64,000 nucleotides of DNA from an uncultured Chthonomonadaceae bacterium. Its GTDB lineage: Bacteria > Armatimonadota > Chthonomonadetes > Chthonomonadales > Chthonomonadaceae. Shown here piece by piece: positions 1-64,000 of the stretch (its first letter is position 1; each line of letters opens with the position of its first letter). The notes beneath the pieces are model-generated. The model saw only the letters and a program-made list of their open reading frames with translations. It searched no databases and was not told the DNA's origin. The DNA is taken from contig CAWFQB010000005.1 in assembly GCA_963817895.1 (NCBI GenBank), positions 672,001 through 736,000 on the forward strand, written 5' to 3'. The translations under genes and the position numbers were made by a program.

Positions 1-2947
1 GGATGAATCCTGTTTTCTCTCCTCTTCTCCTTTTCTCCTTTTCTCCTTTTCTTCCTCCGCAACGAAGTTGCAGGCAAGCCAATCCAGCAATTCCGGGTGC
101 GTGGGCGGGTCGCCCTGATAGCCGAAGTCGTCTACGGATTTGACCAATCCCCTGCCGAACAGAGCGGCCCACTGGCGATTGACGACTACGCGGGCGGTGA
201 GCGGATTTTCGGGCGAGGCGATCCAGCGGGCGAAGGTCAGGCGGTTGGCGGGGGCGTTGACGGGGAAGGGCGGCAGAATAGCAGGTACGCCGGGAGTGAC
301 GGCTTCTTTGGGCTGTAGGTACTCGCCCCGGTGATGCACAGTCGTCACTCGTGGATTGTTGGCGGGACGCTCGACAAAGGCAAGCGCGGTGGGGTACGCG
401 GGCATGGTTCGGCGCAGTTGGGCAATCGCGTCACGTTCCGGCTGCAATTCCGGCGCGATGGACAGGAAGTAGGCGCGCAGGGTTTCCTGTTGTGCGGCTT
501 TGCGTTGTGAAGCCGAAACGAGCAGAGCGGATTCCACATCCGGCGGCAGGGCTTGCAGCCCGTCGGGAGTGTCGGACGTGACGGAAATGCGGAAGCGTCC
601 CAACGCGGCGGCGAAATACCGCTCGAACACCATGCGGATTGAAAAGGTATCGGCTTTGAGCGGGGCTGACAGGCGAAAAATGGCGACGGTTGCCTCGCCC
701 TGCCGTCCGCCGATGCTCCATCCGGTGAGAGGTTCGCCGTCTATTGCGGTTTGCGCCGGGTTGCCGCCGTTTTGGGTGGCGTCACGGAAGGACACGGGCT
801 TGCCGTTCGCGGTTGCGGTCAGTTCGCTCAGGAAGAAATCGCCCGCCCCGCCCTCATAAAACACGCGCCCCGGCCCATGCTGCGGCAAGCGTTCATCGGG
901 CAGAACTTCCAGCCGGATTGCGGTAACAGGCATATTGGCAGAATTGCGAAAATCCAGATCGTACACGTCGCGCTTGGTCATATCGCCACTGACGAAAATG
1001 GAATCGTCGTTCTGAACCGTCAGCAGGGGCAGGTTGCTTGTCGCCTTTGCAGGACGCAGAACGCGCCAGCGGACGGCGTTGGTTTGCGCCTGCTTCAGCC
1101 ATGCGCCGAACTTCTTGTCCAGATGTTCGCGGCTGCGGAGTTCAAGCGGGCGCGAATCGTTGTTGTCATGCCCCAAACTCAAGCGGAAGCGTCCAATCGT
1201 GTGATGCCCGCCGTAGTTTTGTTCCAATTGGAACGTCCACTTGCCGCCTTTTGGGAAATGCAGGGGTTTGTCGAGCGTGAAAATCGCGGTTCGGGCAACA
1301 TTCCAATTCCCCTGTCCCGCAATGGCCCAACCCGTATGACTATCGTCATCAAGGGCGTTTTGCGCGGGAAAGCCGTCCTGCGCGAAGTCGGCCACGCCGC
1401 GAACAAATTTAACGGGAACGCTTTTGTCGGGCGTATCTTTGGACGCAACCGTTGCCTTCAACTCGGTCAGGACAAAGTTGCCGTGCGGCGTTCGTCCCGG
1501 CCCATTGCTGCCAAGCGACGAATCGGGCAGAACTTCCAACTTCACCTGACTGACTTCCGAGATCGGTACTGTCCAGCGTGACTGTGTACGTGTCCAACTC
1601 CGGGTTTACGCCCGACAATCGCAGCGAATTATCCGGCAGCCGTTCTCCTGTTGCGCCGGAAACCGTTGCGATTGTGGCAGCGGGGGCGGCAGACCATTGC
1701 ACATCCGCTTCGGGCGGGAACTGCTCGGCCAGTTTCGCGGTTCGCGCCAGTGCTTGCGCTTCGATAGCGTTGCGTTTGGCGGTAATATCGGGCGTGGTCA
1801 CGTCAATGGTCGGCTCTTCCGTGTTGTCCAGACACGCCATGAAACCGTAATACTCTTTTTGCGTGATGGGATCGAACTTGTGTGTGTGGCACTGGGCGCA
1901 GCCGATTGTCAGGCCGAGCCATGCGGTTCCGGTTGTTGCCGTCCGGTCAACGAGCGAGTAAAAGCGGTATTCGAGCGGATCAATGCCGCCCTCCTCGTTG
2001 AGCATCGTGTTGCGGTGAAAGCCCGTCGCGATTTTCTGGTCAAGCGTGGCATTGGGAAGCATGTCGCCTGCGATCTGTTCAATCGTGAACTGATTGAACG
2101 GCATGTCATGGTTTAAGGCGTTGATAACCCAATCCCGGTACGGCCATACGGAACGCGGGCGGTCTTTTTCATAGCCGTTCGTGTCGGCGTAGCGGGCCAA
2201 ATCCAGCCAGCGGCGCGCCCACTTTTCGCCATAATGCGGGCTGTCAAGCAATCGGTCTACCAGTTTTTCGTAAGCGTCGGGAGCGGTGTCTTTCAGGAAA
2301 GCGTCGGCCTCTTCGGGCGTAGGCGGAATCCCGATAAGGTCCAGATACACGCGGCGAACGAGGGTATAGCGGTCGGCGGGCGGCGAAGGTTTCAATCCCT
2401 GCTGTTCCAGGCGGGCAAGGATAAAATTGTCAATCGGATTGCGCGGCCAATTCGTGTTCTTGACGCGGGGAACAGGCGCGGATTTGGGCGGCACAAACGC
2501 CCAATGCGGCTGATACGTCGCGCCGTTCGCAATCCACTGTTTCAGCGTATCTTTTTCTTTATTGGAAAGCGGCTTGTTGGCATACGCGGGCGGCATGATG
2601 TCGTTTCCATGCGAGAAAACGCGCGCCACAAGCGTACTCGCCTCCGGCTTGCCCGGCATAACCGCCTTCCGCCCACTGCTCAACAACGCCAACGCGCCCG
2701 CCCGCTGATCCAATCGCAATTTCGCCTGCCGCTGCCCCTCATCCGGCCCGTGACACTTGAAACAATGCTGCGACAAAATAGGCCGAACGTCGCGGTTATA
2801 ATCCACGCCGCGACCAACACCCGCGCTTTGTTTACCATTGAGTTCCGGTTTCCGAACCGCATTTTGCGCCACGCCACTCCCCGTAACTCCGGCAAGCGTC
2901 GCGCCCATCAGAAACATCAGAACTTTTCCCCGCCTGCTCACTGGCAT
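1..2947 (-). CDS. Planctomycete-type cytochrome c / DUF1549 (PSD1) / DUF1553 protein; several frameshifts, 3' end outside window
   Basis: ORF 1409..2947 has a signal peptide, [43 protein letters not shown] and [12 protein letters not shown]. Downstream frames resume with DUF1553 motifs ([24 protein letters not shown] near 70-100). Confidence 0.85.
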
Positions 2948-3066
2948 AATTCCAATTCTCTCCTCATCGCCCGTGTCACTCCATTGTGACGCCCCATTCC
3001 CGCCGATGTTGCTAATTCATGTTACTGCATACAACGCGCGTCTGCCACATTTTCGCGGTGAACTCC

Positions 3067-3095
3067 TTGACAACAGGGAATTCGCTGGCTATACT
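3067..3095 (+). promoter_or_regulatory. Sigma70-type promoter upstream of the TA cluster
   Basis: TTGACA (3067-3072), 17 bp spacer, TATACT (3090-3095). Confidence 0.6.
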
Positions 3096-3138
3096 GATGC
3101 TATATTTCCGTATGTTTATGCCCATAAGGATCGAAACT

Positions 3139-3387
3139 ATGGCTCTCTTAGAGGGTATTCAGCCCGTCTCAACCCCAACACCAACGCACGCCCCTTCCTT
3201 CCATAAACCAAAGGAAGAAATAGTTCCCTCTGCCCCTGATGTATCCGACGAGCAGGCTGCTCATTTCCATGTCGTGGATGAAGACGGCATACAGGTGCTG
3301 TCGTTTCCTGACCTGAAAGTAGAGAATTGGGACGCTCTGCTGGAGGAAGAAAGGGAAGCATTTGTCTCCTACACTGCCAAAAGTTGA
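3139..3387 (+). CDS. Putative antitoxin (small acidic protein)
   Basis: ATG 3139 after AAGGA; overlaps the start of the downstream PIN gene. Confidence 0.55.
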   Translation: MALLEGIQPVSTPTPTHAPSFHKPKEEIVPSAPDVSDEQAAHFHVVDEDGIQVLSFPDLKVENWDALLEEEREAFVSYTAKS

Positions 3388-3844
3388 TAAGGCGTTGTTT
3401 GATACCAACACCGTTATCGCGGCAACCATTCTACAGCATCCGCATCATGCGGCGGCTCTGGCGTGGTTTCAACGTGTCCGACGCAAAGAGATTGAAGGAT
3501 TTCTCAGTTCTCATTCTTTAGCCGAAATCTTCAGCATTTTAACGACGGAAAAAGGTCCGTTCAAACTTTCCGCCCAAGACGCATTAAGCCATATCAAGAA
3601 GGGTATTCTGCCTTACGTACAGGTTGTGTCTGTAGACGCCAACGATTATCTTTCGCTGCTGGAACATCTGGCGAGTATGGGGATAAAAGGCGCGAAAGTC
3701 TATGACGGCCTGATTGCTTTTGTGGCGTGGAAAGCAAACGTGGATTATCTCGTCACGATAAACAAGACTCATTTTGATGCTATCTTCCCCGCGTACAAAG
3801 ACAAAATCATCAATCCTGTGGCGAATGTAAATACCACTCCTTGA
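3362..3844 (+). CDS. PIN-domain (VapC-like) toxin
   Basis: LFDTNTVIA, SLAEIFS, VYDGLIA, LVTIN..HF PIN motifs. Confidence 0.85.
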   Translation: MSPTLPKVDKALFDTNTVIAATILQHPHHAAALAWFQRVRRKEIEGFLSSHSLAEIFSILTTEKGPFKLSAQDALSHIKKGILPYVQVVSVDANDYLSLLEHLASMGIKGAKVYDGLIAFVAWKANVDYLVTINKTHFDAIFPAYKDKIINPVANVNTTP

Positions 3845-3886
3845 TATATCAGAGTTGTCGAAGCAAAGGAATTAAAGGAAAACCTG

Positions 3887-4114
3887 ATGATAAAAACACT
3901 GCAAAAGCACGGGAACAGTCAGGCGTTGGTGCTGGATAAGACGATCATGGAGATGCTGAACATAGACGCCGACACGCCGCTACAGGTCAGCGTCAGCAAC
4001 GGTTCCCTGATTGTCACGCCCGTCAACCGGGGCATTGCGCCCGAAGAGGTCACAGACTCGCTGAACCGATTACGGCCCCGTTACAAACAGATGCTTGAAA
4101 ACCTTGCTAAATGA
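3887..4114 (+). CDS. AbrB/MazE-family antitoxin
   Basis: LQKHGNSQALVLDK..MLNI..LIVTP; stop overlaps the doc-type start. Confidence 0.85.
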   Translation: MIKTLQKHGNSQALVLDKTIMEMLNIDADTPLQVSVSNGSLIVTPVNRGIAPEEVTDSLNRLRPRYKQMLENLAK

Positions 4115-4554
4115 GTGTGCCGGGGAGCGAGCCGAACATGATTGACGAAAACGCCATTCGTTTTCTTGATGTTGCCAACGTGATTGCCATTCATGCTGAT
4201 ACCATACAGAAGGAGGGCGGTCTGGCGGGAATACGCGACATGGGGTTGCTGGAATCGGCGGTTGCCATGCCGCAGCAGCAATGGGCTGGCGTTGTGTTGC
4301 ATCCCGGACTGGCCGCAAAAGCCGCGGCGTACCTTTTCCACATTACCGCCAACCACGCCTTTGCCGATGGCAACAAACGCGCGGGCGTTCTATCCGCCCT
4401 CGTGTTTTTGGATCAAAACGGCGTAGACATCGAGCAGTTGCCGCCGCAGGAAGAACTGGAAAAAGTCACGATGGACGTAGCCGCAGGCAAAATGAGCAAA
4501 GAGGAACTGACCACATGGATGCGCAAGGCTTTGAGTGAGCCAGAGGAACTCTGA
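4111..4554 (+). CDS. Fic/Doc death-on-curing toxin
   Basis: GIRDMGLLESAV and HAFADGNKRAG Fic motif. Confidence 0.9.
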   Translation: MSVPGSEPNMIDENAIRFLDVANVIAIHADTIQKEGGLAGIRDMGLLESAVAMPQQQWAGVVLHPGLAAKAAAYLFHITANHAFADGNKRAGVLSALVFLDQNGVDIEQLPPQEELEKVTMDVAAGKMSKEELTTWMRKALSEPEEL

Positions 4555-4586
4555 TTGTCCTCCGTGTTATCATGCTAGAGAGGTAG

Positions 4587-4805
4587 TCAGGGTTCTTCCA
4601 CCGGCGCAATTAAATACGATACATGGTGCAGTATGACAACATAAAGTTCATTTATAGTTGTCTCTATGGTAACACGCTCGTCATCTTGGTCTACACGGTT
4701 CTGGCCGACGATAACTCGTGCCGCCTGCATTACGGCCCTTCTTAGTGCTGCCTCTTGTGTTTTCTGCTCCTGATCCATGCTATGTCCTCCTAAATCATTT
4801 TGCAC
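4587..4805 (-). CDS. Small hypothetical protein
   Basis: ORF co-oriented with the two upstream genes; internal GGAGGA before MDQEQ. Confidence 0.4.
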   Translation of the reverse strand: MQNDLGGHSMDQEQKTQEAALRRAVMQAARVIVGQNRVDQDDERVTIETTINELYVVILHHVSYLIAPVEEP

Positions 4806-4874
4806 TCCAGTCTCGTCTGCGCAGGCAGTGGCGTATCCATAGTATTCCTGCGTAAAGGCGACACCGAGGTTGTT

Positions 4875-5609
4875 TTATGAAGGCTGCTCGTCAGAGGTAG
4901 ATACGCCGATGTAGGGTAGGTTCCGAAAGCAGACGTGTTGATCCATGCCGTAGCCAACTACCCAACCTGCTTCAACCTGAAAACCCGTATAGCGAACTTC
5001 CGGCACAGGGATATAGTGTTCTTGGAGTTTGTTGATGAGGACGCAGGCTTTTACCCTGCGCGGGTGTTGCTCATAAAGGGCGCTGATGACAGCATCAAGT
5101 GTCTGCCCTGTGTGCATCAGAGTGTCTACGAGCAACACCTGCTTACCCGCAACGGAAAACGGAATCTGCTGTGTTGCCCGGAATTGCGAAATGTCCAGAG
5201 ACTGCACTTCTACGGGCAGTTGATTGCCAATTTCGCGTACCAGATCGGCAACGAACAACGCGGCTTGCGGCAACATTCCCACGAGGCACACAGACATTCC
5301 GGTTTTAGCGTAATCCTGTACGATTTGCGTACTCAGTTCGGCAACCCTGCGCGCGATTTGTTCCGGTGAAAACAGTACGGCAATGTCACCATTCAGGTTC
5401 GCCATAGTCGGCAGGAGAGGTTCCTCCTCGATAAAAGCAGGAAGCGTATAGGGAAGGTCATTGTCACCGGTGATATTGCCTTCCAACCTGCCTTCACGAA
5501 GCGCGGTCAGGAACGGGTCTTTTTGTTCCGTTGCTTCTGCCATTTTCGGCGAGTCGTATGCTTGTACAGTCATGCTGGTATTCCCGTCGCTGCAAACGAT
5601 GTTCCTCAC
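4875..5609 (-). CDS. Divergent hypoxanthine phosphoribosyltransferase-like protein
   Basis: VLFSPEQIARRVAELS, FVADLVR, VLLVDTLMHTGQTL, YTGF..WVVGYGMD..RNLPYIG. Confidence 0.75.
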   Translation of the reverse strand: MRNIVCSDGNTSMTVQAYDSPKMAEATEQKDPFLTALREGRLEGNITGDNDLPYTLPAFIEEEPLLPTMANLNGDIAVLFSPEQIARRVAELSTQIVQDYAKTGMSVCLVGMLPQAALFVADLVREIGNQLPVEVQSLDISQFRATQQIPFSVAGKQVLLVDTLMHTGQTLDAVISALYEQHPRRVKACVLINKLQEHYIPVPEVRYTGFQVEAGWVVGYGMDQHVCFRNLPYIGVSTSDEQPS

Positions 5610-5630
5610 GGATACACAGTGAATTATCTG

Positions 5631-6284
5631 TCAGGGAAGCCATCCCAAATCCCCGAACATATCCTCAATCGCCGCGTGAATGGCGCGAAATTCTGCTGAG
5701 TCCCAATGCCATTGCGGACCGTCAGCAGGATGCCGAAAGACATCTAACTGCCGCTTGCCTTCATTCGTGCCATATTGTTCAAGCACGTATTGGGCGTAAC
5801 TTCGCGCCCATAGTTCCGTCGGATGCAGAAGATAATCGTAAACTCTTTGTTCTGTCGGGGAGGTCCGCTTCTGCTCATCGGCTAACCGCTGTACCAACGC
5901 GCTTTCCTGTACCGCCTGACGCCATCTTTGCATGGCAGGGAGCGAACTTCTTTCCGAAGCAAAGCGGCAATCGGTATCCAGAAAAACATAATCCAGATGA
6001 TGACCGACTTCGTGATAGAATACCAATTCCACAATCGGGCAGTCATTCGCAACTACGATCCGGTGCGGCCACCACTGGTACTCGCCACATCTATCTTTGA
6101 AAACGCCCCTGTGCTGCTGATAATCAACGTCCGCAATACAAACCTCTGCATGTTCCGGCCATAGCCAACACCAGTGGATATTGTCAAGAGCGATAAGCGC
6201 GTCCTGAATCTTGCTGCGAACCGCTTCATTCGCGCTTGGTGAAATATCCAGAGATCGGCTCACAGGAGCGACCGTTCTATACAT
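5631..6284 (-). CDS. Zincin-like (HExxH) hypothetical protein
   Basis: FYHEVGHHLD plus downstream YLLHPTELWARSYAQY, a layout typical of MPTase/ATLF-like domains. Confidence 0.6.
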   Translation of the reverse strand: MYRTVAPVSRSLDISPSANEAVRSKIQDALIALDNIHWCWLWPEHAEVCIADVDYQQHRGVFKDRCGEYQWWPHRIVVANDCPIVELVFYHEVGHHLDYVFLDTDCRFASERSSLPAMQRWRQAVQESALVQRLADEQKRTSPTEQRVYDYLLHPTELWARSYAQYVLEQYGTNEGKRQLDVFRHPADGPQWHWDSAEFRAIHAAIEDMFGDLGWLP

Positions 6285-6452
6285 CTGTTTTGTCTCAGTC
6301 CGTTAGTATTGAGAACTTCCCTATCTCTCTTCATTTACCATGCTACCGTATCTTCCGCGCCTTGTCAAGCGTCTGTCATGAGGGCGTAACAGAGAGTGTC
6401 CTTCAACCTTTTGAACGATAGATGAGGTCGAATTTGCTTTCGAGAACCGTCC

Positions 6453-6494
6453 CATTCTGGAAACAGAGGAAATTCCCCTGCCCGCCGCGAATGA
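6453..6494 (+). repeat. 42-bp direct repeat of the SRPBCC gene 3' end (other copy 14068-14109)
   Basis: cattctggaaacagagga(a/g)attcccctgcccgccgcgaatga, 1 mismatch. Confidence 0.9.
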
Positions 6495-6579
6495 CAACGC
6501 GAAGTAAATCTTGCAGTTGGGCTGTGGTATCATAGTCGAAAGAAGTACATCTCCCTCTCGTGTTTTGTTGAGGTTATTC

Positions 6580-6669
6580 ATGCCCGCTCAAGATTTTATT
6601 CATCAACCCGTGAAGAACGCGCTGCTCAAACCTGAAATGCGGCCTTATACCGAATTTGCCATCGCCTGA
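6580..6669 (+). pseudogene. XisH N-terminus/XisI C-terminus deletion remnant (29 aa)
   Basis: MPAQDFIHQPVKNALLK-PEMRPYTEFAIA*; the two halves match the start of the adjacent XisH and the end of the adjacent XisI. Confidence 0.7.
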
Positions 6670-6731
6670 TATAGCTTGTGCAGGAGAAGCAAAACATCAT
6701 TCGCGCTTCTGTTCTCACTGTGGAAAACTGA

Positions 6732-7167
6732 ATGCCTGTAGAAGATAAAATTCATAGCGCGGTACGAAACGCGCTTATCAAAGACGGCTGGACGATTACA
6801 CAAGAGCCGTTCACTATCGAATACGAGTCAGATCGTTTCTACGCGGATATTTTGCGCTTTTCGCGAAGAGGATACTGACGGAACACGGCGCGTCATTGTT
6901 GTGGAGGTCAAAACTTTCGCAGGCGCATCGCCAATGCGGGAATTTGAATTAGCGCTCGGCCAGTATGAAATCTACCGGGACTTACTGGAAATGAACGCGC
7001 TCGGCTACGACCTTTACCTTGCAATTGATAGTGACGCCTACCGGAAGCTATCGCTTCGCCCAACGTTTCGATTGATTTGCGTGCGGCATCGTGTGGCGCT
7101 TCTGATTGTGGAAGCGCAAACGGAGGAGATTGTTCAATGGATAAACGCGACACCTACGCCGCCATAG
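6732..7167 (+). CDS. XisH-family protein (frameshift near 6850)
   Basis: MPVEDKIHSAVRNALIKDGWTIT, then another frame VEVKTF..ALGQY..EEIVQWI. Confidence 0.8.
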
Positions 7168-7478
7168 TTCGGGAAACGCTTGCCCGGTCGCCCTATTATG
7201 TCTATGGCTCCACAAACAAGGAGATCGAGACGGAACTTATCTGCGACGACGCCAAAGGGCAGTATATGCTGCTCGACATCGGCTGGCGCGACGGCAAACG
7301 CGCGTTTCATCCCATTGTGTATGTACGTATCAAGAATGACAAAATCTGGATGGAAGAGGATTGGACAGAGGACGGCATCACGGACGATTTGCTGCGGGCG
7401 GGCGTTCCAAAAGAGGACATCGTTCTGGCATTCCATTCTCCTGACAGGCGACCTTACACCGAGTTCGCCGTCGCCTAA
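7137..7478 (+). CDS. XisI-family protein
   Basis: GW..KIWMEEDWTEDGI..L.RAGVPKEDIVLAFH. Confidence 0.9.
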   Translation: MDKRDTYAAIVRETLARSPYYVYGSTNKEIETELICDDAKGQYMLLDIGWRDGKRAFHPIVYVRIKNDKIWMEEDWTEDGITDDLLRAGVPKEDIVLAFHSPDRRPYTEFAVA

Positions 7479-7550
7479 TGTATAATGAAAATTCGTGCGA
7501 TTAGAGTGTCTTGGCGTATACTCAATGTAGCCCTCAATCAGTAGGATGAT

Positions 7551-8385
7551 ATGGCAATCGATCCAATAATTAGCAATGCTAGTGCCGCAACTCGCCACTA
7601 CATCTCCGCCCGTTCTGTCATTATAGGGGGAGTAACTGAAGATGGACAGTATTTTCACACGGGATCAGGAACCTGTGTCAGCATAGGGAAGCGCTTCTTT
7701 ATCGCTACAGCGGCACATGTAGTTATGTCCCAATCCAATGGCAATATATTTGTTGTCAACGGTAAGGAAGCACATGCAATCAATTGTAATGTTGTGATTG
7801 GGATGGGATACCGAGGAGGAAAAGAGCAAGATATAGTTGATATTGCTTGGCTTGAGGTTGATGCCACTCAACTGCCCTTGAAGTCCTTCATCAATGTGAC
7901 ACAACTAAAACCAGACACAGTACATGTTCCTGACGATTGGCTATTGATACACGGCTATCCACAAGAATGGCAAACTAAAGAGGGCGAAGGAGAATTAGCT
8001 GCTGACTCAATTACTCATTCAACTACTACCATAGAATCCGATGAATTGGCCTACTACTTATGATAGCAATGGCGATGAACAACCATTATGGAACACATCG
8101 AATGACATAATCATTGATTATACTGACGAAGGTAATACGTTGGAAAGTGGCGAAAGTGTCGAACTTCCTCTTGGCGACGGAATGAGCGGAGGAGGAGTTT
8201 GGGTAGCAAGACCCGTAGGTGACTATACTTGGCGACCGGATACTATAATTTGGCAGCCTGAAGCTAAACTGGTGGGGATAATTAGAACATGGCGGTCTTA
8301 TGAGCATTTAATTCGTGGGACGCAAATTGGACACTGGCTAACCATGATATATGAAGACATTCCAGAACTTCGAGATTCACCGTAA
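7551..8385 (+). CDS. Trypsin-like serine protease (split by a frameshift near 8055)
   Basis: GSGT..IATAAHV, DIAWLE, then GMSGGGVW in the next frame; AT-rich. Confidence 0.75.
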
Positions 8386-8455
8386 ACCTCAAGAGGGCTA
8401 AAAAGTTGAGAGGTAAGTGTTTGGATTGGATTCATGTCTTTGATTTACTTGCCAT

Positions 8456-8570
8456 TACTGAGCGTTGCATAAAGAAATTAACTTTGCCCGGTCGCTGGAA
8501 CTGGTAGATATAATCCTAAGTACGGTGTTCACTCTGTTCTGGATTTTACTTCTTTATGCAACGCTCAGTA
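8456..8570. mobile_element. MITE-like element, 21-bp terminal inverted repeats
   Basis: TACTGAGCGTTGCATAAAGAA ... TTCTTTATGCAACGCTCAGTA; inverted second copy at 12311-12424. Confidence 0.75.
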
Positions 8571-8686
8571 ACTTAAATGCCCCCTTTTCAATGAAAAGTC
8601 ACTACCCCTGTGTGCCACAATAGGTTGAGACAAAATCCCGTACACGAAATAGTGTAGATCGCCAGGGCGGAGAATGGATTTCTCAG

Positions 8687-9133
8687 ATGAATACGCCGTT
8701 GACAGACAGCCCAACCACTCGCCTCACCAACAATGGACACCACAGCGCGCCCTCCCCCGCGCTGCGCCCGGAGGCGCAGGTGCAAACGCGCCCCACGCGC
8801 CGCCGCTTTACCGCTGCGTACAAGCTGCGCATCCTTAAAGAAGCCGACGCCTGCGTCAAGCCGGGAGAGTTGGGGGCGCTGCTTCGCCGCGAAGGGCTGT
8901 ACTCCTCCACGCTTGCCAACTTCCGCAAACTGCGCGAGGCGGGTCAGTTGGGCGAGAAGAACTCTGCCCAGGCGCAGAAGCAGCGCAAAGACAAAGAAGC
9001 CGCCCGCCAACGCGATGCCCGCAGGATGGCCGCTCTGGAAACCGAGAACCAGAAACTGCGCGTTCTGCTGGAACTCCAAAAAAAAGTAGCGGCCTTGCTC
9101 GACCTGACACTGGAAGAAACGCCGCCCGAATAA
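8687..9133 (+). CDS. IS3 transposase OrfA
   Basis: RRRFTAAYKLRIL..GELGALLRREGLYSS helix-turn-helix. Confidence 0.85.
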   Translation: MNTPLTDSPTTRLTNNGHHSAPSPALRPEAQVQTRPTRRRFTAAYKLRILKEADACVKPGELGALLRREGLYSSTLANFRKLREAGQLGEKNSAQAQKQRKDKEAARQRDARRMAALETENQKLRVLLELQKKVAALLDLTLEETPPE

Positions 9134-9186
9134 GCCTGGTTGCCGAAGCGGGCGCAACGACCGGGATTGGCCGCGCCTGTGATGCG

Positions 9187-10176
9187 GTGCAACTGAGCCG
9201 CGCCCGCTTCTACCGGGAGCAACACGCTGGTACGGGCACAATCCAAGAAGGCGTCCTTGTTCCCAAAGCACAACGGGGTTCTCCTCGCCGCTTGTCGGAA
9301 GAGGAACGCGCCCTGTTGCTCAATCTACTCTTGTCGGAACGCTTTGTAGACGCTTCGCCCCGGCAGGTGTATGCGCAATTGCTGCAAGAAGGCGTGTATC
9401 ACGCTTCCTATCGCACGATGTATCGCCTGCTGCACGAACACCAAGCCATCTGTGAGCGTCGGCGGGTTCGCAGGCATCCGGCGTATAGCAAACCTGAACT
9501 TAAGGCAACCGGCCCTAATCAGGTGTGGACATGGGACATCACCTACTTGAAGACGCCCATTCGGGGTCGCTTCTATTACTTATATGTGGTTATGGACATC
9601 TACAGTCGTTATGTGGTCGGCTGGATGCTCGCAGACCGGGAGTGTCAATACCTGGCGCACAAGCTGCTGCAAGAAACCTGTCGTAAATACAACATCGCGC
9701 CTAACCAACTCACCCTCCATGCGGATCGCGGCGGGCCGATGAAAAGCCAGTCGGTAGCGCAGCTCTTACTTTCGTTGCAGGTGACCCGTTCGCACAGCCG
9801 CCCGCGTGTCAGCAACGACAACCCGTACTCGGAAGCCGGGTTCAAAACGATGAAGTACAGCGCCTACTTCCCGGAGCGCTTTAGCAGCCAGGAAGACGCG
9901 CAGACGTTCTGCCAGGACTACTTTGTCGGGTACAATACGTGCCACCACCATACCGGCTTGGTGTTGCTTACGCCCGAACAGGTGCATTTCGGCGAAGCAA
10001 CGCAGGTATTGGCGCAGCGGCAAGTCACGTTAGATAACGCCTATGCCGCGCATCCGCAACGCTTTCGAGAGCGTCCGCAGGCGGGGCAGTTACCCGAACG
10101 TCGTCTGGATCAATGCGCCTGCGTTGCCCGTTGGCGAAGGCACAGCACCGGTTGCCGGTTGAGTGGCGAGGAATGA
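9187..10176 (+). CDS. IS3 transposase OrfB (rve/DDE)
   Basis: PNQVWTWDITY, HADRG, DNPYSEAGFKTMK. Confidence 0.9.
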   Translation: MQLSRARFYREQHAGTGTIQEGVLVPKAQRGSPRRLSEEERALLLNLLLSERFVDASPRQVYAQLLQEGVYHASYRTMYRLLHEHQAICERRRVRRHPAYSKPELKATGPNQVWTWDITYLKTPIRGRFYYLYVVMDIYSRYVVGWMLADRECQYLAHKLLQETCRKYNIAPNQLTLHADRGGPMKSQSVAQLLLSLQVTRSHSRPRVSNDNPYSEAGFKTMKYSAYFPERFSSQEDAQTFCQDYFVGYNTCHHHTGLVLLTPEQVHFGEATQVLAQRQVTLDNAYAAHPQRFRERPQAGQLPERRLDQCACVARWRRHSTGCRLSGEE

Positions 10177-10272
10177 CTGCTCGCTACATAAAAATACTTT
10201 CGCTTTTTGTCTCAAAATCCTTGACACATTCCGTACCGTCACCCGCATTCGTCAGATGCCCGTATATTAGGT

Positions 10273-11416
10273 ACTCACCTTACGCAGGCGAGCAGTTTGT
10301 AGTCACAGATTTGCTGTTGTTGACGGTAGAATAGTGTCATGGACAAACAACTTCTGGACCTTTACTCAGACTATCTCCTTTGTTCGTTCGGCCTGACTAC
10401 CGCGACGGGCCTTTCCACCCTGCTCGACGGCGCGATTAGCCACGACAAGATCACGCGGTTCTTGTCAGGACGTGACTTCACTTCTTCGGACCTGTGGCAT
10501 CTGGTCAAACCCTTGGTACGGCAGGTACAATGTGAAGACGCAGTTCTGGTCTTCGATGACAGCATCGAAGAAAAACTCTATACGGATGAAAGCGAACTCA
10601 TTTGCTGGCATTGGGATCATTGCTTCAACCGCAACGTGAAGGGCATCAACATTCTGACCTGTTTGTATCGCGCGCCCACTGCCGCTCTGCCCGTTGCCTT
10701 CGAGTTGATCCAAAAGTCGGCTTGGGAAACGCATAAGAAGACGGGCAAACCCAAGCGAGTGTGTCCCAAGACCAAGAACGAATACCTGCGCGAGATGGTG
10801 GCGCAATGTCAGAAGAACCAATTGCCTTTTCGCTATGTCCTGGCCGACGCTTGGTTCAGCGCGGCAGAAACGATGATGCACCTCAAAAACGAAGGCAAAA
10901 CCGACTTTATCTTCCCGATTAAGGCCAACCGCAAGGTGGCTTTGTCCCAGGAAGACAAGTTGGCAGGCCGCTATATGCCCGTATCCTCGCTTTGCTGCGA
11001 AGCGGACGCCGTATTGAACATCTGGCTGGAGGGGGTAAACTTCCCCCTTCTGCTGTGTAAGCAGGTCTTTACAAACAAGGACGGCAGCCAGGGCGTTCTC
11101 TATCTCGTGACGAGTGACACGACGTTAAGCGGTTGCGACATCCAGACGATCTACCAAAAACGGTGGAAAGTGGAAGAGTATCACAAATCGGTCAAGAGCA
11201 ATGCGAGTTTCGCCAAGTCGCCGACCAAAACTATTCGGACCCAGAGCAACCATATCTTCGCCTGTTTATGGGCGTATGTGAAGTTGGAAAGTCTGCGTTT
11301 GCAGACGCGCTTGAACCATTTTGCGATGAAAGGCAGGCTCTACAAAGCGGCCCTTGCCAGCGCCTACCGCGAACTACAACTGCTCAAAGGCATGAGTGCG
11401 CCTGCGTAAGGTGAGT
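10273..11416 (+). mobile_element. IS701-family insertion sequence
   Basis: Perfect 18-bp TIR ACTCACCTTACGCAGGCG; 5-bp target duplication TAGGT at 10268-10272 and 11417-11421. Confidence 0.9.
10339..11409 (+). CDS. IS701-family transposase
   Basis: SHDKITRFL, LVFDDS..K, VLADAWF, YQKRWKVEEYHK. Confidence 0.9.
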   Translation: MDKQLLDLYSDYLLCSFGLTTATGLSTLLDGAISHDKITRFLSGRDFTSSDLWHLVKPLVRQVQCEDAVLVFDDSIEEKLYTDESELICWHWDHCFNRNVKGINILTCLYRAPTAALPVAFELIQKSAWETHKKTGKPKRVCPKTKNEYLREMVAQCQKNQLPFRYVLADAWFSAAETMMHLKNEGKTDFIFPIKANRKVALSQEDKLAGRYMPVSSLCCEADAVLNIWLEGVNFPLLLCKQVFTNKDGSQGVLYLVTSDTTLSGCDIQTIYQKRWKVEEYHKSVKSNASFAKSPTKTIRTQSNHIFACLWAYVKLESLRLQTRLNHFAMKGRLYKAALASAYRELQLLKGMSAPA

Positions 11417-12152
11417 TAGGTATTGCGCCTTCTTCAATGATAACCGAAGTGACCACATTTTCATTACCCTCGATTATTATATTATTTTCGTGAAGGAGTA
11501 CCAATAAAGGTTCAATGGATATGATGGCAGAAAATCCGTTCTCAGATGATTGGTCCATATGAGTAAGAGATTCGATGAATACGCCGAGCAAAAACCCCCA
11601 TTCGCTTATAACTGGTCCACCACTAAACCCGCCACGGGCAATCGTAGATATAATAAAATGGACATGAGGTGCATTATATCTGTCGATGACTGCGTTTACT
11701 TCACCTGACGCTGCAACTAGATCGCCGCCTAACGAACATGGTATACGCGGATAGCCGATTACAACCACTTCGGTCAGAACGAATTCATCGCCTAACCAAT
11801 CGTCCAAATGGCCCCCAAGTGGTATAAACGAGTGTTTCCCGTCTAGATTGAAATCTGTCTCTAATACAGCCAAGTCAATCTTGGGGTTTTCAGGCTTGAG
11901 AGTCCGTTTACAAGCGACCGTAACTGTTCCGGTCCAGTCAGTAATCTCTTCCAGCTCGCCTGACTCGATTACATGCTTAGCAGTCGCGATGTATCCTCCA
12001 CCTATATGAAAGCCAGATCCGGTTACAAGATCACCTTCTTTATTCTTGGTCGTTATCCTCAAAACGCAGTTTTTGTACTGACTGTAGAGCTTCGAGGTTG
12101 GCTTCATCGTACTGGCCTCCACTGTGGCGTTGCTTTTTTCGGATTGTTCCAT
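11364..12152 (-). CDS. Trypsin-like serine protease; 3' end altered by IS701
   Basis: GSGFHIGGGYIATAKHV, DLAVL, GGFSGGPV. Confidence 0.85.
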   Translation of the reverse strand: MEQSEKSNATVEASTMKPTSKLYSQYKNCVLRITTKNKEGDLVTGSGFHIGGGYIATAKHVIESGELEEITDWTGTVTVACKRTLKPENPKIDLAVLETDFNLDGKHSFIPLGGHLDDWLGDEFVLTEVVVIGYPRIPCSLGGDLVAASGEVNAVIDRYNAPHVHFIISTIARGGFSGGPVISEWGFLLGVFIESLTHMDQSSENGFSAIISIEPLLVLLHENNIIIEGNENVVTSVIIEEGAIPNSPYAGALMPLSSCSSR

Positions 12153-12310
12153 GATAATTTTCGACCCTCCAGGCGATCATTTCATATTGGCTCGCTATGA
12201 AAAAGCGGCTCAAGCAGGCGTCTTTGGGTTCGCCTATTGCCTACCTTTAACAGGTTCCTAAACCCTTTCTTTTGATCGTTGAAAATTGTGGATTATCTCT
12301 CATGCTCTTC

Positions 12311-12424
12311 TACTGAGCGTTGCATAAAGAAGTAAAATCCAGAACCGTGCGAACGTCCCACTTAGGATCATATCTACCAGTTCCAGCGACCGGGCAAGTT
12401 GATTTCTTTATGCAACGCTCAGCA
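12311..12424. mobile_element. MITE-like element, inverted copy of 8456-8570
   Basis: Same TIR; internal sequence is the reverse complement with some substitutions. Confidence 0.75.
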
Positions 12425-12727
12425 GTACTCGATCAGGTAGAACAGTTCAGCAGAGGCATTTCTAGTCGGCCCTGTGTTTGATGAGGGTTCAGCAAGCAGA
12501 ACTCCTACATCGTAGTATAACCCAACTTGCTAACTTAAGCCGTATTTGAGATAGGCGCGTACAGAAGGTAGCACTTTGCGCCAAATCTTCAAGATTGGGA
12601 AGTTAAGGTAGCAACTGTTGTGAAAAGAGCAACCTGAACTCGTCGTTAGTCTACTATTTTCATGTAGCGCGGTGAACGAAGTTCATGTTGGCTTGGGTTA
12701 GTATACTGTTCTACCTTGGTCAAGTAC
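12425..12727. mobile_element. MITE-like element, second family
   Basis: Ends gtactcgatcaggtagaacagt and actgttctaccttggtcaagtac; related ends at 38069-38220. Confidence 0.55.
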
Positions 12728-12735
12728 GTGCTGTT

Positions 12736-13416
12736 TCAAGCAGGAAACATGGCAATAAAGTTTCTCAAACCTTGTAAAAACAGAGCAATCTGTTCTTGTG
12801 TGTAATCACCATACTTACCATGCGCGGCCATATTTCGCAGAGCGAGCCAAGCAATTACTTGCGCTTGTTCTGGTTTGCCGTACACATTCGCTTTGTACAG
12901 ATCGGAGTTGAGAGTGTCACCCATCTTATGCTTGACTTCTCCCCTCGTGTTTGTAAATTCCAGTTTAATACCATTCTTCTGGCATAGTTGCCGTAAATGC
13001 TCCTCCAAGACACCACCTGTTATTACTGCTGCAGGGTCCTTATGGCCTTCGCTAAGGAAATATTGAGCATTTTCAAGAAAGTCTGAGAACAGGTCGGCAT
13101 GGATCAACTCACGCAAGGTCGTAAGGTAGCCAGCCGAAATGTCTGCTTTTAATGCCTGAGTAACTCCGTAAACACCACGCACATTCAGAATACTTAGGCC
13201 TGATCCCATATACTTACGCTGGGCTTCTTCTCTCAACCTTGCAGCATAGTCGCTGTTTGGGCCAGCTATTCGATTGACACAAGATGTACAACGAGTAACT
13301 AGCATTGCTAAGTCTGCCATAGATGGATATTGTACATTCTCAATAGCTTTGAACAGTTGATCCAACGGTTCAAATTGACTAAGTAGTATTGTAGCATCAG
13401 TTTGCATTTCAGTCAC
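12736..13416 (-). CDS. HEPN/DUF4145-like protein
   Basis: AAVITGGVLEEHLRQLC, and RNMAAH (R-x4-H) near the C-terminus. Confidence 0.65.
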   Translation of the reverse strand: MTEMQTDATILLSQFEPLDQLFKAIENVQYPSMADLAMLVTRCTSCVNRIAGPNSDYAARLREEAQRKYMGSGLSILNVRGVYGVTQALKADISAGYLTTLRELIHADLFSDFLENAQYFLSEGHKDPAAVITGGVLEEHLRQLCQKNGIKLEFTNTRGEVKHKMGDTLNSDLYKANVYGKPEQAQVIAWLALRNMAAHGKYGDYTQEQIALFLQGLRNFIAMFPA

Positions 13417-13609
13417 CCTGTCTGTGCATTTCGCTCACTTCTTAAATGTGACTCTATAATAAAAGGAAAAGTTGCGTGATTGTTGGCTCGTAACGAAGTT
13501 TAAGCTGCTGGACGTATATTTCGTTTCGAGGATGGTGTATCCCTCCTGATTTGTACGCAGACTTCAACTTGGCATTGATATTGAATATAGATTTTATTTA
13601 AGAGCCGCT

Positions 13610-14113
13610 ATGCAAACCCTTGAACGCTTCGTAGAGATTGACGCGCCGCTGGAAACGGTGTTCGCGTTTTTGACGGATATTCGCAACCATGCGCGTTTGT
13701 CGCCACCGCACACGCAGGAAGAACTCGTTGATCCCGGCGATGTGCCGCTCAAACTCGGCACGACGGTTCGGCTGCGCGGCAGGTACGGCGGCATCCACTG
13801 GCCGCTGGCCTCGCGTATCACCGTCTTTGAAGCGCCCGGACAGCCCCACCCTGACCGCGCTTACTTCCGCGATGAGCAGGTACGCGGGCCGTTTGGCGTG
13901 TGGCGGCACGACCACTGGATGCAAGCCCTCCCTGACAACCGGACGCGCCTGACCGACCGCATGGAATTTTCAGCCCCCTTCTGGCCGCTCGGCCTGCCTG
14001 TCGAACGCTTCTGGCTGCGGCGGGTAATTACCGAACTGCTTACGCATCTGCAAACGGCTGCCAAACACATTCTGGAAACAGAGGAGATTCCCCTGCCCGC
14101 CGCGAATGAATAA
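13610..14113 (+). CDS. SRPBCC-family protein
   Basis: IDAPLETVFAF, F.DEQVRGPF..W.H.H. Confidence 0.85.
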   Translation: MQTLERFVEIDAPLETVFAFLTDIRNHARLSPPHTQEELVDPGDVPLKLGTTVRLRGRYGGIHWPLASRITVFEAPGQPHPDRAYFRDEQVRGPFGVWRHDHWMQALPDNRTRLTDRMEFSAPFWPLGLPVERFWLRRVITELLTHLQTAAKHILETEEIPLPAANE

Positions 14114-14120
14114 AGAGGAG

Positions 14121-14225
14121 TAAACCACGGGGAACACGGGGAACACGGGGCGAGGAAAAGGGGAGAACACAACTTTCTTCTTTATCTCCTCTCCTCCCCG
14201 TGTCCCCCGTGTTCCCCGTGGTTAA
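14121..14225. repeat. Palindrome of 9-mer tandem repeats (ACACGGGGA)
   Basis: aaccacggggaacacggggaacacgggg ... ccccgtgtcccccgtgttccccgtggtt. Confidence 0.8.
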
Positions 14226-14246
14226 TAATTTTTAAGGAGATTGGAC

Positions 14247-15377
14247 ATGCCAACGACGGATGGGCAGGCGGTATTGCTGAATGAGGCGGGAACGCCCGCC
14301 ACGCTGGAAGACATTACGGTGGACGCGCCGGGGCCGGGGGAAGTGATGATTCGGGTGGTAGCGAGCGGGGTTTGCCACACGGATTTGACCATCAAAAACC
14401 AGAACGGGGGCGGGATGAAGTTCCCGATTGTGCTGGGACACGAGGGCGCGGGCTATGTGGAACAGGTGGGGGAGGGCGTGACGCATTTGCAGCCGGGCGA
14501 TCCGGTTGTCATCGCGTACCGCGCCCCGTGCGAACAGTGTCCCGCGTGTCGGCGGGGCGATCCGCGCCACTGCTACGCGGCCCTGCGTCCCAAACAGCGT
14601 ATTCACCGCAAGCGCGACGGGGCGTTATGTTCGCAGGTTTTGCGCTGCGGCACGTTCTCCACGCATACGGTTGTGCATGGCAAGGCGGCAGTCAAAATGC
14701 CGAAAGAGATGCCGCTGGATAAAGCCTGCTTGATCGCCTGCGGCGTGATTACGGGCGTGGGCGCGACCATGAACACCACGCATGTCTGGCCGGGGGCGAG
14801 CGTTGCCATTGTGGGCTGCGGCGGGGTTGGCCTGAGCGTGATACAGGGCGCGAAACTGGCCCACGCCAAAACCATTATCGCCGTTGATGTCAACCCGGTC
14901 AAACTGCAATGGGCCAAAGATTACGGCGCGACCCACACCGTCAACGCGCTCGATGGCGATCCCGTTGCGGCAGTGCGCGGCCTTGTCACGGATGCGTGGC
15001 CGGGATATGAGGGTGGCGTGGACTTCGCGTATGAGGCGACCGGCCTGATGAAGTGCGTGGAGCAGTGCGTCCGCATGGTCAACTATGGCGGCACTGCCGT
15101 CAATATCGGCTTTCCCGGCCCGACTGATGAGGTCACGCTCAACGTCGGCAACATTGATACGGGCGTGTACTGGAACAAAGCGGGTCTTGCCGTCTGTCAC
15201 GCGGGCGATACCCTGCCCTCCCACGACTTTCCCCTCCTCGCGCAACTGTACCTGCAAGGGCTACTGAAACTCGACGAAATGGTGACAAACGTAATCGGGC
15301 TTGACGACGTGGAAGACGCTTTCCACGAGATGGAAACCGGCAACGTGATCCGCTCCGTCATCAAATTGCCGCAGTAA
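14247..15377 (+). CDS. Zn-dependent alcohol dehydrogenase (class III/formaldehyde dehydrogenase-like)
   Basis: GVCHTD, GHEGAG, C..C..C.......C, GCGGVG. Confidence 0.9.
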   Translation: MPTTDGQAVLLNEAGTPATLEDITVDAPGPGEVMIRVVASGVCHTDLTIKNQNGGGMKFPIVLGHEGAGYVEQVGEGVTHLQPGDPVVIAYRAPCEQCPACRRGDPRHCYAALRPKQRIHRKRDGALCSQVLRCGTFSTHTVVHGKAAVKMPKEMPLDKACLIACGVITGVGATMNTTHVWPGASVAIVGCGGVGLSVIQGAKLAHAKTIIAVDVNPVKLQWAKDYGATHTVNALDGDPVAAVRGLVTDAWPGYEGGVDFAYEATGLMKCVEQCVRMVNYGGTAVNIGFPGPTDEVTLNVGNIDTGVYWNKAGLAVCHAGDTLPSHDFPLLAQLYLQGLLKLDEMVTNVIGLDDVEDAFHEMETGNVIRSVIKLPQ

Positions 15378-15546
15378 CGGTTGCATGCCTTGCATCCATA
15401 CAGACATCCCTGCACGCGGGAACATTCGGCTTCGGCTTGCCATTCGGCAGGCGGGAGCCGAATTTTATTGGGAACTTCAAGCGTCAAATACGAGTCTGGT
15501 ATAGTGTCCACGATGACAAAAGTATGTCGGTTTAGAGGTAACACAA

Positions 15547-16449
15547 ATGAACAGCAAGCAAACCAAACAAGCAAATTACGCGATTTTTACAGCGGCAGCC
15601 CTGACGCTATCGCTTATTGGCGCGAGGGCGCAGGTCGTTTCCACGCCCTACGGCAACCTTCCCTACGGCGCGAAGCCCGTCAGCCTGTCGCCCTCCGCGC
15701 CCTATACAACGAACCGATTTAACACCAATACGCAGAACTACGGCGTGTTCGGCGGCGCGAATGGCGCGGCGGCCTTTCCCACCGGCGCGCTGAACAGCGG
15801 CTACGCTTCCAGTTTTTACGGCTTGGGCGGCTCTACCAGCCCGTTCGCTTCCGCCGCCTACTTCGGGTATGGCCTGCCTACCCTTTTCGGCGGCTATCCC
15901 TATGGCTATGCGGCAAATGGATTGGGCAGCGTGTACGCGGGCAGCAATATCAGCGTGATAGACAGCCCTCTTAATGGTGGGTTCACGGTCATCAACCCGA
16001 ACGGCGCGTATTTTGTCGGGCCGAACGGCCAGCCGTCCGATTTCGCCCTCACAAACGGCGGAACCATTGCTTCTCTTAGCGGCAGCAACGGGGGAATTAA
16101 CCGCCTCCCGGTTCACAGTGGACGCAACGCCAATACGCAAGCCGGAACCGGGCAAAGCACGGACATTTCTACAGCCAGACCCGTATCCCTGAAGCAGATG
16201 ATTGGAGCGACGCAGGACGCCAATTTCAACCTGCATATCAGATGGCTTGGCGATCCTGCCCTGATTGACGCGATGAACGTCACCCTGCTCAATCGGTACC
16301 ATCTGCCTATCGTTTCCAACACGGCCTCCAATGGTAAGCCGGTGACATTCGCCGCTAACCGCGACGCGTACGCCGCGCAGTATTATCGCGTAGACATCCA
16401 GTACACCGATGGCGCGGTGGCAACGGTCACGGGGAAGATCAAAAGATAA
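15547..16449 (+). CDS. Secreted Gly/Tyr-rich hypothetical protein
   Basis: Signal peptide ending ARAQ; RBS GAGG. Confidence 0.65.
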   Translation: MNSKQTKQANYAIFTAAALTLSLIGARAQVVSTPYGNLPYGAKPVSLSPSAPYTTNRFNTNTQNYGVFGGANGAAAFPTGALNSGYASSFYGLGGSTSPFASAAYFGYGLPTLFGGYPYGYAANGLGSVYAGSNISVIDSPLNGGFTVINPNGAYFVGPNGQPSDFALTNGGTIASLSGSNGGINRLPVHSGRNANTQAGTGQSTDISTARPVSLKQMIGATQDANFNLHIRWLGDPALIDAMNVTLLNRYHLPIVSNTASNGKPVTFAANRDAYAAQYYRVDIQYTDGAVATVTGKIKR

Positions 16450-16533
16450 GGATGAGGGGTGAAGGATGAAATACTGCTCTAACCTTGTTTGATTTACTTG
16501 CAAGGTAGATATAGACAGGAGCAGTTTCATCCT

Positions 16534-18294
16534 TCATCCTTCATCCTTGCTCTTCCACCATTCCGGTTTTACGTCGTCAAAGCAATGGTCGCGGGTTCGG
16601 ATTTCTTCCAGAAGGGTTTGGTCAGCGGGCGTGAGAGGCGTTGGGAATGTGGCGGCGCGGCGTGTCAGCGCGGCTAACTGCGTAAATTTCTCGTAGTGGT
16701 ATTTGATGCGTTGCTCGGCGTAATCGCGGCTGGCATACGTGCTGATGTTGAAGGTCCAATCGGACGATTCCAGCAGAAGCAGTTCCCGCGCCGCCTGTTT
16801 CAGAATGGGCTGCACACTCGCCACATCTCCGTACTGTTGCGCCAATGCGGTCATTTCCCGCTCCGCCGCATAGATGTTCTCCCATACCCATGCCGTTGCC
16901 TCGTTGAGCCATGTCCAGTGGTAGCCGCCCTCGCCCCACGAGCCTTCCGGCAGGGACACGGTTTGCGTGGGCGGATTCTCCTGTTGGTAGGTTCCGCAGG
17001 TTACAGCCGCAATGTCGCTGTCTTCATGCAGGCGTTTCAGCGCGTAATACAGGAACTCCGGCCCCTCGAACCACCAATGCCCGAACAGTTCCGTATCGTA
17101 CATGGCGGTCACAAGGCCGTTTGTGCCATACTGCTTCTTGTGTTCCCGCAGCGTGTCGCGTATCACGCCGACAAAATGCCGCGCGTGTTCCTGTACTCGC
17201 CCCTGCGCCGTTCGGGGTTCATAGAGTTGCTTGCCGCCCAAATCCTGTTTATTGTCGGACACGCGCCAGTAACGCAGATAACCGGGATAGTGCTTTCTGT
17301 GAAACTCCAGATAATACGGGTCGCCGGGGTAGCCGCTTTCGCCACTCCAAACCTGCGCCCCCGTCTGCGGGTCACGGCTGAAAACAGTCAGGTCTTGGTG
17401 ATTGGTGGTTGGTTGTTGGTGGTTGGGTAGGGGCGCGTTTGTTTCGGCTTGAACGCGATAGGGCGTGTAGGGCGTTCGGTCGGCGATTTCCGGCGTGTAG
17501 GTTTCGGAGAACTGCGCCCAGAGTTCCTCCAATCCGCCAAAACGATCCCGGTACACGCCAATGGCTTCGCCGCCCTTGAGCAGATGCGAATCCACGAAAA
17601 AATATCGCAAGCCCTGTTCGGCCAGCAGTGTTTCGATGCCTTTGCGCTGAATCGGGGTTGGCGTACGGAACTTCTCGACAGGCGAGTTCCAGGCGTAGCC
17701 CGGACGATACGCGCACTCCGGCAGCCAGAAGCCGCGCGGACGATGTCCAAAATGCTTCACGTATGTTTGTACGCCCTGCGCGATTTGCGCCCGTATGCCG
17801 GCGTCTGTGCCGAGCAGGGGCAAATAGCCGTGCGTGGCCGCGCTCGTCAGGATTTCAATATGTCCGTCTGCTTGTAACTGGCCGAACGCGCCGAGAAGGT
17901 TCCGCGCATACGTTTCCTGAAACTGCTGTTGGATATGAGTATAGAAATTTTCCCAGTAGTGCGCCAGCCCTAACAGGTGCATGTCGCCTTCGCGGGTGAA
18001 TTGCGCCTGATTGTCGCGCGCCATCTGAACTTTGTGCTGTAAATAGGCGTCGAACTCCGCGTGAAAAGCTATATCCGCTAGCTGTTCCATTAGAATAGGC
18101 GTCAGGCCAACCGTGATTTGGGGTGAAATGCCCTCCTCGACAAGCCGAAACAGCGCGTCCAGCAGGGGAATATAGGTTTCCGCCGCCACTTCGGACAGCC
18201 AATCCGTGCCGTGTGGCGAGCGGCCATGCGCGAGAACGTAAGGAATGTGGGAATGAAGCACAAGCGCGAAACTGCCAACGAGGGGAGGTGTCAA
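16534..18294 (-). CDS. GH57 1,4-alpha-glucan branching enzyme (DUF1957)
   Basis: LVLHSHIPYV, GFWLPECAY, YDTELFGHWWFEG, ARELLLLESSDW. Confidence 0.9.
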   Translation of the reverse strand: MTPPLVGSFALVLHSHIPYVLAHGRSPHGTDWLSEVAAETYIPLLDALFRLVEEGISPQITVGLTPILMEQLADIAFHAEFDAYLQHKVQMARDNQAQFTREGDMHLLGLAHYWENFYTHIQQQFQETYARNLLGAFGQLQADGHIEILTSAATHGYLPLLGTDAGIRAQIAQGVQTYVKHFGHRPRGFWLPECAYRPGYAWNSPVEKFRTPTPIQRKGIETLLAEQGLRYFFVDSHLLKGGEAIGVYRDRFGGLEELWAQFSETYTPEIADRTPYTPYRVQAETNAPLPNHQQPTTNHQDLTVFSRDPQTGAQVWSGESGYPGDPYYLEFHRKHYPGYLRYWRVSDNKQDLGGKQLYEPRTAQGRVQEHARHFVGVIRDTLREHKKQYGTNGLVTAMYDTELFGHWWFEGPEFLYYALKRLHEDSDIAAVTCGTYQQENPPTQTVSLPEGSWGEGGYHWTWLNEATAWVWENIYAAEREMTALAQQYGDVASVQPILKQAARELLLLESSDWTFNISTYASRDYAEQRIKYHYEKFTQLAALTRRAATFPTPLTPADQTLLEEIRTRDHCFDDVKPEWWKSKDEG

Positions 18295-18558
18295 AGAGGT
18301 TTCCTTATAAGTATAGATGCGCTTATATTCTACGCGGGCGGGCTGTTGACCTGCCGGAACTTGCCGAAACACGCAAAAACACCTGAAAGCGAGGCGTAAC
18401 CCGCGTAAAAACAGGAACGCTACTATTCCGCAGAATATTTTTCAACCTTATGCCTGCCGCATACGTATAACAGTGAGAGGTACACCATCATAAACACGAA
18501 AACCACCACAGACACCAAAACCGGCACAGACACCAAAACTGGTACAGACGCCAAACCA

Positions 18559-18867
18559 ATGCAGCACGATTTTTATCTGCCCTCCGCTTCCGAGCAGGAG
18601 GGAATGTGGCAGCCCCTTGCTACTGCGCTTCCACTGGAACCGGGCAAGCGCCTGTGCGAACAGCACTTCTTAAAACGCTGTCGCACACTTTTGCAGCGGC
18701 TTCCCCTTGAACAGCAGAAACAGGTTTCCTTTAACACGCTGGAATCCATTTCGCTTCAATGGAAAGTGCTGGAATCGGGCGAACAGGAGGGTCATCTGAA
18801 TACAAAACTGCCCGAACTGTTGAACCCTCTCGCCAATCTAAACTACAAACTGCGCCCAACGGCCTAG
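18559..18867 (+). CDS. Hypothetical protein
   Basis: 102-aa ORF; no motif recognised. Confidence 0.45.
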   Translation: MQHDFYLPSASEQEGMWQPLATALPLEPGKRLCEQHFLKRCRTLLQRLPLEQQKQVSFNTLESISLQWKVLESGEQEGHLNTKLPELLNPLANLNYKLRPTA

Positions 18868-18873
18868 TAAATC

Positions 18874-18902
18874 GTAGGGGTTCCGCTTGCTGAACCCTCC
18901 TC
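18874..18902. repeat. REP-like element (near-identical copy at about 38108)
   Basis: gtaggggtt(cc/ct)gcttgctgaaccctcctc. Confidence 0.65.
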
Positions 18903-18940
18903 ATAAAGGGGGCTGAACCCTCTGCAATTTCCAATCAGCA

Positions 18941-18974
18941 AAACGCCCGTTCTCCCTGCGAAGAACGGGCGTTT
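18941..18974. terminator. Bidirectional intrinsic terminator
   Basis: aaacgcccgttct-N8-agaacgggcgttt between convergent ORFs. Confidence 0.75.
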
Positions 18975-18995
18975 ATGAATCATCGGTATCAGCGA

Positions 18996-19178
18996 TCAGG
19001 CCGCGATACCGGCTGCCGCGCAGCACTTGCGGTACATGACCGCTTTGCCGGCGGGGGTCAACTGACGAACCACATCCGGTTTGGTGCCACAGATGCGGCA
19101 GGTGATCTGCTGCGTCTTCAGTTCGGCGCGGGCGGTAACGTTGGTTTTGGACGTACCCTTGCTTGCTGCTTTTGCCAT
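18996..19178 (-). CDS. Small basic protein with CxxC...CC (possible Zn ribbon)
   Basis: RBS AAGGGAG; CRICG ... RKCC; followed by a terminator. Confidence 0.6.
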   Translation of the reverse strand: MAKAASKGTSKTNVTARAELKTQQITCRICGTKPDVVRQLTPAGKAVMYRKCCAAAGIAA

Positions 19179-19377
19179 TGGAATTCTCCCTTGCTACTCG
19201 ATACTTTAGTGTTTCGACGTTTCAGCGACTTCTATAATTAGTATACCACAACCGCGCCGCCCGCGCGTGATAATATCGCGGCGCGTTCGTACATTCGTAC
19301 AAGGAGTTCCGGGCATCAACGCCGAAAGTAACGCCGCAGACAGTCTCGTATACGGGCGGTGTTGAAGGTCAGTTATC

Positions 19378-20196
19378 ATGTCTTTGCTGGTTCGACTGCT
19401 AACGGCGGCGGATGCGCCCCTTCTGGAAGATTTGTACCGCAAGGACCCCCTGCGGTTCCTGACGCCGCGCATGAATCTGGAAGTGTACGGATTTGAGGGG
19501 GCGATGATCCGCGCGTGGGGAGCCTTCACGCCGGACGGACGCGCCCTGAACGGCATCCTGCTGCGTTTCAACAACACGGCTATCATTGCCGATCTGGAGG
19601 GGAGCGCGGCGTCCGCGTTCGCGCCTACGGTTGACGGCGAAACCGGGCTGTTCGGCGTCCGGGGAACCATGGAAACCGTGCGGCGAGTACGCGCGAATTT
19701 GCGCCGCTACACAACAAACGGCCTGGAGCAGAGCGTGTATATGCGGCTGGCCGTTCCGCCCCGCTGCCCGCCCGCAACCCTGCGGCTTGCCCGCCGCGCC
19801 CGCCCGGAAGATCTGGACATGCTGGCCGCGCTTATACGCCGGGGCGTACACGATGTTCCGGACGCGCGACAACGTGCAGGCGAAACTGGCGGAAACGCGC
19901 GTGTTTGTGGTGGAAGAGAACCGTTGAGCGGGCGCACTCCCGCGCGTATTTCCGCCTGCGCCCTGCTCAACATGGAGGGACGCGACGCGGGCTTGATCGG
20001 CGGCGTCTTCACCAACCCCGCGTCGCGGGGCAAAGGCTACGCGGCCGCCTGCACCGCCGCTCTGTGTCTGGACTTGCAGCGCGACGGCAAAATGCCCTGC
20101 CTGTTCTACGAAAACCCCGTCGCCGGTCGCGTGTACCGCCGCCTGGGCTTTGAAGAGATCGGACAGTGGGGCGTATTGTATTTGAATAAGGGATGA
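19378..20196 (+). CDS. GNAT acetyltransferase (compensating frameshifts near 19830-19915)
   Basis: IGGVFT.P..RGKGYA, NPVAGRVYRRLGF; the middle reads better in another frame (LYAGAYTMFRT..RVFVVEE). Confidence 0.85.
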   Translation: MSLLVRLLTAADAPLLEDLYRKDPLRFLTPRMNLEVYGFEGAMIRAWGAFTPDGRALNGILLRFNNTAIIADLEGSAASAFAPTVDGETGLFGVRGTMETVRRVRANLRRYTTNGLEQSVYMRLAVPPRCPPATLRLARRARPEDLDMLAALIRRGVHDVPDARQRAGETGGNARVCGGREPLSGRTPARISACALLNMEGRDAGLIGGVFTNPASRGKGYAAACTAALCLDLQRDGKMPCLFYENPVAGRVYRRLGFEEIGQWGVLYLNKG

Positions 20197-20297
20197 GATA
20201 CGAGATACGAGATAGGAGATACGAGTGGCTTCTCAGGCAACAAAGGCTGTGCAAAGCAGGCATTGACTCGTATCTCCTATCTCGTATCTCGTATCTC
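20193..20297. repeat. Palindrome of heptamer repeats (GAGATAC/GTATCTC); same family at 31806-31895
   Basis: gagatacgagatacgagataggagatacgagt ... actcgtatctcctatctcgtatctcgtatctc. Confidence 0.85.
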
Positions 20298-20309
20298 CGA
20301 AGGAGACTT

Positions 20310-21195
20310 ATGTATCTTTCCATACGCGACGAGATTGTCTTTGCGGCGGGCTATAAAACGCTGGCTGAAGGATTGCGCGACCTGAACATACGGGGCGTGG
20401 AGTTGTGGGTGAAGCGGGACGATACCGTTCCCGCCATTGCGCCTGAGCGGGACCCGGAGGGCCGCGAACGCGTCTGAATATTGCGTCACAAACCGACATG
20501 GACGAACTGCACGGGCAGGCGCGGGCGGAAGCCGTTCACATCGCCGCGCTGTGCATGGGAACCAATTTCAACGCGCCCGATAAGGCGGCCGAGATCGCCT
20601 GGGCGGTTCGCGCGGTTCAGGCGGCGCAGGCGTTGGGCGCGCCTGCCGTTCGCATTGACGCCGTGATGAGCGGGGAAAAAGATTTGCCTCTGGAACAGCG
20701 GCAGCAGCTTGTGGCGGAAGCGGTTGAGCAAATTCTGGCGCAACCGCGCATACGGGCGTTGATCTGGGAATCGAAAATCACGGCTTTCAGGGCAACGATC
20801 CCGATTTTATCGAGGGCTTGCTGGCGCGCGTCGATTCGCCCCGGCTCGGCCTGACGCTGGATTCCGGCAACTTCTACTGGCGCGGCTGGCCGCTGTCGAA
20901 AGTCTATGAGATTTTCGAGCAGTTCGCGCATCGCGTCAAGCACACGCACATCAAGAACATCGCGTACCCGCCCGAAATGCGCGAAACGCAGCGCGAAATG
21001 GGCTACGAGTACGGCAAATACGTTTCGCCCATCCACGAGGGCGACATAGACCACGCCCGCTACATCCAAATTCTGCACACGGCAGGCTACGACCGCGACA
21101 TCTGCCTGGAAGACGAATCCTTCGGCAAATACACGCCCGAACAGCGCCAGGCCAACCTCCGCGCCGCCGCCGACTTCTTCCGGCCATTGTTGTAA
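20310..21195 (+). CDS. Sugar phosphate isomerase/epimerase (TIM barrel), two frameshifts
   Basis: GVELW, LGIENHG, LTLDSGNF, HTHIKN, ICLEDE spread across three frames. Confidence 0.8.
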
Positions 21196-21196
21196 A

Positions 21197-21500
21197 GAAA
21201 ATGAAATTGGGAACCGCGCAACACGTAAAATAAACGAAAAAAGACAAAAGGAAAGATAAACCACAGAGGACACGGATATACACGGATAAGAACAACAGAA
21301 AGGCCTAATGAATCAGAAACGGCGGGCGCGATGAATCAAGCCCTTACAACGTTTGTTTGTAATCCTGTGTAATCCTGAAAATCCTGTTAATTCTGTCTAT
21401 TCTCCTTTTCCTTTTGTCCTTTTTTCGTTCATTTCGCGTGTTGCGCGGTTCCCAATTTCATTTTCTCCTTTTCTCCTTTTTCTCCTTTTCTCCTTTTCTT
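21197..21500. repeat. Nested intergenic palindrome with tandem 9-mers
   Basis: gaaaatgaaattgggaaccgcgcaacacg ... cgtgttgcgcggttcccaatttcattttc, then (ttctccttt)n. Confidence 0.8.
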
Positions 21501-21575
21501 CCCCGTGCCGTGTGACTTCTGCGTGGTTGTAGCGTAATAGCAGTGTCATCAATTTTGCGGGGAGGCGGTACGGTT

Positions 21576-22472
21576 ATGGAAAAGCGAGTTTTGGGCAAGA
21601 CGGGCATGGAAGTGAGCGTACTCGGATTCGGGGGCGCGGAAATCGGGTTTCAGGGCGCGGCGGTGGCGACGGTCGAGGCGTTGCTCAACAGCGCGCTGGA
21701 CGCGGGCCTGAACATCATTGATACGGCGGAGTGTTACGCCGACAGTGAAGAGAAGATCGGGCAGACGGTCGGGCATCGGCGCAAAGATTTCTTTCTGTTC
21801 ACCAAATGCGGCCATGCGTCGGGCATTGATCTGCCGGATTGGAGTCCGCAACTGTTGGAGCAGAGCATTGACCGCAGCCTGCAACGCCTGCAAACGGACT
21901 ACGTAGATTTGGTGCAACTGCATAGCTGCTCGGAAGACATTCTGCGCAAGGGCGAAGTGATCGAGGTTTTGCAAAAAGCGCGGACGGCGGGCAAAACCCG
22001 GTTCATCGGCTACAGCGGCGACAACGAACACGCGAAATACGCCATTGAGTGCGGCGCGTTCGACACGCTGCAAACGTCCATCAGTATCGCCGACCAGATC
22101 GCCGTAGACACGATTCTGCCGCTCGCTCAACAGCACGACATGGGCGTGATCGTGAAGCGTCCCATCGCCAACGCGGTCTGGCGTTACGACGCCAAACCGG
22201 ATAACGACTATGTGGTCGCGTATTGGGAACGGCTGCAGGAACTCAAATACGACTTTTTGAACAGCGACGCCAACGACATCACGGGAATTGCCTTGCGCTG
22301 GACATTGAGCCTGCCCGGAGTACATACCGCCATCGTCGGAACCACGCACCCGGAACGCTGGAAAAGCAACGCGCAACTGCTGGAAGCCGGTCCCCTCCCG
22401 CAGGCATTGGAGCAAGCCATCCATGCCCGCTGGAAAGAGGTCAGCGCCCCCGAATGGACCGCGCAAACATAA
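21576..22472 (+). CDS. Aldo/keto reductase
   Basis: LGKTGMEVSVLGFG, IDTAECY, SL.RLQTDYVDL..LH. Confidence 0.9.
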   Translation: MEKRVLGKTGMEVSVLGFGGAEIGFQGAAVATVEALLNSALDAGLNIIDTAECYADSEEKIGQTVGHRRKDFFLFTKCGHASGIDLPDWSPQLLEQSIDRSLQRLQTDYVDLVQLHSCSEDILRKGEVIEVLQKARTAGKTRFIGYSGDNEHAKYAIECGAFDTLQTSISIADQIAVDTILPLAQQHDMGVIVKRPIANAVWRYDAKPDNDYVVAYWERLQELKYDFLNSDANDITGIALRWTLSLPGVHTAIVGTTHPERWKSNAQLLEAGPLPQALEQAIHARWKEVSAPEWTAQT

Positions 22473-22478
22473 GGGGAG

Positions 22479-22585
22479 ATTACACCACCGAGACACCAAG
22501 TACACGAAGGGGAAAAGGAGGAAAGCCTGCTTGTCTCATCTTTTCCTTGTCTTTCCTGGTGTACTTGGTGTCTTGGTGGTGTAAT
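22479..22585. repeat. Intergenic palindrome
   Basis: attacaccaccgagacaccaagtacac ... gtgtacttggtgtcttggtggtgtaat. Confidence 0.75.
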
Positions 22586-22627
22586 ATATGTGCATACTTC
22601 GTCAGATGTTTCGCTGTCAGGGTGAGT

Positions 22628-23575
22628 ATGAAGATTACGTTTTTAGGAACCGGGGCGGGCAGTCCGAGCCGAACGCGCAACGTCACCAGCATCGCTTTGC
22701 AGCTTCCGCAGCAGGCGCGGCTGTGGATGTTCGATTGCGGCGAGGCCACTCAGCACCAGATATTGCGTTCGCCGCTCCGACTCAGCCAGTTGGAGCGGAT
22801 GTTTTTCACGCATCTGCACGGCGACCATATTTTCGGCCTGCCGGGACTGCTCGCCAGCCGTTCCATGCAGAACGGCGGAACCACGCCCATTACGCTGTAC
22901 GGGCCGCAGGGGTTGGGCGAGTATATCCGGGCGTCGCTGGAACTCAGCCAATCGCATCTCGCTTTTCCCTTAAAAGTGGAAACCGTTCGCGGGGGAAAAG
23001 CAGGCGGCATTTGTACAATTTATGAGGACCAGTGGTACCGCGTGGAGTGCGTTGCGGTCGCGCATCGGGTGGAAGCATACGGCTATGCGGTCGTGGAAAA
23101 GGATCAGACCGGGCATTTCGATGTGGACAAGGCGCGGGACATGGGGATTCCGCCCGGTCCGCTGTACGGCAAACTGAAAAACGGCGGCACGGTCACGCTG
23201 GACGACGGGCGCGTGATTGACGGGAGTAGTTTAATCGGGCCGACAATCAAAGGGCGCAAAGTGGTCTTTTGCGGCGACACGATTTACACGCCCAACGCCG
23301 TAGAACTGGCGCAAAATGCTGACGTGCTGATTCACGAGGCGACATTTTTGCAGGAAGAGTTGATGCAGGCGGAGCGGGCGCGACACTCGACGGCATTGAT
23401 GGCCGCGCAGGTGGCGCAAAAAGCAAACGCAAAAACGCTGATTTTGACCCATTTCAGCGCGCGTTACGAGGCGGGGCAGCGATTGGGCGAACTGCTGGCC
23501 GAAGCGCAGTCCGTCTTCCCGAACACCCTGCTCGCCCACGACTTTCTAACTTATGAAGTATCGCGTGAGGAGTAA
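22628..23575 (+). CDS. rnz: Ribonuclease Z
   Basis: FLGTGAG.P...RN, DCGEATQ, THLHGDH, IPPGPLYG exosite, HEATF. Confidence 0.95.
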   Translation: MKITFLGTGAGSPSRTRNVTSIALQLPQQARLWMFDCGEATQHQILRSPLRLSQLERMFFTHLHGDHIFGLPGLLASRSMQNGGTTPITLYGPQGLGEYIRASLELSQSHLAFPLKVETVRGGKAGGICTIYEDQWYRVECVAVAHRVEAYGYAVVEKDQTGHFDVDKARDMGIPPGPLYGKLKNGGTVTLDDGRVIDGSSLIGPTIKGRKVVFCGDTIYTPNAVELAQNADVLIHEATFLQEELMQAERARHSTALMAAQVAQKANAKTLILTHFSARYEAGQRLGELLAEAQSVFPNTLLAHDFLTYEVSREE

Positions 23576-23583
23576 CCTGCCCC

Positions 23584-24117
23584 ATGCAGTTAGAGTATGA
23601 GCTGACGACACAAGATTATATTAATTGCAATCTCAACTATCTCGCTCGAACCCCCTCGGTAAGACGCAGCAAGCAACAGTTCATCGTTGTTCCGTCCCTG
23701 CTCTTTCTGTTTCTTGCCGTATTTAGTGGGCTGACGGATAGTTCTGCCGCAGCCATTCCTTTCTTGCTGCTGGCAGCCGTTTGGTTGGGTATCGCCTTGC
23801 CTTTGTGGAAGCAACACGTAAATTACTACATGAAGAAGTTTATCAAGGCGAGCCGAGAGTATGACCTTTTTGGCAGGCGCACTTTTGAAATCACTCCCAC
23901 AGGATTTATCTCAGCAGGCGAGGATACGAAAGTGGAAATAAAGTGGAAACGAGTGAAAGAGGTAGTTGCTGGCGAACATGGCGTCTACGTGTACATCAGC
24001 CCAAAAGTAGCCCACATTATTCCCAACTCGGCCTTCGTTACCCAAACGCAACGCGAAGAATTTCTGGAAGCCACCATGCGCTATCGGGAGCAGGCGGCAG
24101 GATTAATCACGCTATAA
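23584..24117 (+). CDS. YcxB-family membrane protein
   Basis: Two TM helices plus a C-terminal W..V..V...IIP.SAF domain. Confidence 0.7.
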   Translation: MQLEYELTTQDYINCNLNYLARTPSVRRSKQQFIVVPSLLFLFLAVFSGLTDSSAAAIPFLLLAAVWLGIALPLWKQHVNYYMKKFIKASREYDLFGRRTFEITPTGFISAGEDTKVEIKWKRVKEVVAGEHGVYVYISPKVAHIIPNSAFVTQTQREEFLEATMRYREQAAGLITL

Positions 24118-24183
24118 TCCCCGTCTATTATTTTGTGGACAAAGCCGGTTCTCTCGACTCGGCTAATGCCGAGAGGCTGAGAT

Positions 24184-24684
24184 ATGGCCGGTTTCGCCTT
24201 CAATTTTACGCTTTTGGAACATGGATGGGCAAAAGCGCAGGTGGCTTCATCTGAAAAGGTTCAGCCGTTAAGCGCGTCTTACCTTTCGGACGCGCTCGGC
24301 GATTTGACGCGCAGTGTAATTCGGTTGTTCTGCGCAACTGAACTGGAAACAATAATCTGTTCATGGCAGGAAGAACCGGGAGAATTTCGCTGGATTATGC
24401 GGCGGCCCGGCGAAAACATAGGCCTGCAAATTCGGCTGTTTGACGACGCATTTACACACCGGCGAGATGAAGAAGGGGAGATATTATTTGAAACGCGATG
24501 CTCGCTGCTTCGCATGGCGACACAGGTGCAGAGTCAGTTATATCATGTTCTGATGGAGTTTGGCGAAGAGGGCTATTTGCTGCGCTGGGTGACCTATCCC
24601 TTCCCTATGTCCGAATATCAACAGTTGACAACGCTTATTCAAAAGCATACTGCTAACGCAAAGGCGCGTAGGAAAGTAGCGTGA
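24184..24684 (+). CDS. Hypothetical protein
   Basis: 166-aa ORF with GW..ASYLSDAL..EEPGE.RW. Confidence 0.65.
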   Translation: MAGFAFNFTLLEHGWAKAQVASSEKVQPLSASYLSDALGDLTRSVIRLFCATELETIICSWQEEPGEFRWIMRRPGENIGLQIRLFDDAFTHRRDEEGEILFETRCSLLRMATQVQSQLYHVLMEFGEEGYLLRWVTYPFPMSEYQQLTTLIQKHTANAKARRKVA

Positions 24685-24700
24685 CAAAAAGGTAATTCCT

Positions 24701-25237
24701 ATGAAAGTAACCTACGAGTTTACGCCTGAAGACTTTACGCGCCTGAACCAGTATTTTGTCAGGCACGACCCGGATACGCAGCGCAGGAAACGGCGTTCCA
24801 TATGGGGTGTTCCTATGATCTACCTGATTTTAGGTCTGATATGGCTGGCTATGGGAGACGCGGGCTTTCTTATCGGCATGTTGATCGTTGCCCTCGCGTG
24901 GCTGTGCTTCTACCCGCTGTACTGGAATTACTGTACGCGCCGCCGGGTAACGAAGGCGATTACGGAGGCGCGGGAAAGAGGCTATTTCGGGACGCATGAA
25001 GTCACGATTGCCGCCGAAGGCATCACCTCTGTAACGCCGCGAGTCAAAACGGAAATCCAGTGGAGCGGCATCAGCAAAATCACGCCTGCGGAAACGGGCA
25101 TACTCATACATACCGCTTCCACGACCGCCATTCTCGTGCCTGATTCCGCCTTCACGGCCCAAAACACGCGCGAACAGTTTTTAGAGGAGATGATGCGCTA
25201 TCGGGAACAGGCGGCGGGATTAACCGAGACGCTTTGA
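24701..25237 (+). CDS. YcxB-family membrane protein (paralog)
   Basis: Same architecture; shares the MRYREQAAGL C-terminus. Confidence 0.7.
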   Translation: MKVTYEFTPEDFTRLNQYFVRHDPDTQRRKRRSIWGVPMIYLILGLIWLAMGDAGFLIGMLIVALAWLCFYPLYWNYCTRRRVTKAITEARERGYFGTHEVTIAAEGITSVTPRVKTEIQWSGISKITPAETGILIHTASTTAILVPDSAFTAQNTREQFLEEMMRYREQAAGLTETL

Positions 25238-25364
25238 AGCTTGGAGGGTTGAAGCAGGGGCGTTAATGTGGGATAATGAAGCAGGCGAAACGCCATTACG
25301 ATGTGGAGCGTAGTACAGACAGGGTTGTTCGGGGTTTTTACGCCCCATGAAACAGGAAAGTATG

Positions 25365-26541
25365 ATGAGCAAGGGAACGGTAGTCGCCGCGATGAGCGGC
25401 GGCGTGGATAGCGCGGTGACGGCAGCCCTCCTGAAGCAGGAGGGCTACGATGTCATCGGCATCACGCTGCAAATCTGGCAGGAACACGCCGATCAGGGCA
25501 AGTACGGCGGGTGCTGTTCGCTCGGCGCGGTCGAGGACGCGCGGCGCGCCGCCGCGAAAATCGGCATTCCGCATTATGTCCTCAACTTCCGCGACTATTT
25601 CGCGGACAAGGTCATCGATAAGTTCGTCGTCCGAGTACAGCAAGGGCCGGACGCCGAACCCCTGCGTGGAGTGCAACCGCAGCGTGAAGTTCGAGGAACT
25701 GCTGCGGCAGGCCGAAAATCTGGGCGCGGACTATCTGGCGACCGGACACTATGCCCGTATCCGCTACAACGAGAACAGCGGGCGCTACGAACTGCTGCGC
25801 GCGCTCGACGACGGCAAGGATCAGTCGTATGCCCTGTTCACGCTCACGCAGAAGTCACTTGAGCAAGACCCTGATGCCGCTCGGCCATCTGTCCGGCAAG
25901 CAGGAGACGCGCCGCATCGCGCAGCGAATGGGGACTCGCGCTCGCCAACAAGCCCGACTCGCAGGAAATCTGCTTCGTGCCGAAAGAGGGCTACGTCTCG
26001 TTCCTGAGCGAGAAAGCGCCCGGCGTCGCTGCGCCCCGGCAAGATCGTGGACACGAGCGGCAAAGTGGTGGGCGAGCATCTCGGCATCGCGTTCTACACC
26101 ATCGGGCAGCGCAAGCGGCTTCCGGCCAGCAATCACGGCCCGCTCTTCGTCGTCGCTCTGGACGCGGACACGAACACGGTCATCGTCGGCACGGACGCGG
26201 AGCTGTTCATGCCCGGTTTTGTCGCGGACAACTGCAACTGGAGCGCGATCAGCAGTCTGGAAGCCGAAATGGAGCGAACTGGCAAGCCCCTTGCCCGTTC
26301 TGGCGAAAATCCGCTACAATGGACAGGCCGCGCCCGCCACATTAACGCTCGGGCAGGAGCCCGACACGGTAGAAGGCGCATTTCGACGACGCCGCAACGC
26401 GCCGTCACGCCCGGACAGGCGGCCGTCTTCTACGGCGGCGAAGGCGAAGACGCGGGCCAGATCGTTCTCGGCGGCGGCACGATCGAACGCGCTGATTTTA
26501 CCGCAACGGGAAGTGGCGAACGTTTGATATGCGCAACTTAA
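25365..26541 (+). CDS. mnmA: tRNA 2-thiouridylase MnmA (multiple frameshifts)
   Basis: [66 protein letters not shown] in different frames. Confidence 0.9.
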
Positions 26542-26972
26542 CAGATGAGGAACAACAACTGGTGGAACGGGCAAGGCAGGCGGCGCAGTCTGCCTACTGC
26601 CCGTATTCGCGTTTTCCGGTGGGGGCGGTGGTCGAGTCGGAGTTGGGGCTGACTACGGGCGTCAATATTGAAAACGCCAGTTACGGTTTGGCCGTCTGCG
26701 CCGAGCGGGTGGCTCTGTTCAGCGCGATTGCGCAGGGCGCGAAACGGTTTACTCGCCTTGTCGTATCCTGTGCCAACGCGAAAGAAAACGATCCGCCCGG
26801 AAGCCGGATGCCATGCGGCGCGTGTCGGCAGGTGATTGCGGAGTTTCTCGCGCCCGATTGCTTCGTCCTGATTGACGGCGTGGGCGCAATGCGGGTTGCC
26901 GATCTGTTGCCGCAGCCGTTTCAACTGGAACAGCATCCGTTTCTGGACACAGCCGCGCATCTTGCGGAATAG
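26529..26972 (+). CDS. cdd: Cytidine deaminase
   Basis: AYCPYSRFPVGA, NIENASY, CAER, PCGACRQ. Confidence 0.95.
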   Translation: MRNLTDEEQQLVERARQAAQSAYCPYSRFPVGAVVESELGLTTGVNIENASYGLAVCAERVALFSAIAQGAKRFTRLVVSCANAKENDPPGSRMPCGACRQVIAEFLAPDCFVLIDGVGAMRVADLLPQPFQLEQHPFLDTAAHLAE

Positions 26973-26997
26973 CGGAACAGAGCGGGAGGATTGAACC

Positions 26998-27649
26998 ATG
27001 ACAGCGCAAATGCCACGCGAAGCGACCATTGAAGACCTGTACCGGGTTACCGACGATATGAAAGCCGAACTCGTCTGCGGAGAGATTGTTCTGATGCCCC
27101 CTACTGGAGAGGAACCTGGCTACGCCGGGGATGCTGTAACCGTTTCGCTGTGGCAACATGTTCGTCAGACGCAAAGCGGTCGGGCGGTGGGAGACAACAA
27201 AGGCTTTCACGTCAGCCTGCCTAATCGCAAGTCATTCAGTCCGACAGCAGCATTTTACACCGGGCCGCGTACCGGCATGAAAATTTTCAACGGCGCACCC
27301 AATTTTGCCGTCGAAGTGCGCAGTGAAGAACGATTACGGGCTGGCGGAAGAGCGGAAAATGGCTGCGAAACACGCGGATTATTTCGCGGCAGGTACGCTT
27401 GTGGTTTGGGATGTGGATTTATTGAGCGAAGATGTTGTTAAAAAATACACGGCTGCCGATCCCGCCAATCCGACTCTCTTCCGGCGCGGGGAAGTGGCGG
27501 ATGCCGAACCTGCCGTACCCGGCTGGACAATGCCGGTGGATGATCTGTTTGGGCAGGGAGTAGGGAGTAGGGCAATGCGCGAGTTGAACACGGTCCTCCT
27601 ACTCCCTACAACCTACTCCCACCTTGAGGAACTTGTATCGTGGCGCTGA
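26998..27649 (+). CDS. Uma2-family endonuclease (frameshift near 27327)
   Basis: KAELVCGEIV, AP.FAVEVRS, YFAAGTLVVWDVD, VPGW. Confidence 0.8.
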
Positions 27650-28236
27650 CGATTAACATACTTGTGATTATTCTGCTGTGCAGTTCCATTGTTGCCGTGA
27701 TACGGCTGTGGAGCGTGTTGGGCAGCGCGCGAACCACACTTGCCAATCTGGAAGAAACGCGGATGGAAGCCAACGAAACCCTGAAACGGCTGGCGGAAGT
27801 GTCCGCTTCTACCGATAAAATCATGCGGGAAGAGGTTGCGCCGACATTGCGGCAGACGCGCGCCACGCTGGAAAATGTGGAAGTCACGACCCGCGCATTG
27901 GCGCAAACCACGCAGAGCATCCGCCGCTTGACCGGGCGGGCGGAAAGCGTGACTACGGCGCAGAAACTGCTCTCGCTCGGCGGGGCGGTGGCGCAAAACG
28001 TGTTCGCGAACAAGACCAATAAAACGAACGCGAACGCCGCGCCCGCGTCTGCCCCTACGGGCATGGGACTGGCGTTTGCGGTCGCGCGAACGCTGCTGTC
28101 GCGGCGGCATAAGGCCGAAAAGACAGAACCCGCGCAACCGGCAAGGATGGGACTGGAAGCGTCGAACGAGATTGCCGTGTTGCCGCCCGCCCTGGACGAG
28201 AGCCGCGTACTGACAGTCGGCAAAGATACCCGGTGA
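27640..28236 (+). CDS. DUF948-like membrane-anchored coiled-coil protein
   Basis: N-terminal TM plus coiled coil; upstream of YtxH. Confidence 0.6.
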   Translation: MALTINILVIILLCSSIVAVIRLWSVLGSARTTLANLEETRMEANETLKRLAEVSASTDKIMREEVAPTLRQTRATLENVEVTTRALAQTTQSIRRLTGRAESVTTAQKLLSLGGAVAQNVFANKTNKTNANAAPASAPTGMGLAFAVARTLLSRRHKAEKTEPAQPARMGLEASNEIAVLPPALDESRVLTVGKDTR

Positions 28237-28283
28237 GTAGTTGGTAGTGAAGTAAATCCATTCAAAGAAGGAGAGAAAAGACT

Positions 28284-28565
28284 ATGAGTTATGGCGAGGA
28301 AGAGCGCAATGTCGCGGTAGGCGTGTTGGCGGGTATCGGTATTGGCGTACTGGTGGGGGCGGCAGCCGCCCTGATGCTCGCGCCCAAGACCGGCGAAGAG
28401 ACGCGCGACGACGTGAGCAAGTCTATCAACGACCTGAGCGACAAGGTGAGCGAACTGGGCAAAAGCCTCAGTTACAAAGTGTCCACTGCGGTTGACAGGA
28501 CGCGGGCGCAAATGGCGCAGAAACTCGGTGACGTGACCGGTGAAAACGAAGAGGCAGCCCATTAG
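28284..28565 (+). CDS. YtxH-domain protein
   Basis: GVLVGAAAALMLAPKTGEETR. Confidence 0.9.
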   Translation: MSYGEEERNVAVGVLAGIGIGVLVGAAAALMLAPKTGEETRDDVSKSINDLSDKVSELGKSLSYKVSTAVDRTRAQMAQKLGDVTGENEEAAH

Positions 28566-28849
28566 GCAGGTTCCTCGCATTTTGGAACATCCAACGCCTG
28601 TGAAATCCGCCAGAACACGGGCGGAGGACAGTTTTGAGGCGGAGCAGGCGGGCGATTTGGCAGGCGCGGAGCCGTCGGCTTCCGCTTCTACGGAAAGCGG
28701 GGCCACGCCGTCCGCCCCGCTTTCCCTCTTGCCTTCTGCCATGCCGCAGGCGCAAATGCGCGGCAGTACGAACGTGTATACGCCCATGCCGTCCCGAGCC
28801 ATGTATCCGTTCGGGTGGTCGCGGGGGGATGTGAGCCGCGCCGCGACTG

Positions 28850-29929
28850 GTGTTTTTCACGATTCTGATTGGCGGGCTGTTTCTGTACCGCGTACAGGCG
28901 ATTTTGCCGCCTTTTCTGATCGCGTTCGGTCTGGCCGCGCTGCTCGACCCAACCTTGCGCTATAACGAACAGCGTGGGCGTTCGCGCGTGTACACCATTG
29001 CCCTGCTGTATTTTTTCACCCTGTGCTTGTTCGCCGTTACGGTACTGTGGGTAATACCCGCGCTGGTAAATCAGGTCACGGATGTCAGCCAGAATCTGAG
29101 CCACTATTACGATCACATTCAGCAGAGCGCGAACGAGTTCATGGGGCGCAATGTCCGCGCGCTCAATCTGCTGGGTATCAAACAGCACCGCGTCAGCGAC
29201 CTGCTCAACGCCAAATCGGGGCCGGTACAATCCAGTATCGCGGCGACATTGGGAAGCGTGAGCGGATTGGCGCAAGCCGCGCTGTCCAAAGTTCTGTGGC
29301 TGGTGATTATTCCCATTTCCAGTTTTTTCTTTATGCGCGACTTTCCCATACTCCGCGCTCGCCTGATTCTGCTGTTCCCGGAGCCGCATCACGCCCGTAT
29401 TCACCAACTCAGCCATGACATTGTGGATGTGTTTACCGCGTACCTGCGCGGGCTGGCGAAAATCTGTACGTTATACGCCTGCGTCGCGTGTCTAATGTTC
29501 ACGCTGCTGAACGTGCGCTACGCGCTGTTGCTGGGAATTTTAGGCGGCCTATTTTACGCGGTTCCCTATGTGGGCAATCTGCTGACGGCAACGGCTGCGG
29601 CCACAATCGCCTTTTTGATGGACGAGCATCGGGTCTTGTTCTGGAACGCGCCTGCCCACTCGCTGCCTTATGCAGTTGTCGTGGCCGTCTGCTGCATCGT
29701 GATGGCGAACGTCGTTTTCGATCAACTGGTGTATCCCCGCGTGGTCGGCGGCTCGGTCGGCCTGCATCCCGTCGTCAGCATCTTCTCCCTGATGGCGGGC
29801 GCAACCGTGTTCGGCGTATGGGGTATGCTGCTGGCGACACCCGTTGCCGCGTCCATCCAAATCGTGCTGATGTGCCTGTTCCCGAAACTGGCGCAAAAGC
29901 CGCCGGAAAAGTTGATGGTTGAGAGTTGA
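28850..29929 (+). CDS. AI-2E family transporter (N-terminus probably continues upstream across a G-run frameshift near 28825)
   Basis: Multi-TM; VPYVG, YPRVVGGSVGLHP, G.LLA.P. Confidence 0.9.
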   Translation: MFFTILIGGLFLYRVQAILPPFLIAFGLAALLDPTLRYNEQRGRSRVYTIALLYFFTLCLFAVTVLWVIPALVNQVTDVSQNLSHYYDHIQQSANEFMGRNVRALNLLGIKQHRVSDLLNAKSGPVQSSIAATLGSVSGLAQAALSKVLWLVIIPISSFFFMRDFPILRARLILLFPEPHHARIHQLSHDIVDVFTAYLRGLAKICTLYACVACLMFTLLNVRYALLLGILGGLFYAVPYVGNLLTATAAATIAFLMDEHRVLFWNAPAHSLPYAVVVAVCCIVMANVVFDQLVYPRVVGGSVGLHPVVSIFSLMAGATVFGVWGMLLATPVAASIQIVLMCLFPKLAQKPPEKLMVES

Positions 29930-30011
29930 GAGCCAATTTGATAGGAATTTTTATTCGCGTTTATTCGCGTTCATTCGCGGCTAATTTCTTAATTTATTCT
30001 GGAGGCGTGTG

Positions 30012-30770
30012 ATGCGATTGTCAGGCAAGGTGGCGCTGATTACGGGGGCGGGCGTGGGCATCGGGCGGGAAACCGCGCTTGTGTTCGCGCGCGCGGGCGC
30101 GTCTGTGGTTGTCGTGGATTTGAACGAGACGACGGGACAGGAAACCGTAGGCATGATTACGGCTGCGGGCGGCAGGGCCGTTTTCGCGCAGGCGGACGTG
30201 TCGCAGGAAGCCGCCGTTGTTGGCATGTTTGAACGGGCAAAGCAGGAGTACGGTAAACTTGATATTCTGTTCAACAACGCGGGAATCGTGAAGCAGGGGC
30301 GCGTGGAGGATAGCAGCTTGGAAGACTGGAACGCGCAGATCGGCACAACCCTGACCAGCGTATTTCTGGGCTGCAAACACGCCATTCCCCTGTTGCGCGA
30401 ACAGGGCGGGGGCGTGATTATCAACATGGCGTCGGTTGCCGGAATGATGGGCATTACCAACCGCGCTATTTATTCGGCTGCAAAGGGTGGCGTGATCGGC
30501 CTGACCCGCGCTGTCGCGCTGGACCACGCGACCGAAAAAATACGCTGCGTGTACCTTGCGCCCGCCACCATTGAAACGCCCTCCCTGACCGACCGCATCA
30601 ACGCCTCGCCCGATCCCGCTGAAGCCCGCAAAGCGTTTGAGGCGCGGCAGCCGATTGGCCGATTGGGCAAGCCCTCCGATGTCGCCAACGCCGCGCTGTA
30701 TCTGGCAAGCGACGAGGCGAGTTTCGTAACAGGCAGCGGCCTCGTCGTAGACGGTGGAATGGCCGTCTAA
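30012..30770 (+). CDS. SDR oxidoreductase
   Basis: TGAGVGIG, NNAG, YSAAKGG. Confidence 0.95.
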   Translation: MRLSGKVALITGAGVGIGRETALVFARAGASVVVVDLNETTGQETVGMITAAGGRAVFAQADVSQEAAVVGMFERAKQEYGKLDILFNNAGIVKQGRVEDSSLEDWNAQIGTTLTSVFLGCKHAIPLLREQGGGVIINMASVAGMMGITNRAIYSAAKGGVIGLTRAVALDHATEKIRCVYLAPATIETPSLTDRINASPDPAEARKAFEARQPIGRLGKPSDVANAALYLASDEASFVTGSGLVVDGGMAV

Positions 30771-30820
30771 TGATGTATACTGTAAGTACATCAATTCTAA
30801 TCTTACTATGAGGAGGCCGT

Positions 30821-31234
30821 ATGGCCGCATCTGTTCAACAACGCAAGGACATTGACCCGGAAGAGTTTCGCAAACTGCTCGAGGACGAGCGCGCGCAGCT
30901 AACGGATTTGCACCATCGGCAGCGCGCCGACATGGAAGAGGAGGCCCGTGACGTGGCGGAAAACGAACTCGCCACCGCAGACTTTAACGAACCCGCCGAC
31001 ATCGGGGCGCAACTGGCCGACCGTGACCGCGACAAGGCGCAGGATGTGGAAGTGAGGGCGCAGATCGCTGAAATAGATGCCGCGCTGGAGCGCATTGCTC
31101 AGGGAACCTACGGCATCTGTATCGTCACGGGCGAACCGATTCCCATCGAGCGCCTGCGCGACCTGCCTTGGGCGAGCATGACGGTGGAAGCGGCGGAAAA
31201 CACGCTGGACGTCGGCTATCCGACAGAAGGCTGA
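30821..31234 (+). CDS. TraR/DksA-family regulator
   Basis: ADIG, ID.ALERI..GTYGIC..TGEPIP.ERL..LPWA. Confidence 0.85.
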   Translation: MAASVQQRKDIDPEEFRKLLEDERAQLTDLHHRQRADMEEEARDVAENELATADFNEPADIGAQLADRDRDKAQDVEVRAQIAEIDAALERIAQGTYGICIVTGEPIPIERLRDLPWASMTVEAAENTLDVGYPTEG

Positions 31235-31279
31235 CACAGTGGCTGGTGGTTGGTTGATTTAGATGTAGGAATTATAACG

Positions 31280-31819
31280 TTGCAAACGAATTCTTCGACT
31301 GAAACCGTACTGGAGTCTGTAAGCGCGACACCGGAACAACACGCGCCGGTTCGGGCGTTACGCCCAATCTTGTTTTACCTGATTGTCGCCCTCGTGTTCG
31401 CGAGCGATCAACTCAGTAAATGGTGGGTGATGAAAACGCTCGGGGATGGCGGCGAAAAGCAGATTTTCGGCAACGCCTTTATGCTCACTCTGGCGCACAA
31501 CCGGGGCGGCGCGTGGGGGGTTATGCCGCAAAACGGCATCGTCTTCATTGTGTTCGCGGCTGTCGCCATTGTCGCGCTGATGGTCGCGTACCACCGGATG
31601 CCGCAGATCGAATTGTTTGTCGGCACGGCCTTTGCCCTCGCATTGGGCGGCGCGATGGGCAATCTGCTGGATCGCCTGCGCTTCGGTTCCGTCGTGGACT
31701 TTTTCAACGTCAACATCATTCACTGGCCGATTTTCAATGTCGCGGACTCGGCTATTACCATCGGTATTATCCTGCTGCTGCTGCATTTTGTCCGTTCGCC
31801 GAAGGAAGATACGAGATAG
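31280..31819 (+). CDS. lspA: Lipoprotein signal peptidase
   Basis: DQLSK, N.GGAW, GNLLDR, VVDF, FNVADSAI. Confidence 0.95.
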   Translation: MQTNSSTETVLESVSATPEQHAPVRALRPILFYLIVALVFASDQLSKWWVMKTLGDGGEKQIFGNAFMLTLAHNRGGAWGVMPQNGIVFIVFAAVAIVALMVAYHRMPQIELFVGTAFALALGGAMGNLLDRLRFGSVVDFFNVNIIHWPIFNVADSAITIGIILLLLHFVRSPKEDTR

Positions 31820-31900
31820 GAGATACAAGATACGAGTAGGAAAGCCGCTGTGCAGTTACTCGTGTCTCGTATCTCCTATCTCGTATCTCGTATCTAAACT

Positions 31901-32809
31901 ATGCACCCAATACTGTTTCACATTGGAAGATTGCCCGTGCGCTCGTATGGCGCATTAATCGTTATCGGCCTGATGCTCGGCATCTGGCGGGGGCTGCGCG
32001 TGGCGGAACGACGCTGGCGCACGGAACCCGCCGATTCGTTGCGGCGTATCCATCCCGACACGCTGTTTGATGTCGGATTTTGGGGCTTTGTCGTCGGCAT
32101 TTTAGGGGCGCGGCTGACGTTCGTACTGCTGGACTGGCACAGTTTTGCCGGTCATCCCGTGGAAGCCCTCAAATTTTGGGAGGGTGGGCTTTCGCTGCAC
32201 GGCGGCATGTTCTTCGGCATCCTGTATATGGTGGCGGCCTGCCGCTGGAAAAAAGCCCCGACCCTGCAAATCGGCGATTTGTGCGCGACTTCATGGGCGC
32301 TCGCCTATGCCATCGGACGTATCGGCTGCTATTTGAACGGCTGCTGCTATGGCGGCGCGTGTGACGCGAGTTTGCCCTGGGCCAGCGTGTTTCCCGACGA
32401 GCGGTACTTTCACGATAACAGCGCGATTACGCCCGCCACCGTTCTGACACCGCCAAGCCACCCGGTTCAACTGTACGCCACTGTCTTCAACATGTTTTTC
32501 TTCGCGCTCATGGTTCAATGGGAAAAGCGGCGGCGCGTGGATGGCGACCTGTTTTGGGGCTACATCGGCCTGTATGGTTTTTACCGCTTTGTCGTCGAGT
32601 ATTTCCGGGCGGGCGCAACGTCCACATACGCCATTCCGCAATGGCACATCACGGACACTCATATTATCAGTGTCCTGATGATGGGCCTTGCCGTGAGCGC
32701 GATCTGGTGGCTCCGCCGCCATCGCCCGCTGTACAAGGACGCCATCTACCAAAACCCGCAGCCCACGCCGGCTATCCTCGCGGAAACCCCGGCAGCCGCT
32801 GCAATTTAA
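31901..32809 (+). CDS. lgt: Prolipoprotein diacylglyceryl transferase
   Basis: GARL, GGLSLHGG, IGRIGC..NGCCYG, HP.QLY, RF.VE.FR. Confidence 0.95.
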   Translation: MHPILFHIGRLPVRSYGALIVIGLMLGIWRGLRVAERRWRTEPADSLRRIHPDTLFDVGFWGFVVGILGARLTFVLLDWHSFAGHPVEALKFWEGGLSLHGGMFFGILYMVAACRWKKAPTLQIGDLCATSWALAYAIGRIGCYLNGCCYGGACDASLPWASVFPDERYFHDNSAITPATVLTPPSHPVQLYATVFNMFFFALMVQWEKRRRVDGDLFWGYIGLYGFYRFVVEYFRAGATSTYAIPQWHITDTHIISVLMMGLAVSAIWWLRRHRPLYKDAIYQNPQPTPAILAETPAAAAI

Positions 32810-32997
32810 CAGAAAAGGAGAAAAGGAGAAGAGGAGAAGAGGAGAAACAAACCGAGGAAGACACGAAATAAACGAAATAAAATGCAAAGAACCACAGTAG
32901 CAAAAACGTCGGTGTAAGTTTTTTGGCCTTTTCGTATATTTAGTATGTTTCGCGGTTTATTGTCTCTCCTCTTCTCCTCTTCTCCTTTTCTCCTTTT
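32810..32997. repeat. Nested purine/pyrimidine palindrome (GGAGAA units)
   Basis: agaaaaggagaaaaggagaagaggagaagaggaga ... tctcctcttctcctcttctccttttctccttttct. Confidence 0.8.
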
Positions 32998-33013
32998 CTA
33001 TAGAGGTACTTCT

Positions 33014-33736
33014 ATGGCGCAGAAAATTGTGGGAATTACGTGCAGCACGAGCGCGGCGAAGGGGAGGTCCGGGGCGCGGCAGACGCTCAATCGCGCCTAT
33101 GTGTGGGTGGTGGAGCGGGCGGGCGGTATCCCGATTATTCTGCCGGTCACGCGCGAACCGGAAGTGATTGCGCGGTATCTCGGCGTTATAGATGGACTGT
33201 TGCTATCGGGCGGCGTTGACGTGCATCCGAACCATTACGGACACGATCCGCACGAGCATTTGGGCGACGTAGATGAAGACCGGGATACGACGGAAATGCC
33301 CCTGATACGCGCCGCTCTGGAACAGGATATGCCGATTTTCGCCATTTGCCGGGGGATTCAGGCGCTGAATGTGGCGATGGGCGGAACATTGTATCAGGAT
33401 TTGCCATCGGAATTGGCGTCCGACATTGTTCACGCGCAGGACAAGCACGACCTGCCGCGCCATGAAACCTGCCATGCCATTGCCATTGAACCCTATACCC
33501 ATATCGCGGACGTTGCCGGCAGTCATACCATGCGCGTCAACAGTTTTCATCATCAGGCGTTGCGGGACGTGGCGGATGCGCTGGCTGTCACCGCTGTTGC
33601 GCCGGACAGCGTGATTGAAGCCGTAGAGGGGCGCAAGCACCGGTATCTGGTGGGCGTACAGTTTCACCCGGAAGAAACCGCCGCGCATGATGCCGCCTCG
33701 CAAAAACTGTTCGACAGGTTTGTGCAGGCGTTATAA
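33014..33736 (+). CDS. Gamma-glutamyl-gamma-aminobutyrate hydrolase family (peptidase C26)
   Basis: GLLLSGG.D, ICRGIQ, VNSFHHQ, GVQFHPE. Confidence 0.9.
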   Translation: MAQKIVGITCSTSAAKGRSGARQTLNRAYVWVVERAGGIPIILPVTREPEVIARYLGVIDGLLLSGGVDVHPNHYGHDPHEHLGDVDEDRDTTEMPLIRAALEQDMPIFAICRGIQALNVAMGGTLYQDLPSELASDIVHAQDKHDLPRHETCHAIAIEPYTHIADVAGSHTMRVNSFHHQALRDVADALAVTAVAPDSVIEAVEGRKHRYLVGVQFHPEETAAHDAASQKLFDRFVQAL

Positions 33737-33862
33737 AACTTGCAGAATTATAAATTCACGTTACGCAGACGAGCGATTGCCGCGCGCAACGCAATAAATT
33801 GCTTTGCGCCAACTGCAAGGCGCGGCAAAAAGCCTGCATGCGCAACGTGAGCAGTAAATGAA

Positions 33863-33900
33863 GAGCCGATATTTTCACATCATTGCGAAAATATCGGCTT
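33863..33900. terminator. Likely intrinsic terminator between convergent genes
   Basis: agccgatatttt..aaaatatcggct hairpin followed by a T-rich tail. Confidence 0.55.
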
Positions 33901-33995
33901 TGTTTTGCGAGGCGGTTAGAGCCTATCCTGATAGTTCCCCTTCTCCCAAAGTTGGGAGAAGGGGTCAGGGGTTGAGGGCCAATGGAAATAGGCGG

Positions 33996-34208
33996 TTATT
34001 TCGCGCCGCCTTCAGGGGGTTGAGGATTGGCGAGGCTACCGGTGGCAGTGGAAGCCGCGCCCGAAGTGGTGGCAGCGCCCGGTGTGGCAGCGCTTTTGCC
34101 GGACGCATCCGGGGTTACATCATCGGACTTGCCGCCGCAGCCGGATAGCAGAACGCCTGCAAGCGCAAGAGTAGTAAGCGCGAAATGGGCTTTTTTATGA
34201 ATCGCCAT
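33996..34208 (-). CDS. Small lipoprotein
   Basis: Lipobox LSGC. Confidence 0.7.
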   Translation of the reverse strand: MAIHKKAHFALTTLALAGVLLSGCGGKSDDVTPDASGKSAATPGAATTSGAASTATGSLANPQPPEGGAK

Positions 34209-34213
34209 GATAC

Positions 34214-34540
34214 TTACCTTTCAGTTGATAACATTTTCAGAGTATTTTTTGCCTGGGGCGCGGCGGAGTCATTTTGTTTGCCTGTCAATCTGTTCAGTTC
34301 CGCAAGCGTCAACTGCCCGGAATGGACAAGATAGAGTTTGTCGCCCGCCTTATCGGCCATCGCTTCCAGCGTATGCTTATCCGAGTGGCAGCCGATGCAA
34401 CTGATCTTTTCCGCTGTTGGATGCTCGAGATTATAGAGACCACGCCATTCAAAATAAGTTATAGAAACCATGGTGAGCGCAATCACAGAAAGGGCGAAAT
34501 GCAATGGGAGTTTTGCGCCGCTGATTTTACGAAAACTCAT
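34214..34540 (-). CDS. Membrane-anchored monoheme c-type cytochrome-like protein
   Basis: TM helix then CIGCH. Confidence 0.6.
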   Translation of the reverse strand: MSFRKISGAKLPLHFALSVIALTMVSITYFEWRGLYNLEHPTAEKISCIGCHSDKHTLEAMADKAGDKLYLVHSGQLTLAELNRLTGKQNDSAAPQAKNTLKMLSTER

Positions 34541-34682
34541 CGTCGGTTTCCCGTCTCGCGAACAGAAGCGGGTTGGAGCAAATGTCATAGTACAGTTCCA
34601 GCAGAAGCTAGAAGACGAAAGGCAGGGTTGATTCTGCCTTTCGCATTGGTACTCGCTTTCAGCAGTGCCTTTACAGCAGCGA

Positions 34683-34877
34683 CTACTTTACTGTTGGCGC
34701 AGGCGGCGTGCCGGTGCCGGGAGCCGCCAGATCGCCGCGTTTATCTGCGCGCGCCTCTGGCGTGATGTCTTCGCCGGGAGCGCGCTTCTCAATGGGCGTA
34801 CTCGCCGGTTCGGAATGGCAGCCCGTCAAAAAAAGTGCCAGCAGCAGGGAGGCGATGCTATAAGCGAACTTCTTCAT
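34683..34877 (-). CDS. Small lipoprotein
   Basis: MKK..LTGC lipobox. Confidence 0.7.
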   Translation of the reverse strand: MKKFAYSIASLLLALFLTGCHSEPASTPIEKRAPGEDITPEARADKRGDLAAPGTGTPPAPTVK

Positions 34878-34911
34878 AGTGAATTTCATGGTTATGACAC
34901 TCTTTCAGAAA

Positions 34912-35805
34912 CTAATCGGGCATCATGCAGCTGCTGGCGCTCCCGGTGGGGCAGGGTGGGAAGTTGGCATCCATGTAAGCGCCGTACTGACCACACGCCA
35001 TGAGCGGAATCGGTACGCCATCAGAAGCAGCGCTGTTGGTTCCTGTGCCATCGTAGGTCTGGTTCGGATCGGCGCACCAGTAAGAAACCTGGTCTGTGGC
35101 GCGGGGGCGGGCAAAGCGACCGGCTTCGCCTCCCTGAACCCAACCAGCCTTCATGGCAATGGATTTGGCGTGTCCGTCGGCAAAGCCAAAATTGAAACGG
35201 CCACCGGAATGGCGCAGCGAGCCGTTGTTCGTTCCGCCCCAGGTGCAGAGCAGAAACGTCATCGTCGCCGTAATGCGGGGCGTGTCATACGAGTCCCCAA
35301 AGGCTACCAACTGAGCAGGAGCAATCATACCGGCCAGCGGAATGCCTGGCAAGTATTTTGCTTTTCCACTCGGATCATTGGGGTCCGGTTGCTGTCCCAG
35401 TACCAGGCCACCGCCACGGCGCTGGATCGGTCCCCAGTTGTAGCCGTAACCAATCGAGCGGTTGGTGTTCGTGACTCCATCCGGGGCTTCAATGGCATCG
35501 GTGCCGGAGCGGTCCGGGCAAATGAAGAGTTGCGCATTCTTCACGTAGGGGTACAGGCGATTCGTGTAGTCGCCACTGCCCATGTGCGGACAAGTCTCAT
35601 CATAGTCCTGCGTGTACATGTAGAACGAGGTGCCGATCTGCTTGACATTGGACAGGCAGGAGATGGAACGCGCTTTTTCACGCGCTTGGGCAAAAACGGG
35701 GAACAGAATGGCAGCCAGAATAGCGATGATGGCAATGACCACGAGTAGTTCAATCAGGGTGAAAGCGGCGGGGCGACAACCGCGCAGGGGGAAATGGGTA
35801 CGCAT
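34912..35805 (-). CDS. Prepilin-type N-terminal methylation / DUF1559 protein with H-X9-DG motif
   Basis: [35 protein letters not shown]...N..FADGHAK. Confidence 0.9.
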
Positions 35806-35961
35806 ACAACGTCCTTTCGTCAGATTCTAATGGTGTGACAGAATTGAGGAGGCGCGTCAAAAAGCGCGTTAGCAATCAGGCCGCCGCAACGAGGCGGCGG
35901 GCAAAAGCGACATGGGGTGAGAAAGAGTTCCGGCTCATGCCCACCCCGCGCGGTAAAAGCG

Positions 35962-36123
35962 TCAGTCGGTTTGCTTGCTGCCGCTGGAAGCGGGCGTTCC
36001 GGTTTTGGCCGCGCCGCTGTCTGCGCCATTGGCGTTATCGCTCTTGCTGCCGCATCCCGCCAGAAGGCTGCCGCACAGCGCCAGCAGAACCATGCCGATT
36101 ATCAGGGATTTGTTGGTCTTCAT
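35962..36123 (-). CDS. Small lipoprotein (53 aa, below the ORF-track cutoff)
   Basis: RBS AAGGAG; MKTNKSLIIGMVLLALCGSLLAGCGSKSD. Confidence 0.7.
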   Translation of the reverse strand: MKTNKSLIIGMVLLALCGSLLAGCGSKSDNANGADSGAAKTGTPASSGSKQTD

Positions 36124-36479
36124 TGCTTCTCCTTGCTCCGTTGATGGTTGAGTAGTTGCGCATCCGCAAATATCCTCAAGAACAACATCAGTATGGCGAA
36201 CATGGATTAAGGAGAAATTAAGAGGGGGTTAAACTTGTGTTAAATTCGGGAGTAAGGCAGGCAAAAAGAAACCTGCACCTGAGTTTCTAAGAACTCTGAT
36301 ACAGGCCCCATCACTATTGATGGACTTCTATGAAAAGGAGGACATGCGCTGGTTATATAACGTTTCAGGGCCAAAGATTGTTCCTGAAAATGTTCAGGCT
36401 ATTTTGTGAGGTTTTCGCCGCGCTTTTTCGTTATTCCAACAGGTTCCCTTCTCCCAAAGTTGGGAGAAGGGGTTGAGGG

Positions 36480-38019
36480 CTATTCAGGACAGGCGCATAA
36501 TTCCGGCAGTTCCAGCGTGGACACAATGCCGGTTTCCAAGTGGAACACGCGCAGGCAATGGTTGTTCGTATCCGCGATATACAGGTTCCCATTCGCGCCG
36601 CTCAATCCATTCGGCTCATTAAACTGCGCCGCGCTGCCGAATCCGTTTGCCATGCCGGATTTCCCTGTTCCCGCCAGCGTTTGAGTATTGCCCGTTATGG
36701 GATCGAAAACCCTGATTTTGTGGTTGTAGGTGTCGGCGATATAAATCAGGCCGCGATACGCGCAGACTCCCATCGGATGCTGTAAACACGCGCTGTCTCC
36801 GTCGCCGTCCGCATCGCCCCACGTATACAGGCCCCCGCCAATCAGCGTTTCCACGACCTCTTCCCCGGTATTCGGGGAAACGCGGATACGCCGCAGGCTG
36901 CTGCTTTCGCTGTCCGCGATATAAAGCGCGTGTTCGTCCGCCGCAACTCCACCTGGCTGCGCGAAAGCAGAAGTTTTCAAGGCTCCATTGATGCAGGACT
37001 CGCGCCCGTTCCCCGCATACGGCTGAACCTCCCCGCTCCGCAGATCATAGCGCCACAACTGATGGCTGCCCGCCATTGCCAGCGTGAGAACGCCCTCGTC
37101 GCTGTGATGGTAACAGATGTCCCACGGTGAGGAGAGCGGGGTTATCATTCCCGGCCCGCCTGAAGGCCGCGCGCCGGCCTGCGCGCCGGTTCCCGCAACG
37201 GTGGTAACGGTTTGGCTGGCAAGATCAATCCGCCGCAGAACATGGTTGCCGCTGTCGCACACCGTCAGCGCGTCCCCGATCAGCGCCATTCCCTGCGGGC
37301 GACAAAATCGCGCCGCCCGCGAACCGCCGTCCGTTCTTCCCGCTTCCCCGTTCCCGAATGTCTGCGCCCCCCGGCCCTCCAGATCGCAAACCACAATGCG
37401 GTTGTGTCCCGTGTCCGCCACAAACAGCCGTTGTCCCAATCCATCCGCCAGAATTTTGCCGGGAAAGGAGAGGAGCGCGGCCTGTGGATCTTTTCCCTGT
37501 AGTGTCAAAAAGAGGAAATGCGCGGGACGACTCTCATTTGCGCGGCGTAGCCAGCAATTGCCCGATAATCTGATCCAGTTCGTCTCGATGCCCCTCGCCC
37601 GACAGACTGCCGAGATAGTAGCCTTCAGGATCAATAATGCCAATCGTAGGCCACGCATGAACATCGTACTCGTCCCAAACCCGGTGGTCGTTATCACACG
37701 CGACGGGATGCTGAATGTCGAGACGCCGTACCGCGCTTGCAATGTTAGCCACAACGCGCTCGTTGTCGAACTTGCCGGAGTGGATGCCGATAACCACAAA
37801 AGGAAGACCGGCGTATTTCTCTTCCAGATATTTCAGGTCGGGCAGGATGTGCAGGCAGTTGATGCAGCCATACGTCCAGAAATCGAGCAGGACAACGCTG
37901 CCGCGCAATTGCGCCAGTGTCACCGCTTTGCCGTCCGTATTCAGCCAGCAGGCGGGGTCAGCGGGCAGTTGCGGGGCGCGGACGCGCGCTTCGGACAGTA
38001 ATGAATGGGGTTCGCTCAT
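36480..38019 (-). CDS. Thioredoxin-like + NHL-repeat protein (NHLRC2-like), frameshift near 37540
   Basis: LDFWTYGCINC, then ADTGHNRI, ADSESS, ADTYNHKI NHL repeats. Confidence 0.85.
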
Positions 38020-38068
38020 AACGGGAAACAGCGCTCCTGAAGAAGCCCCTATTGTAACTATTCAGCCT

Positions 38069-38220
38069 CTTCTAGTACACCGTCAACGTAGAAGTGTAGG
38101 GTACGGTTGTAGGGGTTCTGCTTGCTGAACCCTCCTCTAACAAGGCGCAGCAAGCCGCTATATTGGGCGCAGCAAGCAGCGCCCCTACCTAACTGTTCTA
38201 CCTTGATGGTGTACTAGAAG
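38069..38220. mobile_element. MITE-like element enclosing a GTAGGGG..CCCCTAC REP-like unit
   Basis: cttctagtacaccgtcaacgtagaa ... ttctaccttgatggtgtactagaag. Confidence 0.6.
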
Positions 38221-38320
38221 TTCAAGATTCGGCCTCTCCCCAATATCGGAGAGGAATTGTCTCTAAATAGCCTCTCCCAAACTTGGGAGAGGGGTTGGGG
38301 TGAGGGCTATTTCCCATACG

Positions 38321-40177
<1,857 letters not shown>

Positions 40178-40247
40178 AAAGCCCTCCGCTATCCGCGCGA
40201 CGGAATTTATTCAAAAGTTAAATCCATTATCGGGAGGTTGTGGCGTT

Positions 40248-41147
40248 ATGTTCAGATGGATGTGTCTATGGATGTTTCTGCTGTTGATGAACGCGCAGGG
40301 TCTATTCGCGGGCGGCAAGCCCGTCACGAATAAGGAGGGGTGGGTACGACAAGAGGAAACAGGTGAAGCCGGGAAACCGCAGACGCTGCATTTTTGCGTG
40401 TACGGGGATACTCGTGACGGCCACGCGATGCACCGCAAAGTTTTAGCCCTGATGCTGAAGCAGAAGCCGGAATTCATCCTGCAAACGGGCGATTTGGTAC
40501 ACGACGGCGGCAATCCCCGTTTATGGCAGATTTATGACAGCATCACGGGTGAAGCGCGTAAAACCACGCCCTTTTATCCGGCGCGGGGCAACCACGATCC
40601 GGGCGGGCCGGGTTACGCGGCGCGGGTGACGACGCCTTTCACGTCCGGCAATAAATTATGGCATTCCTTCGACAAAGGCGATTGCCATTTCATCTGTTTG
40701 TGCGTGGATGAAGAGACGGCGTATGCCCCGGACAGTCCGCAGTACAAATGGCTGCTGAAGGATTTGGAAACCACGCGTAAAACGCATCCCGCGCACCTCT
40801 TTGTGTTCTTCCACGTTCCCCCGTACTCCATCGGCTCGCATGGCAGCGACCTGGAAGTTCGGCGGCAACTATGCCCGCTCTTCATCCGCTACGGCGTGGA
40901 TGTCGTCTTCAACGGCCACGACCACAACTATTACCGCACCCGGCGCGACGGCGTGACCTATATTGTGACCGGGGGCGGCGGCGCGCCGTTGTATCCGGCC
41001 AACCCGAATCGGGGCGCAATCGAGGGCGACCGCTACGAAAGCGTGAACAACGGCGTGGTCTGCGATGTCAGCGGCAAACAGGTGACAGTCACTGCCCTCC
41101 GCGCCGACGGAACCACGCTGGACCACTTCACGATGCCGAACAGATAG
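40248..41147 (+). CDS. Secreted metallophosphoesterase (purple acid phosphatase-like)
   Basis: GDTR, GDLV, GNHD, GHDHNY. Confidence 0.9.
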   Translation: MFRWMCLWMFLLLMNAQGLFAGGKPVTNKEGWVRQEETGEAGKPQTLHFCVYGDTRDGHAMHRKVLALMLKQKPEFILQTGDLVHDGGNPRLWQIYDSITGEARKTTPFYPARGNHDPGGPGYAARVTTPFTSGNKLWHSFDKGDCHFICLCVDEETAYAPDSPQYKWLLKDLETTRKTHPAHLFVFFHVPPYSIGSHGSDLEVRRQLCPLFIRYGVDVVFNGHDHNYYRTRRDGVTYIVTGGGGAPLYPANPNRGAIEGDRYESVNNGVVCDVSGKQVTVTALRADGTTLDHFTMPNR

Positions 41148-41394
41148 AAGAGAAGAAAAGGAGAGGGGGAGAGTGGGAACCGCGAAACACACGAAAAAAG
41201 AAACACAAAAGAGGAATAGACAGGATTAACAGGATTTTTCAGGATGGAACAGGATTATATGTAGAGAAGATATGTCCGTCCTTTTCTCTCCTCTGTGAAA
41301 CCTCTGTGTCTCTGTGTCTCTGTGGTGAATGTTTGTTTTGTCTTTTTTCGTTTGTTTCGTTTGTTTCGTGGTTCCCACTCTCCCTGTCTTGTAC

Positions 41395-42228
41395 TTAGAA
41401 CAGGCTTCCTTGCACGGCAGCGGGGATGGGTCGGGTAGGCTGGCCGAGCATCTGTTGGAAGCGGAAAGCGGTTTCGGGGGAGTAGCCTTCGTAGTCGTTG
41501 TTGCACTGGATGTAGGCGTTGGCGAGATGAGATTGATGGGCGAGAATGGCTTTCGCCCATGTTTGCATGTCGTGGGTGTGGTCGCCATAGAGTTTGTCGT
41601 GTTGGGGATAGGTTCCGTGCTGCCCGATCAGGCGTAGATAGAGGAAATCGGTCGTGAGTTCAAAACGGCGGGGCATGGAAACATAGTCGGTCAGGGCAAG
41701 GGCAACGTTGTGGTCACGCAGCATTTGGGAAACATCGGGCGCAAGCAGGGAACGATGCCGGAACTCGATGGTAAAGCGAACGTCAGCGTTCCCCATATCG
41801 CGCAACGTGGGTAGGAGGGCGCGAAGATTGTCCACTTCCTGCCGGGTGAAATCCGGGGGCATTTGCAGCAGAATGGGGCCGCATTTCGGGCCGAGCAGAC
41901 TCATTACCCGGACGAATTCCGTTAAGGGTTCCTGAACGCCAATAAGCCGCATGTCATGCGTAATTACGCGCGGCACTTTGGGGCAGAAAGTGAAACCGGG
42001 CGGCGTAATCTGCGCCCACTGTTTCACCTGCGCTTCGCGGGGCGTTCCATAGAACGTCGAGTCAATCTCAACAGTATCGAACGTCTGCGCGTACAGCGTG
42101 ATGTAATCCCGCGAAGCCGCGCCATCAGGATAAAACACGCCCGCCCAATCCGCATAACTCCATCCCATTGTGCCGACACGTATAATAGAAGCGTCCGGCT
42201 TATTTGTGAAAGTCGCTGTATCACTCAC
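41395..42228 (-). CDS. DUF72-domain protein
   Basis: GTMGWSY..W...FYP, VEIDSTFY, EFRH. Confidence 0.9.
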   Translation of the reverse strand: MSDTATFTNKPDASIIRVGTMGWSYADWAGVFYPDGAASRDYITLYAQTFDTVEIDSTFYGTPREAQVKQWAQITPPGFTFCPKVPRVITHDMRLIGVQEPLTEFVRVMSLLGPKCGPILLQMPPDFTRQEVDNLRALLPTLRDMGNADVRFTIEFRHRSLLAPDVSQMLRDHNVALALTDYVSMPRRFELTTDFLYLRLIGQHGTYPQHDKLYGDHTHDMQTWAKAILAHQSHLANAYIQCNNDYEGYSPETAFRFQQMLGQPTRPIPAAVQGSLF

Positions 42229-42254
42229 AAGTTATCTGCTTTCAAGTTGAAGAT

Positions 42255-42614
42255 TTATGCCGTCACTCGTGGTTTGACGCGCCAAACTGCCTCCAGAAGT
42301 TCCCGCAATTCTTCAGCAATCTCTTCAGGAGGTTCTCCAGAAAGACCGATACAGACAAGACGTTCCGCATCGCGCAAACGCCCGCAATCCATGGCAAGCG
42401 TTGCCGCGCTGCGGTGCAAAACAGAGCGGATTGGTTCGGCTTCGATGTTTAGGGCTACCATTTCCGCCGCTTTTCGTTCCATGTCGTAGGCTTGATAAAA
42501 TAAGTGGTTTGCCTGTTCGTACTGTCCGGCCTGTTTCGCGGCAAAGGCCTGGTCTGCAAATTCCATTGCGCGTTGATGATATTCTCGCGCGGTGTTCATG
42601 TTTTCATCACTCAT
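42255..42614 (-). CDS. Hypothetical helical protein
   Basis: 119-aa ORF overlapping the upstream operon end. Confidence 0.65.
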   Translation of the reverse strand: MSDENMNTAREYHQRAMEFADQAFAAKQAGQYEQANHLFYQAYDMERKAAEMVALNIEAEPIRSVLHRSAATLAMDCGRLRDAERLVCIGLSGEPPEEIAEELRELLEAVWRVKPRVTA

Positions 42615-42631
42615 TTCACCATCAATCTACG

Positions 42632-43660
42632 TCAACCATCCACGCCCTGCAATTGTTCCGCCATGCTGTCGCACAAACGATTCCACTCCGCGATGATTTT
42701 GTCGTCGAACGGCTCGTCGTCGCTGTTTTCCACTTTGCCGCGCTCGTCCAGCCAGGCGACGGTTCGCTTCACGCCCTCTACCCAGGGAATCGTGTACCGG
42801 AAACCCAAATCCTGTATGGCCGCGCTGTTGTCGAAAATGCTGGGGTACTGGAAAATGTCAATGCTGATGCCGAAGTGTTTGCGGGCGATACGCGCCATCA
42901 GGTCCGTGGGAATGTGAACAAAGGTCGGTTTGGGCGCGTTCAGGGCTTCGGCTACGCCCTCATGGTAGCGGTTCCACGTCATCCACTCTTCGCCCGTGAC
43001 ATTGTAGGATTTGCCGAACGCTTTTGAATTGCCCGCTGCGCCGACAAAGCCGCGCGCCACGTCATCAATGTGGCAGGCCGCCCATAGACAACTGCCGTCG
43101 CCATGCACGATGATGGGCTTGCCTTTGCGGATGCGGTCCAGATAATACGAACGCCCACCGATGCTATGCACGATAGTTCCGCCCTCGCCATACGTTTGCG
43201 ACGGGCGCATGATGGTCACGGGAAACGCGCCGCTCGCGCCGGCGGCGTTGAGAATGTCCTCACATTTCACTTTGTTCGCGCCGTAACCGCCGGTCGGAAA
43301 GCGGGGTTCGTCTTCTTTGATGGGATAATGCGCGGCGGGACCGCCATATACGCAAACGGTGCTGCAAAAGATAAAGTGTTCGATACGCCCTTCAAACGCG
43401 CGAATCACGCTTTCGGCGTCTTCCGGCACAAAGCCCACCATGTCTATCACGCAGTCGAAATGCCCCGCGTCCGCCATCTGCTTCTCGAACTCGGCGTACT
43501 GCTTGCGGTCGCCGTTGAGAATGGTTGCGCCTTCGGGGATACGCGCCTCGGATTTGCCCCGGTTGTACAGCGTCACCTCGTCGCCGCGTTCCAGCAGTTG
43601 TTTGGTAATCGCCGTGCTGATCAGCCCCGTGCCGCCAATAATCAGAATCTTCAAGCGCAT
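42632..43660 (-). CDS. NAD-dependent epimerase/dehydratase
   Basis: IIGGTGLI, YGANK. Confidence 0.9.
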   Translation of the reverse strand: MRLKILIIGGTGLISTAITKQLLERGDEVTLYNRGKSEARIPEGATILNGDRKQYAEFEKQMADAGHFDCVIDMVGFVPEDAESVIRAFEGRIEHFIFCSTVCVYGGPAAHYPIKEDEPRFPTGGYGANKVKCEDILNAAGASGAFPVTIMRPSQTYGEGGTIVHSIGGRSYYLDRIRKGKPIIVHGDGSCLWAACHIDDVARGFVGAAGNSKAFGKSYNVTGEEWMTWNRYHEGVAEALNAPKPTFVHIPTDLMARIARKHFGISIDIFQYPSIFDNSAAIQDLGFRYTIPWVEGVKRTVAWLDERGKVENSDDEPFDDKIIAEWNRLCDSMAEQLQGVDG

Positions 43661-43766
43661 TCTCCTTTGTACCGTTCTTGTTGAGCGTTCCGCAGGAATA
43701 TTCAGAGAGAATGTCCTTGCGGAACGTTGCTGTTGAACCAGTATACGCGAATTGTTGTGGCGCGTT

Positions 43767-44297
43767 CTAAATCCGCAAGCCTTTTACCTGTCCTAACGCA
43801 TGTACCCATGCTGCCCGTCCGTTGACGACAAAACGCTCGTTTTGCCCGGACGCGGTTTTGATGAGCAGGCCGTTGGGAACAATGCCCGCCGTCGCGACCG
43901 TTTCCGCGCCCGCGATTTCATGCAGGGACAGAGACAGGTCATGCGTCTGAATGTTGATTTTGTGAGAGGTAAAATGCAGCCGCTGATTAGTTACGGTCAG
44001 CCAGCCGCCTACGCTTTCGCCCCGGATGATGTGATTGGCAGGTCCTTCTTTAACAATCTCCTCACCGGGCCGCAGGGGCAGTTTGCCCGCCATTTTGCGG
44101 CTCATCACGCCGCCGAAGACGCCGATAATCAGGCCGAACAACACTCCGGTAATAATCCCGGTCAGCAGCGCGGAAGCGAAGCCAGCCGTAAAAACGGAGA
44201 AAATCGCCATGAAGATGCCGAACACAATGCCGCTGTACACGCCCGCCTTGACGTGGTCTTTCAGCACCCTTTTACGCTGTTGCGGACTTTGCCCCAT
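43767..44297 (-). CDS. GRAM-domain membrane protein
   Basis: Two TMs; ANH...GG.L.VT..RL.F..H. Confidence 0.7.
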   Translation of the reverse strand: MGQSPQQRKRVLKDHVKAGVYSGIVFGIFMAIFSVFTAGFASALLTGIITGVLFGLIIGVFGGVMSRKMAGKLPLRPGEEIVKEGPANHIIRGESVGGWLTVTNQRLHFTSHKINIQTHDLSLSLHEIAGAETVATAGIVPNGLLIKTASGQNERFVVNGRAAWVHALGQVKGLRI

Positions 44298-44358
44298 TGT
44301 TTTTGTTCGCTCCTGCTCTGGTCGAGTTGATCGCCGCCGGTTCATGGCGCAGGGACAA

Positions 44359-44988
44359 TCACAAGGTTTGCGTAGCAAACTTGATGAAAATCCAGCGCGC
44401 GGAGGGATTGGGGTTGTCCTGAGTACCGCCCGCAAAGTAGAAAACCAACGCGCCATCCTGATTGGGATGGTTGCCGAACCCGGCGCCGGGTTTCTCGCCG
44501 TTGTTGTAGTGAATATCGTGAAGCCCGTTGCCCGTGCTGTAGGTAAAGCCGAACGCGGCGATGCGGTAAGCAGACCGGGCGTACTGCATCACGGTAGCGG
44601 CAAGGTTGGGGCCGGTGATAGTTTGAAAATCGGTCTGTTTCAGCCCCATGCTATGGTACGACAGCGTTTCGGTCGCAGCGAAACCGGTGGACGGAAAGGC
44701 TGCGCTGCCCAAATCCTCCTCCTTTTCCGCATATTGCGCATTGGAACCCTGATTGGAGTGCGTGTTGAACGCGCACTCATACACGCCTGCCAGCGCGCCA
44801 GACGGGACGCGGAGCAGTATGTAAACGTGGTTGTCGTCCGGTTTTGAACTGCCGCGCGGCGTGAGGCTGACGCTGTTGAAAACGCCTGTCAACATGCCGA
44901 AATGATTGGCAGGCAATTTGTGCTGCGCGCGGGACACGCGCTCGGCGGATGTGAGAAAATGGTGGTTGTCGCTGCTGTGGTCGGCCAT
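44359..44988 (-). CDS. DUF2278 (YukJ-like) protein
   Basis: GLHDIHYN.G, QDGALVF. Confidence 0.65.
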   Translation of the reverse strand: MADHSSDNHHFLTSAERVSRAQHKLPANHFGMLTGVFNSVSLTPRGSSKPDDNHVYILLRVPSGALAGVYECAFNTHSNQGSNAQYAEKEEDLGSAAFPSTGFAATETLSYHSMGLKQTDFQTITGPNLAATVMQYARSAYRIAAFGFTYSTGNGLHDIHYNNGEKPGAGFGNHPNQDGALVFYFAGGTQDNPNPSARWIFIKFATQTL

Positions 44989-45000
44989 GGGAGTCCTCCT

Positions 45001-45471
45001 TCAGTCGCCGCTTCGCAGGGCTTCAAGAAGCAAGCGGCGAACATGCGCGTTCGGGCGATAATGAACGAGAAACGGCGTCTGATCGTGGTTGTAAAACTGA
45101 CTGAGCGCGGCTGCCACGCCCGCCGAGCGCGACATGCCCGCTTCGCAATGTACGACAATTAAGTTTACGTCATTTTGCCGCTGTTCGCGCGCGAAGTCGG
45201 CAATCTGTCGCGCCATTTCCGGCGTGAATGGCGCGACATGCGTGATTGAGCGCAGCCGGGGCAGGTCGGAAGCGACATCTGAAAAGTGGAGGCGCAGCAC
45301 GGCCTTGCATTGCGCGGAGTCGGCAAGCGAGGCGGTCTTAACTTGAGGCTCGCCAATAGAGATGACGCCATAGGGTTCCATGTGCGTAACGGTACGCGCC
45401 AGACTGCGATCCAGCACCTGCAATTTGAGGGCTTCGCCTGCAAAAACATCCCGACAGATCGGTTCCAACAT
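45001..45471 (-). CDS. Protein tyrosine phosphatase-like
   Basis: VHCEAGMSRS (C-x5-R); PN.HV. Confidence 0.85.
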   Translation of the reverse strand: MLEPICRDVFAGEALKLQVLDRSLARTVTHMEPYGVISIGEPQVKTASLADSAQCKAVLRLHFSDVASDLPRLRSITHVAPFTPEMARQIADFAREQRQNDVNLIVVHCEAGMSRSAGVAAALSQFYNHDQTPFLVHYRPNAHVRRLLLEALRSGD

Positions 45472-45487
45472 TCAGCCCGCGCCTTTC

Positions 45488-45811
45488 TTATTCCTCTTCC
45501 GTCATATCCAGCGCAAACGTTTTCCCCGGTTGTTTCGGCTGCCATCCGCGCGCCAATGCCGTTTGTATGTACTCCTCAACATCTACCGGAACAATGGGGC
45601 GTTCCACAGGAATGTCCGGCCCGACATTCGGATGTTGTTGCGGCAATGTGATCGTCAGAACGCTGCCTTTTGCATCGGCATGTTCCACTGCCAGTCCCAT
45701 CGTGTTGGTCATGTAATCCGACTGGCTCTGAGTCGGTCGGCGGCGCATATACCAGCGATACGGTTCGCCGTTCACGACAATGTTTCTGGAACCCCGCTTT
45801 GGTATCGCCAT
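45488..45811 (-). CDS. Hypothetical protein
   Basis: 107-aa ORF with RBS AGGAG; ends AL..GW.P. Confidence 0.65.
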   Translation of the reverse strand: MAIPKRGSRNIVVNGEPYRWYMRRRPTQSQSDYMTNTMGLAVEHADAKGSVLTITLPQQHPNVGPDIPVERPIVPVDVEEYIQTALARGWQPKQPGKTFALDMTEEE

Positions 45812-45841
45812 GTTCTTACTCCTCTTCTAGTTTGCAGAATG

Positions 45842-45895
45842 TATTCCTGAAAACGCTGATATTCCTGTATAGGAATACGGTATAATACAGGAATA
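45842..45895 (+). promoter_or_regulatory. Promoter/operator with TATTCCT/AGGAATA inverted boxes
   Basis: tattcctgtat..atacaggaata around TATAAT (45881-45886); four boxes in total. Confidence 0.55.
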
Positions 45896-45944
45896 AGATT
45901 TTGACCATCCTGAACGCGCGAATCAGAAAGACAAACAGAAAATT

Positions 45945-47054
45945 ATGCAGGCGAGAAGCCCCTTGAGTGAGGCGGAGTTGATACAGCATTTGCTTGAAGA
46001 CGAGTTACAAGTGCCTCCTGTGAAATTGCGTCTAGTGCCTGAACCACTTCAACTCCCTTCTGGAGTAAAGCCAGATGGCGTATTGGAAGTGAGTTGGCAG
46101 GAGCGAATACATCGTTTTGTCTTTGAATACAAACCTTTGAACACCCCGAAGGCAATTGATACAGCCATCGCGCAGGTAAGTCGGTTTGCCACGCAATCAA
46201 AATTCCTTCCAATGATTATTGTACCCTTCCTGTCGGAAGAACAACTTCACAAGCTTGAACAGGAGAAAATAAGCGCGGTTGATCTCTGCGGCAATGGGGT
46301 CATCCTTGCGCCGGGAATGGCAATATGGCGTTCAGGCCAACCCAATCTTTTCAAAAGCGCTCAAACTATCAAAAACATATACGGTGGCAACAGTTCTATT
46401 TTCGCCCGCTGTTTTCTGTTGCAGTCGGAATTTGCCTCTATTTCCGAACTGCGCGATTTCGCCTGGAAACGTTCCTATACCGCTTGGGGGAAAGAGCCTG
46501 ATAAAGCAACGCTGACACAAGGCACAGCTTCTAAAGTGGTACAGGCGCTTGAGCAAGAACTGATTGTTTCGCGCCGCGCGGGTAAGTTGACGCTGATTGA
46601 TCCGCAAACGCTTCTGGAAAGATTGCGCGTAAAGCATCGCCGACCGGAAGGCGCGTTGATGAAGGGAAAGACCCTGCTCTCAAGACAGGAAATCTGGCAA
46701 AGACTTCAAGACGCAGACCAGAATAGCGCAATGCGCTATGTTGTAACCGGGGCCGGGGCCGCGAACCACTATGGCCTTCTTTCTGGCATAGAACCCCTGT
46801 CATTGTATGTAACTTCGCTCAGTACCGCTTCCAATTGGCTTGAAGTAAAATCCACGCATGTCTTTCCCAACGTTGAGTTAATAGAAGACAAGGGCAATGT
46901 GGTCTACTTCGATGCGCGAAAATCAAATAAAGAAATTTGGGCTTCACCAATACAAACCTGGCTTGAACTTGTCTCCGGCAATGCGCGCGAACAAGAGGCA
47001 GCCAAAACGCTGGAGGATCAACTGCTCCAAGAGAGTATGGAGAAAACTTTTTGA
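45945..47054 (+). CDS. AbiEi-like type IV antitoxin/regulator
   Basis: wHTH-like middle; C-terminal ASPIQTWLEL...REQEAA; coupled to a nucleotidyltransferase gene. Confidence 0.65.
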   Translation: MQARSPLSEAELIQHLLEDELQVPPVKLRLVPEPLQLPSGVKPDGVLEVSWQERIHRFVFEYKPLNTPKAIDTAIAQVSRFATQSKFLPMIIVPFLSEEQLHKLEQEKISAVDLCGNGVILAPGMAIWRSGQPNLFKSAQTIKNIYGGNSSIFARCFLLQSEFASISELRDFAWKRSYTAWGKEPDKATLTQGTASKVVQALEQELIVSRRAGKLTLIDPQTLLERLRVKHRRPEGALMKGKTLLSRQEIWQRLQDADQNSAMRYVVTGAGAANHYGLLSGIEPLSLYVTSLSTASNWLEVKSTHVFPNVELIEDKGNVVYFDARKSNKEIWASPIQTWLELVSGNAREQEAAKTLEDQLLQESMEKTF

Positions 47055-47917
47055 ACAATTCACTGGTCGAAGACGCGCTACTGCCGCACCTGTTGGATAT
47101 TGTCTCTGATCCAGCGGCAGAAGGATTGATATTGGCAGGCGGATTAGGCATTCAGTTGAAGCGCCAATACCTGCGCGACACGGAAGCAAGAACGCTCATC
47201 ACTGTTGGAGAACTGCCTGCTGTGCGCCCGACACAGGATATTGACCTTTTTCTGCTGATTGAACTGTTTTTGAAGAAGGAACGTGGCGCAACATTCAGAA
47301 ATCTACTAAACGGTCTGGACTATAAGCCAAACAAACCGAATTGGAAATTTGGAAAGCCACTGGGTTCCGCATTTCCTGCCCATGTAGAAGTGATACTTGA
47401 CTTGATGGCGCGTTCGCCACAAGAAGATGAAAATGTAAAATACGACGATATGCGTGTTGGCAAGAAGTCGGGAACTGATTTACATGGGCGTAACACGCCC
47501 GAGGCTTTTGCAGTTGAAGACGTGCCGCTCAAAATTGATGTTTCAGGAACGCGAACAGATGGTATGGAAATTGATGCTGAAGTTCTGGTACCGCATTCTT
47601 ACGCCTGGCTGAACATGAAGGTAAAAACGGCGCATGATTGGCTAACCCAAGCTTCGGCAAATCCCAGTGAAAAACATACCTTTGATGTATACATGCTGAC
47701 GGCGATGCTCACGTAAGCCGAAATCGAAACAGCATCCGAACTGGCGTTAAAATATGCCAGTCACCCGATTGCAGCAGACAACAAAAAGTTTGCGGTTGAA
47801 CTGTATGACTTACCTGACTCAGCAGGCTGTAGAGAAGCCGGGCGACAAGCCGGGAAACCACTTGAATATGACGTATTTTGGGAAGCGCTCCGCCAAGTTT
47901 TGGGCATCAATCTTTAA
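47051..47917 (+). pseudogene. AbiEii-like nucleotidyltransferase toxin with internal TAA at 47714-47716
   Basis: LAGGLG, RPTQDIDL, K...D.Y; the frame stays open after the stop to 47917. Confidence 0.65.
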
Positions 47918-47995
47918 CTTTGCGTAATGGCGCGCGCCAACTTCGCAAACACTCTATCTTATTTTTGAAGCATTTTGCTCAGGAGGGGCTTTGCC

Positions 47996-48460
47996 ATGTT
48001 CAACTCGAAACACTTTCCCACGCAATCCGTTTGCCTGCGCGTTTTACTGCTGCTGCTTGTCGGCGCGCCGCTCGGCGGATGCGGCAGCGGCGACTATAAC
48101 CCCGACTACACGGGAAATGGCATGCAGGGCATACGCGGCACGGCCTACGTCAAAAATGTGGATGGCTCTATGATGCCGTATGCCGATGGCAGCATCGTGG
48201 CAACCGCGAACTACTGCATTCGTATCAGAGATGGCGTCGTTGAAGGCCCCGCCTGTGGCGATCATATCGTGGCAAGCGCAATAACCGATGCGGCAGGGCA
48301 TTACACGCTTTCCCTGATTCCGGGTATGTACATCCTGTCCTTCGCGCCCCACGACGACTTCAACAACCCTTTTCTGGTGACGCTTCCCGGCACGGTCGTA
48401 AAGTCGCGCGCGTTTACCACAGTGGATCCCCTGCATGATCTCTCCAAACCCGCGCAGTGA
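47996..48460 (+). CDS. Lipoprotein with carboxypeptidase-regulatory-like domain
   Basis: LGGC lipobox; TDAAGHY...L.PG.Y. Confidence 0.65.
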   Translation: MFNSKHFPTQSVCLRVLLLLLVGAPLGGCGSGDYNPDYTGNGMQGIRGTAYVKNVDGSMMPYADGSIVATANYCIRIRDGVVEGPACGDHIVASAITDAAGHYTLSLIPGMYILSFAPHDDFNNPFLVTLPGTVVKSRAFTTVDPLHDLSKPAQ

Positions 48461-48604
48461 CGCGCTTATTACGACGGCGCGGCAGCCGCGAAGTTTCTTT
48501 CCCCCTCTTTCGGACAGTCTTGCGAATAAAGCAGGAGATTGATACGTTGTACAGAATACAGGAAGTATGACACTGCGGGGAAGCGGAAAGGGAGCGACTA
48601 TCGA

Positions 48605-50299
48605 ATGGCGATGCCGGTTATCTGGACGATTGATGATGATGCGGATGTGCTGCAGGCCGTGCGCAATGATTTGCGGCAGTACGTTCATGGGATGGCGAAA
48701 GCGGCGGGAACCACGCCGCAATACCGGATTATGGCCGCGTCTTCCGGGCCGAGCGCGCTGGAAGCCCTGAAGGAGCTGAAAGCGCGAAATGAACCCGTCG
48801 CGCTGTTTCTGGTGGATCAGCGCATGCCGGAAATGACGGGCGTGGAGTTTCTGGAACAGGCCCGCCACCTGTACCCGGACGCCAAACGCGCCCTGCTCAC
48901 GGCCTATTCCGACTCGGACGCGGCCATACGCGCGATCAATTCCGTGCGCGTGGACTACTATCTGGTGAAGCCGTGGAGTCCCGCGCAGCAGAATCTCTAT
49001 CCCGTTCTGGATCGGCTCTTAGCGGCATGGCAGCAGGATTACCGTCCCGATTTCGACGGTATTCGCGTTATCGGGCATCGGTGGTCGCCCCTGACGCACG
49101 ATGTTAAGGATTTCCTCGCCCGCAATCGCAGCCCGTATCTGTGGATGGACGTGGAAACCGAAAAAGATGTTTGCGCGCGTCTCACAGCGCTTGATCTGGG
49201 CGATGAAGACTTGCCGGTCGTGCTGTTTCCCGACGGGTCGCATCTTGCGAAACCATCCATCCTCGAACTTGCCGATAAACTGGGACTGAAGACGCAGGCG
49301 CAGGCCGAATTCTACGATTTGATTATCATTGGCGGCGGACCGGCGGGATTGGCGGCGGGCGTGTACGGCGCGTCCGAAGGTTTGAAAACGCTGATGGTCG
49401 AGCGGGAAGCGCCGGGCGGGCAGGCGGGAACCAGTTCGCTGATCGAAAACTATCTTGGTTTTCCCGAAGGGGTGACCGGGCAGGAACTCGCGCATCTGGC
49501 TGTAAGGCAGGCGGAAAAATTCAACGTGGAAATCCTCGCGCCGCAAGAAGTTGTCGGCATTCGCGTTGAAGACCCGTATCGTTATGTGAAGCTGAAAGAC
49601 GGCAGCGAAGTGGGCGCATACGCTATTGTAATCGCGACGGGCGTGACGTGGCGGCGCTTGAACGTGCCGGGACTGGAAGAACTGACGGGCGCGGGCGTGT
49701 ACTACGGCGCGGCGATGACTGAAGCGATGGCGTGCCGGGATGAGCGTGTGTTCATTGTGGGCGGCGCGAACTCCGCCGGACAGGGCGCGATGTACTTTTC
49801 CCGTTATGCCAGTCATGTCACCATGCTGATAAGGGGCGACAGCCTTGCTCGCACGATGTCGCAGTATCTCATCGAACAGATCGAGAAAACGCCGAACATC
49901 GAGGTGCGGACGTGCGCTCAGGTGGTGAAAGCGCGCGGCGAAAACCGACTGGAAGCGATAGACATTCTGGACGCGAATGGCGACAAGGTAGAAACCGTTC
50001 CCGCCACATCCCTGTTTATCTTCATCGGCGCGGAACCCTGCACGGAATGGCTGGACGGCATTGTAGCCCGCGACGATCACGGTTTTATTCTGACCGGCCC
50101 GGACCTGATGCGCGACGGCAAATACCCCGCGAACTGGAAACGCGACCGCGACCCGCTGCTGCTGGAAACGGACGTTCCCGGCATTTTCGCGGCGGGGGAC
50201 GTGCGGCACGGTTCCGTAAAACGCTGCGCGGCAGGCGTAGGCGCAGGTTCTATTTCGGTGCAATTCGTGCATCAGTATCTGGCGGAAGTTAGAGGATAG
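48605..50299 (+). CDS. Response-regulator receiver / thioredoxin reductase fusion
   Basis: IDDD..DQRMP..KPW receiver; GGGPAG, GGANSAGQ, FAAGDVR. Confidence 0.9.
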   Translation: MAMPVIWTIDDDADVLQAVRNDLRQYVHGMAKAAGTTPQYRIMAASSGPSALEALKELKARNEPVALFLVDQRMPEMTGVEFLEQARHLYPDAKRALLTAYSDSDAAIRAINSVRVDYYLVKPWSPAQQNLYPVLDRLLAAWQQDYRPDFDGIRVIGHRWSPLTHDVKDFLARNRSPYLWMDVETEKDVCARLTALDLGDEDLPVVLFPDGSHLAKPSILELADKLGLKTQAQAEFYDLIIIGGGPAGLAAGVYGASEGLKTLMVEREAPGGQAGTSSLIENYLGFPEGVTGQELAHLAVRQAEKFNVEILAPQEVVGIRVEDPYRYVKLKDGSEVGAYAIVIATGVTWRRLNVPGLEELTGAGVYYGAAMTEAMACRDERVFIVGGANSAGQGAMYFSRYASHVTMLIRGDSLARTMSQYLIEQIEKTPNIEVRTCAQVVKARGENRLEAIDILDANGDKVETVPATSLFIFIGAEPCTEWLDGIVARDDHGFILTGPDLMRDGKYPANWKRDRDPLLLETDVPGIFAAGDVRHGSVKRCAAGVGAGSISVQFVHQYLAEVRG

Positions 50300-50378
50300 G
50301 TGTTCAGGTACTCATAGACAAATCACTTAAACATGGTACATTTGCCTCATACCGGCATATAAAATGCCGGTTATAAGG

Positions 50379-51286
50379 CCTTCGGCCAACTGTCCTGCGG
50401 ACGAAGGATTGTTTTATGTTTAATGATTTGTCCATAAGTGCTTCTTACGCTTGAACCCTAACGGCTTCACTCATGGTCATTGAAATCGGGAAATTAGTAA
50501 AAGAGAATCAGAGGATGTACATGCCCATCACTAAAACTGAGGAACTTGATAAGCAATTGCGCGAACTCTACGCCGTTCATTCGTCTGATACACTTCACAT
50601 CAAGCCCATCCTTGATGAGCAGGAAGCCGAAGATTTCCTTGCTGGTTTTACAGCGGAACTTTTTACGGTAGACGATCTTGGCTATGCGCAAAGCGCTCAT
50701 TTGGATGAGGTTCGACCAAAAAAGGACCGTCAACAAATATTTCAATTGTTCTGGCATGGTCCTAAGCTAGAAAATCCATCTCCAGAGGCTCGTCGTAAAC
50801 GTTATCTCTTTCGAGAAGGCGTATGCCAATTGGCTGCTGTTTCGGCTCTGGTCTTACGTTACGGATGGCCGCGTGAGCAAGTCTATCTTGATCCGGGTAA
50901 GACGTTAAGCGGGAATCTTCAATATGCGGTGGATTTGGTTGTGACCAGTGGCGCAACGGGGCAAACAGTCATTTGCGGCGAAGTAAAGCGAAGTACGGCT
51001 GATCTTCAGGCTCTTATTCGTCAATTCTCTGATTGTTGTCAGCGAGGAGCGCATGGTAAGAACGAATGTAACAACAGTCAGCACCGTAAATTTGAAGCCT
51101 GCTGGCAATCGCGTCCCCAATATTTTCTGGGCTGTTTGTCCGGGAAGCAGGCGAACCTTCAGCCTCTCCTTTGAGGAAGATCGTCTCGTGCCGAAGGAAG
51201 TGGAGGATATTCCCTGTTGGGAATCCTGATGGAGAAAGCAGTGGACTGAGAGGCAATCCTCCGTCCGCAGGACGGTTGGCCGAAGG
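50379..51286. mobile_element. AT-richer cassette bounded by 33-bp inverted repeats
   Basis: 50379-50411 and 51254-51286 are reverse complements with 2 mismatches. Confidence 0.6.
50515..51229 (+). CDS. PD-(D/E)xK nuclease-like protein (HsdR N-terminal-like); probable frameshift near 51125
   Basis: L.L.YGWP..Q, VDLVV..ICGEVKR; alternative-frame C-terminus ..VEDIPCWES. Confidence 0.55.
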
Positions 51287-51405
51287 TCTCTCCAACCGAC
51301 AAAAGAGATTTAGATGGTATACGTCGGTTAAGCGCGATTGTACAATTTCAATATGATTTACCTGTTAGACTGTATCTCTCGCTGTGATTTGTCAGGGAGT
51401 ATCTT

Positions 51406-52809
51406 ATGCCGACGCGCGATGAAGTGTTGTATCCAAAACTGAATGATGAGCAGATCGGGTTTCTGTCACAAAAGGGGCGGGAAGTCTGCTATAAATCGGG
51501 CGAGATGATTTTTGAAGAGGGGCAACCTGTCAGCAGCCTGCATATCGTGTTGGCAGGGCAGATACGAGTGACGCGGCGGGATGGCGTTGCCAACCATCTG
51601 ATTACCGTGCATGGGCCGGGAGAGTTTACCGGGGAATTTTCGCTGCTGACGGGCGGAACCAATGTGGCGACGGGGCGCGCGATGGGTGAGTGCCGCGTGC
51701 TGGAAATCGGGGCGGAGACGTTTCGAGGCATGTTGGGCAAATGTTCGCCCCTGACGAATACGGTCGTGCAGGCGCTGGCAACGCGCCGACAGGACGTGGA
51801 CGCTTTGCAGCAGCAGCGCGAAAAGCTGGCGTCACTGGGATTGATGGCGGCGGGACTGGCGCACGAACTGAACAATCCGGCGGGCGCGGCCCTGAGTGCG
51901 GTTCAAACTCTGCGCGATACGTTTCACACGCAGCAGACTTTGACTCTGCAACTTCACCGCTCTGCCAAACTGCCGCCCGACCAGCACGCCTTTTTGATTG
52001 ATTTCGCCTGCGAAGCGACCGACAAGAACCTCAAGGCCGAGCCGCTTGATCCGATTACGCAGAGCGACCGGGAAGAAGAACTAATCGCATGGCTGGACGA
52101 GTATGACGTTGCCGACAGCTACGAACTCGCGCCGACGTTTGTGGCGAACGGACTGGACAAAACCGCGCTGCAAAAAGTTGTGGATACGGTAGAGTGTGAA
52201 TTGCTGTGCGATGTGTTCGCGTGGCTGGAATCCCTCCTGAAAATGCGCGGCCTGATGGATCAGATTGAAAGCAGCACGAGTTGGGTATCCAAACTCGTGG
52301 CATCGGTGAAAAAGTACACGTACATGGATCAGGCTCCCATACAGGAGATTGACGTTCACGAGGGGTTGGACGACACCTTGACTATGCTCGGCTACAAACT
52401 GAAAAAGGCGAGTATCAAGCTGGAACGGGAGTACGCGCCCGACCTGCCCCGCATTTGCGCGTATGGCAGCGAACTGAATCAAGCGTGGACAAACCTGATT
52501 ATCAACGCCATTGACGCGCTCGAAACCGTTGATGCCAAACGCGCCCTGCGCATCCGCACCAAACCCTCGGACGACAGCGTGATTGTGGAGATCGAAGACA
52601 ACGGGCCGGGGATTCCTATCGCCATTCAAGACCGCGTGTTCGACCCATTTTTCACGACCAAAGACGTGGGTAAAGGCACAGGCATGGGGCTGGACATCAC
52701 CAACCGCATCATCACCAAGCGCCATCACGGCGACCTGCAACTCCTGTCCGAACCGGGCAGCACCTGTTTTCGCATCCGATTGCCGATAAAACCGGTGGAG
52801 AGTGAATAA
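51406..52809 (+). CDS. cNMP-binding-domain sensor histidine kinase
   Basis: GEFTGE; AHELNNP; N.I.NA.DA, DNGPGI, FFTTK..G.GTGMGL. Confidence 0.9.
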   Translation: MPTRDEVLYPKLNDEQIGFLSQKGREVCYKSGEMIFEEGQPVSSLHIVLAGQIRVTRRDGVANHLITVHGPGEFTGEFSLLTGGTNVATGRAMGECRVLEIGAETFRGMLGKCSPLTNTVVQALATRRQDVDALQQQREKLASLGLMAAGLAHELNNPAGAALSAVQTLRDTFHTQQTLTLQLHRSAKLPPDQHAFLIDFACEATDKNLKAEPLDPITQSDREEELIAWLDEYDVADSYELAPTFVANGLDKTALQKVVDTVECELLCDVFAWLESLLKMRGLMDQIESSTSWVSKLVASVKKYTYMDQAPIQEIDVHEGLDDTLTMLGYKLKKASIKLEREYAPDLPRICAYGSELNQAWTNLIINAIDALETVDAKRALRIRTKPSDDSVIVEIEDNGPGIPIAIQDRVFDPFFTTKDVGKGTGMGLDITNRIITKRHHGDLQLLSEPGSTCFRIRLPIKPVESE

Positions 52810-52858
52810 GAAGTGAGAGTGAGAGAACATGGTTTTACTCTCACTCAAAGGAACTGCT

Positions 52859-53122
52859 ATGACCGAAACATGTACCCATCTTGACCATATCCACGATGTA
52901 ACGCCGAGCGCGAAGGGCTGCGAGGAGTGTTTGAAAATGGGCGATTCGTGGGTACATCTGCGGATGTGCAAAGAGTGTGGACACGTCGGCTGCTGCGACT
53001 CCTCCAAAAACAAACACGCCACCAAACATTTCCATGCCACGAACCACCCCGTGATGCAGTCGTTTCAACCCGGCGAAGACTGGTACTGGTGTTACGTAGA
53101 TGAACTCACGTTTGAACTGTAA
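52859..53122 (+). CDS. UBP-type zinc finger protein
   Basis: CTHL, CEEC..W.HLR.C..CGHVGCCDSS..HA..H. Confidence 0.9.
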   Translation: MTETCTHLDHIHDVTPSAKGCEECLKMGDSWVHLRMCKECGHVGCCDSSKNKHATKHFHATNHPVMQSFQPGEDWYWCYVDELTFEL

Positions 53123-53186
53123 GTTTGTTTACCTCACCCCCGGCCCCTCTCCTTGCCGCGCAACGCGCTAAGAGAGGGGAGGCGCT

Positions 53187-53471
53187 TTGATGGAGAATTT
53201 TGTAATGGCAGAACAATCTTCATGGGACGCGGGCAAGGAATTTGTGTTGAAGATGTTGCGGTGGGTTTTTAGACTTCCACAAGCCTCTATCACTCATAAG
53301 GAAGCTGTTAAACTTGCGTGTCGTGTGGCCTGTACTGAGGGGAATATTCCTACTAATCCTTGGATATCCAAACATGGACTGAGATACTGTGTAGTAACGA
53401 TGCACCAGCGTAAAGGCAACAATAGCCATTATATCGTTGACCTTGTGAGCGTCACTGCCGAACATGTGTAA
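53187..53471 (+). CDS. Hypothetical protein
   Basis: AT-rich short ORF. Confidence 0.35.
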   Translation: MMENFVMAEQSSWDAGKEFVLKMLRWVFRLPQASITHKEAVKLACRVACTEGNIPTNPWISKHGLRYCVVTMHQRKGNNSHYIVDLVSVTAEHV

Positions 53472-53512
53472 ACCCAATGCAAGCGCGTGAGTTGGATAAC
53501 CATTTGCTAATA

Positions 53513-53794
53513 TTAGCCCTGCGACCCTTCCAGCAGTCTTTTTCCTGCCATCTGAATTGCCTGCACAACCTGCTCACGCGTGACAGTGGGAAAACATTCG
53601 AGAAACACATCAATGTTTTCGCCGCCCGCAAGGTAGTCCCATAAATCTTGAACAGGAACCCGTGTCCCGGTGAAGCAGGGAACGCCGCCCATGCGTTCCG
53701 CGTCAATGGAAACCACTATGGAACGTGGGTCGAACGGCGATACTTGTTCGGTGTTTGTTTTATCCAAAACTGGCAGAATGGTTGCTGAACTCAT
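53513..53794 (-). CDS. DUF433 antitoxin-like protein
   Basis: MGGVPCFTGTRVPV..FL..FP. Confidence 0.9.
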   Translation of the reverse strand: MSSATILPVLDKTNTEQVSPFDPRSIVVSIDAERMGGVPCFTGTRVPVQDLWDYLAGGENIDVFLECFPTVTREQVVQAIQMAGKRLLEGSQG

Positions 53795-53843
53795 GAAGCG
53801 CCTCCCTCTGAACTTTCTCTATGATACAGGAATCCAGACATAG

Positions 53844-54767
53844 CTATTTTGCCTGTCGCTGCCGGTGAATAGCGTCCAGCAAATGATAAGGGGCCGCTTC
53901 GCCGTCGAGGATACTGAGGTCGGCGCGTTCTACCGCGCCGAGTTTCACTTTGGGCTTGACCGTTGGGCCGTGAAAGTCGGACCCGCCCGATGTCAGCAGG
54001 CCGTGCCGCGCCGCCAGATCAAGGTAACGCGCCGTGTCTTGGAGGGAATGAAGATTGTACCGCGCTTCGATGCCGTCCAGTCCTTTTTCCCGTAACTGTA
54101 GAATGTAGTTTTCCGTCTCTTCGTTTGTGCCGCATTTGCAGTTGTTGGGGTGCGCCAGTATCGCCACGCCGCCCGCGTCATGGATCAGTCGAATGGCCTC
54201 TTCCGCCGTCACTTTCTCTTTCGGCACGTTGCCCTTCGCGTTTTCCGCCAGATACTCGTTGAACGCCTCCTGTACGCTGCCCACAAGCCCCTTTGCGATC
54301 AGCACTTTGGCGAAATGTGGACGCGCGATAATATCGCCGCCCGCTTCGGCTTCCACTTCCGCCAGCGTAATGTGAATATTTCGGCTTTTCAGTTCGTCAA
54401 GACTGTTCAGTTTTTCCACCATCAGGGCGTTGCGGTTCACGCGCTTGTGCTGAATGTCGCGCAGGCGGTTGAGCAGCTTGGGATTGCGCGGATCAATGCC
54501 CAATCCGAGGATATGGCACTGCCCCCGCTCCCTTGATGTGTTTTCAATCTCCGCGCTCAATTCTATGCCCGGTATTACCTCTACGCCCAGCCGCTTCCCC
54601 GCTTCCAGCGCTTCGGCAACGCCATTCGTCGTATCATGGTCGGTGACGGCAATCGCGGCCAGTCCTGCGGCTTTCGCCAGTTCGATAAGCTGCGTGGGCG
54701 ACTGGTCGCCGTCCGAGGCGGTGGTATGCGCGTGAAGATCAATTCTGCGCGTGTCAAGTTCCGGCAT
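53844..54767 (-). CDS. PHP-domain phosphoesterase
   Basis: DLHAHTTASDG, TDHD, AHP, GGSDFHG. Confidence 0.9.
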   Translation of the reverse strand: MPELDTRRIDLHAHTTASDGDQSPTQLIELAKAAGLAAIAVTDHDTTNGVAEALEAGKRLGVEVIPGIELSAEIENTSRERGQCHILGLGIDPRNPKLLNRLRDIQHKRVNRNALMVEKLNSLDELKSRNIHITLAEVEAEAGGDIIARPHFAKVLIAKGLVGSVQEAFNEYLAENAKGNVPKEKVTAEEAIRLIHDAGGVAILAHPNNCKCGTNEETENYILQLREKGLDGIEARYNLHSLQDTARYLDLAARHGLLTSGGSDFHGPTVKPKVKLGAVERADLSILDGEAAPYHLLDAIHRQRQAK

Positions 54768-54863
54768 GGCAAACTCCTGTGTAGGGAGTAGGTTGTAGGT
54801 TGTAGGGAGTAGGGACAATGCTGTTATGTATTTTCCTACTCCCCACTCCCTACAACCTACTCC

Positions 54864-55412
54864 CTACGTTATCAATCCTTCATCCGTCAAATGCTTTACA
54901 ATACGGGCAACGGATTCCTCAATGGTTTCCTGACTGGTCAGGGCTACAATGTCTGGATGTTCCGGGGCTTCATAGGGATCGGAAACGCCGGTAAAATGTT
55001 CGATTTCGCCTGCCAGCGCTTTTTTGTACAGCCCTTTCACATCGCGTTCCACAAGCGCGTCGAGGGGCGCGTGGGCGTACACTTCCACAAAAGTGGCGTG
55101 GCCTTCGTTTTCGGTTGCCGCCCGGATTTCATCGCGTACCTCCGCATAGGGAGAAATGGCGGCGGTGATGGCGATCACGCCGTTCCGCGCCAGTACCCGC
55201 GCCACCCATCCGATACGCCGAACATTCGTATCCCGGTCCTCTTTGGAGAAGCCAAGCCCTTTGGATAAATGTTCGCGCACCTCGTCCCCGTCCAGTAACT
55301 CTACTTTATAGCCCCTGCGGGTAAATTCCTGCATGATATTGTCAGCAAGCGTGGATTTGCCCGCGCCTGACATACCCGTAAACCACAGAATAAATCCTTT
55401 GTGCGAATCCAT
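54864..55412 (-). CDS. cysC: Adenylyl-sulfate kinase
   Basis: [34 protein letters not shown]. Confidence 0.95.
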
Positions 55413-55443
55413 ATTCCTCCTGACTCCTAACCTGAAGAGCGTG

Positions 55444-55472
55444 TTGACAAACCGGCGCGATTGTACTATAAT
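55444..55472 (+). promoter_or_regulatory. Consensus sigma70 promoter for cysH
   Basis: TTGACA, 17 bp spacer, TATAAT. Confidence 0.8.
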
Positions 55473-55521
55473 CTTATCAGATTAGTCAACTTTATTTCCC
55501 GCTGCGGTGGGAGGTCAGGAA

Positions 55522-56247
55522 GTGTCGCATGACCGCGCAAACAATGGTTTCTCGCTACTCCGCCGAAGAGCTTCAGCTCTGAGTTTAACCTTTGAAGACA
55601 AGTCGCCCGAAGAGATTCTGCGTTGGGCGGTGGATCAGTATGGTTCCCGATTGACGATGGCAACCGCGTTCGGCGCCGAGGGGTGCGTTCTGCTGGCGAT
55701 GCTGGCGGACATTCCCGGCGCAAAGGAAGCGCGTATCTTCAATCTGGAAACCGGCTACCAATTTTCGGAGACTCTGGAACTGCGCGAACGCATCCGCGAA
55801 CACTACGGCATCACGGTCGAATACGTCAGCGCGTATGAGTCGGTGGAAGAGATGGAACGCCGATTGGGTGGCCCGATTTACGGCACAAACCCGGACGAGT
55901 GCTGCCGTATCCGCAAAATTGAGCCACTGAAGAACGCTCTTGTCGGCTACGACGCCTGGATTTCCGCCATTCGCCGCGACCAGACGCCCGACCGCGCCCT
56001 TGCCGACATTTTTGAATGGGACAAGAAGTTCAATCTCGTTAAAGTAAACCCGCTCGCCAACTGGACCAAGCGCGACGTGTGGGACTACATCCTGCGCAAC
56101 GATGTTCCCTATAACCCCCTGCACGATCAGGGCTACCCCAGCATCGGTTGCCGCCACTGCACCCGCGCTGTTGCTGTAGGGGGAAACGACCGCGACGGGC
56201 GCTGGACGAACTTCGCCAAAATGGAATGCGGTCTGCACACCCGGTAG
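55522..56247 (+). CDS. cysH: (Phospho)adenylyl-sulfate reductase, Fe-S (APS reductase) type
   Basis: ETGY.F.ET, CC..RK, SIGC..CT, ECGLH. Confidence 0.9.
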   Translation: MSHDRANNGFSLLRRRASALSLTFEDKSPEEILRWAVDQYGSRLTMATAFGAEGCVLLAMLADIPGAKEARIFNLETGYQFSETLELRERIREHYGITVEYVSAYESVEEMERRLGGPIYGTNPDECCRIRKIEPLKNALVGYDAWISAIRRDQTPDRALADIFEWDKKFNLVKVNPLANWTKRDVWDYILRNDVPYNPLHDQGYPSIGCRHCTRAVAVGGNDRDGRWTNFAKMECGLHTR

Positions 56248-56255
56248 GAGAATTC

Positions 56256-56470
56256 ACCACCCGCTGCGCTAGAGACACAGAGGCACAGAGAGGGAACACA
56301 GAGGAAGAAAAGGAGAAAAGGAGAAGAGGAGAAGAGGAGAAACAGGGAACAATCAGCAGTCTGCGTTCTTCGTTGCTAATCCTGTTCCATCCTGTTAATC
56401 CTGTCTATTTCCCTCGTGTTTTTCTCTGTGTGTCCTCTCTGTGTCTCTGTGTCTCTAGCGCAGCGGGTGG
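56256..56470. repeat. Nested intergenic palindrome
   Basis: ccacccgctgcgctagagacacagag ... ctctgtgtctctagcgcagcgggtgg. Confidence 0.85.
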
Positions 56471-56995
56471 TTAGATCACTCTTCTCGCCACGAGCAGGGA
56501 TGCGATGGTTTTGGCGTCCTGCACTTCGCCGGACAGGACGAGTTGTTCGGCCTCTTCCAGTGGCATCGTCACCAGTTCCAAATCTTCGCCCTCGTCGAAA
56601 TGGGTCTGTGTTTTGGTCAGTCCGGTGGCGAGATAGGCGTGGATGAGTTCCGTCGAGTAACCGGGCGCGACAAAGGTAGTGAACAGGGGGCGCAGGTTCG
56701 CGGCCTTGTAGCCGGTCTCTTCTTCCAGTTCGCGCAGGGCGCAGGCGTCTGGGTCCTCGTCCTTCTCCAGCGTTCCCGCCGGAACTTCCAGCAGCACTTT
56801 GCCCGCCGCCAGCCGGAACTGCTTCACGAGCAGGACGGTTCCGTCTTCCATGAGCGGCACGATGCACACCGCGCCGCCGTGCGAAACGATTTCCCGTTTT
56901 GCCTCGTTACCATTCGCCAATCGTACCGTATCCACATGCAGATGCACGATTCTGCCCTTGTAAATCTCTTCGCTGCTGATGACCGTTTCCGCCAT
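56471..56995 (-). CDS. NUDIX hydrolase (ADP-ribose pyrophosphatase-like)
   Basis: EVPAG..E....CALRELEEETG. Confidence 0.9.
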   Translation of the reverse strand: MAETVISSEEIYKGRIVHLHVDTVRLANGNEAKREIVSHGGAVCIVPLMEDGTVLLVKQFRLAAGKVLLEVPAGTLEKDEDPDACALRELEEETGYKAANLRPLFTTFVAPGYSTELIHAYLATGLTKTQTHFDEGEDLELVTMPLEEAEQLVLSGEVQDAKTIASLLVARRVI

Positions 56996-57161
56996 TGTCC
57001 TCGCCTCCCCAAATCTAGTTTGCTGTTCTTCTCTAATCTGAGCAGAACTTTCCCTATTGTACCCCTGACGCTGCCCGCAAAGACTGGAAAGCGCAATTTA
57101 CTTTTTTCGCGTCCGTAAGCGATATAGCAGGATATATATCAGGCAAGGAGAAGTTACGCGA

Positions 57162-57731
57162 GTGTCAGAACAAATATGGTTCACATCGGACAGTCATCAC
57201 GGGCATGCCAATATAATTAAGTTTTCGCAGCGTCCGTTTGCGGATGTGAATGAGATGAACGAGGCGCTGATTGAGAACTGGAACGCGGTTGTGGGCGAAA
57301 AGGATGTCGTGTATCATTTGGGCGATATTTTCATGCTGCCGACCACGCAGGCGATACAGATACGCCGCCGCCTGAAGGGGCGCATTTGCCTGATACGGGG
57401 CAACCACGACAAGACCGCCGATTCCATAAAGGACGCTTTCGAGTGGATTAAGGACTACTACGAACTGAAAGTGGACGATGAGGACGCGCCTGATGGCAAG
57501 CGGCGCATTGTGCTGTGCCACTACGCTTTTCGGGTCTGGAACAAGTCCCATCACGGGGCATGGCATTTATACGGCCACAGTCACGGGTCGCTTCCCGACG
57601 ATCCGAACAGCCTGTCATTTGATGTGGGCGTGGACTGCCACCACTACATGCCTATTTCCTACGAGCGCGTCAAGCGCGTCATGGCGGCAAAACACTTCGT
57701 CCCCGTAGACCATCACGGGGCGCGAGAATAG
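57162..57731 (+). CDS. Calcineurin-like metallophosphoesterase
   Basis: SDSHHGH, LGD, GNHD, GHSH. Confidence 0.9.
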   Translation: MSEQIWFTSDSHHGHANIIKFSQRPFADVNEMNEALIENWNAVVGEKDVVYHLGDIFMLPTTQAIQIRRRLKGRICLIRGNHDKTADSIKDAFEWIKDYYELKVDDEDAPDGKRRIVLCHYAFRVWNKSHHGAWHLYGHSHGSLPDDPNSLSFDVGVDCHHYMPISYERVKRVMAAKHFVPVDHHGARE

Positions 57732-57750
57732 CGCTATGTGTTGTGGAGGG

Positions 57751-58368
57751 CTATGACAGGTCGGCGTTGCCGCGCTGCCGTTTGTAGTGGGCGGCAACCT
57801 TGGATCGGTTGCCGCACATGCTCATGCTGCACCAGCGGCGCTTGTGGTTTTTGGAAACATCATAAAAGTACAAAATGCAGGCCGGATTTTCGCATTTGCG
57901 CAGATACGACAAGTCTCCCCCGGCAAGCAAGTCGGCTGCGGAAGCCGCTACGGGCGCTAACAGCGACAGACTTGTTTGCCATGCGAAATAAAAGGTTTTC
58001 ACATAACCCTGCTCGGTTTTAACCAGTCCAGCGTGGCCCCTGCTTTCCGTCAGGCGATGATTTATGCAGTCGAGAATATCCTTTGAAACGTCTGCGCCCT
58101 GCGTTATCTGCTCGGCCATGCGCCGCAGCTGCGCGCGGAATGACAACGCCGCCCGTAGCGTGGCTTCCTTTTCCTCCCCACTCCACGCGCTTTCCACGTT
58201 CGAGAACCCAGCTTCACTGATAACGTCTGCTGTAACAAGCCAGTCCCGCAAGTCCGCAAAATCGTTGATGAGACTGACTCGTCGCCCCTTCGCGATAATG
58301 TCCGTGTTGATAAAATCGAGGCACAAAGCATTCCCCAAAAACAAGAACGGGATGTTATCCGTTTTCAC
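57751..58368 (-). CDS. ABATE / CGNR zinc-finger regulator
   Basis: LDFINT; CENPAC..FYD.S....RRWCSM..CGNR. Confidence 0.9.
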   Translation of the reverse strand: MKTDNIPFLFLGNALCLDFINTDIIAKGRRVSLINDFADLRDWLVTADVISEAGFSNVESAWSGEEKEATLRAALSFRAQLRRMAEQITQGADVSKDILDCINHRLTESRGHAGLVKTEQGYVKTFYFAWQTSLSLLAPVAASAADLLAGGDLSYLRKCENPACILYFYDVSKNHKRRWCSMSMCGNRSKVAAHYKRQRGNADLS

Positions 58369-58565
58369 GGCACAAACTCCTTCTTTCCAGACTCCGCCTT
58401 CCAATTTCCTGATTTCGTCCTTCAACTATTACGGCTCAAAATAGCCTGTGAAAAATAATTAGCAGATTTACGACGAATTTAACACTAAAACGCTCTAACT
58501 TGTATTATACTGTATTGGCAGTTAGTTTGCCACGATCTCGTTTTTTCAAGCAAAGGAGCTATTCT

Positions 58566-59108
58566 ATGTCTCGTTTGACCGCCATTGATCCTACACAGGC
58601 CCAGGGTACGGCCAAAGACCTGCTCGACGCCGTGCAGGGCAAGCTCGGCATTACGCCCAACATGATGCGTACTATGGCCCAATCGCCCGCCGTACTGGAG
58701 GGCTATCTGAGTTTCAGCGGCGCGCTTGCCAAAGGCACATTAAGCGCCGCGCTACGGGCGCAGATTGCTCTGGCCGTTGCCGAGCAGAATGGCTGCAACT
58801 ACTGCCTGGCCGCGCACAGCGCATTGGGTAAGATGGCAAAACTGGATGACGAGAGTATTCTCGCCAGCCGACAGGGTAATGCCGCTGACCCGAAGGCGCA
58901 GGCCGCTTTGCGATTCGCCCATACCCTGATTTCCAGACACGGCGCGGTATCGGAAGAGGATGTCGCGCAAGCGCGCGCAGCCGGTTTCACGGAGGGCGAG
59001 ATCGGTGAAATCATTGCCAATGTCGCTCTGAACATCTTCACCAACTACTTCAACACCGCCGCGCAAACTGACATTGACTTTCCCAAAGTGCAAGTCCTGT
59101 CCCGGTAA
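58566..59108 (+). CDS. Carboxymuconolactone decarboxylase / AhpD-like peroxidase
   Basis: NGCNYCLAAH; TDIDFP. Confidence 0.9.
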   Translation: MSRLTAIDPTQAQGTAKDLLDAVQGKLGITPNMMRTMAQSPAVLEGYLSFSGALAKGTLSAALRAQIALAVAEQNGCNYCLAAHSALGKMAKLDDESILASRQGNAADPKAQAALRFAHTLISRHGAVSEEDVAQARAAGFTEGEIGEIIANVALNIFTNYFNTAAQTDIDFPKVQVLSR

Positions 59109-59211
59109 CAAGTGGCATCAGAAGCCGCTTCAACGCTAATACTGCGGAAAGGAAGCGGACTGAGTTTTAGTTCGCTTCCCGACGCTCTTACCCTTATCGG
59201 CAAAATTCGCT

Positions 59212-59625
59212 ATGTCTACTATCATTTCTCCACCTTTCACCGAAGAAACGGCGCTCGCCAAAGTGCAGGCCGCCGAAGACGCCTGGAACACGCGCGACCC
59301 GGAGCGCGTCGCGCTTGCCTACACCGAAGACAGCCATTGGCGCAACCGCGACGAGTTCTTTCAGGGACGCGAAGCGATCAAAGCCTTTCTACGCCGCAAA
59401 TGGGCGAAGGAGTTGGAGTATCGCCTGAAAAAAGAATTGTGGTGCTTCACGGGAAACCGCATTTCGGTACGGTTCGAATATGAGTGGCGAGATGCTGCCG
59501 GACAATGGGTTCGTTCGCATGGCAACGAGCATTGGGAGTTCGCGGAGAACGGCTTGATGCAGCGCCGGGATGCCAGCATCAACGATATGCCCATACAGGA
59601 GACTGAACGCCGCTATCGTCCTTAA
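59212..59625 (+). CDS. DUF1348 NTF2-like protein
   Basis: PPFT.ETA..KV..AEDAWN; RDASIND. Confidence 0.9.
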
Positions 59626-59812
59626 AAAATAATACGCTATATAGCATGAATTCCGCAATAAAATGTTTAATAGATGAGGGCTATCCACTTTCGGCGGGAG
59701 ATTGCCCCGCACAATCGGGATGCTTTTTCTTCAAACCTCCTGAGCGCAAAGCGGCGTTCAGGTTTTGGGCGTTGAAAATGCCCGTGTATATAGATCACAG
59801 GAGAATCACGAC

Positions 59813-60757
59813 ATGCGCCTGCGCACTGTAGCGCCATTGCTCGCAATGGCAATGGGAATGTTCATGGAGCCTGCCCACGCTCAACTCTCGAACTTCGAAA
59901 TCACGCTTACCAATCTCACGCCCACCATCAGTTTCGACGCGACGGATACCATTAGCCCGCCCAAAGCTCCCATGTTCCGGGCGAAAAACGATTTCTCTTC
60001 GCAGGTCTTCACGCAGCCTGTTTTCGCCACGCACGACAGCAGCTATACCCTGTGGCGAGCGGGACAGGCGGCGTCTACCGGGACGCAGTCCGTTGCGGAA
60101 AACGGATTGACCAAGCAGCCCGGCAACTTCGGCAACCCGGTTTATCTGGTTGGAGATTTGGCTTCGCATCAGGCGAGTAATGGCGGCAACGGCAGCGTAT
60201 TGTCCGTCCGCGAGGTTGCCAACCCCAATTTCAATCCGTCCAATCAATGGCACAACGCGGGCGGGAATGCGCCGGGAAGTTTCACGCCGCCATTCCCGAT
60301 AATGAACTGGGTTCCCTCACAGACCAGTGTTATGTTCAACATCGCTACCGATGCGGCGCACCCGCTATTGTCCGGCGAGTTTATGCTGGTTCGCACCAAT
60401 GACGGCTTTTCCGGCCTTGACAGCATCAACCTGTTCAATTTGCCGGGCGGTTCCGAAACGTTCGACATCTATGCCTATGACGCAGGTACGGAAGTCAACA
60501 CTGAAGCGCAAAGCGATCTGGTCTTCTGGAACAGCATCCCCAGCGGCCATACCGCCGAAAACGGCGTGATTACGCTGCATCCCGGCATTCAGGGATTGAA
60601 CGGAGGCTTTCTCAGCCCCTTTGCCTGGAACACGGCCCTGCCAGTCGGACGCATCACCGTGACCGCCGTTCCCGAACCAAGCAGCATGTGCCTGTTTGTG
60701 GCGGCAGGCATGTCCACGTTCCTGCTGTCCCGCCGCCAAAAGCGCCGGGCGCGTTAA
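59813..60757 (+). CDS. Spondin_N-domain PEP-CTERM protein
   Basis: Signal peptide; P.FATH, VAENG, TNDGF.GL, AYDAGTE.N; VPEPSS + TM + RRQKRRAR. Confidence 0.85.
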   Translation: MRLRTVAPLLAMAMGMFMEPAHAQLSNFEITLTNLTPTISFDATDTISPPKAPMFRAKNDFSSQVFTQPVFATHDSSYTLWRAGQAASTGTQSVAENGLTKQPGNFGNPVYLVGDLASHQASNGGNGSVLSVREVANPNFNPSNQWHNAGGNAPGSFTPPFPIMNWVPSQTSVMFNIATDAAHPLLSGEFMLVRTNDGFSGLDSINLFNLPGGSETFDIYAYDAGTEVNTEAQSDLVFWNSIPSGHTAENGVITLHPGIQGLNGGFLSPFAWNTALPVGRITVTAVPEPSSMCLFVAAGMSTFLLSRRQKRRAR

Positions 60758-60897
60758 AGCCACTTCCAAATAGCCAGGCGCTTTCAGTACTCGGCCTGTA
60801 TTTCACAGCACATGTTTCAATCCCTGACACTCCGCAGGCCATGCAGCCAGGGATTTCTAACCCCTGGCGAAAATGTGTCCGGTAGTAAAAGAGGTTC

Positions 60898-61872
60898 TTA
60901 TTCGCGGGAAGACCGGGGCGCGTCAGCAGGGGTGAGCGGGATGGGATGCAGCAGTCCGCGCTGAAAACTCCGCGATTCGGTGACGCGCAGGCGTTCGGGC
61001 AGAATGTAGGGGAACCGCAGCCCCTGCGACCCTTCCGCCGGATATGTGGACCCGGCGTACTGCACGGTATATTTGCGGGCCGAAGCATCCGAGCCGAACG
61101 CGATTTTGACAACCGGGGTTTTGGTCTCCGCAATGCCGTGCAGAACCGACCATTCCACAGGCCAGTTCAGCATCTCTTCCAGCCAGCCGATAACCTCCGC
61201 GTGTCCCGCGCCGCGTCCAATCGCGATATAAGCGTCCGCCTGTTCCCGCGTCGCGGCGCAGTCGAAGCGGCAGGGCAAATGCGGCACGGCGCGCGCGCCC
61301 AGCGAACGCAGCAGAACATTGCCCGGTAACGGCCCGGTAACACGCCAGGTATCGGGCGCGATTTCTTCCTTTTGGACTGTGTTCAGCGTCATGGGCCATG
61401 TAGGGTCCACAAACCGGTCGCGATACCAGATTTGCTCGAAAAACGCATGGCAGCAGGCCGGACAGCCTACCATCCGCGCCACTTCCGCCCTGTCGTCGCG
61501 CTGCCAGGCCGCCGCTAAGTCCTCCACATTTTCCAGCGCCCCCACCGCCACACGGTAACGGAGGGGAGTCGCGCCCGTATCGCGCGCCGCGTAGTGCGTT
61601 CCCCCGTCCAGGCCTTCCAGAATTCTCAGGTGCAGCCTGTGCCGCGCGCCCTGTTCGCGCAGGTGTTCCAGTTCCCCCGCATAAACCACCACCCGCATAC
61701 ACGGACGCAAGCCCTCCGCGACGGACAGCAGTTCCCATTCCTGCCAGGCGGCGATAAGACGATCCACGCGGGGCTGCCACACTTCGCGCGCCCGGTCGCT
61801 GACCCATGAAAAGCGGGTAAAGTCCGGCAGACGAAAATCAAGACGCTCCATCGTTTCTGTAAATGATTGCAT
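60898..61872 (-). CDS. Cys-rich accessory protein of the radical SAM operon (DUF483-like motifs)
   Basis: VGCPACCHAFF and HLPCRFDC; co-oriented 73 bp downstream of the rSAM gene. Confidence 0.7.
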   Translation of the reverse strand: MQSFTETMERLDFRLPDFTRFSWVSDRAREVWQPRVDRLIAAWQEWELLSVAEGLRPCMRVVVYAGELEHLREQGARHRLHLRILEGLDGGTHYAARDTGATPLRYRVAVGALENVEDLAAAWQRDDRAEVARMVGCPACCHAFFEQIWYRDRFVDPTWPMTLNTVQKEEIAPDTWRVTGPLPGNVLLRSLGARAVPHLPCRFDCAATREQADAYIAIGRGAGHAEVIGWLEEMLNWPVEWSVLHGIAETKTPVVKIAFGSDASARKYTVQYAGSTYPAEGSQGLRFPYILPERLRVTESRSFQRGLLHPIPLTPADAPRSSRE

Positions 61873-61945
61873 TTCCGCTCCCTTTCCGCCCGTCAAAAGC
61901 AAAGGCTACCGCCCGAACACCCGAATACCTGAACACCCGCATTGT

Positions 61946-63115
61946 TCAGGCTTTGACCGCAACGGCCCGCATCGCTTCCAGCGTTTCTTCCATTGTCGGG
62001 TTGCTGCCCCGGCCCCACGCTTCCAGCATGGCTCGTTCGAGGTATATCCGGTTTGGCTGCGCGGAAATCGGGAAACTTCCCCGATCCAGCAGACGCTCTT
62101 CGACGTGGCGAAACAGTTTTTTCCAGATGTCGCAGTGTTCCGTGCGGTTGCGCCAATCGCCGTCAATGGCCGTGCCGGGACACTGCCCTTTGCACACAAG
62201 AAAAAAGCGGCAATCCCTGCATCCGCCATGCGCCTGCGGCGTGTGGTACAGCGCGATGTAACGCTCGTAGCCGGAACGGGAGGCTTTGGTGAAATCTATG
62301 CCGTCCTTGTTGGTGCGCCCGCAATTGCTGCGCTGCCCGTGTCCCTCTATGCCCTGTACAGCCGCCGTCGTATAAGGGTCGCAGGCCATCCATACGCACG
62401 TCGCCTGCCGATCCTTTCCCGCCAGCAGGCGTTCCATATCGGAGAACAGGTCGAATCGCAAATGGGATAGCGACGACTCCATTTCGGCAAAATGCAGCAG
62501 CGCACCGATATTTTCCGGCGCGTTCAGCGCGTATTTGCGGCGAATGAACTCGTTTTCCACTTCCAGAATGTGCAGCCGCGCGCTCGTGATGCCCATAGCG
62601 TCACATTCGCGGAACCACGCTTCCATGCGCGGCAGTTTGTCCCCGGTGGCATTGTTGCGGTGCAGGGTCACAATCAGGCTTGGCGGTGTCCCCTCTTCGC
62701 ACAGGCGGCGAATGGCCTGATGCGTTTTCGCGCTCGCTTCCCGCGTTTTCGCCAGATTGCCGGCCCAGCGCGCATCGTTGAGTTCGTCAGGCCCGTCTAC
62801 CGAAATTCCGACGTGGACGTTGTACTTTCGGAACAGGCGGATGTGATTTTCGCTGACCAGCGTTCCGTTCGTTTGAACGGAATTGGTCCCGAACTGCTCC
62901 AGCCCCCACGCCCACAATTCTTCCAGGTCATTATCGTGAATCAGCAGCGGTTCCCCGCCGAACAGGGTAAACGCGCCGCTTTTCAATACCGCCTGCTTCA
63001 TCGCCTCCATATCATACGATTGGGTCAGATTGCCCGCGTCCCGTTGCGGATTCTGGTAGCAGTACTGACACCCGATATTACAGTTGACGCCCAATGGCCT
63101 CAGTTCAACGCCCAT
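61946..63115 (-). CDS. Radical SAM/SPASM peptide-maturase-like enzyme
   Basis: CNIGCQYC, GGEPLL, QTNG, SVDG; SPASM C-x4-C..C..CRDC-x5-C-x3-C..C; RBS GGGGAG. Confidence 0.9.
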   Translation of the reverse strand: MGVELRPLGVNCNIGCQYCYQNPQRDAGNLTQSYDMEAMKQAVLKSGAFTLFGGEPLLIHDNDLEELWAWGLEQFGTNSVQTNGTLVSENHIRLFRKYNVHVGISVDGPDELNDARWAGNLAKTREASAKTHQAIRRLCEEGTPPSLIVTLHRNNATGDKLPRMEAWFRECDAMGITSARLHILEVENEFIRRKYALNAPENIGALLHFAEMESSLSHLRFDLFSDMERLLAGKDRQATCVWMACDPYTTAAVQGIEGHGQRSNCGRTNKDGIDFTKASRSGYERYIALYHTPQAHGGCRDCRFFLVCKGQCPGTAIDGDWRNRTEHCDIWKKLFRHVEERLLDRGSFPISAQPNRIYLERAMLEAWGRGSNPTMEETLEAMRAVAVKA

Positions 63116-63351
63116 GATTGTTGCTCCCCGCGCAAAAAGGATGAAGGGTGAAGGATGAAGGATGAACAGCCTCCCATTCATCCTTCATTACTCAGCATCT
63201 CTATCAACTATCAACTATCAACTGCTTATGGACAAACCAGATAAAGATTGTACTATGGCGGGGTTCCGAGTGTTGAAAACACCCGTCTGAGTGGCGTTCC
63301 GCCAAGCGTCCTACGGACGCGGGATTGTACAATGTCCAAGTGGTTTGTCCA

Positions 63352-64000
63352 TTAGATCGCCTTCGCCGGCACATCAATATGCGGCGTCGAGGTGTCCCCG
63401 TGCGGAATGGCCGTGCCGTCCGTGTGCGGAATGGTTTTGGTGTCTATGTGCGGCAGCGTCTGCGTGTCCACATGGGGAATGATTGTGGAATCCACATGCG
63501 GCACGACCGGCGTGTCCACATGCGGGCTGATAGCCGTATCTACGTGCGGAATGATCGTGGCGTCCGTGTGCGGTGTGCCAACGTCAAAGTGCGCCCCGGG
63601 GGTGTCCCAGTGCGCGTGGGTATCTACATGCGCCTTGCCAAAGAAACTGGTGTCGTCGTGAGAGCCGGTGGAATCGGCGTGACTGCCTCTGCTGTCCGCA
63701 TGGCTGGACGCCGTATCGCCGTGTTTGGCGGCAGTATCGGCGTGTTGGGCGGCAACATCCGCATGCAATTTCTGTGGCGTATCCCCATGCTGCGAGGGCG
63801 TGTCTACGTGCTGCGGCGGCGTATCCACATGCGGCGCAGCCGGAATATCGGCGTGCTGCGAGGGCGTATCTATATGCTTGCCCGCCACATCTATATGCGG
63901 CGTCACCAGACTGCTGAACAGGGAACTGGCGTTGTCCTTGATCTGCTTCTGAACGCGGTCCGCCAGCGCGTTGATGTCGCGCGGAGACACGGACAGGGTG
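63352..64000 (-). CDS. His-x-Asp repeat protein, putative rSAM substrate/RiPP precursor (5' end outside window)
   Basis: 24 HxD motifs, mostly 7-8 aa apart; frame open to the window edge. Confidence 0.8.
   Translation of the reverse strand, partial: TLSVSPRDINALADRVQKQIKDNASSLFSSLVTPHIDVAGKHIDTPSQHADIPAAPHVDTPPQHVDTPSQHGDTPQKLHADVAAQHADTAAKHGDTASSHADSRGSHADSTGSHDDTSFFGKAHVDTHAHWDTPGAHFDVGTPHTDATIIPHVDTAISPHVDTPVVPHVDSTIIPHVDTQTLPHIDTKTIPHTDGTAIPHGDTSTPHIDVPAKAI

What the first reader, a model, noticed from the sequence alone, without database searches (positions are those of the whole stretch)
60898..64000. Candidate new RiPP/protein-modification system: poly-His-x-Asp substrate + radical SAM/SPASM + Cys-rich partner
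Seen: three co-oriented minus-strand genes, in order a protein whose last ~180 aa carry 24 H-x-D motifs, a rSAM enzyme (CxxxCxxC plus SPASM cysteines), and a ~324-aa Cys-rich unknown protein. Known: rSAM/SPASM maturases such as the triceptide enzymes (XyeB, GrrM, FxsB) crosslink an aromatic residue to the residue two positions downstream in Omega-X-X motifs, and their precursors sit next to the enzyme. Inference: each HxD could become a His-to-Asp three-residue cyclophane or another crosslink. That would give either a heavily modified polypeptide or many related cores, far more motifs than the one to few in typical triceptide precursors. No protease or transporter is visible in the window.
Basis: partly seen in the sequence, partly recalled or inferred. 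Interest (0 to 1): 0.92.

Follow-up and report, generated by a model that had tools for sequence, protein, structure and literature searches.

The report
His-x-Asp tag with radical-SAM maturase
A large bacterial protein ends in 24 His-x-Asp triplets and sits beside an iron-sulfur radical enzyme and a partner that accompany such triplets on many unrelated proteins in bacteria, archaea and phages, so the pair most likely staples or otherwise modifies this portable tag, which has not been tested.

Summary
There are 24 HxD triplets (shuffle mean 3.4), kept under selection (0 of 48 H/D changed against 23 of 133 other residues in an orthologue), then a rSAM/SPASM gene and a 324-aa partner. The partner is DUF483-like and not Cys-rich (6 Cys). 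The HxD stretch is not a small precursor: it is the predicted-disordered tail of a ~1,600-aa beta-sheet protein, present on only 10 of 48 homologues. Dense HxD arrays lie beside the rSAM in 58 of 77 genome, 43 of 49 viral and 51 of 80 metagenome loci. Most other genome loci carry short HxD peptides or YDD arrays. Carriers include phage fibres, twin-Arg proteins and RiPP-like precursors. Tyr/Phe/Trp precede Asp about ten times more often than other non-His residues. Best reading: an aromatic-x-Asp tag modified by rSAM plus partner (about 0.85), probably a His-to-Asp(C-beta) crosslink (about 0.6). The enzyme reaches no named family's cut-off. A Thermus-phage paper noted the three-gene module but proposed DNA modification and did not mention the repeats. 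This scan found the system before on other DNA. No chemistry is shown.

The parts
63352..64000 (-). 3' end of a large beta-sheet carrier gene that starts outside the window at G000:C5:740196. It has two single-base indels in this assembly, both upstream of the window; the intact orthologue in L002 is 1,615 aa.
   Evidence: model of the L002 orthologue
63373..63897 (-). Array of 24 His-x-Asp motifs, spacing 6-10 residues, predicted disordered; putative modification tag
63324..63351 (-). Sigma-70-like site (TGGACA-16-TACAAT, 10 of 12) just after the carrier's stop and upstream of the rSAM; consensus match only
   Evidence: L001 5351-5324
61946..63115 (-). Radical SAM/SPASM enzyme, 389 aa: CxxxCxxC at 12-19, no N-terminal RRE, eight SPASM-type Cys; in no named NCBIfam family
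60898..61872 (-). DUF483-like partner, 324 aa; invariant G136-x-P-x-C140-C141, H198, C201, C205, H245; here without the methyltransferase domain that many relatives carry

Best explanation
The rSAM/SPASM enzyme and its DUF483-like partner form a two-component maturase that reads a short aromatic-x-Asp motif (mostly His-x-Asp) wherever it lies in an unstructured stretch. Here the substrate is the 24-motif C-terminal tail of a large beta-sheet protein. SHOWN: co-occurrence in both directions, selection on H and D, modular attachment of the tail, rSAM-partner fusions, aromatic preference at position 1. INFERRED: the 5'-deoxyadenosyl radical abstracts H from Asp C-beta, the radical adds to the imidazole two residues upstream (C2 as in HaaB/HtkB, or N as in dynobactin), and an auxiliary cluster takes the electron, giving -2 Da per motif. 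INFERRED, weaker: the partner is a metal-binding substrate-delivery or tailoring subunit in place of an RRE, and the product is a stiffened, protease-resistant, imidazole/carboxylate-lined extension of the intact protein rather than released peptides. I put about 0.85 on 'the enzymes modify this motif' and about 0.6 on the crosslink.
For: Forward co-occurrence, array of at least 5 HxD per 60 aa in a non-rSAM ORF: 58 of 77 GTDB, 43 of 49 viral, 51 of 80 metagenome loci; 48 of 64, 33 of 34 and 21 of 22 among well-flanked loci. Of the 19 GTDB loci without a dense array, 13 carry short peptides with 1-4 HxD and 3 carry YDD arrays, assigned by eye. Several of those sit with RiPP enzymes: TIGR03975 above cut-off, aKG-HExxH above cut-off, YydG-like below cut-off, PqqD. 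Reverse test from a DNA pattern: 20 of 31 loci with diverse arrays of 10 or more HxD hold an rSAM hit, 0 of 52 with fewer than 10. In 137 distinct arrays Asp follows Tyr in 58 of 228, Phe 67 of 348, Trp 17 of 92, but Asn 9 of 443, Gln 9 of 444, Arg 13 of 246, Leu 11 of 482, Pro 22 of 1490; H-x-E is 6 of 3578. Partner present in 76 of 77, 45 of 49, 74 of 80 loci; fused as rSAM-partner-MTase (P0245, P0303) and PqqD-partner-MTase (P0247). Nearest profiles include DynA, AmcB and YhhB. Precedents: YxdB Tyr C3-Asp C-beta, HaaB His C2-Ala C-beta, PapB at Asp C-beta (PMC11002830 passages); HtkB His C2-Lys C-beta (PMC11499958).
Against: No chemistry is shown for any member. The enzyme scores at most 77.5 bits against cut-offs of 310-450 for crosslinking families, and anSME scores about the same, so family membership cannot fix the reaction. 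The HXS precedent gave +8 Da on one motif plus cleavage, not -2 Da on every repeat. A methyltransferase is fused in 39 of 76 GTDB and 41 of 45 viral partners, which a bare crosslink does not need. The H-to-D count is circular because arrays were picked by it, and the arrays are related, so p-values overstate. Eleven of 31 diverse arrays had no rSAM in the DNA fetched, and some reverse-test loci are the same contigs as. The carrier is frameshifted in this assembly. Three of 77 GTDB loci show no motif.
Confidence: 0.6

Rival explanations
1. Same substrate, other chemistry: the pair modifies HxD but not by a simple His-Asp ring. Options are an HXS-type change (net carbon addition with loss of H, using the fused methyltransferase), Asp decarboxylation or desaturation, epimerisation, or modification coupled to backbone cleavage.
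For: HxsA gains +8 Da (+C, -4H) on SHRSS and is cleaved (PMC13128918). The partner is fused to a class I methyltransferase in 80 of 121 genome and viral loci and has its own invariant Cys/His set. aKG-HExxH, HprK-like and DUF364 genes recur nearby.
Against: The methyltransferase is absent in 29 of 76 GTDB loci including the window's closest relative, so the core reaction does not need it. Interchange of His with Tyr/Phe/Trp at position 1 is what aromatic-to-C-beta coupling predicts.
Confidence: 0.25
2. The HxD array is an unmodified metal- or mineral-binding segment, and the rSAM and partner act on something else or load metal onto it.
For: His and Asp are typical metal ligands (general knowledge). 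DUF364/DUF4213 'putative heavy-metal chelation' domains are fused to or next to some partners. Many rSAMs carry their own HxD tail (38 of 49 viral, 13 of 77 GTDB).
Against: Glu almost never replaces Asp (6 of 3578) while Phe, Trp and Tyr replace His, and Asn replaces Asp in some phage arrays. Single HxD motifs end RiPP-like precursors. Metal binding by the modified array remains possible and is not excluded.
Confidence: 0.08
3. The module modifies DNA, as proposed for Thermus phages Cumys and phiMa.
For: The paper reports homologues near deazapurine genes in cyanobacteria (its Fig. 3B not seen).
Against: The third gene of that module, Cumys_13, has 54 HxD motifs and lies in the baseplate/tail-fibre block. 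The recurrent neighbour families that I scanned from 157 genome and metagenome loci gave no Que/Dpd hit (about a quarter of the listed families were scanned, the rest judged by eye). The paper's text has no occurrence of 'histidine' or 'His'.
Confidence: 0.04
4. The enzyme is an ordinary anaerobic sulfatase maturase and the HxD neighbour is incidental.
For: anSME is the best solved-structure match by sequence (E 1e-17) and second among NCBIfam profiles.
Against: 75.9 bits against a cut-off of 349; the strong match covers only the N-terminal rSAM core; no sulfatase among the neighbour families scanned; motif co-occurrence in 74 of 77 loci.
Confidence: 0.01

Closest known systems
Triceptide synthases (3-CyFE): HaaB, HtkB, YhhB, YxdB, ChlB, OscB/GrrM, XyeB
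   Same: RRE-less rSAM/SPASM layout; aromatic-x-x motif; His at position 1 (HaaB, HtkB, YhhB) and Asp at position 3 (YxdB, OscB) are each known (PMC11002830 passages, PMC11499958 main text). ChlB is the third sequence match in PDB (E 3.6e-12).
   Different: The enzyme is far below every family cut-off. His-to-Asp is not among the links in the texts I read. The substrates are up to 93 motifs on large proteins and virion fibres. A DUF483-like partner is nearly always present.
HXS antiphage system (HxsA-D; PMC13128918)
   Same: A protein, not a small peptide, with His-x-X repeats matured by rSAM enzymes plus an accessory protein; export after modification.
   Different: His-x-Ser, five basic repeats, two rSAMs plus HxsD, +8 Da on one motif. 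HxsB/HxsC are not among the 25 best NCBIfam profiles of this enzyme. The HxD arrays are acidic, so DNA binding is unlikely; carriers are heterogeneous and often phage-encoded.
'rSAM module' of Thermus phages Cumys and phiMa (Viruses 2024, PMC11437467; bioRxiv 10.1101/2024.08.14.607894)
   Same: The same family: rSAM 52% identical over 98%, DUF483 partner, third gene with 54 HxD.
   Different: The paper calls the third protein unknown, proposes DNA modification and reports no experiment on the module in the passages read. The window's copy is chromosomal and its carrier is unrelated to the phage protein.
Dynobactin maturase DynA (NF041298)
   Same: Top NCBIfam profile (77.5 bits); forms a C-N link between His N-tau and a C-beta two residues away (PMC11002830).
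   Different: Cut-off 450 not met; single short core; Tyr, not Asp, gives the C-beta.
QhpD / PapB
   Same: rSAM abstraction at Asp C-beta, several links per chain; QhpD acts on a protein subunit (PMC11002830).
   Different: Thioethers from Cys; there is no Cys in the window's array.

Membership tests
Radical SAM/SPASM peptide-modifying enzymes | CxxxCxxC core plus C-terminal cysteines for auxiliary clusters | tested here: met
   PF04055 55.6 bits, cut-off 29.5; C12/16/19 and eight C-terminal Cys invariant in 136 sequences. The Pfam SPASM model itself did not hit; the Cys pattern aligns weakly with anSME aux II.
Triceptide synthases | Enzyme in a named 3-CyFE family (XyeB, GrrM/OscB, FxsB, YhhB, AmcB) | tested here: not met
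   40.8/450, 51.6/310, 35.1/370, 59.1/445, 67.3/425 bits against cut-off
Triceptide synthases | Adjacent substrate with aromatic1-X2-X3 motifs | tested here: met
   24 HxD in the window; Y/F/W enrichment before Asp in 137 arrays
Triceptide synthases | Aromatic-to-C-beta crosslink, -2 Da per motif | not testable with these tools
   needs LC-MS/MS and NMR
Triceptide synthases | Short leader-core precursor released as a small product | tested here: not met
   In this locus the motifs end a ~1,600-aa protein. Met only in a minority of related loci.
HXS system | HxsB/HxsC paired rSAMs with HxsD | tested here: not met
   One rSAM of this family in G000; HxsB/C not among the best 25 profiles, and no NCBIfam hit for the partner
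HXS system | His-x-Ser repeats | tested here: not met
   H-x-S is 9 of 3578 His in the arrays
HXS system | Antiphage activity | not testable with these tools
   PADLOC gave only generic viperin rSAM hits
Anaerobic sulfatase maturase | TIGR03942 cut-off and a neighbouring sulfatase | tested here: not met
   75.9 against 349 bits; no sulfatase among the neighbour families scanned
DUF483 (PF04467), for the partner | Pfam gathering score 25 | tested here: inconclusive
   No hit for the window protein; relatives score 17-28 bits and 2 of 15 pass; nearest Atlas clusters score 0.94-0.96 with DUF483 on 13-20% of members
Thermus-phage 'rSAM module' | rSAM plus DUF483-domain protein plus third gene | tested here: met
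   rSAM 52% identical; same gene order, third gene an HxD array

The most novel reading that the evidence does not exclude
His-x-Asp is a leader-independent, genetically portable stapling tag. One rSAM plus DUF483 pair processively closes dozens of His-Asp rings on any protein to which the tag is appended, converting a floppy tail into a rigid poly-cyclophane rod. Cells put it on large beta-sheet proteins and exported lipoproteins, phages on tail fibres and tips, and some RiPP clusters use a single copy. This would be RiPP chemistry used as a general protein-materials modification across bacteria, archaea and viruses.
Probability: 0.4. Interest if true: 0.92.

Novelty: new variant of a known kind. 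Interest (0 to 1): 0.76.

Why it matters
If true, an unnamed and very widespread rSAM family gets a substrate and a reaction (2,615 proteins at E up to 1e-30, a count that may include neighbouring families; 1,163 partner clusters at 50% identity and E up to 1e-30, where the profile also covers the methyltransferase part). DUF483 gets a role, and a published DNA-modification guess is replaced by a testable protein-modification model. It would extend cyclophane-type chemistry from small peptides to large cellular and virion proteins and offer a short, repeatable tag for enzymatic multi-stapling. Cultured carriers exist (Thermus phages Cumys, phiMa and phiLo; Paenibacillus tarimensis; Cohnella faecalis; Marinicella sediminis), so the question can be settled by mass spectrometry.

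Tried and rejected
Partner fold: confident model (pLDDT 91) but no Foldseek match at E up to 0.001 in PDB or BFVD; best VIA match 2guk, Z 6.5, rmsd 3.4, 104 residues, within the range of common arrangements; PDB sequence hits came only from the methyltransferase part of the alignment. Carrier: no Pfam, NCBIfam, PHROG or PADLOC hit; Atlas nearest clusters unnamed, DUF6603 only at 0.80; fold matches are generic beta-sheet ones (ApoB100 rmsd 35; porins Z 11-12 at rmsd 15-17) and are not taken as homology; residues 1-479 were not modelled. Single-protein scan of viral contigs found nothing; the alignment did. Sequencing runs: no RNA holder listed; the one DNA run gave no depth or no bridging contig at the two indel positions, so whether they are assembly errors stays open. 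The graspetide survey PMC8939145 has no HxD or DUF483. Simple DNA tandem repeat as the origin of the array: rejected. Literature searches for HxD/His-Xaa-Asp with radical SAM returned no paper describing the motif with this enzyme.
Full report
OBSERVATION. The minus strand carries an open frame running in from the window edge (63999-63352), a 389-aa rSAM (63115-61946) and a 324-aa protein (61872-60898). The last 181 residues of the first hold 24 H-x-D motifs; shuffles give 3.4 on average and at most 11. A six-frame scan of the whole 7.5-Mb genome found this as by far the densest case, 14 per 100 aa against 6 for the next. The pattern is kept at protein level: against the orthologue in L002, no H or D of the 48 differs while 23 of 133 other residues do, and 12 H/D codons carry silent changes. 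The partner has six Cys.

THE CARRIER. The genome shows the frame to be the end of a gene starting at C5:740196. It matches the 1,615-aa L002 protein at 82-89% in three pieces, because of two single-base indels near C5:738489 and 737899. Other genes of this assembly break similarly against L002, so assembly error is plausible but not shown; a recent pseudogene is possible (I put it at about 0.2). A perfect extended sigma-70 site lies about 140 bases upstream of the start. A model of L002 residues 480-1615 shows long antiparallel beta-meanders (pLDDT mostly 70-90) and drops to about 50 or below from where the HxD tail begins. No family or specific fold was found (see Tried and rejected), and I saw no signal peptide by eye. 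Only 10 of 48 homologues have a dense HxD stretch: the tail is an add-on.

THE ENZYME AND PARTNER. The rSAM starts directly with CxxxCxxC, without an RRE, and ends in eight invariant Cys. Its best NCBIfam scores (DynA 77.5, anSME 75.9, AmcB 67.3, YhhB 59.1) are far below cut-off, so it belongs to an unnamed family. It is single-copy in G000. The partner was found in 6 of 60 related genomes searched, a patchy distribution. The partner is DUF483-like, models confidently and is found fused to the rSAM, to PqqD, to a methyltransferase and to DUF364. The methyltransferase is fused in 39 of 76 genome and 41 of 45 viral partners and missing in 29 genome loci, including L002; the window's partner also lacks it.

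CO-OCCURRENCE. I examined all loci returned: 77 GTDB, 49 viral and the best 80 of 404 metagenome hits. A non-rSAM ORF with at least 5 HxD per 60 aa was present in 58, 43 and 51; among loci with at least 1.5 kb upstream and 3.5 kb downstream, in 48 of 64, 33 of 34 and 21 of 22. The background is 2 of 349 own-genome tiles at that threshold, one of them at the density of this locus. The 19 GTDB 'negatives' are informative. Thirteen have short peptides with 1-4 HxD, for example leaders ending VVHIDI, IIHIDT or HADVHVDIG next to a TIGR03975 methyltransferase, a YydG-like rSAM and an aKG-HExxH enzyme. Three have YDD arrays. Three show nothing: a 3-kb contig, one cut upstream, and a partial rSAM. These assignments were made by eye, without a chance control, and L067 (one motif) is weak. 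The one well-flanked viral exception, L120, has an H-x-N array and two rSAMs. Of the 11 misses, six had under 1.2 kb of DNA, one looks like an off-frame repeat, and four are one collagen-like family. One of those four contigs has the full module about 51 kb away; the other three are 15-41% complete.

WHAT CARRIES THE TAG. Large beta-sheet proteins as here; lectin-domain proteins in Myxococcota; an FAD-binding protein with an N-terminal array; twin-Arg leader proteins (22 of 58 by pattern); phage proteins including a central tail-fibre J homologue and Cumys_13; an archaeal plasmid gene behind baseplate genes; and often the rSAM's own C-terminus. In 129 of 152 arrays the last motif is within 20 residues of the stop. 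In a quick tree of 122 enzymes, viral and cellular sequences separate (support 86) and the large-carrier label needs 5 changes, of which strongly supported branches force 2. The constant is therefore the motif, not the carrier.

GRAMMAR. In 137 distinct arrays, Asp follows Tyr, Phe and Trp at +2 in 25%, 19% and 18% of cases, against 1.5-5% for Asn, Gln, Arg, Leu, Pro and Asp, the other single-base neighbours of His codons; Glu replaces Asp in 6 of 3578. This is the pattern expected of an aromatic acceptor plus an Asp C-beta radical site and fits a plain metal ligand set poorly. The His count is circular and the arrays are related.

MECHANISM. See Best explanation. The step from motif to ring is by analogy to YxdB, HaaB, HtkB, DynA and PapB. 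The purpose of the modified tail is unknown; my preferred inference is stiffening and protection of an exposed terminal extension, possibly metal- or surface-binding.

LITERATURE. PMC13128918 (HXS): parts 1-4 of 9 read. PMC11499958: parts 1-2 of 3, the main text. PMC11002830: passages. Thermus paper: preprint section 8 and passages, journal version passages; its figure 3B was not visible. PMC8939145: passages. No supplements were read; those of the Thermus and cyclophane-synthase papers may list these loci. Sugiyama 2022 (JACS) was seen only as cited in the review, and its survey could include this cluster. Six searches found no paper linking HxD repeats to this enzyme; the library lacks most subscription journals. 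The labels 'NHLP-like leader' and 'Tat/twin-Arg' are my reading from memory of those motifs; no profile confirmed them.

EARLIER NOTES. The scan recorded this system at least ten times on other DNA. The co-occurrence counts, grammar, fusions and Thermus link were re-derived here. What this window adds is a cellular, non-phage, ~1,600-aa carrier with an optional tail, selection on the motif, and the short single-motif precursors.

VERDICT. A real, widespread, uncharacterised protein-modification module; new variant of a known kind; interest 0.76.

Noticed in passing
L057:6419-13665, L058:6010-10001, L063:4671-7953, L064:5632-9947, L072:12589-15974: RiPP-like clusters: 73-90-aa precursors (up to three copies) ending in a hydrophobic core with a terminal H-I/V-D, with a YydG-like rSAM, a TIGR03975 B12 methyltransferase, this rSAM and partner, and in L057 an aKG-HExxH enzyme. 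Marinicella sediminis is a cultured carrier.
   Followed up: partly
L009:8762-9079, L018:2670-2993, L034 and L036:8942-9238: 84-94-aa precursors with HxD at both ends of a (V/I)-D alternating core, next to a ~970-aa TP_methylase-domain protein, a 2OG-oxygenase-like gene and a partner fused to DUF364; present in Pseudoalteromonas rubra.
   Followed up: partly
L066:144-1079, L075:9344-9976, L071:1565-5560: YDD arrays in place of HxD; the L066/L067/L075 enzymes form a supported clade (98).
   Followed up: partly
L120:9941-15542; L342:2732-3502: Phage arrays using H-x-N or mixed H-x-N/H-x-D; L120 has two rSAMs and two partner-like genes.
   Followed up: partly
L159:5818-6921 (also L191, L215, L218): Collagen-like viral protein with a 12-13-motif HxD tail and no rSAM within 6 kb; in G064 the module lies about 51 kb away, suggesting action in trans.
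   Followed up: yes
L005:4326-9893; P0402-P0410: Cyanobacterial-type carriers with HxD motifs inserted inside a LamG-like domain as well as at the C-terminus.
   Followed up: no
L015:9113-9877, L020:7353-7937: HxD tails behind an FSRR leader fused to an N-terminal domain that looks KilA-N-like to me (from memory, not tested).
   Followed up: no
L129:8001-10513 (Thermus phage phiLo): rSAM with its own 9-motif tail plus partner, but no separate HxD gene among the two downstream genes translated; upstream are transposase remnants.
   Followed up: partly
window 59765-60757 (+): Spondin-domain PEP-CTERM protein converging on the partner gene; no sign of a link to the module.
   Followed up: partly
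window 63137-63223: Two short heptamer repeats (AAGGATG x4.3, CTATCAA x3.3) between the carrier and the rSAM.
   Followed up: no
L001:10337-10365 (-): Perfect 12/12 sigma-70 consensus with extended -10 upstream of the carrier gene.
   Followed up: no
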